Source of the DNA: Octopus vulgaris
Lineage: Eukaryota
NCBI GenBank assembly: GCA_951406725.2
Contig: OX597835.1
Coordinates: 45,694,001 to 45,758,000, forward strand
Length of the DNA stretch: 64,000 nucleotides
Direction: 5' to 3'
Under the pieces are notes generated by a model. That model saw only the letters and a list, made by a program, of their open reading frames with translations, had not been told where the DNA came from and ran no database searches. The position numbers were made by a program, and so were the translations under genes. Within the stretch, counting starts at the first letter, position 1. Every line of letters begins with the position of its first letter. Shown here piece by piece: positions 1 through 64,000 of this stretch.

Positions 1-12555: not shown

Positions 12556-12950
12556 CGGGAAGCTTTATGAAAATAGACAAAAGACAAAGGCAGGTGGAAA
12601 ACAAACAAACAATTGTATTAGTATGGCGCTCAGGAAATATAAATAAAACAAGTCTTTAACGTTTCGAGCCTACGCTCTTCAACAGAAAGATACACAGAGA
12701 GAAAAAAACACAGAAAGAAGGAGAGAAAAAAATGCGTGCAGTAACTAACGAACCAACATGGCGATCTGATTTCGGCCAGAAGTCAAAGATCAAACATGAG
12801 ACGCGAGAGCGAAATTAGGGGAGATAATAGGGTTGAGTGACCAGCTCCAACATAAGGGTGTGTGTGTGTGTGTGTGTGTGTGTATGAGAGAGTATTAGTG
12901 CGTATGAGAGGTCTGGACGTGTGTATGTATAGGGTTGGTGTATGTATTAG
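12554..12950 (-). mobile_element. Hammerhead-bearing repeat family A, copy 3; 3' end abuts (TA)n
   Basis: acgggaagctttatgaaaatagacaaaagacaaaggcaggtgg... homologous to copies 1 and 2; motif at 12653-12690. Confidence 0.75.
12653..12690 (-). ncRNA. Minimal hammerhead-like motif (variant core CUGUUGA)
   Basis: rc: UCUUU-CUGUUGA-A-GAGC(GUAG)GCUC-GAAA-CGU-U-AAAGA; perfect stems I and II. Confidence 0.65.
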
Positions 12951-12973
12951 TATGTATTAGTATGTATTAGTAC

Positions 12974-13048
<75 letters not shown>

Positions 13049-13087
13049 GTAGAGGTAAAACACGAGTAAATAGACATTTATGAAAAG

Positions 13088-13602
13088 CAGGAACGAAAAT
13101 GCTATTTTCTTAAAATTTGGTACATTTTCATTTTCCTTTTCCATGTTTCCTTTTTTGAAAAAACCTTATCAAAAATATGTACTAAAATGGAATATCTAAA
13201 GAGAAAAGTACTATTTAAAAAAAATTAAATTTAAATTTAAATTAAGATTAACATTCATATTTTACTTTCCTTTTCCTTCAAAGACACGTGATAATATCAT
13301 TTGGTTCTGGTAACATGACAAGTTCAACTGACTGCGACCGCATTAAATTTATCTGGAAATTTGCGGTCACAGTCAGTTGAACTTGTCATGCTACCAGAAC
13401 CATAGGATTTTATCACGTGTCTTTGAAGGAAAAAGGAAAGTAAACTATGAATGCTAATTTTAATTAAATTAAAAAATATTTTCTTTTCTCTTTTTTACAT
13501 ATATTTTAGTATATATTTTTGATAAGGTTTTCCAAAAACCAAAACGTTAAAAAGGAAAATGAAAATGTACACAATTTTAAGAAAGTAGCATTTTGGTTCC
13601 TG
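13088..13602. repeat. About 515-bp imperfect palindrome (foldback/MITE-like) between (TA)n arrays
   Basis: Arms pair about a centre near 13350, e.g. ccttcaaagacacgtgataa..catgacaagttcaactgactg / cagtcagttgaacttgtcatg..ttatcacgtgtctttgaagg; outer caggaacgaaaatgcta / tagcattttggttcctg. Confidence 0.9.
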
Positions 13603-13604
13603 TT

Positions 13605-13859
<255 letters not shown>

Positions 13860-14370
13860 TACATATACATATACATATATTTTAGCAGAAGAGAACTGGC
13901 AGTCGCTTCGAGGATTCAGCTTGGTAAATTTCATCCGAATTTACAAAAGGCTATGTGTGTGTGTGTGTGTGTGTGCCCAGTATAACTGAGTATTCCAGTA
14001 TAAGAGACCGATAAACTGCGTACCATACATTAACAAAAAACACGTATTGTCTGGACACTATCCACTACACCTCTCAAGTGTGTGTCCCGCATGTATATTT
14101 TCCGTATATTTGGATTTTTGTTCACATACACAGGAAACCCAGTTGCTAACGATGAACTATAAAATAACTTCTTCATAGCTTATCGAACTTCGATATGCCA
14201 ACTATTGACAACCTTCTGCGTCGATAAACCACTATTGTTCGTGAAAGATATTTATTAATTACACCCAATGCGGATTGCTCGGAGCTTCATAGCTTACCCA
14301 ATTTCCTAAACGCTGATCCTCGCATTTTACCTTAATATATCATTATTTCATATACACATACATACATACA

Positions 14371-14431
<61 letters not shown>

Positions 14432-14637
14432 GGAGTTTGAAGAGGTAAACAAATTTGAGTATATATTGTATATGCCCATTACATGACGTCATTAGACGCA
14501 ATTTTATCAGTACTATCTCCCTCTCCTTCTCTCTCTCTCTCTCTGCCTCCCGTTTTGCATCTATACATATGTACATCAATACATACATACATACATACAC
14601 ATATATACATATAGTTGAAAAAATATATACATGAATG

Positions 14638-14690
<53 letters not shown>

Positions 14691-15936
14691 CACCCAAATT
14701 ACTAATAAGTATAACTGTATATCTTCATATGCATATATAACACATCATCCAACATCAAACAACTCTTCCATTTTCCAGACCCACGCAGCCACCATCAGTG
14801 TTTTCCCTTCCTCTTCTTCCTTTCCAACTTACATGTTATTCTTTATAACTGCAATTCCCAACACTTCCAACACACATAAAACTTATTCACACAAACAAAT
14901 ACTGTGGGCATATTTTTTTTTTCAAATCCTAGTCACGTGCACTGTCTTACACATTTATTATACGCAGAAAATACTGTCAGTATTTCCGTTCACCTTACAT
15001 TCTCCACGCCTACGATTTGCGCAGTAAAACAGATCCAAAAGAAATGCACTTCCGTTCGACAGCGACTCCTTCACTTCAATAGGTAATCACCAACGTTCAA
15101 TGGCGCATATCTATATTTGCTATGAACACACACACGCACAGACATATACGCATTCGTATGTACACACTTATAAACAAATAGCATCTGATGCACATACGCA
15201 AGCATTTCTCTGATTGGTTTATGTTTTACAAACAGCATCATCATCACTTTAGGCAAAGAGCATTACACCAACATTAGCAATTATCTCCACCATCATCGCC
15301 ATTGCACCACAGCACAAACGATGACGAACATGAGCATAATCGTTTTAAATATCTCTAACACAACCAGTACTACCGCTGCCACCACCACCACCATCACGTT
15401 CACAACCACCACCATCATTGGTATCATATCCTTCCTCCAACTCTATAACTTCGTCATCATCTACATCATCAACATCGTTATCGCCATCATCATCATCTTC
15501 ATCGTCGTCGTCGTCGTCATCATCATCGTTGTCATCATCAACATCATCTCATCACCAACAGCAACATCTTCATCAACATCACTTATTTATCCTTCCATTT
15601 TTTCAACATCGACATTTGTCTGTAGCCATCAACCGCATCAGTTCCATTTCCGTTTGCAACATCAAACGTCATGTCTGCTATCAATATCAACAAACTAATG
15701 ATAGATTTATGTGGTCCAGCCTTTTGCTAAAGATGACAGCAAAATTCCCCTCAAACTGTTGCCTATATCTAAAATATATTATACTACAAAATGTAATTCC
15801 ATCAACGACAAAAGCTGTGGATGTAAAACACTTAACCATATGCGTGTACGAATAGAATTGACTACGAGGTGATCAGTAGTAATTAATATCATTAGTATTG
15901 TAATTTTAATTAAGTGGCCTCATGTTCTTCTTGCAT

Positions 15937-16112
15937 ACGTAGGGTGCTGAATAGTTCCTGGTTTAGGGTTTAAGAAAATAGAGGAAGACCAGTTAATTAT
16001 GGTTTTATTCAACATATCTCTTCTCAGACGCATGTACTTATTGTAGCAGTCCTTCAGTTTTTCTAGGCCTTGTAAAAAACAGAAAAAAAACAGGGAATAT
16101 TGGGCCTCCAAC
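15937..16112 (-). mobile_element. Mariner transposon 3' end remnant
   Basis: FLQGLEKLKDCYNKYMRLRRDMLNK resembles the mariner C-terminus (F..GI.KL..RW.KC....GDYVEK); TIR-like tacgtagggtgctgaatagttcc end at TA. Confidence 0.65.
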
Positions 16113-16784
16113 CAGGTTTTTCACGACGCTAGGAACTTTTCAGCATTTTTTCGCTCGTTTATATCGATGGCATGCATGTTAATAGAGTTTACGCCCGAAA
16201 CAAGATAGCTTATTGTTGAGCTGTGTTTAGAAGCACAATATATATATCGGAGGGAGACGGACGGTCGTCCTGATACCAATTGCCCAGAACGGTAGATGCA
16301 TTTTGGCATCTGGAGTCCTTCTTAAGCATGTGCGTTTATAGTAAACATATCTGTTGCCTCCATTATGGCAAACTGTAATTAATACATTCACCTGTATTGC
16401 AAATATCTACCAGCTTTAATGAACATTCCAGCGTCCGTAAATGGAGCAGTATTCAAATAAAAATATAGATCAATCTATCATGCTTAATTGACATGATACT
16501 TACTGCGATTTTCGTTCGATATGAAACCTCATATAAGCGTGCTATGTTTAACAACACTATGTATTTCTTTCTTTCTTTCCTACTTTCTTTCTTTCATTCT
16601 ATCTATCTATATATATATATATGTATATATAAATATATATGTGTGTGTGTGTGTGTGTGTTTGTGTGTACACAAATATGTACATATATATACATATAAAT
16701 ATATACATATATTTATGTATACATATATATATATCTGTATATCTACGTATATAGATGGATAGATATTATATATATGTGTGTTTG

Positions 16785-16992
16785 TGTATGTATGTATGTA
16801 TGTATGTATGTATGTATGTAGTGTATGTGTGTATGTATGTATGTATGTATGTGTGTATGTATGTATGTATGTACGTATGTGAGTGTGTGTATGTATGTAT
16901 GTATGTATGCATGTGTGTATGTATGTATGTATGTATGTATGTATGTATGTGTATGTATGTATGTATGTATGTATGTATGTATGTATGTATGT
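16785..16992. repeat. (TATG)n microsatellite
   Basis: Direct inspection. Confidence 0.95.
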
Positions 16993-17740
16993 ATAAGGAG
17001 CTTGTTTATCAACCACATGGTTCCAAGTTCAGTTAATTTATGACCGGCAGCTAGTTCTGAACTCTGAAATCCTAGTGCACTTAATTCTCAATATGCTAGT
17101 TGCAAGAAATCTTTTGATGTTGATACAGAGATAGATGAAAATTAGTAATTAATTGCAATCCCATGACCCCCTCCCACAGTGATGCATTTCTGCCACTCCA
17201 AAATTGTCGTCCTTTTTCTCTTAGTTTATTTCTGTTACAATGGTGGCAGCATGAATTTCTTTCATTCTCTAGCTCCGATAATATATTTGCGAAAAATTAT
17301 ATTAGAATATCTTCTCTCTTGAAAATCAATACTTTTGCAACTGAAGATAGCGCTGTATTTTAAGCTGAGGTAAAGCTTGCATTGGCCGATTAAAGAGTGC
17401 CGTCTGAAGTGGACGTAATGCGTTTAATACCTTGATATAGGTATTAAATCTTGTATAGACAGAAAAGAATGTGCAATGATTCTTTTACAGCTGTTCCAAG
17501 AAATGTGTAATTCCTGCAGATATCTGCATATTGGGTTAACCACAGAGATTCACAGGCGTTAGTGAAAATCCTTTGCAATCAAGTCCGTCGTCAGAGAGAA
17601 AACTGCTGATTTCCTGCTATACATATTCCGTTTTCTCCCCAATATGTCATAGCAACATGTAAACAGACTACATATCGGCTGACTACATGTTTCCACTTGT
17701 GTTCAATTATTCAATTAGTCACACACAAATAGGTACATAC

Positions 17741-17778
<38 letters not shown>

Positions 17779-17779
<1 letters not shown>

Positions 17780-17932
17780 CGACGAGCTTCTTTCCGGCTA
17801 CCAAACCCACTCACAAAGCTTTGGTAGGCCCGAGGCTGTAGTAGAAGACACTTGCTCATGATGCCATGCAGAGGAATTGAACTCGGAACCATGTGGTTGG
17901 GAAGCAGACTTCTTAGCACACAGCCATTCCGA
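17779..17932 (-). mobile_element. SINE family 1 head module
   Basis: acgacgagcttc...gtagaagacacttgc...ggaaccatgtggttgggaagc...cacacagcc. Confidence 0.8.
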
Positions 17933-17933
17933 C

Positions 17934-18018
<85 letters not shown>

Positions 18019-19374
18019 CAATTTAGGAATGGCCTAGGAATGGTAGCGATAAATTTCTATTGAATTTTTTGCTACCCTAAATTGATTAATATATATATAT
18101 ATATATTTATATTACAGAAAAAATGTAAATTCTTAACGCAGTAATGCTGTAAGGACAGCAGAGAAATATTGGGTGTTCACAGTTTTCCGTCTCGTAAGAG
18201 TAACTACCCATTTTTTCTTTGAATTTCTCACAAACATACTGCGTTCGAAATTTACTTTCTTGTCTGTAAAATACCTAACACATTCGACGCTTCTAATATA
18301 CAAGAGTGTGTATAAGTGTGGTGTGTGAGATTGGGGTGGTTCGCACGCACGCTTTTTCATGCATGTGTGTAATACATCACATGTTTTTTCCTGTCAAGTT
18401 AGTTGCAGGATGTCTACATCGTTCTATACTTTTGTATTTATGGTATATAGGGGGAATACTTGCACATCCATAGATAACCGCACAGACACAGGCACACAGA
18501 GAGAGAAACACACACACACACACACACACATGTCCACACAAATACGCAGATACTCACACAGATACGCATGCATAGACAGTAGACACATTAATTACAGAAA
18601 TATCACAAGTATGTATGTATCAATATATAAAATTTTGAAGATTCAGAGTGAACGAATATTGGTGACGAAAACAACACGAAAAATAAAGAAAGAAAAGAGA
18701 ATCGTAGAATGAAACTAAAAGACAATTCGGAATATTTTGTGGAGAATACTTTTTTTTTTTTTCCTCCTTTTAATTTCCTCTCTTGAAATTAGAAACTTCG
18801 AGATAAAGACAAAAATACTATATAGCCGTTTTTAGTCTCGTTAGAGGAACGTCATAGAGCAAAAATATGAAAGATTAAGATTTGCGAATGCTGTTATTGC
18901 CTACGAAATATTTCAATGAATACGCTTTCTCTATATTTATTATTTGACGCATTAAAATACAGTTGTGGCTATTTCGATAAATAATTTCCTGTCTATCCTA
19001 TAGTTTTACTACTAATGGTTGAGTGACAACCACTACGTGAATCCAATATGAAGGTAGAATGTTGAGAAGACAGTAATGAAATTTATTGAGTAAAAATTAG
19101 AATTTACTATTAAAAATATAAATATATATACGCCTTCCGATGTAGCAGTCTGTGGTTTTCGGTAGGGATATGGTTTTATTTTTGTGCCCTTATTAAGACA
19201 ATTGTTACTATAGAACCGCACGACGTTGTCATTGGACGACATTATATTCATAAAGTTGGTTTTTAAGATTTCACGTCCTAGTAAAATGCAAAACCGGAAA
19301 AAGATAGACATATGGGCATATGTACAATGAATGCCTAGATATGTAGTGCCGAGAATCCTTCTCACTCACTTCAG

Positions 19375-19498
<124 letters not shown>

Positions 19499-19565
19499 AT
19501 ATATATGTATATATATATATATGTGTGTGTATGTATATATATATATATGTATATATATGTGTGTG

Positions 19566-19610
<45 letters not shown>

Positions 19611-20130
19611 TTGTCTTTTTCTCTATCTATAAAAGATAGATTCTTGATTTCCCCTGGACTTAATAGAATAATATTAAACCCCCTCTCCCAGTAGTAAATC
19701 TAAATAACAAAGTAAAATCAAGGATAAGCAGTGTTTGCATGAAAAAAATATCAGTTACTACTATGTTTTTTTTTATGAAACTTATTCTCTGTCTACCTAC
19801 TTACACTCTTTGTGATTTTGGTTAACGGAATAACTATAAAAATGAATCTTTTAATTTAACTAAATTCTATATTTTTATGCAGCTGAAGATTGCTTTACAT
19901 TTTAAAATTGATGTAATACTTGCATTGTTCAATTAAATGGAGTCGCATAAAACGATCGTACTGCTTTACCTCTCGATATCCTTGTTGCTTATTTTGATTC
20001 TAACCACCCCATTTGAATTATATGGATAATACCATACTAAATTCTGGTGCCTTTCACTTAAGTACGATATTCAACTAAATCTAAATTTTTACTGAACTTA
20101 TATATGTATATATATATATATATATATATA

Positions 20131-20325
20131 CTCTTTTACTTGTTTCAGTCATTTGACTGCGGCCATGCTGGAGCACCGCCTTTAGTCGAGCAACTCGACC
20201 CCAGGACTTATTCTTTTTGTAAGCCCAGTGCTTATTCTATCGGTCTCTTTTTGCTGAACCGCTAAGTGACGGGGACGTAAACACACCAGCATCGGTTGTC
20301 AAGCAATGCTAGGGGGACAAACACA

Positions 20326-20391
<66 letters not shown>

Positions 20392-20563
20392 AATATATAC
20401 GACAGGCTTCTTTCAGTTTCCGTCTACCAAATCCACTCACAAGGCATTGGTCGGCCCGGGACTATAGCAGAAGACACTTGCCCAAGATGCCACGCAGTGG
20501 GACTGACCCCGGAACCATGTGGTTGTTTAGCAAGCTACTTACCACACAGCCACTCCTGCGCCT
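20131..20563 (-). mobile_element. tRNA-derived SINE family 1, full length
   Basis: Near-identical to 46567-46985 and 5064-5460; inserted in a TA tract. Confidence 0.92.
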
Positions 20564-20694
20564 ATGTATATATACATAAATGTAACAAAAACGCAATAGA
20601 GGCCAATAAAACAGGAGAAACAACAATTAAAAGGACAGGGAGAAAAAGTCGGGTCATTGTGGCCTATATACATATGTATATATCTGCGTCTGTA

Positions 20695-20734
<40 letters not shown>

Positions 20735-21584
20735 TGGGTTTATCTGTGTAAGTATTTATATACATATATTTGTATATACATACAAAAATATAATTATATA
20801 TATGTGTACATATGCATATATATTTGTATATATATATACATATGTATACACATATATTATAGATGTGTGTATATATATTTGTGCGTGTATGTGTGTGTGT
20901 GAGTCTGTATATGTGTGTGCGTTCGTGAACTCACACAATCATGCATAAACCTAATATTTTCATATTCATCAAGGACCATATGCTTTCATGTTCATGTGTG
21001 TGTGTTTGTGTGCCCGTGGACGTGTGGACGTAAAAGTCCACCGAAGTTATTTTTGTAATTCTTCCTGCGATAAGACCGGATTTAAAACGGAATTGCATCT
21101 GATACGTTCTAATGTTATCGCTAGTTTGTTTTCATTTCATTTGCCATTGGTGTTTCTGTTACTCCTGTTGTTCTTGTTGTTGTTGTTGACGATGATGGTA
21201 TTTTGTAGTCACGTTCGTTTTTTTTTTCTTTATCCGCCATTTCTCCTTTATCGATTATCCTCACTAATATATTCCCAACGCTTACAAATTACTGTCACGT
21301 GTGTGCACGTCACGCCATCTGTATGATGTAAGTCACGTAGAACTGATTTAATTCACATTAGAAATTAATGAGCACTGCACAATCTCATCAGCCCCGTCTT
21401 TTAGATATAATGCTCTGTCCTCAAGCCATCGCGGCTTATGATATCGTTTGCTATGATATCTAGAATTTTCTTGGTACTCGAGATAACATAGTAACTTATC
21501 CTCAGGAATTGTAAGTACGTTTCTACAGATTTTACGAGTTATCAACATGTGATATGCGATATGCAGAAGGTTTCATTTTTCCTT

Positions 21585-21721
<137 letters not shown>

Positions 21722-21760
21722 AATACACATACACACACACATACATATATATTTTCTGTA

Positions 21761-21970
21761 TGTGACCTCGTCTGTACCACTAGCGATGTTTACCCCTGTC
21801 TTCCCTTCTCGGGATCTTTCCTTCTCCTATGTTTCCGACGAAGAGCTCCGCTCGAAACGTTAAACCCTCCTTCTTCCCTTCTTTCCTGAGCGTCCAATAA
21901 TACTTTATTTGTTCCACGTCCTTGCGTTGTTGTGTTTTTTTTGTTTTTGTTTTCTTGTTTGGATTAACTT
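21761..21970 (+). mobile_element. Hammerhead-bearing repeat family B, copy 2; 3' end abuts a TA tract
   Basis: Homologous to 8741-8945 (reverse); partial third copy at ~44770-44835. Confidence 0.75.
21831..21865 (+). ncRNA. Minimal type I hammerhead-like motif (core CCGACGA)
   Basis: GUUU-CCGACGA-A-GAGC(UCC)GCUC-GAAA-CGU-U-AAAC; 4-bp stems I and II, palindromic stem III. Confidence 0.7.
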
Positions 21971-22197
21971 TATATATAATATATATGCATATATATATAT
22001 ATGTATATGTACACACTTACATATCTATGCATATACATATGCATATGTGGGCACAGGACGTCACATAACTTAAAACACGAAAATATGAAATACGGAAGAC
22101 TAATATATGGAATATGAACTTTTTGCGAACAACGAAGGAAACTAATGGAAATCAAGACAAGCAGCATAACGAACGACCCTTCATCAGTTGTCGGCTG

Positions 22198-22252
<55 letters not shown>

Positions 22253-23856
22253 CTACTAATCCTCTCAAGTGGAATATATTTCACGTGAGAACATATACAA
22301 TTTTTATGTGTACACCAAAAAAAATTGTACTGCTCTTTAACGATCCATAGGCTTTGCAAACGCGTCTAACCTTTGCTTTATTAAAACATTTAATCATGCA
22401 TTACCAATGTGCAACACATTCGCTATGACAATGTGTAACTACTTGAGGAGGTCAACACTACTATCTCTGTCAGTTCTGACCGAATTGAAGGACGATCATC
22501 AAGGCAGTGAATTAATATTGCAAAGCGCTTTGCGCCAATGCTTTAATGTTCCGACACAATGCGTGTGTTTATTCAGCTTGCGTTTCAAGAAGCGTTTTTT
22601 TATTTATTTAAATGATAAAAAATTTATAGTTCTCGGGTTTAATTGTTCTCTGGTGGGTGTTGTTGCTATTCTGTAAGGATTTATTCTGGGGACACGATGT
22701 TTACATATTCGTATGAGACATTGGTATATCAGGAATACAGTTTGATGCTTTTGCAAAGCTTGAAACTGAATGGTATTCCGCCTTCAATACTGGAACACAT
22801 AATGTAATCTTCAGTCAGAAACACTGCGCGACAAAGTTGACAGTTTGTGACAAAGTGTGTGACACACCATAAACTTTGGATTACAGATGCAATCAATCAG
22901 ATGAATATAAAGTTCAGTTAAATATAATTTTAACATAACGTTTTCGGCTGACCTCTAGAAATAATACAGACATTTGCCCAAAGTTTCATTTTCTAGATTG
23001 TGTTGGAGAATTCAGAATTGAAACATCGCTTTGGATGGATACAATCTTATCATGTGCTATTTCCTAGAAAATAAATGGGACGATCACTGCTGAAGAAGAC
23101 TAGAACTCTACAATATTAAATGCGCATCTACATACATATATCTGGCCATCACTATAATAGTTTTCTTTTATTTCGTACGAACATCCAATTGATCAACTCC
23201 CCAAAGTTAATTCCTCAGGGACGTCATCTGCATGAAATGCAATACTTCAGCTAGTCTTACAATGTTGAAATATAAGTTGTACTGTGTGGAAGATGCAGCT
23301 CGACAGCTAATATTCTTTCATTCAATTCCGCAAACATGCGAGACAATTCGGCTCCAAAATCACTAACAAGGTCATACAAAATGAACTAATGGATAATATG
23401 TACTAAACCCCAGCAATTTCATTATAGCGCTCTTCGTAGTTACGGTAGAGAAAAGAGACAAGCTTAGTTAAACCGTAACAAAACATGCTTCCTTGTGAAT
23501 AACGCATGTTTAATGAACGCCAGACGCAATTTTACACAACTTTCAATTATCGCCAAACACAACTAATCTATATTTGTTTTTATTGCAATTTTAATCTATT
23601 TTTCTTTTTTGTTAATGTATGATTTGCATTTGACGTGTTCGTGGTGTTTATAGAAAACACATTGACCCTCAGACTTCGATCGTAATCGGATTTAGTTGAT
23701 TTGTAAACAGAGTGGCACAAAGAATAATACAAACCTCTAACAGATTAAGAGACTGGCATGGAATCCTAATTTAATTACTTTTCCATGGTGAGACGCGGAC
23801 GCCATTACGTGAAGCAATAACAGAGGACAAAGGACGAGCTTCTGCAGGTATCTTAA

Positions 23857-24075
23857 ATCATCATCGTCATCATCTTCGTCATCATCATCATCATCATCAT
23901 CATCATCGTCGTCGTTGTCATCGTCGTCATCGCCAACACAGTCATCACCAACATCATCACCATTATCATCATCACCATCATCATTATCAGCATCATCACC
24001 ACCAGCAGCATCATTATTATCATCGTTATCATCATCGTCGTCGTCGTCAACAGTCATCATCATCATCACCACCAG

Positions 24076-24125
<50 letters not shown>

Positions 24126-24800
24126 CAATCATCATCTTCTACTTCACTTTTTCTTCTTTATATTCTTCGTGTTTTATTTCATACTTCCACGTTTCCTCTT
24201 CCTCCTCTATCTCCTCAGGCTCCTCCACCTCTTTCTCTACCTCCACCTAATCTTCCTCATCTCCTCCCTCCCACTCCTTCTCCTCCTCATCTTCATCCAT
24301 ATGTGTGTTTTCCTTTTTATTCTTTTTCCCTTCTTTATTCTTGTTTTGCTATTTATCTCTCTTTTTCTTTTTATCTTCCTCAGTCCTTGCTCTCCTACAT
24401 CTTTTCTCTTCTTGCTTTCCTCCACATCTTTCTCACCATGACTCTTCTTCTTCTTCTTGTTCTTCTTCCTCCTCCTCCTCCTCCTCCTCCTCTTCTTCTT
24501 CTTCTTCTTCTTCTTCTTTTTCTACTTCTACATCTCATTGTTTTTCATCGTCTCATCGGCTTCGTCATTCTTCATCTTTTCATTCATCTCCTTTTTTCCT
24601 CACCAGCACCATCACCATTATCTTCTTCTTCATCATTCTCATCATTATCCTCCTCCTCCTCCTCCACATCATCTTCATCATCAGCAGCAGCAGAAGCAAC
24701 ATCATCATAATCGTCATAATCTTCATCAACATCTTCATCCTCCCCCTCCTCCTCCATCTCCTCTTCCTCCGCCTCCTGCTCCTCTGCATCCTCATCAATT
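23857..24800. repeat. Low-complexity (CAT)n/(CTT)n/(CCT)n trinucleotide region
   Basis: Direct inspection; explains the poly-D/M/S/H ORFs. Confidence 0.9.
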
Positions 24801-25142
24801 CTTTTTCTTGGTCTCTTTCATATTGTTCTTCATCGCTCTACATTTCGACTCTAAATAACTTCACATATATCACCGTCCGCATTTCTCTCATTCTCTCCCA
24901 TCAATATCTCTCGCAAAGCTAACAATGGACGCCGTCACTTCGCCTTAGTTGAACGAAATACAGCGAAGTATAAGCCTCTTTCTTTGACTCTCTCAATACG
25001 ACTAAACGAAAAAATTTGACCGGCAGAGCAGCGTGTATTTAGAGTGATTGATATTCTGGGTGCTTCATATCTTTATATCACGGTTTTCAACTATATGTAT
25101 ATGTGTGTGCGTGTGTGTTTGTGCGCACGCACACACACACAC

Positions 25143-25175
<33 letters not shown>

Positions 25176-25182
25176 CATATAT

Positions 25183-25237
<55 letters not shown>

Positions 25238-25238
25238 T

Positions 25239-25299
<61 letters not shown>

Positions 25300-25904
25300 C
25301 AAACACACACATATATATATATATATGAGGAGAATGAGAGGGAGAAGAAGAAGAAGAAGAAGAGAAAGTGGCTTCCGGTTGATTCGATCCTTCTGGTGAT
25401 TTCACATTAATAGATGAACCACTGTGAGTTGTCTTTCTCATTTCACCAGTGTGAAAGTCAACGAAGATAGCCATGGCTTAACTGAAATGAAACAAAAGAA
25501 CGTCTGCTCAATGAATAGCAACATAAATCCAGCCCCAGCGCACACACAGTCTTCCATCTGCACATAATTACCACTCCTTCCTTTCTTCCCACCTCCTTCT
25601 TATCCTCCTCACCAAATACACACACAAATGCCCACTTGACACGTTTGCCCACTTAAGACTGGTAAAAAGATTAAAGCACCTCACGGTGCTTCATCCACTA
25701 ATGTTATATCGCCTGAAGAAATGAATCAGTGCTGATGATCAAATGGATGTCCATGGATACTACGGACTACACTGCAATCATCCCAGGAATACGGACTATG
25801 ATCGTAAAATCTACGTGATTTGTGGAAACGCTCGTAACAATGCGTTAAAAGTTTATAAATTCCATCCTAAGATTATTGATATTATTACACACACACAGAC
25901 ACAC

Positions 25905-25976
<72 letters not shown>

Positions 25977-26727
25977 GTCTCCACTCAGAAAAAGTCAGGT
26001 CGGCTGGATCCTATAGAAGAAGACACTTGCCCAAGTTGCCGCGTGGTGAGACTGAAACCGGATCATCTTATCACGCAGCCAATCTTGCAAGCATCAGTAC
26101 ACTATGCAACAATTTACAAACGAGGAATCATGTATTTAGTGGACATTCAAACTGCTAGAAATATCAAACTTTTCCTCACGAAAAACATACATGGTATAAA
26201 GTAGTCAGATATTTTTTTGCAAACCTAATAATCACAACATATCATTCCTACCTAATGCAGCCAGAGATAAATTTTATCTGAATTTCATGTCTGGTGAGAG
26301 AATAACAAAATGTATTTGTATTTGTTTACATTTTCAATGCATGGCTTTCAATTTAATAGAGTAAAATTATTTTTTATAGTTTATATACATTTCTAATACT
26401 ATATAGTACCATAAACGCGGCTGGTTATTGCATTTCAACTCAATAGTTATTGCACAATGCTAACGTATTTTTCTTTATGTCTCATAGAAATATTTATAGC
26501 TCTTCTTTTTTTCTCGGTCTGAATCAGTATGTTGTAACCATGATGTCGCGCCACCTTCGACGATATTTTGAGATAATACCAAACTAAATGCTGATCTTTA
26601 TTCTGTTAATCTCTAAATATCGAATCTCCAGCTGGTTACATTCTTTTTTGATTTAACTTTAAAAAAAATGTCATTCAGCATGCTATCCACGCGTAATATT
26701 ATATCAATATATATATGTGTGTGTGTA

Positions 26728-26767
<40 letters not shown>

Positions 26768-26781
26768 CCCGTCCGTATGTA

Positions 26782-26837
<56 letters not shown>

Positions 26838-27377
26838 TACGTACGTTTGTATGTATGCATGCATGTTCTTCTTTGAATTTTATTTAAGCTGTTCTGAAGA
26901 GAATTCCCGGTGTTTGCAAATATGTGGTTGACTTGATGTGTTCGTTGCGCAGTCGATTCAAACACCAAAGTATGGACATCTACTCATCTAAAAATTCACA
27001 AAGGAAGAATCTTTGAAATTTTTTACAAATATTCACTCTGCCTCTAATAGAATGGATTGGGAGAATCCGCTTCAGTTTCTTTTGCTGTTTCTTCGAAAAA
27101 CGCGTATTTCTAGTTTTTTAAAATATGATAATATATAGAAATGAGAATTTAAAGTCAAGGTACAAGTTCTGTAATTTCCGTATTAATTCACCGTGCGGAA
27201 AACAAATGTAATGCACCGTCTGTTCCACAGAACAATATCAGATCTATTGTTCTCCAACTCTGAACATATTTACTGTTGAGCACTTGTTGTCTGAGTAACA
27301 CAATCTGACATTCAAAGGCTGTTTGGATTGATATAATGCCTTTACTGCCATCATTTCTAACATAAATTCTATCAGTG

Positions 27378-27825
27378 AGTATGTATGTATGTATGTGTAA
27401 ATGTGTCTGTATGTGTGTAGGTAGGTAGGTAGGTAGATAGGAATGTAGGTACGTAGGTATGTACGTATGTATGTATGTAGGCAGGTAGGTAGGTAGGTAC
27501 GTATTTATGTATGTATGTATGTATGTATGTGTAAATGTGTCTGTATGTGTGTAGGTAGGTAGGTAGGTAGATAGGAATGTAGGTACGTAGGTATGTACGT
27601 ATGTATGTAGGCAGGTAGGTAGGTAGGTACGTATTTATGTATGTATGTATGTATGTATGTGTAAATGTGTCTGTATGTGTGTAGGTAGGTAGGTAGGTAG
27701 ATAGGAATGTAGGTACGTAGGTATGTACGTATGTATGTAGGCAGGTAGGTAGGTAGGTACGTATTTATGTATGTATGTATGTATGTATGTATGTAGGTAG
27801 GTAGGTAGATAGGTAGGTAGGTATA
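27378..27825. repeat. Higher-order tandem repeat (about 130-bp unit, about 3 copies) built from TATG/TAGG microsatellites
   Basis: The marker gtaaatgtgtctgtatgtgtgtagg...gataggaatgtaggtacgtagg...ggcagg...gtacgtattt recurs at ~27397, 27531 and 27661. Confidence 0.9.
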
Positions 27826-30228
27826 TAGGTCACAACCGTTCATAAAAGTTCTGTTTAACAAATTCAACTCTCCCAGCCCTGAGCCATTTTAGCAGCGTTA
27901 ACCTATGAAAAATATGAGGTGCTACTATGAAGGACTTTTAGCAAAATTTTTGCACAGATGAAAAGGCAAGATATTTGTTTCGATCGCACTTTTAACTCCG
28001 AGAATTCTTTCGGTTCCGATATGTAGAATACTTACTATGTAAATTGTTAATATTTTATATACTTTGCTTTAAAAGAAAAAATCTGGCAACTTTTCTTTAA
28101 AAGAAAATAATCTGGCAACTTTTCTTTCATACAGAAGTTGTGATTCATAATTATTCCATTCTACAAATTCGGAGACTGTTCTATTTGGGTTTCGTAAAAC
28201 ATACACACACTTAGAAAAAGGTCTTACGTAGAATTGCAGGCCTAAATTGTACAAGGGCAGAAATGTTATTCATCCGAAAGATCATCGGGGTGCGTAGCTC
28301 AGAAAGAAGGAAAGTCTAACCAGATCGAGTCCCTACTTCTCCGTATTGAGTGGTCAGAGATCCTGTATTAGGGTCTCGTGGTTAGAATGAAGCACGAAAA
28401 ATCTCAAGTGAGACCCTTGAAACCGAGTACCTGATAGAAGACCTAGATTAGTAGACCAAGATGGAGTTGGTTGGTAAATCTGAAGAGAAGTGTAATGACG
28501 GTTGCATATAAGAAGACTCAAACGGAGGAGGTATCTGGACCTCAGTCACCTCAATCATAGTTTCCTGAGAACTCAACCATCAACAATCAGTTAGGAATGA
28601 TCGGTGAGGAAAAAGGATGGAAATGGATCGTTGTATCAAACTAGTATTTTGCAGTGAAAGTGCACGCTTAAGAAAAATGCTGCACTATTTTACATAACGA
28701 ACCTATAACAAATATTTATCTGAGAAACTTTTACCAACATTTATCACAGTGTTTGTGAATGTTATGTAGAATAGTTCTTGCTTCTCTATCATGAACCACA
28801 ATGAAATAAGTTACAAAATAAGTTTCATAACCTATTATCCTCCACCTTGAAAAGACGTGATTCTGTGCAAAATTTCATTTACCGCTGAGCAAAACTGTGG
28901 CATACAACATACGACATTCATCCATTCATTTATGGAATGCAAAAGCCGTGAAGTTTCCTCAGTAGTTAAGCTATTGGTTTGAAGCATTCATTGCCAATAA
29001 TGAATTAATGAATGATTATGTGCGTTCTGTTGTTTCTGAAAGGGTGCGCTAAAGATACGTATACATAATGACCAATAAGTTATGTTTATATATGTGTACC
29101 TCTGTACGTTTATGTATTTGTGATCGTGTTAGTACCACGCTACGTCTGTAAGTCATTATCCGTTTGTAGGTAGTACACATATAACATGTTGGGGTGAATT
29201 ATTCCTAACAAATAACGATTGGTTGTGTGTCTTTGTGTGTTTCTGAAAGCGTATCCTGGGGTTAAATGAGTATTATGGCTAATAATAGATATTTCTATCT
29301 GTGTAACTCTATTTGTATACGCATGTGTGCGGCGGGTACGTCGTCTGTAAGTCTTTGTTTGTCCTTTGTCTTTCCGTTTGTTCATGTAATAATACTGCTT
29401 TCATGGTTCAAAGTATGGAAACAGATCTAACTCATCTTTGAAAAGGAGTTGGCATGTTATCTTTCAACATATCTATATCTATATTCACAAAGTCACGTTC
29501 ATCGCGTAGAAAATGGCAGTTTAAAGATGTATGTGAGTTCTTAGCACATTCTTTGAATGCAACATTTGTTAACTTCGAAGATTTAGTATTCATAAATTTT
29601 CCAAAGAGTTACGTATTCTTTGTGCCATGAGAAAAGAAACTGTTTATGCTATTTCTTAAATCAGAAACGTTTATAACAACGGCATCGCAAGCAGTAGTAT
29701 CTCTACTACTGCCACAAAGACCACTGCACGTACTAGCACCAACTATAAAATCCTATAAAAACAGAAGCACTCGACCACCCGTCAAGTTCTGAAACGATAC
29801 GAAAGCATATTGAGATTTCCAAATGTGATGTCAAGAGATCTCTTCGGTATGGAGCAGAATGACTTAGTTTAAAAGGGTCATGAAAGGACAATGGATGCAC
29901 GCATATATAATATACATACATACATGCACACGCACACATACACACTCTCGCACACACACACACACACGTACACACATATATATACATATACATATATATA
30001 CATATATAATACATATATACATATATAATTTTTTTTATAAATGAATTTCTTGTGATTGATAGCATGAACTATCTTTTTTTATATATAACTTTTTTTGATA
30101 AGGTTCATTTCAGGAACTGAAACATGTTATAATGTATATATAAAAATTAAAAATTGTATAATATAGCAGCATTTTCGAACTTCATTTTTTACAAATATAT
30201 ATATACATATACATACATACATACACAT

Positions 30229-30293
<65 letters not shown>

Positions 30294-30649
30294 CATATAT
30301 ATATGTACTTGTGTATGTAAATCTTTTTCATGTGTGTATTGAATAAATTGAATAAGGCTTTGTATAACATAAGTTAGCGAGAGAAAGAATGACATTAGTA
30401 AACTTTTAGAAATGAAATAGTAGACACGTTTCAGGATTTGGCTAAGCAGTTATGTATTCACACATCTGGCCATCGCACTGAGAGCAATTATTCAGAGGCA
30501 AAACTGGAAACGTGAATATTTCGAAATAGACACGCCAGTGAAATGATATACATGATGACACTCTCAGGAAACACAATTGTATTTTATTGCGTTCCAATTC
30601 TAAAACAAACTGGCCAAAAATTATTATAATATATTGCACATTTAGGAAA

Positions 30650-30653
30650 TCTG

Positions 30654-30703
<50 letters not shown>

Positions 30704-30705
30704 CA

Positions 30706-30736
<31 letters not shown>

Positions 30737-30793
30737 ATCTATATATCTATCTATCTTTCTATATCTATCTATCTATCTATCTATTTATCTATC
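30650..30793. repeat. (TCTA)n array, 5' flank of the Tx1 LINE
   Basis: Direct inspection. Confidence 0.95.
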
Positions 30794-32266
30794 GTATTGA
30801 CTCTTGAGCCACTACTGCGGAAGCTGGCGACTCTAAGGGGCATCCCGCGAGAATTGGGATGCGGGACGAGCGTGTCTGCATACGCGGACGACGTCACCGT
30901 CATAGTGTCTAGCCACGAGCACATCGAGCTGGTCGGTGAGACACTGAAAAACTACGAAGCGGTGACAGGAGCGAAAATCGACCGGGAAAAGTCAGTGGGC
31001 TTGCGACTAGGCACCTGGAGAAGCAAGCCCATGCCGTCCACCAGCGCCTCCGTCGTGGGACGCTGGACCGACGGCCCGGTTGAGTTGCTCGGGGTCTGGT
31101 TTGGTCCGGACCTCCAAGTGGAGAAGAACTGGAACGAGATAACGAGTAGGGTGGTCACTCTCGCCCGGCAATGGGCCGAGAGGAAACTGTCCCTAAAAGG
31201 TCGAGCGGAGGTGGCGAACACGTACATCGCGTCCGTCATCTACTACCGCCTGACCGTCGTACCTTGTCCCGACCCTACCATCACCAAACTACAACGCATC
31301 CTCTTTCGCTTCTTGTGGAAAGGATGCGTCCCGATGGTCAGGCGATCCATTTGCTGTCAACACCCGTTAAAAGGAGGGCTGGGCATGCCGTGGTTGATGA
31401 TGCGCAGACACGCGCTGAGACTGCGACATCTCTGGCTCTATGTAGACGACGGTGAACAGGTGTGGTCGCCGTTTGTGAGGCACGCTTTCCCGCAGCTCGT
31501 CTCCATGACCGAACTGCAGTCGTGGATCAAAAAGAGGCCGAGGAAGGGCGAATGGCACCGCGAGTGTCGCGTTGCTCTCAAGCAACTCTGCCGTCCTGGG
31601 TCGACCTTAAGTGACTTCAACACAACCAAAGCATTCTATAGGGGTTTAGTGGAGGGGAGGTACGACGACGAGCTCGGGGCGAACCTGGACGTCGACGAGG
31701 AGTACCTGACCCGCCTGTTCAGGACGACTTTCGGGCCAGGGCCCATGGACAACTTCCAGAGATCCCTGGCCTGGCAGTGCTACCGAGAAGCGCTACCCGT
31801 TCGGGATAAGCTCTACAGACACGGCTCGAGAAACACGGGGCCGACCTGCCCGAGATGCGGTCAGAGCGACGAAACCGTTCTGCACGCACTCGTTCAGTGT
31901 CCAACAATTTCCGACCTGTGGGCTTATGTCGAACAACTGCTGTCACGTGTGGGACGAGTCGGTTTATCAGCTGAGTCTATCGTCAATATTGTCACGCCTC
32001 CTTCCTTCAAACGGGAAGGAAGAGCTATTTTCATCATCCTTGTGGCTATGGCGAAAGAATGTATCTGGTGGACGCGTCTGAAAGGATTGGAGACAAACAC
32101 TTTCCTCTCTGGTCAATCTCTCATCAACTTCTTCAAGTACCACTTGAAAAGGAAAGTGAGAGTAGAGAGGCAAGTTTTGTCTAGCGAATGTTTTAAAAAA
32201 AGATGGGTGAATGTAGCAAGAATGGCACGTATGAATGACGAAGCCACCTTGAGCATAGTCCTATGA
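30794..32266 (+). CDS. Tx1/L1-type ORF2 fragment: RT C-terminal domains and C-terminal zinc finger (no start codon; 5'-truncated)
   Basis: 490 uninterrupted codons: VLTLEPLLR, SAYADDVTV, GAKIDREKS, LLGVWFG, W..RKLSLKGRA.V.N, GGLGMP, CPRCGQSDETVLHALVQC. Confidence 0.9.
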   Translation, partial: VLTLEPLLRKLATLRGIPRELGCGTSVSAYADDVTVIVSSHEHIELVGETLKNYEAVTGAKIDREKSVGLRLGTWRSKPMPSTSASVVGRWTDGPVELLGVWFGPDLQVEKNWNEITSRVVTLARQWAERKLSLKGRAEVANTYIASVIYYRLTVVPCPDPTITKLQRILFRFLWKGCVPMVRRSICCQHPLKGGLGMPWLMMRRHALRLRHLWLYVDDGEQVWSPFVRHAFPQLVSMTELQSWIKKRPRKGEWHRECRVALKQLCRPGSTLSDFNTTKAFYRGLVEGRYDDELGANLDVDEEYLTRLFRTTFGPGPMDNFQRSLAWQCYREALPVRDKLYRHGSRNTGPTCPRCGQSDETVLHALVQCPTISDLWAYVEQLLSRVGRVGLSAESIVNIVTPPSFKREGRAIFIILVAMAKECIWWTRLKGLETNTFLSGQSLINFFKYHLKRKVRVERQVLSSECFKKRWVNVARMARMNDEATLSIVL

Positions 32267-32560
32267 ACCCAGAAATCGAAAACAGAGAGTTGCTTATTTG
32301 CAAAAAAAAAAAAAAAAAAAAAGAAATATAAAATGTGACTTCATTGACCGAGGTTACCGTGGTCTTTTCCGTAGGCTTTTCTTTCCACGGGTAAACCTCA
32401 CCTGTCCTCCCCTTTACACTTCATATTGACATTTCTGTGATAACGATCCCTATTGATCAATTTTTTTTTTTTTTTTTTTTTTCCTCTCCCCCTTTTTTTA
32501 ACCCCCCTTTTTTTGTCCTCCTTCTCTCCTTTTACGATCCCTTTTGATCGAAACTCCCCC

Positions 32561-32595
<35 letters not shown>

Positions 32596-32666
32596 ATTCA
32601 AAAGAAAAGCTCTACCTTGTAATTTGTTCTATCTGTGTGCAGCCCTGTGTGGCTAATAAAGAAACA
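30794..32666 (+). mobile_element. 5'-truncated Tx1/L1-clade non-LTR retrotransposon
   Basis: GC-rich open RT fragment followed by a pyrimidine-rich 3' UTR ending ccctgtgtggctaataaagaaaca; (TCTA)n on both sides. Confidence 0.92.
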
Positions 32667-32714
<48 letters not shown>

Positions 32715-32716
32715 CA

Positions 32717-32747
<31 letters not shown>

Positions 32748-32756
32748 ATCTATCTA

Positions 32757-32812
<56 letters not shown>

Positions 32813-32814
32813 CA

Positions 32815-32845
<31 letters not shown>

Positions 32846-32858
32846 ATCTATATATCTA

Positions 32859-32944
<86 letters not shown>
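32667..32944. repeat. (TCTA)n array between the two LINE copies
   Basis: Direct inspection. Confidence 0.95.
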
Positions 32945-32946
<2 letters not shown>

Positions 32947-33512
32947 GTCTAGCGAATGTTTTAAAAAAAGATGGGTGAATGTAGCAAGGATGGCACGTAT
33001 GAATGACGAAGCCACCTTGAGCATAATCCTATGAACCCAGAAATTGAAAACAGAGGGTTACCCACTTGCAAACAAATGTGGTAACATATAACAATATTGA
33101 CCAAGGTTACCGTGGTCTTTTTCGTAGGCTTTTCTTCCCACGGATAAACCTTACTTGCTTTCCCCTTTACACCATACATCATAACACTGTGATACACGAT
33201 CCCTATTGATCGTTTTTTTTCCTCTTCCCCTTTTTTCCCCTTTTTTCTTCTTTTTTCATTTCTCTTTTCCTTTGTTCCTTTTCCTTTTCTTTTTTTTATT
33301 TTTCTTTTTCTTTTTCTTTTCTTTCTTTCTTTATTTATTTTGTTCTTTTCTTCCCTTTTACGATCCCTCTTGATCGAAAACCTACGCCACCCCTTTTTGT
33401 TTTTTTTTTTTTTGTTTTTTTTTGTTTTTTGTTTTTCTCATCCCCCAAAAGAAAAGCTCTACCTTGTAACTTGTCCCATCTGTGTGCAGCCCTGTGTGGC
33501 CAATAAAGAAAC

Positions 33513-33513
<1 letters not shown>
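32945..33513 (+). mobile_element. Second, more truncated copy of the same Tx1-like LINE (last ~90 nt of ORF plus 3' UTR)
   Basis: ttgtctagcgaatgttttaaaaaaagatggg... matches 32177 onward; ends ccctgtgtggccaataaagaaact followed by (TCTA)n. Confidence 0.92.
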
Positions 33514-33566
<53 letters not shown>

Positions 33567-33659
33567 GCCTGTCTGCCTGTCTGTTATATAAATATATATA
33601 TATATATATATATAAATTTTTAAATATAAATATATAGATAAATTTAAAAAATATCCAGA

Positions 33660-34190
33660 AAAATGTCCAGAACCTGGAGGAGCATGGCATCGGCATTGTT
33701 TTAAGCTGTGCTGAAGAGCAATGGTTACACCAGAACTTTAGCACAGATAGTAAGAAAGAAGCAGGAATTTATACGCTCCTATGCTCTCATACGATCCCAT
33801 AACAGCATTCTTGGTGCCATTTTTGATCATGAACGAAGCAAAGATGACAAGGATGGAGGCAGGGATGCAGATGAAAGATGTCACCCCTACTTTGTAGACA
33901 CTCAAGAAAACAGAGAAGAAGATTCAAGTGAGATACCCTTCCGGAAAGTAAACCCAAGTGCAGTTGCCCCTACCAGCATCAAAACGAAAATCCAAGAAAG
34001 AATTAAAAGAAGGAAAAACTAAAACAAAAACAAAAGATGAAACGGCCAGGAAAAGAAGCAAGCCTCACTATCTATATAACAAAATGGATAAAAAGAGACA
34101 GCACACACGAATGTGCAAATTCTACCTGAAATGTGTCTGCTGGCATTGGAGAGGTAGACGCAGGCTGCCGTTTTGCACACTAAAGACTCC
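33660..34190 (+). pseudogene. Possible piggyBac transposase C-terminal remnant
   Basis: RKRSKPHYLYNKMDKKRQHTRMCKFYLKCVCWH loosely fits the piggyBac Cys-rich tail (RKRC..C...DRK....C..C.K.VC..H); heavily decayed. Confidence 0.3.
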
Positions 34191-34227
34191 ACCACATAAA
34201 TATGAAACAGGGTGGAAACCACCTACC

Positions 34228-34463
34228 AAACCGGGCGTTGTGAGTGATTATTGAGCGAAAACACCTAAGGCTCCACGAAGCTCCGACAAAAAGTGGTGGC
34301 GATCCCTGCTGTACTCTTTCGCCACAACTTTCTCTCACTCTTTCTTCTGTTGGCCTGCTCGCTTAGCCAGCGGGGCGGCGTCGTTTGAAGGATAAAACCA
34401 TGCGAAGTGCATTGTGACCAGCGATGAGTAGCAACATCTGATAGCCTGATCGGTCACGGTGAT
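34228..34463 (+). mobile_element. SINE family 2, headless copy with an alternative 3' tail
   Basis: accgggcgttgtgagtg...ctgtactctttcgccacaactttctctcactct matches 38139-38250, then continues with an unrelated tail. Confidence 0.8.
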
Positions 34464-34568
34464 ATATATATATATATATATATATGCATTTTACCAGTAG
34501 CCAGCGTGAGTAAAACTTCTTAGACTGCAAGTCTTATTATATTATGTGTGTATAAGAATTATACAGTG

Positions 34569-34678
<110 letters not shown>

Positions 34679-35394
34679 GTACACACATACACATATATAC
34701 ACATACATATCTATGTATGTATATATGCATATATATTTACATATATATATATCGAGCTATACACCGCCTTATCAGTGTATCTATCCATCTTAAAGAGTAT
34801 CAGAAAACGTTATCACCACAGTTAGACTTCAATACATTATTTTACAAACATGTCTGCCACCGTTAAACTTAACCTAGATTTAACATTAACTTTCTGTTTA
34901 CAAGCCAGTTCCAAACCATTAAATATATTTCATTAAAACTTTAGTTTTTGTTTTCTTTTTTCTTTAGATTCACATTTATTAGTAATTTTTCTTGTTTTTG
35001 TTATTTTCCTAATCTCACCTCATGCACCTCTACACACCTATTATTCCATCTCCCACCGACCCTCCTTTCTCTCATTCTCTTCTCATTCTCCCCCTCACTG
35101 TCCTCGTTCTCTTTTTATCTCACACGCTACGCGCCTCTCTATTCCCCCTCCTGCCTACTTCTGTGCTTATTTTCACTCTCCCCTCCATCGCTTTTTCTCT
35201 CTCTTCTCTCTCTTCCTTATCTCTCTCCATTCTCTCTTCTCTCTCTCTCCATTCTCTCTCTCTCTCTCTGTATTTTTCTCTCTCCAGTCCCCTTTTTCCC
35301 GACACATACTCTTTCTCTCATTTATTTCTTCACACCCACGGAGTTTGATAATTTTTTCTCCATATAATTCTCCCTTTCTCTTTAGTTTTCATCT

Positions 35395-35675
35395 CTCTCT
35401 TTATCTATCTCTCTCATTCACTCTCTTTCTCTCTCTCATTCACTCTCTTTCTCTCTCTCATTCACTCTCTTTCTCTCTCTCATTCACTCTCTTTCTCTCT
35501 CTCATTCACTCTCTTTCTCTCTCTCATTCACTCTCTTTATATCTCTCATTCACTCTCTTTCTCTCTCTCATTCACTCTCTTTCTTTCTCTCATTCACTCT
35601 CTTTTTCTCTCTTTATCACTCTTTATATCTCTCATTCACTCTCTTTCTCTCTCTCATTCACTCTCTTTCTCTCTC
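35395..35675. repeat. CT-rich minisatellite (about 22-26-bp unit ctctctcattcactctctttctct)
   Basis: About 10 recurrences of cattcactctc. Confidence 0.9.
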
Positions 35676-36452
35676 CCTCCACACATTCTTCCTTACTCTC
35701 CCTATGATACTCTTCTCTATTGTTCTTCTCTCTTTGTCTGCTCTCCCTCTGCTTGCTTTATTTCCCTCACTATCTCTATCTTTCTCACCGAACTCTCTCT
35801 TTATAGTTTTCCTTCTCCTTCTCTCTCTCTTTAGTTCTCTCTCTTTCTCTCTGTCATACTCTCTATTTCATACATTCATTCCCCCCTCCCTTCCACACTC
35901 ACTCTCAGACTCTCTTTACTTTTCTCTAATCTCTCTCCGTTTCTCATTCTCTATAACTTATCCTCTTTCTTTCTCTCCTGCATAATGTATATTCTTTTTC
36001 CTCTGAATTATTCTACGACTTAACACTCGTCTCACTACTTGCTCCTTCGAACCCCGCATCACTTCCAGACAAAGCGATTGAGACTGAAGCAGAAATAGAC
36101 AGACGTAAAGACAGAAAGGTAGAGAACGATACAGAGAAAGAGGGGGGGGATATACAGGAAAACATATACAAAGAATGGTAAATGGGTGGACGAAATCATG
36201 ATTAAACTAGTGACTGGAACCAAATTACTGTTTTCCTATTTTGATATATTTTATATTTTTTAGTGGGGATGTATATGGGCGGAGTATGTTTCACTTCGTC
36301 TATTTTTTCAACCTGCTGTTAAAGAGGGTATTAGCGACACGACTGGTGTTATATTTTGAAGGTGATGGCTTTAATATTGTTGTTGTCAGGGCAGTAACGT
36401 TCGGCTGACAAGCAAAATATCTTACAATCATATATATTTATATATAGGCACA

Positions 36453-36527
<75 letters not shown>

Positions 36528-36941
36528 CTAATGTAGGATAAAATTTTTTCGAAAAAAAATTTTATCAATGGCCAGCATATTAAAAAATACATTTAAAGGT
36601 TAAATAATGAACAACTTATAAATAAGGGAGTATTTCTATTTTAGATTTATTTGGGGTACTTAGTTGTTGTGCTCATGACTTAGTGTTTGCTTCTCCCATG
36701 GGTATGAGTAAGTATCTCATTTACTTCTTTGCCACAAGTATCACTGACGAAGGGAGGGTTCTTTTTTAACTAAACCTGAAATCGGTGCGATGTAGTAATA
36801 ATGGAATTTTTAGAGATTTCTGTCGACCTTCTTCGAGTAGCGTGCGTACTGGGGAAAAAATTATACGGTAAATGGACAATATGACCAATTTTCGGCATAT
36901 TTGGCATTAGGAATTTTTTCGTTTGCCCTTATTTATAAGTT

Positions 36942-36998
<57 letters not shown>

Positions 36999-37020
36999 CA
37001 TATACATATATATATATATA

Positions 37021-37416
37021 CTAGCAGTATCGGCCGGCGTTGCTCGGGTTTGTAAGGGAAATAACTATATAAGCATTTTTAGAGAGTTATAGCCAAAAAA
37101 TAGCCAAAAAATGCATTAAAAATGGAAAAAAAATGATGGTAATTTTTTTTCAAAATCGTTGACTCATCGTAGAAATTTTTTAGAGAGTTACTTCCCTTAT
37201 ATAGTAGCGAAAAAAATGCATTAAAATGTAAAAAAATGATGGTAATTTTTTTTTTAATCGTAGACTCATCATAGACGCGCACTAATACCCAGAAGGGCTC
37301 GATATGAATCACGACTATAAGATACCTGGTTTTGGTTAAACTGCACCGCAAAATGTGGGAGTAGTTAGGAATCTAAATCGTAGGAGACAGACACACAACT
37401 TGACTTTTATATATAA
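37021..37416 (-). mobile_element. Non-autonomous Helitron
   Basis: Minus-strand 3' end cccgagcaacgccggccgatactgCTAG|t (GC-rich subterminal hairpin plus CTAG); 5' end ..tatatataaaagtcaagttgtgtgtctgtc; internal ~100-bp duplication. Confidence 0.7.
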
Positions 37417-37504
37417 ATATATATATGTAAGTGTTCTTCAAAGGTGTACTCCAGCATGGTTGCAGTCTAATGACTGAAACAAACAACATATAAAAGTGGG
37501 TGAC

Positions 37505-37672
37505 AAAGAAAGACATACACATATACGACGGGCTTCTTTCATTTTCCTTCTTATAAATTTTTGGTGTGCTCCAGGCTATAGTAGAAGACACTCACCCAAA
37601 ATGCTGTGCCGTAGCACTGAACCCAAAACCATGTGATTGGGAAGCAAGCTTCTTACCGCACACAGAGGCCTG
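37505..37672 (-). mobile_element. SINE family 1 head module (diverged)
   Basis: atacgacgggcttctttc...gctatagtagaagacact...accatgtgattgggaagcaagcttcttacc. Confidence 0.75.
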
Positions 37673-37908
37673 TACTTTACACATATATCAAATCTTTTAT
37701 CCATAGTTTTTACCTCTTTTATTCATTGCGCTTCGGCAATGAAAGGTTTAGCCGAAAAATCGACACCGTACTTATTTGTCAAGTCAGGTGTTCACTCTAT
37801 CAGATCTTTTGCCGAACTGCTAGGTTACGAAGTCGTAAAGAGACCAATGCTAGATGTGAAGCGATGGTAGGCGGATGAGTGCAGACATAAAAAAACGGAC
37901 ACACACAG

Positions 37909-37941
<33 letters not shown>

Positions 37942-38068
37942 TAGATACATATATACACAAGTATATTACTAAATATATGTGTGTAATGTATTCATTTTTA
38001 TATAATCATACATACGCACCCCCCCACACATATAGAAATATATATGTTTGTGTATATGCTCAGGTGTG

Positions 38069-38453
38069 GTGGAGGCGCAATGGCCCAGTGGTTAGGGCAG
38101 CGGACTCGCGGTCATAGGATCGCGGTTTCGATTCCCAGACCGGGCGCTGTGAGTGTTTATTGAGAGAAAACACCTAAAACTCCACGAGGCTCCAGCAGGG
38201 GATGGTGGTGACCCCTGTTGTACTCTTTCACCACAACTTTCTCTCACTCTTACTTCCTGTTTCTGTTCTACCTGTATTTCAAAGGGCCGGCCTTGTCACT
38301 CTGTGTCACGCTGAATATCCCCGAGAACTACGTTAAGGGTACACGTGTCTGTGGAGTGCTCAGCCACTTACACGTTAATTTCACGAGCAGGCTGTTCCGT
38401 TGATCGGATCAACCGGAACCCTCGTCGTCGTAACCGACGGAGTGCTTCCACCA
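38069..38453 (+). mobile_element. tRNA-derived SINE family 2, full length with 13-bp target-site duplication
   Basis: Head gaggcgcaatggcccagtggttagggcagcggactcgcggtcataggatcgcggtttcgattccc (A/B boxes); TSD atgctcaggtgtg at 38056-38068 and 38454-38466. Confidence 0.92.
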
Positions 38454-38732
38454 ATGCTCAGGTGTGCGCGTGTGTGTGTGTGCGTGTGCACAAAGAGTGA
38501 AAGAGAGAGAGGCCTGTCGACCTGTGCCTGACGGTCATGATCGTGGCCCGTCGCGCTTAATGTGTTAAAGGCGAAGTCGACCTCACAACGTAAAAATGGC
38601 TGAAATAACGATAAACATATCTCCCGGCCTGACAAAGATTCTGCCGGTTAACTGCCTTAAGAATTGTAGTAATAACAATGCATATAAGCTTCAAGTATAG
38701 CCCTGGTCATTCTATCATTATTTACATTTATA

Positions 38733-38940
38733 AGGTGGAGAGCTATCAGAATCATTCCCTCGCCGAACAAATTGCTTAGCAGCAGTTCCCTCGTCTTTAC
38801 GATCTAAGTTCAAATTTCGCCGAGTCCAATATTCGCTTTCATCCTTTAGGGGGTCGATAAATGATCCTATAATCAAGAGCTGAGATGGATGAAATCGACT
38901 TAATCCCTCTCCCAAAGTTTCTATCATAGAAAGGATTAAG
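38733..38940 (+). mobile_element. SINE family 3 (diverged)
   Basis: aggtggagagctatcagaatc...gttcaaatttcgccgag...ctttcatcctttagggggtcgataaa...aatcgactt; homologous to the reverse complement of 41850-42023. Confidence 0.7.
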
Positions 38941-40147
38941 TATATTTTGTTTTAAATGCTTTCCTTCATAAATAATTGTCTGCCTTCGTCGAAGTCATAC
39001 TCTTCATAGCAGTATATTTCATACCTAATTATGTTAATGCATTTTAAGGCCATAAATATCAAGAGGATAATTATAAATACAGTGAATATAAATGAACTGG
39101 TAAGTTTTATTTATGCATATAAAACTCAAGTTGAAAATTTATATTGCTTTAAATTACAATTACATCGTAAATCTTAAACATTTTGAACACAAATGCTCTT
39201 TAAAATACTTCATTCAGAAATATTGTAATTATAGAGAATTACGCTGGTAAATATATATCGTATAGCATATATTGAAAAAAAATTATGGTGTAATATATTT
39301 TGTATTACACTAATTATATTAGAGTAATTGCAATGCTTCATCGATAATGATGCTCAGAAATCCATAATTATTTTATCCTCTAAGTTGTAAAATCAAAATA
39401 TATAATAACGGAGAAACTTTTCAATTTCTTATTTCAGCTAGTAAATAAAGAACAGGAACAAGGCTCGAATTTCGCCCATCATACGCGGAGAAAGCTGAAG
39501 GTTTAGAGATTAAAAGGGGGTCTTTAAAGCACCTATATTCGGGTATAAACCGCATAAAGTTCGTAGTTGCTTTTGTGTTTCGTTTATATTAGTTCAGGAG
39601 TTGTCATGCAAAACTTGCATTTCTTTCAAAATTATTTTATCATACAGGTGACATGCAGCGCACTCTGGATCGGTAATGCAAAGAGAAATAACAAACTCTT
39701 CACAGCGTTGAGGCAGGATTCGAAATTTGAATGTAAAATCTAGGAATTGTAAGTGTTCACTCATATAAATATAGTCATTGAGGTTAATATAACACGAATA
39801 TCATTGAATGCTAATATAATTGCTTTCGTGCAATGTCAGTGTTAGTTTGAAACAGTGTATTCGCAGAATCGCTGGACCACGGGAAAAATATTCTTGCGGA
39901 ATTTATTTCAACCCTTAATATTATGATTTCCAATCCTACAGTGATCAGTTTGCCTTTCGTTCTTCCACTTTCTATAAAATAAAGTCCTAGGCAAGCACTG
40001 GAGACGATGGGTTCGGCTAACGTTGTCTGCTCAAAACTGCTGCCCTCATCCCTAAAACAGTGTATTGTAACGTCAAACCGTCACTGTCATCACATTACCG
40101 TTATGACAATCGTATTCCACTGGTAATGTTAATGTAACAATAGTTTA

Positions 40148-40340
40148 TTACCTGCGCCAAGGAAGGAGGTTATGTTTTCATTGGTTTGTTCGTCTGTCTG
40201 TCTGTGTGCCAGATAACTAAAAACGTTGTGCGCAGTATTTGATGAAACTTGCAGAAAAAATTTGTAATGACACAGGAAACAGATGATGAAATTTTGTGAA
40301 GGATTTTTCATTTGTTATATTTACTTTACAGGAAGCATTA
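40148..40340 (+). mobile_element. Helentron/HINE-like element 5' fragment
   Basis: ttacctgcgccaagg(aagg)aggttatgttttc..gtctgtctgtctg.. start, shared with 40780-40910. Confidence 0.5.
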
Positions 40341-40779
40341 CAATGTTACGTTCTTTGATTATCTCCCTTGAAAACACATCGTTTCCACGTAACCTATGGT
40401 GGCGTTGCTGTTTAGAGACAGTGTTGATGATGACGATGGTCGAGATAAGTATGGGAGGAGGATAAAATAGTATCGGAGGTTATAATGGTGACATGAACGG
40501 TGTGATGCCTGATGCTGAGGTGATGGTGGTAATAGTGGTGTTGATGATAGTATTAGTTGTGTGATGGTGGTATTGCAGTGGTTATACTGGTTGTGGTGGT
40601 GAAAGTGACTGTCAAGGCAACCGTCATGATAACATTGATGGCGGTGTATGTGGTTGAAGAGGAAGCAATGAAAATGCTGATGATAATGATGTTGGCGGTT
40701 GTGAACTGCGTCAGATGATTCCTGTTTTTTAAAGGGTTTTTTTTTTCTTAAAATCATATGGCTGTGTTATTATTTTTTG

Positions 40780-40910
40780 TACCCCCACCAAGGAGGTTAT
40801 GTTTTTGCCTGCTTTGGTTTGGGAAATTGGGCAATTTTTAGCATGCAGGTATATGGGTGGAAATGAGCCTTCTTGGCGGAGGTGTGCACTCTTCGAGTGC
40901 TTTTCGAGTT
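40780..40910 (+). mobile_element. Short Helentron/HINE-like element
   Basis: Subterminal inverted repeats acccccaccaag / cttggcggaggt, 3' hairpin gcactc-ttc-gagtgc, T-rich flanks. Confidence 0.6.
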
Positions 40911-41689
40911 ATAATAGCATTCATCGCCATTGTAAAGATTGTGATATTAAAAACACCAATATTATTGGTTATGTTAGAGATTTTATAATTGTAATCACAG
41001 CTTTGCTCAAATGTCCTTATAACTGTAACGTCGGTGTTATTGAAATGATAAAATTAATGATATTATGGCGATATTGCAGTGTCAGACTTATTCGAATGAC
41101 AGTATTATTGTAAGGGCAGTCATTGTTATTGTAATGACTGCGTCTCTAACATCAGCGTTATTGAAATAAAGTTATTTGTAATGATAAAGCTACTGTAACG
41201 TCATAGTGTAAGCATAGAATTCTCGTAATGCTCGCCAATGTCACGTTAATAATTGTGTTGCTGTCATGTTAGCATTATCAAAATGTCAAAGTTATTATAA
41301 TGTAGGTACTATTGTAATGTCAAGCGGTTATTATTATTAAAAAAAGCAGCTTTATAATGATAAGAGATGTAGCAATGATTGTGTTGCTACAATGGCGACG
41401 CCGTTGCAGGAGAACTATCGAGACATCGACAGCGTTACTGCAATGTCGATGTTGTTCTAATCATGGTGTAATTGAACGACTCTATTTTGAATTCTTGGTG
41501 TGAAATTATGTGGTGAAACAGTTTATGTTTAACCGAATGATTACTCAAGCAATCGATTAGTTAATTGGTTAAATAATTAACCAATTGACGAATAATGATA
41601 ATAATAAAGAAATATAACTGAACCGGTGTAATGGTCCTCCTGTGATAAAACAAAATTTAATGATTGTTTTTGCTGAAAGGCTAGTTTCA

Positions 41690-42023
41690 TTTCTTCTGTG
41701 TCGGTGCTTAATTTATCGACCCCGAAAGGATGAAAGGCTAAGTCGACCTCGGCGGAATTTGAACTCAGAACGTAACGGCAGACGAAATACGTATTTCTTT
41801 ATTACCCACAAGGTGCTAAACACAGAGGGGACAAACAAGGACAGACATAGGTATTAAGTCGATTACATCGACCCCAGTGCGTAACTGGTACTTAATTTAT
41901 CGACCCCGAAAGGATGAAAGGCAAAGTCGACCTCGGCGGAATTGGAACTCAGAACGTAACGGCAGACTAAATACGGCTACGCATTTCGCCCGGCGTGCTA
42001 AAGTTTCTGCCAGCTTGCCGCCT
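41690..42023 (-). mobile_element. SINE family 3, young copy with Tx1-LINE-like 3' tail, followed in tandem by a partial second unit
   Basis: Head rc aaggcggcaagctggcagaa..gagttccaattccgccgaggtcgac; core gcctttcatcctttcggggtcgataaattaagtaccag; tail ..ccttgtgggtaataaagaaat; ~41703-41790 duplicates ~41887-41974. Confidence 0.85.
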
Positions 42024-44426
42024 TTCTGAAAGATATATTGTTATGATAAATAATGCAGTGTTAGTAGTATGGTAATGACTGTATTGTTGTCATCTTAGTT
42101 TTATTCTAGTGCCAGTGTTATTGCAGCGATATCATTATTTTAATACCGGTCAGTCTTATTGTAAAGAGTATAAGATTACAATGGCAATCGTATTGCAATA
42201 TATCTGTTATCGCATTGATAGTCCTCTTGTAATGACAATCTTATTGAAATGAAGTTGTTTATTAAAAGACCACACTGATGTCCATTAAAATAAAACTATA
42301 TTGCTTGCGTCTCTTGTATAAAGGACGACTGACATCTTTATTGCTTGCTTTCCAAGATGACATTGCGTGCAAAGCCTTCGTAAGTTCTTCAAATGGTTAA
42401 CGTTGACGTGGTTGAGGTTCTTGAAAGAGTTCAAGATCAGTTCTAATACAGTCATAGATAAGGGGAAAAGTCCAGAGGTAAAACATCCGAAGGAAAAGAA
42501 GAGTCGATTGGACTTGTTATGTGTGGGACCTACGTTAGGGTTGCATAATGCAATTGCCGGAGAAGAAAGGATGCGTGAGTCATATAGGCCTCAGCGGAGG
42601 TCTTGCGAGACCATCAAGGTCGCGATAACAAGTGCTGATGATAAACAGAGCGTATCTACGTGGTAGCGGTTCTCATCACTGGGGAGTTTCATGAAACCCA
42701 CCAGTTATAAGTACTCTTTAGACTGCTTCCCTTTAAGGAGCTCTGTCGAGAATTAAAAGGAATCATTTGTCTCTATCTGCCAAAATCAAGACTGGAATCC
42801 ATCAGCAAGATAGAGATTCTACGAAACTTCAGCCGGTGGAATCAACGGGAAGCTTCATTGATGTACATTTTCATTTCTTTTCCTTTCTCCTTATTTATTA
42901 TCTTTTTTTTCTGCAAGATCATTAGAGAAGATGATCAGGATTTCACTCTCAGTATTTGAATGTTTAAGTCGTCTAGGCACTTGCTTTTGTCGTTACATGA
43001 TTCACAAATGTTTTAATGTAGAATGATTCCCAGCATATACGTAACTCTCACTTCGTAGATGGAAGAACAGCTCTTTTAACGCTTGTGTTTTTCTCTACCT
43101 CGGGTCCGTTGAGCAAATTAGATGGAAACCTCAATAACGATACACTCCGCACGTTTATAAACCAAATGAATGGGGAAAGTGTTTATTGTAGGATTTGGTT
43201 TATAAACACAGCAGTGGTGACGCGAAGAGGACTGGTGTCTGAATCGAGTAATTCTCCAGGAAAACTTGGTTGTTATTTTCCATTCTGTTGATGTTTGGAT
43301 CGCGGTCGACTTTGAACAATGAAACCTGTGGCCGTAGAAGTGTCTGTCATGAACATTCTTCCGTATATCATCGATCACCATAACTAAAGTGCCATTCTTT
43401 ATTTCAAGAAAAGACGGATTGAATAGAGGAGGTTATAGCTCTTATTTCTAGCAGGTCTGACAAATATGTTACGCAGTCCCGTTGGGCTGACAGGCTCTTA
43501 TTTCTATTGTTCGTTTTTATTGCGTGTTGTTTTTTGATAGAAATTTAATACATATGATGGGAAATACTATTTTTTTTTATTCTCTTTGTTTCTCTTTCTG
43601 TAATTTATTCTTCATCTCGTGCTTAGTTTCATTATCACGGAAATAAAGGAGAAAATATTTCAGAATCTATTCATTTATTTATGCTAATGCTATTGCCATT
43701 ATTGTTGATGTTACTGTTGTTAAAGAGGCGTTAATTTCGTTTAACCCTGGGTCATCTGCAATAAGTATATGGTCGATAGCATAATGAAGTCGCCTTTACT
43801 GCTGCATTATTTTATCTCGGGAGCAAAGTAAATGGTTAAGTGGTCACGTGATGCCTTTCGTTTTAATTTCGTTACGATGGATGTTTTTGTTTCTGTTTAA
43901 CTTTTGGCAACCCACATTGAAAGAACTTTCGTGAAAGACGTTCCAATCAGGACCATCCTTTTATGGCAAGGTTAAAAGCATTTTTCTGTCTATAAGTTGT
44001 TTGAGTGGAGTAAGAGCAAGATTTGGCTGCTATATTTAAAGAATTGAAGAACAACGACGCAAATCCTCCTCAATCGGCTTTCTCATTTCTTGTGGTTTGG
44101 CGCCAAGTCATCCACGATTTAGCAGCACGACGATGAAAATGTTCTCTTGGTGACCATTCCAACTATTTTATATGGACAACCAGTCAACAAAATACTTCAT
44201 TGAATGTAATTTATGTTGTAAGGCGTTAAGGTGATTTTCAAGTGGGAATTGGTTGCTTTGTATAAAATAAGTGGATGATCATATAGTGGCTCCCTCTCTA
44301 GTTCACTGTCGAATGTGAAATGTAATATTAATGTTGGTAGAGTTTTACATTCAGATCAGTACTCATTGATCAGTCTTCCCATCAAACACATTGGACCCGC
44401 AAACATATTGCCATTTATATCTACTT

Positions 44427-44527
<101 letters not shown>

Positions 44528-44620
44528 TCTACATATATACATACATACATACACACACACACATATATATGTGTGTGTGTGTGTGTGTATATATGTATCT
44601 ACATATATACATACATACAT

Positions 44621-44653
<33 letters not shown>

Positions 44654-44833
44654 AATTTATATAAATAAGGATAAGATCGTTATTTAAATATCGAACTTAT
44701 CAAGTGGCAAGCCTAGGAATAAACACTTTTAAGGATAATAATTATTATTAAAATTATAATTTAGTGCAATAACACTATACTTATTCCACGTCCTCGCGTT
44801 GTTGTGTTTTCTCTTGGTTCATGTTTGGAGTAA

Positions 44834-44865
<32 letters not shown>

Positions 44866-44866
44866 A

Positions 44867-44906
<40 letters not shown>

Positions 44907-45338
44907 ATATGTATGTATTCATTTATATACATATTATATACATACATATTTATGTGTGTGTGTGAGGTGTATGTATGTATATATGTATGTATATTATACA
45001 CACAGAGAGAAAGAGAGGTTACACGAATTAATCATCAAAAGAATCACATTTCCTCAATTTCCTCTGTAAAATCTGTGGGCCTGCTTCATTTGAGGGACGT
45101 AGGAATCGTTGATATTGGCAGTAAGGGAAGTGATCAAGTAGAGGCCTAAACGTTGAATTTGCCTTCTTCGCCTATGAGTGGTTTTGTTGCTTGACTATTT
45201 ATATGCGGTTTATATGCAGTCATAAGTGGGACACTTTCGATGCTTAACGCCATTTGGGACGGGGTATCGAAAGAAAATAAGGAGATTCCACCCAACTAAT
45301 GCAAACATCAACGTTCGAAGTCATAAGTTACTGTAGAA

Positions 45339-45540
45339 ATCATCATCATCATCATTGTTCGACCGTGGTCGAGACAATGGAATTTATCATGCTACGCCAG
45401 ACTTCACGGTCCATCATGGCATTACGGAGGTCCTGTTGCTGGATGCCTGTATCCCTGGAGATTACATCAGGGTAGGAGAGTGTGCGCCCTCTGGTATTGC
45501 GGGTAGATGGCTCCCAGAGGAGAAGAGTAGAAACCATAGG
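45339..45540 (-). mobile_element. RTE-clade LINE 3' terminal fragment with (GAT)n tail
   Basis: STLLLWEPSTRNTRGRTLSYPDVISRDTGIQQQDLRNAMMDREVWRSMI* followed directly by tgatgatgatgat. Confidence 0.8.
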
Positions 45541-45624
45541 CATATATTCTTGGCATAAATTGTTGTTATATTGACTGGTGTTGTTCGTTTTGTCCACGTG
45601 ATAAGCATGTTTGTTCCTATCGGT

Positions 45625-45890
<266 letters not shown>

Positions 45891-46327
45891 GTAATTGCTG
45901 CTGTTGCTACCTAAAACCAATTATTTTGACTCTAACCGAGAAGGTATACTGACTGTTGCTCTCCACCTTTAATTATCGCGTCTTTTTGTGCGCCCAAGAG
46001 ATTATTACTTAATGTGTCCTTCAATAAAGAATTGTGGGGTGTAATTTGAAGAAGCATTTACTGTTGTTTGCAGGAGGTCGTTTGAACATGTTCTCTCATC
46101 TTTGTTTCAATCGTGCGTTTGCAATAACGGTGATGGCGTTCTAATTACAAGTGAATGCGCTAATTACTTAGAGCGCAATAACTGTGACAGAAAAAGAAAT
46201 AGGGAAGAGGAATACAAATTGATTAATTAATGGTGTTCATTATGTTAAGATTATTTTTGTTGTTGTCTTTGTTCACCGTAAGGATAGCCATGGTTGAGAA
46301 GACTTATTTATCTTTTATTTTTTATCT

Positions 46328-46560
46328 TCTACTTGTTTCAGTCATTAGATAGCGACCATGCTGGGTTAAAACCTTGAAAAGGTATAATTAGAATAAATCG
46401 ACCTCGGTATTTGTTTTCTTTTAAAGCCTACTACTTACTCTATCGTTAGCTTTTGTCGAACTGCTAAGTTACAGGGACAAACACACCAACATGGGTTATC
46501 AAGCGGCGGTGTGATACAAACACAGACACAAATGCATATACACACACACACAGACACACA
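46328..46560 (-). mobile_element. Older SINE family 1 tail module (interrupted by the younger copy)
   Basis: tacttgtttcagtcattagatagcgaccatgctggg...ctgctaagttacagggac..; its matching head module resumes at 46994-47157. Confidence 0.7.
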
Positions 46561-46566
46561 CATATA

Positions 46567-46985
46567 CTCTTTACTCTTTTACTCTTTTACTTGTTTCAGT
46601 CATTTGACTGCGGCCATGCTGGAACACCGCCTTTAGTCGAGCAAATCGACCCCGGGACTTATTCTTTGTAAGCCCAGTACTTATTCTATCGGTCTATTTT
46701 GCCGAACCGCTAAGTGACGGGGACGTAAACACACCAGCATCGGTTGTCAAGCAATGCTAGGGAGACAAACACAGACACACAAACACACACACACATACAA
46801 ATATATATATATACATATATGCGACAGGCTTCTTTCAGTTTCCGTCTACCAAATCTACTCACAAGGCATTGGTCGGCCCGGGGCTATAGCAGAAGACACT
46901 TGCCCAAGATATAACGCAGTGGGACTGAACCCGGAACCATGTGGTTGGTTAGCAAGCTACTTACCACGCAGCCACTCCTGCGCCT
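46567..46985 (-). mobile_element. tRNA-derived SINE family 1, full length
   Basis: Near-identical to 20131-20563. Confidence 0.92.
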
Positions 46986-46993
46986 ATATATAT

Positions 46994-47157
46994 ACGACTG
47001 GCTTCTTTTAGTTTCCTTCTACCAAATCCACCCATAAGGCTTTAGTCGGCTCGAGGTTATATTAAAATACACTTGCCCAAGTTTCGAAACAGTGGGACTG
47101 AACCCGGAGCCGTTTGGTAGGGAATCGAGCTTTTTTACCACACAGCCATGCCTGCGT
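46994..47157 (-). mobile_element. SINE family 1 head module (older copy)
   Basis: acgactggcttc...cacttgcccaag...agtgggactgaacccggagcc...accacacagccatgcctgcg. Confidence 0.75.
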
Positions 47158-47722
47158 CGATGAATGTTGAAATATTCTCAACAGCGCCATTTTAGTCATG
47201 ATGTGACACATATAAAATCACAGGTTGCGCAGCGCCTCCTGTTGAATCATGATTGAGCAAATCAAAATTCAAACACGCCATTGTTGTGTAAACCTTGTTT
47301 GATCGTAATTAATGTGAGTTAATGTCAAAGTGGTTGTCACTGTTTGATCAAATCGAAAAATGAAAGATTTAATTGCCAATTAACATGTCATCTGTAACGT
47401 GTGATAATCAACTAAGTTATTTTATATTTTGGTCCCTATTCATTCAGGGTTGAACTGGTCTCGAAAAGAAAGGTGATGTTACTTTCTGCACTTTCTGCGC
47501 AGTATAGTTTGCCTTACACTTGTTTCACTCATCAGTCTGCAGCGATGTTATAACACCACCATGAAGAATTGTAGTCGAACGAATCGACACCAATACATAT
47601 GTCTTTCATAGATTTGGTTACTTGGACATAAACACACCAACACTGCTTGTCAATCAGTAGTGAGGCAAACACATACACAAAGAAACATACACACACATGC
47701 ACACACACACACGCACACACAC

Positions 47723-47955
<233 letters not shown>

Positions 47956-48499
47956 CTTCCTTTAGTTCCCGCCTACCAAATTCACTGACAAAGCTTTGGT
48001 CAGTTCGATCCTAGTGTTGATGACACTTGCCCAGGTGCAATGCAGTGGGATTGAACACAGAACTATGCTGTTGAAAAGCAAGCGTCTTACTTCATTGCTA
48101 TATCTGCGCCTAAAATCTTGAAGGGATATTTTAGTTACTATTTTATAACTTGTTCACTAAGTGCCCCAATATGTTTTCATACATTCAGCATTTGTTGTTA
48201 AATTCTTTTTTTATCGAAATCTCGTTCTTATTGTTATAAAATCGTGTTGAGGTAGTAATATATATAAAAAAACTGTCTAATTAATATAATGAATTCAAAT
48301 TTTGAGAAATTTTATGGTATTTTGAAGACGATTACACTGATTCTAGTACTCAGTTGGTACTTATTTTATCAGCCTCGAAAGGAAGAACGCCTAAGTCGAC
48401 CTGAGTGGAATTTTAAATCAGAACGTAAATGTCTAATTGGTATATTGATAGCAAAGAACAAACATATGCTTAGTCAAATATTTAGCAATATTGATTTCG

Positions 48500-48640
48500 A
48501 ATTTTAGCACAAGGCCAGCAATTTCAAGGGAGAGGATAAGTCGATTACAGCGACCCAAGCTTTCAACTGGTACTTACTTTATCGACTCTGAATGGATGAA
48601 AGGCAAAGTCAACCTCGGCGAGATGTGAACTCAGCGTCAA
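48500..48640 (-). mobile_element. SINE family 3 fragment with non-Tx1 tail
   Basis: gcacaaggccagcaatttcaagggagaggataagtcgattaca...ggatgaaaggcaaagtcaacctcggcg. Confidence 0.75.
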
Positions 48641-48752
48641 AGTCTAATTAATATCTTTCAGTCTATATATTCATCTCAAAATCAAATCGGCACAATTTTG
48701 ATTGTTTTCTGAAATTCAAATGAGAATGTCAGCCTACCCCAGACCACCTATA

Positions 48753-48836
<84 letters not shown>

Positions 48837-49198
48837 AAAGAGGAAAGCTGAACTAGGGGCTAGCAACAGTAAAATTTTTCAAAAGACGTCGAAGGAAACC
48901 ATTATAGCTACCGACAAGGTATTCACAAGCGGAGCTTAGTGTGGCCCATTCCGTGACAGTTTAACTTATGATGAGTATGATCGATGTCAAACTGCATTGA
49001 TTTTTGTCATCGTATTTCTATTATTTTATTTCAATATCTTGGGAAAAATATTTTCTTAAACTGACATTCTACGTGAAACGCATCAAAGCCATGTACTCTC
49101 ATTCTAAAATATAGCAAACATTTTAGTCAAAAATGAAACCAATTGGAGTCTTGTTACATCTGCTGTTCATTTTCAAATTGCTGTTATATTTGCTGTCG

Positions 49199-49456
<258 letters not shown>

Positions 49457-52009
49457 TTTAATCATATTGTTTTTGTTGTAGCGATGATCATAACAGCGAT
49501 TACATTCTTCAGAAGTTGCTTCCGTGTCGTGCTGTTGCATTTAATGAAGTCTTCTCCTACTATTCATCATCATCGTCATGATCATGATCATCATCATCAC
49601 CATCGTCGTCACATCATCATCATCATCATCATCATCAACAACATCTCCTCCTTATCCTTCTTCGTTTTCTTCATTTTACTGCTTCTTTTCCTTCCTCAGT
49701 CACCCATTTTTTGTCTTTCAGCGCCATTTTCGTTTTCAATCGGTAATATATTCTATTTAACCCCCACACATTATTAAAGATAAAACATTTCTATCTTTTC
49801 GCTCTCCTTGCCCACTTCCGGCTCTTTACGTTTCCAGCTCTCATCACAATCTGGTGTGTTTCATCCTTTGAGGACCAGTACAATAAAGTCCCAGTCAAAT
49901 GCCGAGTCCTGTGTAATGGCTTACCCTTCATTTAAAACTTTCCTGTGTTTGCAGAAACATTTGAAAAGCATCATTCTCATCCTGCTCTTATTCCTCCTCC
50001 TTATGATGATGATGATGATGATGATGATCATCATCATCATCATCATCATTTCTATTATTGTTATTATTATTATTATTATTATTATCATTATTATTATTAT
50101 CATTATTATTATCATTGCGCGAGAGAGCAGTGGTGTACAAATATAGGAAGCCCAATATACCAATCCCGAGTACCTGTCTGATAGTGTACACCAGGCACAT
50201 ACATCACAACTATATGTGCGTGACATGGTGATATCATATCAAGATAAACATCGCATGACCTTGCAGGTGGAGCCCAATTAGAATTTTCTTCTGGTTGAGT
50301 AACCCATCCTGCTCAAAAGGTCCCTCAATAAGTGTTTTTTAAGGATATTGAACGAAACACCTATGTTTCCAGAGGTGAATTATCCAAAGCCTCTCAACAC
50401 ACGGCCAAGATGCTTCCCCACTACTTCTGCTCGTGATCAGAGATGCACATATCGTCAGCCACTAAGGGACATGCTCAACTGGTTATGGTCAAACAACTGA
50501 CAAGCAAATCTGTGGTATTGAGCAGAATATTTGTTGTAGCTCATCTTTCATACCAAGACGAAATAATGTACATGATAACACTTCCAATCAGTTAAGATCA
50601 GAAGCCACGAGAGCCATGATTGAAACTGCTATTATTGTTATTATTGTCGTTGTCGTTGTCTTTGTTGTTGTATTTGTTGTTGTTGTTGTCGTTATTGTCG
50701 GCGTCGTTGTTGTTTATCGTCAAGACTATAACTGACATGAACGCTCTTTGAGTTATTGACATGTTTATCTTATGATATATTTTTTCTTTTTTGTTGTATA
50801 GTATGTCGTATTTCGAGCAGATCATTAGGGTCTGAGCAAAAATCATTCTTATCTCCTTAAAGGAACGAAATGTCGAGAAGGAAATATTACTTTTCAAAAT
50901 ATCAAAACAAAATAAAAATGGCGTCATCTTCGTCGCCAAACCAAGAAGAGAGGAAGATAGAAGGTGTCTTTAAAAACGAAATTGTTTTTCGCACTTCCCG
51001 CATCCTAACGTATCAAACATGGAAAGATGTAGAAGCAGCAGAATCAGTAGCAACAATAAAACACCAACAACACCAACAAAAGCAACACCATCCAAGGCTA
51101 CAACAACAATGAACAAGAAAGACAAAAGCAGTACCTTCACACATACAATGCGCTAATTAAATCAACGCCGCCAATATTACAACCATTAACACCAACACAT
51201 TAGCTACAGACACAAGGGAATAAAGGCGATTCTTTGGGCCTGGAAGGCAGAGGAGTAATTGGCAACACAGCCACAAATCAGTCTTTGAAGGACCGGGCCG
51301 GGTGCGTGCTATTCGCATCCAAGGAGTTGTGTGCATAATTTCGGCAGCACTTTGCCGAGCTACGCGTAGCGCGGTGCGTAGGCGGCGAGGTTGGATCCAA
51401 CTTCCCACCGCGACATCATGCCGCGCCTGTCGGCCATCAACTCCACCGCAACGTAGGCTATTAGAATAACTATTAACATTACTTGATCTTCGCTTTTTCA
51501 TTCGACTTAACTTTTGCTGGTGCATATATACATACAACTAGGATTGTGTATATATATATGTATGTGTGCGTACGCATGTTTTTTTGTGTGTATGTGTGAT
51601 TTCTACTTTAATGTTATTTCTGTTGTTCCAGCTCATTGAATTCTTTGATACAGAATCTGTAGAAGAGAAATCTTTCCTTTTGAGATATGCTCCACTGCCA
51701 ATTTGAACTGTGTCAAATAGCAATAGACAGTGAATAGCGATGTATGTGTGTATGTATGTATGTATGTATGTATGTATGTATGTATGTACGTATGTATGTG
51801 CATATACATATACATACACACAGAAACAAACACACACACATACAAACACATATTCTTTTCCACGTGCACTTTAATGGAAACAAAGGGAAAATAAATAGAT
51901 ACAGGGACAGTCAGACCGGCGGATATGTAGACTGATAGATACATAGATAACTAGCCAGATACATAGACAGGCAAACGGACAGACAAACAGACAGACAGAC
52001 AGAAAGAGT

Positions 52010-52028
52010 GATATATATATATATATAT

Positions 52029-52105
<77 letters not shown>

Positions 52106-52178
52106 CTGACAGAAAAATAGATAGACAGATAGATTGATAGACAGACAGAAAGACTGATAGATAGATAGATTGACAGAG

Positions 52179-52239
<61 letters not shown>

Positions 52240-52355
52240 CATAGACTGACAGAAAAATAGATAGACAGACTTATAGACTGAGAGAAAGACAGATAGATAT
52301 ATAGATAGATAGATAGATAGATAGACAGAAAGATAGATAGATAGATAGATAGATT

Positions 52356-52400
<45 letters not shown>

Positions 52401-52409
52401 TTTGATAGG

Positions 52410-52440
<31 letters not shown>

Positions 52441-52473
52441 TTTGATAGGTAGATAGATAGATAGATAGGTAGG

Positions 52474-52513
<40 letters not shown>

Positions 52514-52545
52514 TAGAAAGAAGATATACAATAGATAGATAGATA
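52010..52545. repeat. Long imperfect (GATA)n array
   Basis: Direct inspection. Confidence 0.95.
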
Positions 52546-53020
52546 AAAGCAAGGCAGAGATGAAGTGAAAAAGATGTAAGAAAAAAACAGAAAAGAGAGC
52601 GCAGAAGAATGAATACCGAGTTTCCGCAGAGAAAAATTGTAAATGGGCGAGAAAATGATTTGAATATAAATAAATAAAGGAAATGAAAAAGTAACACGAA
52701 AGGTCCAAAAAGTTTGACGATTAAGCGAATAATATAAAGAAAGCGAAGAGATGTAAGGGAAACAAATGTTGGATAAGATCAAATAGGAATGTAAAACTGA
52801 AATGTTATAGATAGGAAGGGAAACTGAATGAAGAGGGAGGGAAGAATATTGGTGAGAATGAGAGGTGTGTGACAGGGGAATGGAAATAATAGCAAGGTGA
52901 GGAAGAACAATGTTTTCAGGTTGAACCTGAAGGTGCTGCTTGTTAAAAACATTATAAAGGGAGCGGCACACACATGCACACACACATACACACGCATATA
53001 AATGTATGAACGTACGTATG

Positions 53021-53130
<110 letters not shown>

Positions 53131-53739
53131 TATATAGCATGTATTACACACACGTATATTTATTCATTCGTATATATATATATATGAATATGCCAACACA
53201 TAGATACACATGCAGTGTGTGTGTGTGTGTGTGTCAGTGTATATGTGTGTGTGTGTATATTTATACATATATATGTGTGTGTACGAGTATTATTGCGCTC
53301 ATCCGCACGCGTGTGTGAGCATGTGTAGAAGATTTCTTCCACCAGATCACCTTTGGTGCTTTATTTGACAAGTGAGTTCCATAAGAAGATACGAAAGCAA
53401 TTTTCCATTGCATCTCTACGAGGATTTTTTGACGTGATACCATGTTATTGGCTAGATATAGGCAAGTTCATCGCGCATGTCTGGACTATTGGAACATGAA
53501 TAACCTACAAAAACTCCAACAATGCATTTACATCCATGTTTTAACGCTTCAGGGCCTTCGCCAGGATTATTCACTCATATGATTGCATGCATTTATACAT
53601 ACGTTTATATGTGTGTATATGTATGTATGCATGTATGTATGTATGTATGTATGTATGTATGTATGTATGTATGTATGTTTGGATGGGTGGATGGATGGAT
53701 GGATGGATGGATGAATGTACGCACACACACAAATATATA

Positions 53740-54450
53740 CGGCAATAAGTTTTCGGAGTATTGCCATATTAACGAATCTAAAGCGCGCAGAGTAAAGCCG
53801 CTTGGCGAAGATTGACCCTGACCTCCTCTGTGTATGCCCACGAAATTTCAGCGATCCAGCTCACTTCTGGTGTTTACAGCAGTGCTTTGAAGGAAGGTGT
53901 GTAGTGTGTGATTGTCGCATTGACCATCAGAGAAGTTGAGAAGAGGATCTACATCAATGTTTGCCAAAAGCTTGGCGATACCAGCTAAGAAGCCTACGCA
54001 AACGTTTTCAAAATGTTTTCCTCGTTTTTGTCACAATCAAGAAAATTTTGTGCACCTGAAACCTGATTGTGTCTTTTTGCTCAGCTGAAAGAGGTTTTGG
54101 CACAAACTTACCTGACACGCGTCTCATACCGAAATCCTCAAGGATAATGGACTGAACTGAATAATAACTAATCTGCACGTCCTCTTAAAAGACACTGATG
54201 TTTCCCCTTGCAGCTGCATGCTCCTCTGCGATGTTTTTCTCAGTTCTGCTGATTGCGGGTCGCCCAGAATATTCGTCAATATCAACATTTTTCGGCCATG
54301 TTGGAAACGTCTGAATCACTCGTACACTTGTGTGTGTAACATACACTCCTTTCCATACATTTTCTGAAAATTTCTGTAGGCATCTGATCAGGTATCGACT
54401 CAACGACTTTTTGTCATAGTCAATGCTGCGATCACATTCCAAGCACTGCT
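53740..54450. mobile_element. Mariner-derived remnant with two converging transposase N-terminal fragments
   Basis: Plus strand ~53938-54000 EKRIYINVCQKLGDTS*EAY (cf. EQR..IKFC.KLG.TA.E); minus strand 54185-54442 ..NVDIDEYSGRPAISRTEKNI (cf. DD.RSGRP..S.T.EN). Confidence 0.65.
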
Positions 54451-54696
54451 ACAAACAGCGTATATATATATATGTATGTATGTATGTATACGTGGCTGTA
54501 TACATATATGTATGCATGTGCCTATATATATATATATATATATATATAGGATATATAGATAGAGAAGTATATAGTGTACATTCAAACACATAAGAAATAT
54601 CAAAGAAATAGGATATCTGACTCACTAGAAAGTGCAGTTAAACTCCAAACCACTAATTGTTATAATTTCGAAAGTGAAGGTAAAAGATTTTATATA

Positions 54697-54715
54697 TGAT
54701 AGATAGATAGGTAGG

Positions 54716-54798
<83 letters not shown>

Positions 54799-54799
54799 G

Positions 54800-54854
<55 letters not shown>

Positions 54855-54871
54855 GTAGATAGATAGATAGG

Positions 54872-54940
<69 letters not shown>

Positions 54941-55064
54941 TGATAGATAGATAGATTGATAGATTGATAGATAGATAGATTGATAGATAGATAGATAGAT
55001 AGGTAGATAGATAGATAGGTAGATAGGTAGATAGATAGATAGATTGATAGATAGATAGATAGAT
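54697..55064. repeat. (GATA)n array
   Basis: Direct inspection. Confidence 0.95.
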
Positions 55065-56008
55065 ATACATGACAAGTTTCCACACGGTTTCTGGCTTCTC
55101 TTTGCTAAATTCACTCAGAAAACTTCGGTCAACGCGAAACGACAGAAGTAGATAATTCCCCGACATGGACTAAATGAGACTGAACCCGAAACATCATGGT
55201 TCTTTTTAAGCACAAACCTATACCTGCAACTAGTGAACATAACATATTTATGATATTTATTGTGATTACTGTGGAGACGCATTCTATTTCTCTGATAATT
55301 TCGTAATTTTAGTTATATTACTAATTTCAGCACCTTTGTGTATTTCGGGCTATTTATGGTCGATCAACAAAATGGCGAGAATTGAAGTGGCAGTTGCGGT
55401 GGAGTAACATTTTTAGGTCATTTACTTAATTGCTGGAATAACTGGGACACTGTGTTTGTTACTGAAACTGCTTGTGGTGCCGGTGTTGTTACTTTTACTG
55501 TTGATACCTTTATAGTTTTGTTTAAATTCTTAATCCGACTAATTACAGTGCATACAATTTACTCTTGATTTCTGATTTATGTTTCCCTCATTTGTGCTTC
55601 TCTTGTTTTTATTTTTTTGTGTCTGAATTCCTTGTTTACTCGTTTGCTGTCAAGATTTATTTCGGCCGCCTGTGTTGTTGATGTATTTCTTCTGGGATTG
55701 TCTCTGATTTCCGTCAAATTAACAATGTCTGTTCTTACGGTGTTTAATTGGGATGTAAGCATATGTTCTGTTGTGGTAATTGATTTTTTAATGAGTTTGT
55801 AATTACTGTGGTTAATGTATGCGCACTAGTGCTGAAGTTGGTGTCTGAGGAGCTATTAAATTCCAAGTGAGCTCCGTTGTTTGTGTTATATTTTGGAGTT
55901 AATAGAATTTATTTTCGTCACATCTTTTCCATTCTTCACGAGAGTAAAACTAATACACCTGCCTGTGCTTCTTTCACCTGTCTTCGTCTTTTGTTTTCTG
56001 TAAATTTG

Positions 56009-56078
<70 letters not shown>

Positions 56079-56590
56079 GTCTGCGTCTTCTTTTTTGGCC
56101 CTCACTACCACTGCATGATATATGTTGTCGGTGTTTTTACGTACCTATAACTTAGCGTTTCAGCAAAACGGACCGATAGTGTAAATACTAGTCTTCAAAT
56201 AGTTGAGACCTAAGTTCCATTTGTTGGACTAAACCTCATTATGACGGCGGCCCAACGCGGCAGCAGTGAAATGGCTGAAACAAGTTAAAGATCAATAGAG
56301 ATGAATAATAGGAAGTTGAGTGGACGATATTCCGTATGTAAATCACTACAATTGCTTTGACGCATCATTACACTCGTAGTGCATTGGTGAGATGATAGAA
56401 CTTACTTAAGGGGATGATACAATTAGCATCGGTGAGATGATACATTTAGCAGAATCACTATCATCCATCAAAAGTGTGAGACGCGTTGCTTCAGGTGATT
56501 ATTTTAAATAAGTCCTTCGTTAAATCATACTGTTCTGTCACTCTATATGAGAACGAATAACCAAAGCAGTCAGCTATTTCCGGTAATTTA

Positions 56591-56656
<66 letters not shown>

Positions 56657-56764
56657 TGCACGCACACACACACACACATAGGCGAAGGAGTGGCTGTGTC
56701 GTAAGTAGTTTTCTTCTTCGTGTATAGTTTTCAATTTTCGGCATGAATTCCACAATTTTGGTGG

Positions 56765-56925
56765 AGGTAGCAAATCGATGACATCGACCCCCAGTGATCA
56801 ACTGGTACTGATTTTACGGGCTCTGAGAGCGGAATTTGGATTCAGAGCGTAAAGACGGGTGAAATGTCGCCAAGCATTCTGCCCTTTGGGTGTGCTAACG
56901 ATTTTGCCAGCGTTTACGGCTTAAA
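56765..56925 (-). mobile_element. SINE family 3 diverged fragment
   Basis: acatcgacccccagtgatcaactggtac...gcggaatttggattcagagcgtaaagacgg...gctaacgattttgccagc. Confidence 0.65.
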
Positions 56926-57051
56926 TTGGACGAGTGTACTGATAATAGCTTCTAGTTCCGTACCGTCAGGTTGTGAGTTTAGATGCGGTCTTTATAATCG
57001 ACGATACACCAAACCAGCAAATCTATAAGACTTGTTCTTATATAATATCTT

Positions 57052-57625
57052 TTCTTTTACTTGTTTCAGTCATGAGACTGCGGCCAAGTTGGGGCACCGC
57101 CTTGACAAATGTTTAGTCGAATGAATCAGAACCACTATTTATTTATTTTTTTCTTAAGCGTGGTACTTAGTTCATCGAACTCTTTTGCTTAACCGCTAGA
57201 TCACGCGGAACGTAAATGCACCGACAATGGTTGTCAAGCGGTGTGAGGGGGCAAACACAGGCACAAAGTCACACACATACACACACACATTGATAGATAG
57301 AAAGAGAGAAAAGGGAGGGAGATAGATAGATTGACTCAGATAGATAGGCAGCCAGACAGATACATACATACATCATACATACATACATTATACATATATA
57401 CATCATACATACTTACATCATACATGCATACGTATATACATGCATACATACATACATACATACATACATACATACATACATACATACATAGAAACATATT
57501 GAAACGGGGCATCTTTCAGGCCCGTCTAACAAATCCACCCAGAAGTCTTTGGCGCCCCAAGTTGCAACGCAGTGAGATTGAATGCGGAACTACATGGTTA
57601 TGAAACCAGCTTCTTATCACACAGA
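57052..57625 (-). mobile_element. Old SINE family 1 copy with expanded internal microsatellite
   Basis: Tail module ~57052-57260, (CATA)n tract, degenerate head ~57505-57625. Confidence 0.65.
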
Positions 57626-58407
57626 ATAATTAAGCTTCATAAATCATGGCAGAATTTCGTCCCTACACTAAATAATACCCGCCGAGGAACATAATCTATA
57701 ATTAAATAACAAACTAAAGAAGAACAATATTTTCCTGTGTCGTGTAATTTGTCATTAAAAATTATTAATAAGTGACATGAACGCAATGACCATGATTCAA
57801 GAACTAAATAATAATTACAAGTTTTGCTAATCGATATAATGGTAACTAATATTTATTTAATCGTTAGCGTTACTGTTGCTTTCGTTAATGATGCGTCTAA
57901 TGCCACTGGGGAAAGTAAGCAAGGTGAACCGATTATATTATTTGCCTCCAACCCATCTTTTTTGCGACTCCACCACCAAATATTATTAACGATTAATTTT
58001 TTGTGCTTTGCTGTTAATCAAACACCAGCAATCTCCGCAACACCGGATCGAGAAAACCAAAAGGACCACCAAGTGTGCCGATGGCTTCGCTTTCTGTTTC
58101 GAAGAATCAGAGCGCAGAAAAAAGTAAGATTAACGCATATATTCTATATGAATGGAGAAGTTATTCGAGTTCATAATCAAGACTTTGGGCGTTCGATTTA
58201 TAACTTCTAGACCCTAGCGAAATGTAATCTATGAAGCGGTGTCGAATAAAATAAGGACAGAAATTGTGTAGAAGCTTAGCTGAGAGTCTGTCTATTCATA
58301 GAGTCAGTCATGTTGCACTACACAACAACATGTATTTTTCCTTGAGCATTATGTTAATGTTACAAAGGTTTCCAAGGTACACTTGTACGTAGTTCGCATC
58401 ATCCCCA

Positions 58408-58566
58408 TTCAGTACAGCAGGGATCGCCACCACCCCCTGCTGGAGCATCGTGGAACTTTAAGGTGTTTTCGCTCTATAAACACACACAACGCTCGGTTTG
58501 GGAATCGAAACCGCGATCCTAAGACCGCGAGTTCGCTGCCCTAACCACTAGGACATTGCGCCGCCA
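58408..58566 (-). mobile_element. SINE family 2 head plus core
   Basis: Reverse complement of 38071-38225 (gggaatcgaaaccgcgatcctaagaccgcgagttcgctgccctaaccact). Confidence 0.85.
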
Positions 58567-58882
58567 TATATATATATATATATATGGGGAGGTGTATATG
58601 TTTGTCTCGGCACCATCACTTGACAAACAATGCTGGTGTGTCTCTGTTCCCATAACTTAACAGTTGGGCAATAAACCGATAGAATAAATACCAATCTTAG
58701 AAAATTATTTAGTCCAGGGATCAATTTATTCGACTGAGACATGATGCTCTAGAATGATCGCGGTCAAGTAACTGTAAGAAGTAAAAGAATAAAAGAAAAA
58801 AGAATATATATATACGTATAGAAAGAACTCCCAGTATTTTGATCGATTGCCCTTTTTTTCGTTTGTCCACTCACTCGTATAT

Positions 58883-58913
<31 letters not shown>

Positions 58914-59338
58914 CATTACCAGAACGTACATAGCTGAATGTGTCAAGGGCTGACCAACACGTTGGAATGTAACTCCTTTCTGGAAATTCTCCCCTGATGA
59001 AATACCCAGGGAAACCAGTTTCAATATGAAAATGTCAAGATAAATTCATTTAATTTGATTTCTGTAACTGAAGTGATTGGATAGTGAAACGGCTGTAGGG
59101 ATAAAAGTTTCGTATTATATTGATTTGAATATCTTTTAATAAACTTATGTCTGCACAATAAGTTCTCCATTTTCTTATTTTTCCTCATTTATGAATAATG
59201 AATATTTGAAATACCAATATGCATCAATACAAAACTAAAGTATTTGGTTTTTACTGAACTCTGGTATAAACCGGAGAACTAGAAAGCGAACATCCCTTAA
59301 AGGATTATAGGTTCTTGGCATGATTAATTATATTTATG

Positions 59339-59394
<56 letters not shown>

Positions 59395-60198
59395 TGTCTG
59401 TCTGTCTGTCTGTGTTTGTGTGTGCGTTGAAGAGAGAGAGAGAGAGGTTGTGCGTTTCTACATGCTTACACACCAGCTCCAATGTGCGATCGATAATTTC
59501 CTTCACATCACACTTCTGTGGAACTCATCTTCATATATGATTCATCCTCCTCCTCATAACTATCAGTAAGATATTGCGTGCACACTGCGACGTTGCCGTT
59601 CAAACAATACACACATCCATCTCAAAAATGTCCGCTCTAGATTAATACAGAGAGACCAGTTCTTACTGAAAACACATATAAACCTCAAAGCAAAAAATAT
59701 TGGTGAAACATTCTCATCAAATGTCAGATACAGTTATTTGAAGCAAACAAAGAAATCTTGTATCTATGGCGCTTAGATATCCTGCTGGTGTGAACATCGT
59801 TACAGAGGTCAAAGAGAAATTGGACATATATGTGAAATGATTGAAGCCTTCATTTTCTGTAGGAAGATTATAGATGCCCATTTGTACGAACGATAATTGC
59901 TAAACTTTGCTTCATTAGTATTTGACTAAGTAAAGATTTGAAAAAACTAGGGCTTTCAGAAAAGAAATCAAACAGCGAGCACATAGGTGACATATTCTTT
60001 ATGTTAACGAAATAGTAAAAATATGCAAGGTTTTGCCGGAGTTCAAAATGTAACATTGTTAAAGTGCCATCTACATTTCAGTGATCGATCATTGTATATT
60101 TGTTATAAATCAATTCCTGTATGGTAAGACCTTAAATAATTAAGGAAGATGAGGTTACACATATGATTGCGTTCCATTGCGTACATCGAAAAAGCACA

Positions 60199-60252
<54 letters not shown>

Positions 60253-60294
60253 TGAATATATGCATGTATGTATCAATCTATCTATTTCTATCTC

Positions 60295-60365
<71 letters not shown>

Positions 60366-61217
60366 CCTATATACAAGTATACACACGTTGGTGTGCGTCG
60401 ATGTGCTTGCGCGTGTTCGTTTATTTGCGTGTGGTTTTATAGGAAACCATCAATCTCCGATGCTACAGAAAATGACAGGTGGTGCATAGCTAAATGGCCA
60501 GCTATGATTGATCAATGCTAACCCGGGGTTAAATGACAACAACAAAAACAACAACAACAGCAAAAAAACATTTATTTTTTATGCTTATTTTTTGTTTGTT
60601 AATCGATGAAAGAATGCAATATAGCAGATAAAAGAGATAATGAATATTTGAGGAGTAGGTACGGCAGATTTTTCACGGAATAAAATAATTACGAATTTCC
60701 CGAACTTGACTTCACACGACCTCACATCAAAGCAACAGATGATGCTTATATACCTAGGGAATATCGAATATACACCTATCACACATAAAGCAATCACAAA
60801 CACACAAGGAAAAGCTGTAAAACATATTAAGTTTTGCCTTCTGGGAAAATAACAAAGGGCGGTATATCACAGGCTGTGTTGAATATTTAAGGCCGTTGAA
60901 TGAATGAGCTTCAACAAACAAAATAATAATAAATGTGAAAAAAGTTTTTAAAAAAAATGAAATAAAATAACAGGAATATTAGGAGAGAAAATAGAAAAAT
61001 GATGTCATTCTGACAAATCTATCCTGGGGAGTTGTCATTTGAATTTTCATTATAATATGTGGAAAATCTACCCGTGTGTAAATATCAAAATGTCACGCAT
61101 TATTGGATCGTAATTAAGAAAAATTAAAAAGTTAATAAATAAAGCATATTCCTACACGCATACAACACATCTTTTTATGTTGCTCGCAAATAATTACTGA
61201 TGTATGTAGCTATCCAA

Positions 61218-61425
61218 AAGCGGTGAGCTGAGAGAATTAGCAGGCCGAACGAAACGGTTGGCGGCATTCCGTCCGTCTTTACGTTTTCATTTCAAATTCC
61301 GCCGGAGTCGACTTTGCCTGTCATCGTTTGTGGGTCGATGAAATAAGTACCAGCTGAGCACTGGGTGTTTATATACCCTCCACCCGCGAAATTGTTGAAC
61401 TTGTAACATATTTGAAACCATTACA
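61218..61425 (+). mobile_element. SINE family 3
   Basis: aagcggtgagctgagagaa...caaattccgccggagtcgactttgcctgtcatcgtttgtgggtcgatgaaataagtaccag. Confidence 0.75.
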
Positions 61426-61554
61426 TGTATCTACTCAGACTTTGCTCTCGCTCTCCCTCCATCTCTCCCTCTCTTTCCCTGTCTCTTTCTAACTATCGAT
61501 CTGTCTACACACAGAAATACACACACATATATATATATAATATTTTTAAAAATA

Positions 61555-61772
61555 TTTTACTTGTTTCAGTCATTAGCCTGCGGCCATGCTGGGGCGCAGC
61601 GTTTAAGAATTTCAATCGAACGAATAGACCACAGTATTTACGGTTTTTAAGCCTGGTATTAATTCCAACAGTGTCTTTTGTCGAACGGCTATGTTACGGC
61701 AGGTAAACACACTGCCCGGCTGTCAAACGGTGGTGGATACAAAAAAATACACAAAGACACACGCACACACAC

Positions 61773-61805
<33 letters not shown>

Positions 61806-61860
61806 TGTATGTATATACGACGGTATTCCTTCAGTATCCGTCTTTGAAATCCACCCACAC
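61555..61860 (-). mobile_element. SINE family 1 diverged copy
   Basis: ttttacttgtttcagtcattagcctgcggccatgctgggg...gtaaacacactg..tgtcaaacgg. Confidence 0.7.
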
Positions 61861-61862
61861 AT

Positions 61863-61941
<79 letters not shown>

Positions 61942-62089
61942 GATGTGTCCTGGCATGTACCCCCTTCAATATCTACCTGTTCGCTATGACTCTTTTATTC
62001 AGTACCAATATTGCTCATGAAAATGGCATTAATATCCGGAACCTTTTCGATGACACCCTCTTTCAAACAAGACTATTTAAATCAGTTAT

Positions 62090-63040
62090 TTTTTTTTAAA
62101 CTTCATCTGAAGTATGTTTACGACTTAGCTGCTACAGCTGATGACTCATTTCTCTTCCAGAATATTGCATCATTCCTGCACAATGCTTCCACGCAAATAG
62201 TATTTACCATCAGCCCCGAAAAGCCTGCGGTGATGCAATATTACTCACGGACAAAACCCTACCGCAGAAACTACATGAAAAACAATGTACCTCAGAAATA
62301 TACATCATGTTTCTGCCATCTTGGACGCATATTTACGGATTCAGCACCTTTGATGAAGACACCTCTAAGTGCAGCAACCCGGTTGCTAATTTGTTTGGAA
62401 GATTCAGTTCTAGGGTATTCACCAACTTATGCCTTCGTTTTCCTACCAAAATTGTAGTATATCGAGCCTCTGTGATCTCCAGACTGCTGAACGGCTGTGA
62501 ATGCTGGCAATTTGTAGACGGCATCTCAAACAGATAGACGTTATTCATGTTAAGAACATTCAAAGAATTTCTTGGCATTTCTTGAGAACAAAAGATTCCC
62601 CACCACGTCATACGTCAATGAGCAGGAATTCCAAGTGTTAAACACATCTTCAAACACTGTCTTCTGCGGATGCCGGATAATTGCCTTCTAGAAATTGTCC
62701 TCTTCGTACAACTCAAAGCTAGAGATTATCATCATAATATCCCCAAAAAGAAATGCAGAGATCAGTTGAAGAAACTTCTCCAAGTGTGCAAACTTCGTTT
62801 ACCTCAGCTTCGAGATCTCTGACAACATCATACGTCTTGGCGCAGGGTTTGCGACGAAGGACTCAATATCTCGGAGCAACGTCGACAACGTCATCTCGAG
62901 GAAAAACGACATCAGCATTAAGCTAAAGCCAACCCCAAAACATTAAACGTTTTGCCTCTTCTGTACGCCGCACAATTTGCGAACTCATAACTGGACCAAA
63001 CAGTAATCCGTCAGCTCACCAAAGAGGAAAACCTTGTCAT
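62090..63040 (+). pseudogene. Decayed RTE-clade LINE RT C-terminal region
   Basis: ..ATADD.., FCHLGRIF (cf. F.YLGS), TKIVVYRASVISRLLNGCECW (cf. TK.KVY.A.V...LLYGCE.W); stops and frameshifts. Confidence 0.75.
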
Positions 63041-63051
63041 CAGCAACAATG

Positions 63052-63152
<101 letters not shown>

Positions 63153-63156
63153 ATAT

Positions 63157-63706
63157 ATGAAAATAACAATGCAATACGAAAGTATTGCTTTCCAGTAAAA
63201 GATAGCCCGTAAGGGTAAAATTATACATATAAAAGTATATAAATGGTACAACGCGGTACCGATATTTACTGGAAAATAGCGATCGTAATAAATACGACGC
63301 TATTGTATAGCTTCACTGCGTATATACTAGCAAAGCCGTGTGTGTGCAACAAACATGAAAAAATTTATCTTACCTCTAGGAGGGACAATGAAAAATGAAA
63401 AACCTAGAAACGGATAATGCAGGACCGGTTTCAGACTCTTCAAATACGTTTGACAACGTAGATTTGATTTGTCCTCATCAGCTGCATATACCTAGACAAA
63501 ATTTCAAATGTTGCCACACCTATGCCAGTACACTCGTCTGAACGCCAAAACGTTAACAGAACGAGAACAGTGAAGAAGTCTCAATGAAAATAATAATGCA
63601 ATACGAAAGTATTGCTTTCCAGTAAAAGATAGACCGTAAGGGTAAAATTATACATATAAAAGTAAATAAATGGTACAACGGGCTATCTTTTACTGGAAAG
63701 CAATAC
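63157..63706 (-). mobile_element. Hammerhead-containing unit bracketed by about 100-120-bp direct repeats (pLTR/retrozyme-like), ending at (TA)n
   Basis: 63157-63275 is repeated at 63584-63700 (427-bp period); hammerhead lies between the repeats. Confidence 0.65.
63417..63487 (-). ncRNA. Type I hammerhead ribozyme with canonical core
   Basis: rc: AUGCAG-CUGAUGA-GGAC(34 nt)GUCU-GAAA-CCGG-U-C-CUGCAU. Perfect 6-bp stem I, 4-bp stem II, palindromic ACCGGU stem III, GUC triplet with predicted cleavage after 63423. Confidence 0.85.
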
Positions 63707-64000
63707 AAACAAAGAAAAAAGACAGAAGAAAGCAAAGGACCACTGATGAGATCACAGAAGCAATTACTCAGCTTTCTTGCGACTGCATTCCACAAAGGTG
63801 ATCTTCTCTTCGAGGCCATAAGGTGTCCAATCTCTCAACAGAGGCTGGTAATGTATAAAGCTAACGTGAAGAACAACTTGTTAAGTATTCATACTGTAGA
63901 GCTTCCTACTGATCGAAAGCGATGCTGTCCTGGACCGTATCTAGAAATCGTGTGTCGAATGAATGACTCTGAACCACAGACATACTTCAGCCTCTGCTCC

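What the first reader, a model, noticed from the sequence alone, without database searches (positions are those of the whole stretch)
30650..33565. Tx1-clade LINE apparently specific for (TCTA)n/(GATA)n microsatellites: two insertions in one array
Seen: both copies have (TCTA)n on both sides and the same orientation. Their 3' junctions are in the same register (aataaagaaac(a/t)|tatctatc, no poly-A). Truncation points differ and the UTRs are diverged, so they are separate events rather than a tandem duplication. The 490-codon ORF is uninterrupted, suggesting recent activity. Known: Tx1 families are often sequence-specific, including microsatellite-targeting Kibi (TC)n and Koshi (TTC)n. Inference: a GATA-tetranucleotide-targeting family; I cannot confirm whether it has been described.
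Basis: partly seen in the sequence, partly recalled or inferred. Interest (0 to 1): 0.8.

Follow-up and report, generated by a model that had tools for sequence, protein, structure and literature searches.

The report
Octopus LINE nested in GATA repeat
Two separate, truncated copies of a very abundant L1/Tx1-type jumping gene sit in the same register inside one GATA repeat of a likely octopus genome, which likely means this family prefers GATA repeats as its landing site, a probably new target for a known kind of site-choosing element.

Summary
Observation confirmed. Two same-strand, 5'-truncated copies of an L1/Tx1-group LINE (30794-32665, with an open 490-codon RT/zf-RVT frame; 32945-33512) lie between three (TATC)n blocks. 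Both 5' junctions read TATC|element. Both 3' ends read AATAAAGAAAC+1 base|TATC, with no poly(A).

The blocks on either side of copy 1 share a locus-specific variant pattern (exact 86- and 103-bp matches) that no other TCTA array in the window has. So they are one array, not fresh tails. Copy 2's UTR variant recurs in another sequencing run, so it is a different subfamily, not a local duplicate. The family is very high-copy in 4 of 4 runs laid.

Sister-clade families end just after AATAAA without poly(A) (0 of 61 ends) and stack at short target-like spacers, not GATA.

Best reading: a (TATC)n-preferring Tx1-like family, perhaps primed by read-through (UAUC)n RNA (0.65). Not shown: genome-wide specificity (no genome held; 0 of 10 displayed 5' loose ends were TCTA, an inconclusive sample) and strict Tx1 membership. 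My searches found no GATA-targeting Tx1 in print; Repbase was not searchable.

The parts
30651..30793 (+). (TATC)n array block A1, 5' flank of copy 1; carries the variant signature TCCA(TCTA)3TCCA(TCTA)3TATA once
   Evidence: no element 3' end upstream of it
30794..32665 (+). LINE copy 1, 5'-truncated inside the RT domain (1872 bp)
30794..32266 (+). C-terminal 490 codons of ORF2 (end of RT, thumb region, zf-RVT), uninterrupted, stop TGA
   Evidence: 62-82% identity to its eight closest homologues
32267..32665 (+). 3' UTR of copy 1: conserved blocks between A and T runs, two short CGATC-N6-GATCG-type hairpins, AATAAA at 32655-32660
   Evidence: hairpin at 32520-32560 z -4.4; its copy-2 twin z -5.3; terminal 100 nt not structured, z +1.1 and +1.4
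32667..32944 (+). (TATC)n array block A2 between the copies; carries the signature twice; 86-bp and 103-bp exact matches to A1
32945..33512 (+). LINE copy 2, truncated to the last 90 coding bases plus 3' UTR (568 bp), a different subfamily; AATAAA at 33502-33507
33514..33566 (+). (TATC)n array block A3, perfect, 3' flank of copy 2, followed by degenerate TCTG/CCTG units

Best explanation
These are two 5'-truncated copies, from different subfamilies, of a high-copy L1/Tx1-group LINE lying in the same register within one (TATC)n array, and they likely landed there because the family prefers (GATA)n DNA. Likely mechanism (inferred): the element's APE-type endonuclease nicks the GATA strand at a fixed phase, which the junctions place at or next to GATA|GATA. 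AATAAA sits 6 bases before the junction, so the transcript would be cleaved and polyadenylated a few units into the array. It would then end in (UAUC)n, which can pair with the nicked (GATA)n end and prime reverse transcription upstream of the poly(A). That would explain the missing poly(A) and the fixed phase. Early termination gives the 5' truncations, and any target-site duplication is hidden in the repeat. Shown: anatomy, registers, one array, two subfamilies, high abundance. Inferred: endonuclease, nick site, RNA end, annealing, family-wide preference.
For: All four junctions are in the TATC|TATC phase (the two 3' ends with one extra base), and copy 2's 5' junction has no microhomology. 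A1 and A2 share a 36-nt variant signature found 3 times in the window, all in A1/A2 and in 0 of 13 other TCTA blocks, so copy 1 interrupts a pre-existing or duplicated array. A1 has no element end upstream, so it is not a tail. Copy 2's UTR variant exists elsewhere (X1, 12 contigs), and copy 2 carries the alternative bases at 32221 and 32258 that dominate in most runs. The chance estimate is low once phase is counted. Full-length relatives carry APE+RT+zf-RVT and match human L1 ORF2p best among solved structures (E 9e-69). The sister clade (33-row set, SH-aLRT 99, quick tree) also lacks poly(A) (0 of 61 ends) and re-inserts at short fixed spacers; in L013 an 18-nt spacer recurs at both array ends with 2 mismatches. 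Tx1 families with (TC)n, (TTC)n, (TTCC)n and (TTTC)n targets are published (PMC4494074).
Against: One locus only. In one search, 0 of the 10 displayed 5'-side loose ends are (TCTA)n. By eye, 8 are diverged element sequence and 2 (X1 30875, X3 30951) are neither element nor TCTA. Only 24 of 2,930 were shown, and contigs like human DNA (GATA repeats are common there) are dropped silently, so this is weak. The sister families are not GATA-associated: no (TATC)4 in any of 41 loci. In one sister family the 13-nt sequence after the end is absent at 2 of 2 array starts (L012, L021), so sequence after AATAAA can be element-borne. Another repeat family in the window ends in varied microsatellites, once (TATC)18 at 47881-47952, so tails do create such arrays in this genome. 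Without the phase term, chance gives up to 3.5 doubly hit arrays at 5e4 copies. The element's own endonuclease was not recovered.
Confidence: 0.65

Rival explanations
1. The family inserts into many AT-rich or simple-repeat sites, (TATC)n being only one, or has only a weak preference through RNA-DNA microhomology of an element-borne (TATC)n tail. This locus is then a favourable tail of the distribution.
For: The genome is saturated with microsatellites (158 TRF rows in 64 kb). The family is very abundant. Two displayed 5' loose ends are non-TCTA, non-element. Element-borne 3' sequence is seen in a sister family. LINEs with microsatellite tails that do not match their targets are published (Bov-B, PMC13295347; octopus RTE with a microsatellite 3' UTR, PMC9115989).
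Against: Both 5' junctions are in the same phase as the 3' junctions, and two subfamilies hit one array of about 470 bp.
Confidence: 0.22
2. The element tends to insert next to its own copies, as its sister families do in head-to-tail arrays, and the GATA array is only the spacer.
For: 57 of 61 sister-family 3' ends are followed by another same-strand copy. That sample is biased, because these contigs were binned together, and arrays may also grow by recombination.
Against: Copy 2 has no 5' head to target, 278 bp of array separate the copies, and the first insertion still had to choose the array.
Confidence: 0.08
3. Chance, local duplication, or an assembly artefact.
For: The higher-order repeat in A2 could be an assembly or slippage product. 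No laid contig spans the stretch.
Against: The copies differ in truncation point and subfamily, and both sequence types exist in independent runs. The chance estimate is 0.002-0.05 per genome.
Confidence: 0.05

Closest known systems
Kibi (TC)n and Koshi (TTC)n of teleosts; crocodilian Tx1 families in (TTCC)n/(TTTC)n
   Same: L1/Tx1-group LINE inserted within a short tandem repeat on both sides (PMC4494074 passages and section 15; PMC3812793 passages)
   Different: The target here is (TATC)n, not a pure pyrimidine repeat; the host is a likely octopod. Relationship to Kibi/Koshi was not tested because their sequences were not obtainable.
Sister-clade Tx1-like families in loci L001-L039, L042, L044 (animal-type contigs inside a bacterial MAG); nearest named protein is from the cuttlefish Acanthosepion pharaonis (P0031)
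   Same: 40-43% identical over the ORF2 C-terminus; sister clade; 3' end a few bases after AATAAA; no poly(A); repeated same-strand insertion
   Different: Pure head-to-tail arrays with 13-18-nt non-repetitive spacers, a terminal hairpin before AATAAA, and no GATA
Other microsatellite-targeting non-LTR elements: Waldo (ACAY), Mino (AC), Dong (TAA), Togen (TG); telomeric Tx1-1_ACar
   Same: Use of a simple repeat as landing site
   Different: Other clades or other repeats; none listed with GATA/TATC in the passages read
L1-Tx1 repeats annotated in Octopus vulgaris (80 families, 56 Mb; 13 recently active families with 421 insertions)
   Same: Probably the annotation class this family falls in (PMC13282606)
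   Different: That paper has no occurrence of 'target' in its main text and reports no insertion preference. Identity with any of its families was not testable.

Membership tests
L1 group non-LTR retrotransposon (L1/Tx1) | non-LTR RT followed by a C-terminal zinc-binding domain, with 5' truncation | tested here: met
L1 group non-LTR retrotransposon (L1/Tx1) | N-terminal APE endonuclease in ORF2 | tested here: inconclusive
   Absent from both truncated copies and from the 70% relative P0035; present (PF03372) in relatives at 37-45% that match L1 ORF2p and L1-EN structures
Tx1 clade | RT groups with named Tx1 elements rather than with vertebrate or plant L1 | tested here: inconclusive
   Quick tree only, 72 rows, window row 49% filled. 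It falls away from the Arabidopsis L1-like row and within a 67-row set that includes a U1-inserted element (L040); no named Tx1 or vertebrate L1 reference was available
Tx1 clade | two-ORF full-length structure | not testable with these tools
   No full-length copy of this family was retrieved
Microsatellite-specific Tx1 (Kibi/Koshi type) | same repeat on both flanks of a copy, in a fixed phase | tested here: met
   2 of 2 copies in the window
Microsatellite-specific Tx1 (Kibi/Koshi type) | target in more than 20% of copy flanks genome-wide (criterion of PMC4494074) | tested here: inconclusive
   One search showed 24 of 2,930 loose ends, 0 of 10 5'-side ones TCTA; not a census
Kibi/Koshi lineage itself | target (TC)n, (TTC)n, (TTCC)n or (TTTC)n | tested here: not met
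   Flanks are (TATC)n
Microsatellite-specific Tx1 (Kibi/Koshi type) | endonuclease cleaves the repeat specifically | not testable with these tools
   Needs the protein and a nicking assay

The most novel reading that the evidence does not exclude
A high-copy, still-active octopod Tx1-like family is strictly (GATA)n-specific, primes on read-through (UAUC)n RNA instead of poly(A), and duplicates a long stretch of the array (about 90-140 bp here) at each insertion, so that it actively lengthens and rearranges the GATA microsatellites of octopus genomes; its lineage switched from short unique targets to a microsatellite within cephalopods.
Probability: 0.2. Interest if true: 0.6.

Novelty: new variant of a known kind. 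Interest (0 to 1): 0.38.

Why it matters
If the preference holds genome-wide, this adds a new target (GATA/TATC) and a new phylum-level host to the short list of microsatellite-targeting Tx1 elements. Its sister families use different, non-repetitive targets, so the pair would allow a direct look at how APE-type LINEs change target: through the endonuclease loop or through RNA-target pairing. It also bears on why octopus genomes hold so much simple repeat, and warns that GATA marker loci there may carry LINE insertions. It does not introduce a new kind of element.

Tried and rejected
No whole genome is held. An exact 34-nt 3'-end pattern gave 0 hits in metagenome and viral contigs. Alignment A1 gave no confirmed relative among 100 metagenome, 67 GTDB and 31 viral candidate stretches; A2 gave none among 78 viral ones.

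Read laying on the coding part did not yield a flank census. No RNA holder was on record, which says nothing on expression.

I screened 231 homologous proteins for SIYL-type read-through from (TCTA)n into truncated copies. None of the close relatives (50% or more) had it, and only isolated 4-residue matches occurred in distant ones. This is uninformative, because the gene calls start at ATG.

The ESM Atlas gave only generic RVT_1/zf-RVT clusters. Earlier scan notes: nothing. Element 3'-end motifs as primers in papers: 5 unrelated hits.

Terminal hairpin as in the sister families: not found in the window copies. Tandem duplication of one insertion: rejected (different truncation, different subfamily). 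A2 as a pure fresh tail: rejected (locus-specific signature). A clean long target-site duplication for copy 1: not shown; 86 bp match exactly from the 3' junction, but the last ~50 bp of A1 need three substitutions and a slippage. The careful tree did not finish; the quick tree was used. The supplement of PMC4494074, with its target alignments and possibly more targets, could not be read.

Full report
1. Observation. The window is microsatellite-rich animal DNA (158 TRF rows). Between 30651 and 33566 lie array A1, copy 1 (30794-32665), array A2, copy 2 (32945-33512) and array A3. Copy 1 has an open 490-codon frame with the end of an RT domain and zf-RVT. Copy 2 starts at the base equal to 32177 of copy 1. 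The copies differ at 2 of 90 coding bases and 4 of the last 67, and align at about 75% in the UTR middle. Both 5' flanks end in TATC; both 3' ends read AATAAAGAAAC, one base (A or T), then TATC. There is no poly(A).

2. One array, two events. A1 and A2 share the signature TCCA(TCTA)3TCCA(TCTA)3TATA, once in A1 and twice in A2, with exact matches of 103 and 86 bp. It occurs in 0 of the 13 other TCTA blocks of the window. So A2 is not a freshly made tail, and copy 1 interrupts an array that existed before or was duplicated on insertion. Nothing element-like lies upstream of A1. In one search, laid on the coding stretch of copy 1, a loose end from 12 contigs of run X1 equals copy 2 at 33060-33089 (30 of 30, by eye). 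Copy 2 is therefore a separate subfamily, not a decayed duplicate. A rough chance model (assumed 1e4-5e4 copies, 2.5 Gb) gives 0.14-3.5 doubly hit arrays per genome, or 0.002-0.05 with junction phase.

3. Family and host. Named homologues are from Argonauta (63%), Octopus sinensis (47%), Acanthosepion, and a short 97%-identical piece in an O. bimaculoides gene model. The host is very likely an octopod; the species was not determined. The stretch is held by 20 of the 24 listed runs, from 11 studies, one being a possible source. In 4 of 4 runs laid, 11,538-39,325 contigs map; 13,274 of 39,325 in X2 are 99% or more alike, and summed depth tends to rise towards the 3' end. This points to an abundant, young, 5'-truncating family, but it is not a copy count. 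Full-length relatives (37-45%) carry APE, RT and zf-RVT and match human L1 ORF2p best. In a quick tree of 72 rows (the careful search was unfinished; the window row is 49% filled), the window groups with four close relatives (SH-aLRT 99), sister to a 28-row clade (33 rows, 99), apart from the plant L1-like row. No named Tx1 or vertebrate L1 was included, so 'L1/Tx1 group' is shown and 'Tx1 clade' is likely but untested.

4. What relatives do. Alignment A2 retrieved 45 loci from GTDB genomes; 41 lie on contigs of one MAG that consist of animal-type LINE arrays. Of 61 distinct 3' ends there, 0 have 8 or more A within 25 nt, 0 are followed by TATC, 57 are followed by another same-strand copy and 4 by unmatched sequence (one of the 4 labelled truncated looks full-length). 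They end a few bases after AATAAA, then show a 13-18-nt spacer. In L013 the spacer stands at both ends of the array with 2 mismatches, like a duplicated target. In L012 and L021 it is missing at the array start, like element-borne sequence. These copies are not independent and the bin is biased. A more distant relative (L040) sits in a U1 snRNA gene with a 157-159-bp duplication and an A8 tail. So site preference, loss of poly(A) and long duplications all occur in this group, but GATA association was seen only in the window.

5. Genome-wide test. It could not be done. No genome is held, and searches found nothing. One search displayed 24 of 2,930 loose ends. Of the 10 on the 5' side none is TCTA; by eye 8 are diverged element and 2 are neither. 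Contigs break at repeats and human-like ones are dropped, so this is weak, but it does not support strict specificity. The window also shows that TCTA arrays can follow another retroposon-like family whose other copies end in TA/TG repeats (47881-47952).

6. Mechanism. Most likely (0.65) the family prefers (TATC)n. Inferred steps: a nick on the GATA strand at a fixed phase; a transcript that, with AATAAA 6 bases from the end, is cleaved a few units into the array (the usual 10-30-nt distance is my own knowledge) and pairs by (UAUC)n with the nicked strand; truncation at the 5' end; a duplication hidden in the repeat. Endonuclease-determined targeting is published for Tx1L (PMC1950540, passages), and 3'-repeat pairing is discussed as an open hypothesis for other LINEs (PMC13295347, passages). 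Rivals: broad or weak simple-repeat preference (0.22), self-adjacent insertion (0.08), chance or artefact (0.05).

7. Literature. Seen as passages unless noted: PMC4494074 (passages and section 15; supplement not readable), PMC3812793, PMC4640811, PMC13282606 (passages and its one supplement, by term search), PMC8967140, PMC10294476, PMC3747384, PMC10088271, PMC13295347, PMC9115989, PMC1950540. Kojima and Fujiwara 2004 was seen only as cited there. Nine searches found no GATA/TATC-targeting Tx1 and no target description for octopus L1-Tx1. Repbase Reports and subscription papers are outside the library, and figure 3 of PMC4494074, which lists targets, is not held, so prior description cannot be excluded.

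8. Verdict. The feature is real, and is best read as a probably new target variant of a known kind. Local evidence is good; family-wide specificity is open.

Noticed in passing
L001-L039, L042, L044 (record CAXXMW, handle G001): A GTDB species-representative MAG labelled uncultured Arenicella holds 71 matches to this LINE ORF2 on animal-type contigs made of near-pure head-to-tail arrays of mostly intact 6.4-6.8-kb elements (16 matches on one 91-kb contig), without poly(A), with 13-18-nt spacers and a variable terminal hairpin before AATAAA. Host contamination of the MAG, and an unusual tandem-array lifestyle for L1/Tx1-group elements.
   Followed up: partly
L040 3036-10170 (contig in a Metamycoplasmataceae MAG): Tx1-like element inserted in a U1 snRNA gene with an exact 157-159-bp target-site duplication and an A8 tail; the contig is microsatellite-rich and looks like animal host DNA.
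   Followed up: partly
window 47881-48111 (-), with related copies near 5306-5461, 17791-17915, 20406-20564, 46828-46964: A dispersed SINE-like repeat whose copies end in different microsatellites (TA/TG in most, (TATC)18 in one), showing tail-born arrays in this genome.
   Followed up: partly
window 32667-32944: Array A2 contains the variant unit twice, so a higher-order duplication happened apart from the simple insertion of copy 1; cause unexplained (slippage, earlier insertion scar, or assembly).
   Followed up: partly
P0033 and P0049: Octopus bimaculoides gene models begin with fragments of this ORF2 (97% and 83% identical), one fused to a Rho GEF 10-like model; probably annotation artefacts.
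   Followed up: no
window 27379-27790 and 44500-44640: Higher-order repeats built from microsatellite mixes (130-bp unit x3.1 at 98%; 70-bp unit x2 at 100%), showing that block duplications of variant arrays also occur elsewhere in the window where no copy of this LINE lies.
   Followed up: no

What the first reader, a model, noticed from the sequence alone, without database searches (positions are those of the whole stretch)
41793..41846. SINE whose 3' tail matches the 3' end of the Tx1 LINE in the same window
Seen: the SINE tail (rc) ccttgt---ttgtcccctctgtgtttagcacct-tgtgggtaataaagaaa aligns with the LINE end ccttgtaacttgtcccatctgtgtgcagc-cctgtgtggccaataaagaaa (33462-33511), about 41 of 51 columns identical by hand count, and both terminate at the same point. 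Other family 3 copies (38733, 48500, 61218) have different tails. Known: shared 3' ends mark SINE-LINE partnerships, and they are uncommon for L1/Tx1-clade partners. Inference: a Tx1-mobilised SINE subfamily, implying stringent 3'-end recognition by this Tx1 lineage.
Basis: partly seen in the sequence, partly recalled or inferred. Interest (0 to 1): 0.8.

Follow-up and report, generated by a model that had tools for sequence, protein, structure and literature searches.

The report
Octopus SINE with Tx1-like LINE tail
A very abundant short jumping-DNA family in what is likely an octopus genome carries a 47-base piece that matches the very end of a LINE-1-type (likely Tx1) retrotransposon, so it likely borrowed that element's copying enzyme, a pairing seldom reported for this LINE group, although in many copies the piece likely runs on into a second repeat unit instead of ending the element.

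Summary
The match is real: SINE 41840-41794 (minus strand) against LINE end 33462-33511 gives 39/50 columns (41/51 with looser gaps); 0 of 5000 shuffles score as well. It is not a one-copy accident: contigs of four public DNA runs pile up on the tail at 0.8-1.3 million times the depth of unique flank, which suggests at least 10^4 copies. The LINE is L1-superfamily; both copies sit in (TATC)n and lack poly(A), as expected of Tx1, but clade membership was not tested by a tree. Corrections: this SINE does not end at the tail but continues into an 89-bp second unit, and that junction looks family-wide (roughly half of the tails). No significant shared hairpin was found, and this SINE copy is not in the LINE's microsatellite. 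So a shared tail is shown, Tx1 mobilisation is likely, and stringent recognition is unproven. Shared SINE-LINE tails are textbook; the papers read list only three with L1-clade tails (maize, alga), and Tx1-mobilised SINEU has none. The scan noted a similar single-copy case in a protist; nothing on this sequence. New variant of a known kind.

The parts
41976..42025 (-). SINE unit 1, 5' head (tRNA-like; A-box-like motif near 42012-42006)
   Evidence: Contig pieces end at 42022-42025 and depth collapses beyond; motif scan. ARAGORN 0 tRNAs and Rfam 0 matches, so the tRNA origin is inferred from recalled box motifs only.
41857..41975 (-). SINE unit 1 body (B-box-like motif 41948-41939, then the central domain shared with the other copies in the window)
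   Evidence: BLASTN hits to copies at 61216, 48634, 48428, 38732, 56911, 39921; other subfamilies leave the alignment at 41855-41857 (loose ends).
41841..41856 (-). Subfamily-specific linker, no match to the window's LINE ends
   Evidence: Local alignments start at 41840.
41794..41840 (-). 47-nt segment matching the LINE 3' end, ending in a canonical poly(A) signal plus GAAA
   Evidence: 39/50 and 38/50 against the two LINE ends; 0 of 5000 shuffles; high-copy in 4 of 4 runs laid.
41703..41791 (-). SINE unit 2: head-less repeat of the body, period 184 bp, broken off before any tail
   Evidence: 85 of 89 identical to 41975-41887; junction covered at 23-31% of tail-interior depth in 4 of 4 runs.
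30794..32664 (+). LINE copy 1, 5'-truncated: end of RT, zf-RVT, stop at 32266, T-rich 3' UTR, poly(A) signal, no poly(A)
   Evidence: Pfam RVT_1 and zf-RVT; relatives with EN-RT-zf; best solved relative human L1 ORF2p, E 1e-112 for the family profile.
32946..33511 (+). LINE copy 2, 5'-truncated to the last 87 coding bases plus 3' UTR
   Evidence: 85/87 identical to copy 1 in the ORF end, 58/62 in the last 62 nt.
30649..30793 (+). (TATC)n array 5' of LINE copy 1
   Evidence: TRF
32667..32945 (+). (TATC)n array between the two LINE copies
   Evidence: TRF
33514..33566 (+). (TATC)n array 3' of LINE copy 2, same phase as after copy 1
   Evidence: TRF; junction print-out

Best explanation
This is one copy of a high-copy, likely tRNA-derived SINE subfamily whose last 47 bases match the 3' end of an L1-superfamily (likely Tx1) LINE; the SINE likely took this end from that LINE lineage by a template switch and was likely amplified by its reverse transcriptase, often as dimers or short tandem runs. 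Shown: the match, its restriction to one subfamily, its high copy number, the L1-superfamily protein, and the second unit in this copy. Inferred: that an older SINE swapped its usual tail for the LINE end (the other subfamilies diverge at 41855-41857); that the direction was LINE to SINE (the poly(A) signal is useful to a Pol II LINE, and 20-23% of SINE depth has lost it); that Pol III reads through both units (no run of four T between 42025 and 41703) so that a dimer is copied as one RNA and ends in the same tail; and that the true partner is this LINE family or one of its octopod sister families. How the enzyme recognises the tail (sequence, weak hairpin, or pairing of read-through RNA with the nicked target) is untested.
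For: Match and shuffles. 78-80% over 50 nt lies inside the 76-91% over 40-58 nt of 3'-terminal SINE-LINE matches in Table 1 of PMC5786205. Summed contig depth at 41828 is 0.81-1.26 million times unique flank in 4 of 4 runs; divided by 31 for word overlap this is 26,000-41,000 (the tool warns this is no copy number, so read it as an order of magnitude). Depth is level from body into tail (bins 41846-41867 and 41824-41845). The family's majority letter at 41814 (89-94% of depth) is the LINE's letter, raising identity from 39 to 40 of 50. 41802 variant that destroys AATAAA in 20-23% of depth. The two LINE copies keep 58/62 at the end against 146/202 and 119/239 columns in the rest of the UTR. LINE; both copies flanked on both sides by (TATC)n in one phase, without poly(A); microsatellite targeting is described for Tx1 families (PMC4494074 passage). 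Sister families at 62-82% identity, two named from Argonauta hians. Tail exchange is an established SINE habit (PMC4824008, PMC5786205 passages).
Against: This copy has no terminal tail: unit 2 breaks off at 41703 and no target-site duplication is evident. No free tail end appears among the 24 loose ends shown of 2420; the 5' end does not appear there either, so this is weak. The junction into unit 2 is common, so the tail might be internal in most copies. The SINE copy is not in (TATC)n. No fold beats shuffles (z -1.6, +1.1, -0.1); 0 of 10 consensus pairs show a compensatory change. 16 nt of the subfamily tail have no match in these LINE copies, and 20% divergence remains, so this exact family may not be the partner. 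Without the poly(A) decamer the match to copy 1 is marginal (217 of 5000). The two LINE copies are neighbours in one array, not independent.
Confidence: 0.6

Rival explanations
1. The LINE-like segment is a fossil inside a composite SINE: a chimeric master (unit 1 plus LINE end plus unit 2) was amplified by another LINE through a different terminal tail, so Tx1 gave the sequence once but did not do the mobilising.
For: Junction depth is 87-94% of the depth at 41802 and 23-31% of tail interior in 4 of 4 runs, whereas the free 5' end falls to about 2-4% of interior; no alternative letter at 41792-41797 among the 40 variant rows shown. This copy continues past the tail. No shared target, no significant hairpin.
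Against: Unit 2 carries the same subfamily letters as unit 1 (85/89), which fits a repeat of body plus the same tail. Depth at the copy-specific difference 41791 is 42-58% of that at 41814 (figures), which fits about half of the tails being followed by something else. No call links a unit 2 to the other tail.
Confidence: 0.2
2. The direction was the reverse: a relaxed L1/Tx1 element picked up the end of an abundant SINE as its new 3' end, and the SINE is mobilised by an unidentified LINE.
For: The SINE tail is far more abundant than needed for such a capture; a six-base motif at the start of the match also occurs in the other subfamilies' tail.
Against: The segment ends in a canonical poly(A) signal that both LINE copies keep and 20-23% of SINE depth has lost; the LINE copies stay conserved 12 nt upstream of the match.
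Confidence: 0.08
3. The 184-bp body-plus-tail unit multiplied mainly at the DNA level as a SINE-derived satellite, so the depth reflects tandem arrays at few loci and not retrotransposition.
For: Tandem unit in this copy; frequent junction.
Against: This copy is dispersed, with a head and unique flank shared by 3 of 4 runs laid (pieces 8, 16, 24); head depth is of the same order as tail depth.
Confidence: 0.07
4. Chance or convergence of two GT-rich stretches that both end in a poly(A) signal.
For: Short match; 217 of 5000 shuffles reach the score against LINE copy 1 once the decamer is removed.
Against: 0 of 5000 with the full tail, 2 of 5000 without the decamer against copy 2, clear gap to background; the match lies at the very end of a LINE, where SINE tails come from; the family majority is closer to the LINE than this copy.
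Confidence: 0.05

Closest known systems
SINEs with L1-clade tails: maize ZmSINE2/ZmSINE3 with LINE1-1_ZM, Chlamydomonas SINEX-3_CR with L1-1_CR (PMC3472496, PMC3747384; passages read)
   Same: tRNA-type SINE sharing a short 3' segment with an L1-superfamily LINE; read as a sign of stringent recognition.
   Different: Animal host; likely Tx1 branch; no poly(A) after the segment; no demonstrated hairpin or compensatory changes (they have them in maize); tail often followed by a second unit.
SINEU with Tx1-Mar in crocodilians (PMC4494074; abstract, passages and section 14 read)
   Same: SINE thought to be mobilised by a Tx1 LINE; tandem insertions occur.
   Different: SINEU has snRNA heads and poly(A) tails, the paper found no LINE sharing the SINEU-1 3' end, and the link rests on a shared target; here the link is a shared end and the target is not shared in the one copy seen.
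Microsatellite-targeting Tx1 families Kibi, Koshi and crocodilian (TTCC)n/(TTTC)n families (PMC4494074 passage)
   Same: L1-type ORF2, insertion in a simple repeat in fixed phase.
   Different: Target here is (TATC)n; only two neighbouring copies seen; no tree against Kibi or Koshi.
Octopus tRNA-derived CORE-SINEs OR1/OR2 (named in PMC4824008 and PMC4758252 passages; the 1994 paper itself not seen)
   Same: Abundant octopus tRNA-type SINE; tRNA-Core and tRNA-Deu SINEs dominate octopus SINEs (PMC8967140 passage).

Membership tests
SINE (tRNA-derived) | Short, non-coding, interspersed at high copy number | tested here: met
   234-bp unit; at least 7 related copies in the window; 222,120-521,868 contigs laid per run; translated frame finds no protein.
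SINE (tRNA-derived) | tRNA-derived head with Pol III A and B boxes | tested here: inconclusive
   Loose A- and B-box-like motifs (patterns recalled) at SINE positions 14 and 78; ARAGORN 0, Rfam 0.
SINE (tRNA-derived) | Target-site duplication and defined 3' end | tested here: not met
   In this copy unit 2 breaks off at 41703 and the flanks show no duplication; says nothing on other copies.
CORE-SINE (OR1/OR2) | Central 45-65-bp CORE domain | not testable with these tools
   No reference sequence obtained; resemblance is recalled only. Motif searches in the supplements of PMC4824008 (file 2; file 1 not searched) and PMC5786205 found no matching body.
L1 superfamily (L1 plus Tx1) LINE | ORF2 with AP endonuclease, RT and C-terminal zinc knuckle, closest to L1 | tested here: met
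   RVT_1 and zf-RVT in the window; EN-RT-zf in full-length relatives; family profile scores human L1 ORF2p 381 bits against 129 for R2.
Tx1 clade | Groups with Tx1L, Keno, Kibi, Koshi in an RT tree | not testable with these tools
   No named Tx1 reference available. Indirect: the profile scores several unnamed and one frog element higher (470-504 bits) than human L1 (381).
Tx1 clade | Target-sequence preference | tested here: inconclusive
   2 of 2 copies flanked on both sides by (TATC)n in one phase; perfect arrays cover 0.6% of the + strand; the copies are neighbours.
Stringent SINE-LINE pair | Shared 3' sequence | tested here: met
   39-40 of 50; 0 of 5000 shuffles.
Stringent SINE-LINE pair | Shared segment is the 3' terminus of the SINE | tested here: inconclusive
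   Not in this copy; family-wide junction into a second unit, perhaps half of the tails.
Stringent SINE-LINE pair | Conserved 3' stem-loop with compensatory changes | tested here: not met
   z-scores -1.6, +1.1, -0.1; consensus -3.3 kcal/mol, 0 of 10 pairs compensatory, only 3 sequences.
Stringent SINE-LINE pair | Tail needed for trans-mobilisation in an assay | not testable with these tools
   Needs a cell assay.

The most novel reading that the evidence does not exclude
One of the major octopus SINE subfamilies is a stringent, shared-tail partner of a microsatellite-targeting Tx1 lineage, the first such pair in animals among the papers read, and it is redirected from the microsatellite to a fixed base inside its own family because read-through RNA pairs with the nicked target; self-homing then builds the tandem runs. 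That would make RNA-target pairing, not the endonuclease alone, the source of Tx1 target choice, and would be directly testable by swapping the bases after the tail.
Probability: 0.2. Interest if true: 0.75.

Novelty: new variant of a known kind. Interest (0 to 1): 0.5.

Why it matters
L1-superfamily LINEs are usually taken to recognise only poly(A), and the survey read lists just three SINEs with L1-clade tails, all in plants or an alga. A high-copy animal SINE with a Tx1-like, non-poly(A) end would give an animal test case for whether sequence-specific RNA recognition is ancestral in this group, and would name the engine behind part of the octopus SINE expansion, where 1279 of 1317 SINE families are unclassified (PMC13282606 supplement).

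Tried and rejected
No whole genome is held, so no genome-wide alignment. Pattern scans for the tail or the SINE body found 0 loci in viral contigs, metagenome contigs and GTDB genomes. Searches for DNA around LINE relatives gave 1 irrelevant locus of 110 candidates (L001, 27% identity), 0 of 35 and 0 of 44, so conservation of the end among sister LINE families stayed untested. A translated non-coding frame across the tail junction found no protein. The protein atlas gave only generic RT clusters. PDB endonuclease chimeras did not separate Tx1 from L1. A link between ZCCHC3-type ORF1 domains and Tx1, recalled, found 0 papers and is not used. The guess that the body is a Meta-domain was dropped. 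The hairpin predicted for this copy (-10.1 kcal/mol) depends on a copy-specific base and drops to -6.8 with the family letter, so it is rejected as evidence. The idea of a single chimeric copy is rejected.

Full report
Observation. The minus strand at 41840-41794 aligns with 33462-33511 at 39 of 50 columns (E 2e-5 in the window), or 41 of 51 with cheaper gaps. A second LINE end at 32623-32664 matches at 33 of 42. No shuffle of 5000 reaches either score; with the poly(A)-signal decamer removed, 2 and 217 of 5000 do; among 3456 windows the best non-self hits are the LINE ends. The decamer occurs 7 times in the window, 3 of them in these ends.

Host. No genome is held. The closest named relatives of the LINE protein are from Argonauta hians (62-63%) and a short piece in an Octopus bimaculoides model, so an octopod host is inferred.

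The LINE. There are two 5'-truncated copies, 30794-32664 and 32946-33511. The first encodes the end of an RT and a zf-RVT knuckle; full-length relatives are about 1150 aa with EN-RT-zf. A profile of 17 sequences scores human L1 ORF2p at 381 bits and R2 at 129, and several non-mammalian elements at 470-504: L1 superfamily is met, Tx1 is likely but was not tested by a tree. Both copies end in the poly(A) signal plus GAAA, two bases, and then (TATC)n in the same phase, with no poly(A), and both have (TATC)n on the 5' side. Perfect arrays cover 0.6% of that strand, but the two copies are neighbours. Microsatellite targeting is described for Tx1 families (PMC4494074). The copies are 85/87 identical at the ORF end and 58/62 in the last 62 nt, against 146/202 and 119/239 columns in between: the end is conserved relative to the UTR, on two sequences. 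Sister families at 62-82% amino-acid identity exist.

The SINE. Unit 1 runs 42025-41792 with loose A- and B-box-like motifs (ARAGORN and Rfam find nothing). Directly after the tail a head-less second unit follows, 41791-41703, 85 of 89 identical to 41975-41887, which breaks off without a tail; no run of four T lies in either unit and no target-site duplication is evident.

Family-level evidence. Four of 24 listed runs (organism labels A-D) were laid on 41560-42200 at 80% likeness. All are contigs, and the tool warns that summed depth is no copy number and that some differences, joints and loose ends were not counted; it showed 40 of 127 variant rows, 15 of 1836 joints and 24 of 2420 loose ends. 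Depth inside the tail (41828) is 0.81-1.26 million times that of unique flank; divided by 31 for overlapping words this is 26,000-41,000. I read this as at least 10^4 copies. Depth is level from body to tail, and other subfamilies leave at 41855-41857 with the other tail. At 41814, 89-94% of depth has the letter found in the LINE, which lifts identity to 40 of 50; at 41802, 20-23% has lost the poly(A) signal. The single-copy explanation is refuted.

The tail is not simply the end. At 41791, one base past the tail, depth is 87-94% of that at 41802 and 23-31% of tail interior, while the free 5' end falls to about 2-4%. 90-95% of that depth shares one letter that differs from this copy, and no variant row appears at 41792-41797, although every row shown has a share of about 9-10% or more; if head-type contigs overhanging unit 2 made up that depth such rows would be expected (my inference on how rows are ranked). 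So the tail-to-unit-2 junction is a family trait. Comparing two copy-specific positions, depth at 41791 is 42-58% of that at 41814, which suggests about half of the tails run into this junction, as in dimers or short tandem runs; the range allowed is wide. What the last unit ends in could not be seen. No free tail end is among the loose ends shown, but neither is the 5' end.

Structure and target. None of the three ends folds better than its shuffles (z -1.6, +1.1, -0.1). A weak common hairpin can be drawn (-3.3 kcal/mol, 0 of 10 pairs compensatory), and the stronger fold of this copy rests on a copy-specific base. The SINE copy sits in AT-rich unique DNA, not in (TATC)n. Stringent recognition is therefore not shown; I put it near 0.4.

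Mechanism. Most likely (0.6) an older SINE exchanged its tail for the end of an L1/Tx1 element by template switching and was then copied by that lineage's RT, frequently as a read-through dimer or tandem run; the partner may be a sister family of the LINE in the window. Rivals: fossil internal segment of a composite moved by another LINE (0.2), capture of the SINE end by the LINE (0.08), DNA-level satellite growth (0.07), chance (0.05).

Literature. Ten searches returned no listing that describes an octopus SINE with an L1/Tx1 tail; the library lacks most subscription journals, and Repbase and Dfam could not be searched, so prior annotation there is not excluded. Seen: PMC3472496 and PMC3747384, passages (three SINEs with L1 tails among 58 pairs; all 5 Tx1 mentions of the latter lie outside its pair table, octopus 0); PMC4494074, abstract, passages, section 14; PMC5786205, abstract, passages, part 1 of 5, supplement search with Tx1 0 and octopus 0; PMC4824008, passages, section 10, supplement file 2 only, file 1 not searchable; PMC4758252, PMC5753468, PMC8967140, passages; PMC13282606, part 1 of 3 and its supplement. 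Ohshima and Okada 1994 (OR1, OR2, OK) was not seen; this family may be one of them.

Earlier scan notes. Nothing by sequence or place. By words: a single-copy protist SINE with an L1/Tx1-like tail, LINEs homing into SINEs, and a SINE concatemer; unchecked leads only.

Verdict. Real, family-wide, and a rare kind of pairing, but with the terminal position, the exact partner and stringency open. New variant of a known kind, interest 0.5.

Noticed in passing
window 30649-33566: Two 5'-truncated copies of one L1/Tx1-type LINE sit in tandem inside a (TATC)n array, same strand and phase, without poly(A): candidate (TATC)n-targeting Tx1 family.
   Followed up: partly
window 41703-41975: 184-bp period: the tail is joined to a head-less second unit at a junction that looks family-wide; possible dimeric SINE or self-targeted insertion.
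   Followed up: partly
window 32267-32602 and 33035-33449: The two LINE copies are 98% identical at the ORF end but much more diverged in the T-rich UTR, which carries a twice-repeated 17-nt motif in both copies (33196, 33360, 32534).
   Followed up: no
window 48634-48316: Two fragments of the other SINE subfamily lie head to tail about 110 bp apart; contig joints (42024 to 41855) also point to head-to-tail runs of that subfamily.
   Followed up: no
window 41626-41691: The 3' flank is thinly or not covered in 2 of 4 runs while the 5' flank is bridged in 3 of 4; the broken end of unit 2 may be a polymorphic deletion.
   Followed up: no
proteins P0130 and P0250: Close relatives of this LINE (about 65% identity) are filed under a bacterial name on a 1.8-kb contig; likely host DNA in a metagenome bin.
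   Followed up: no
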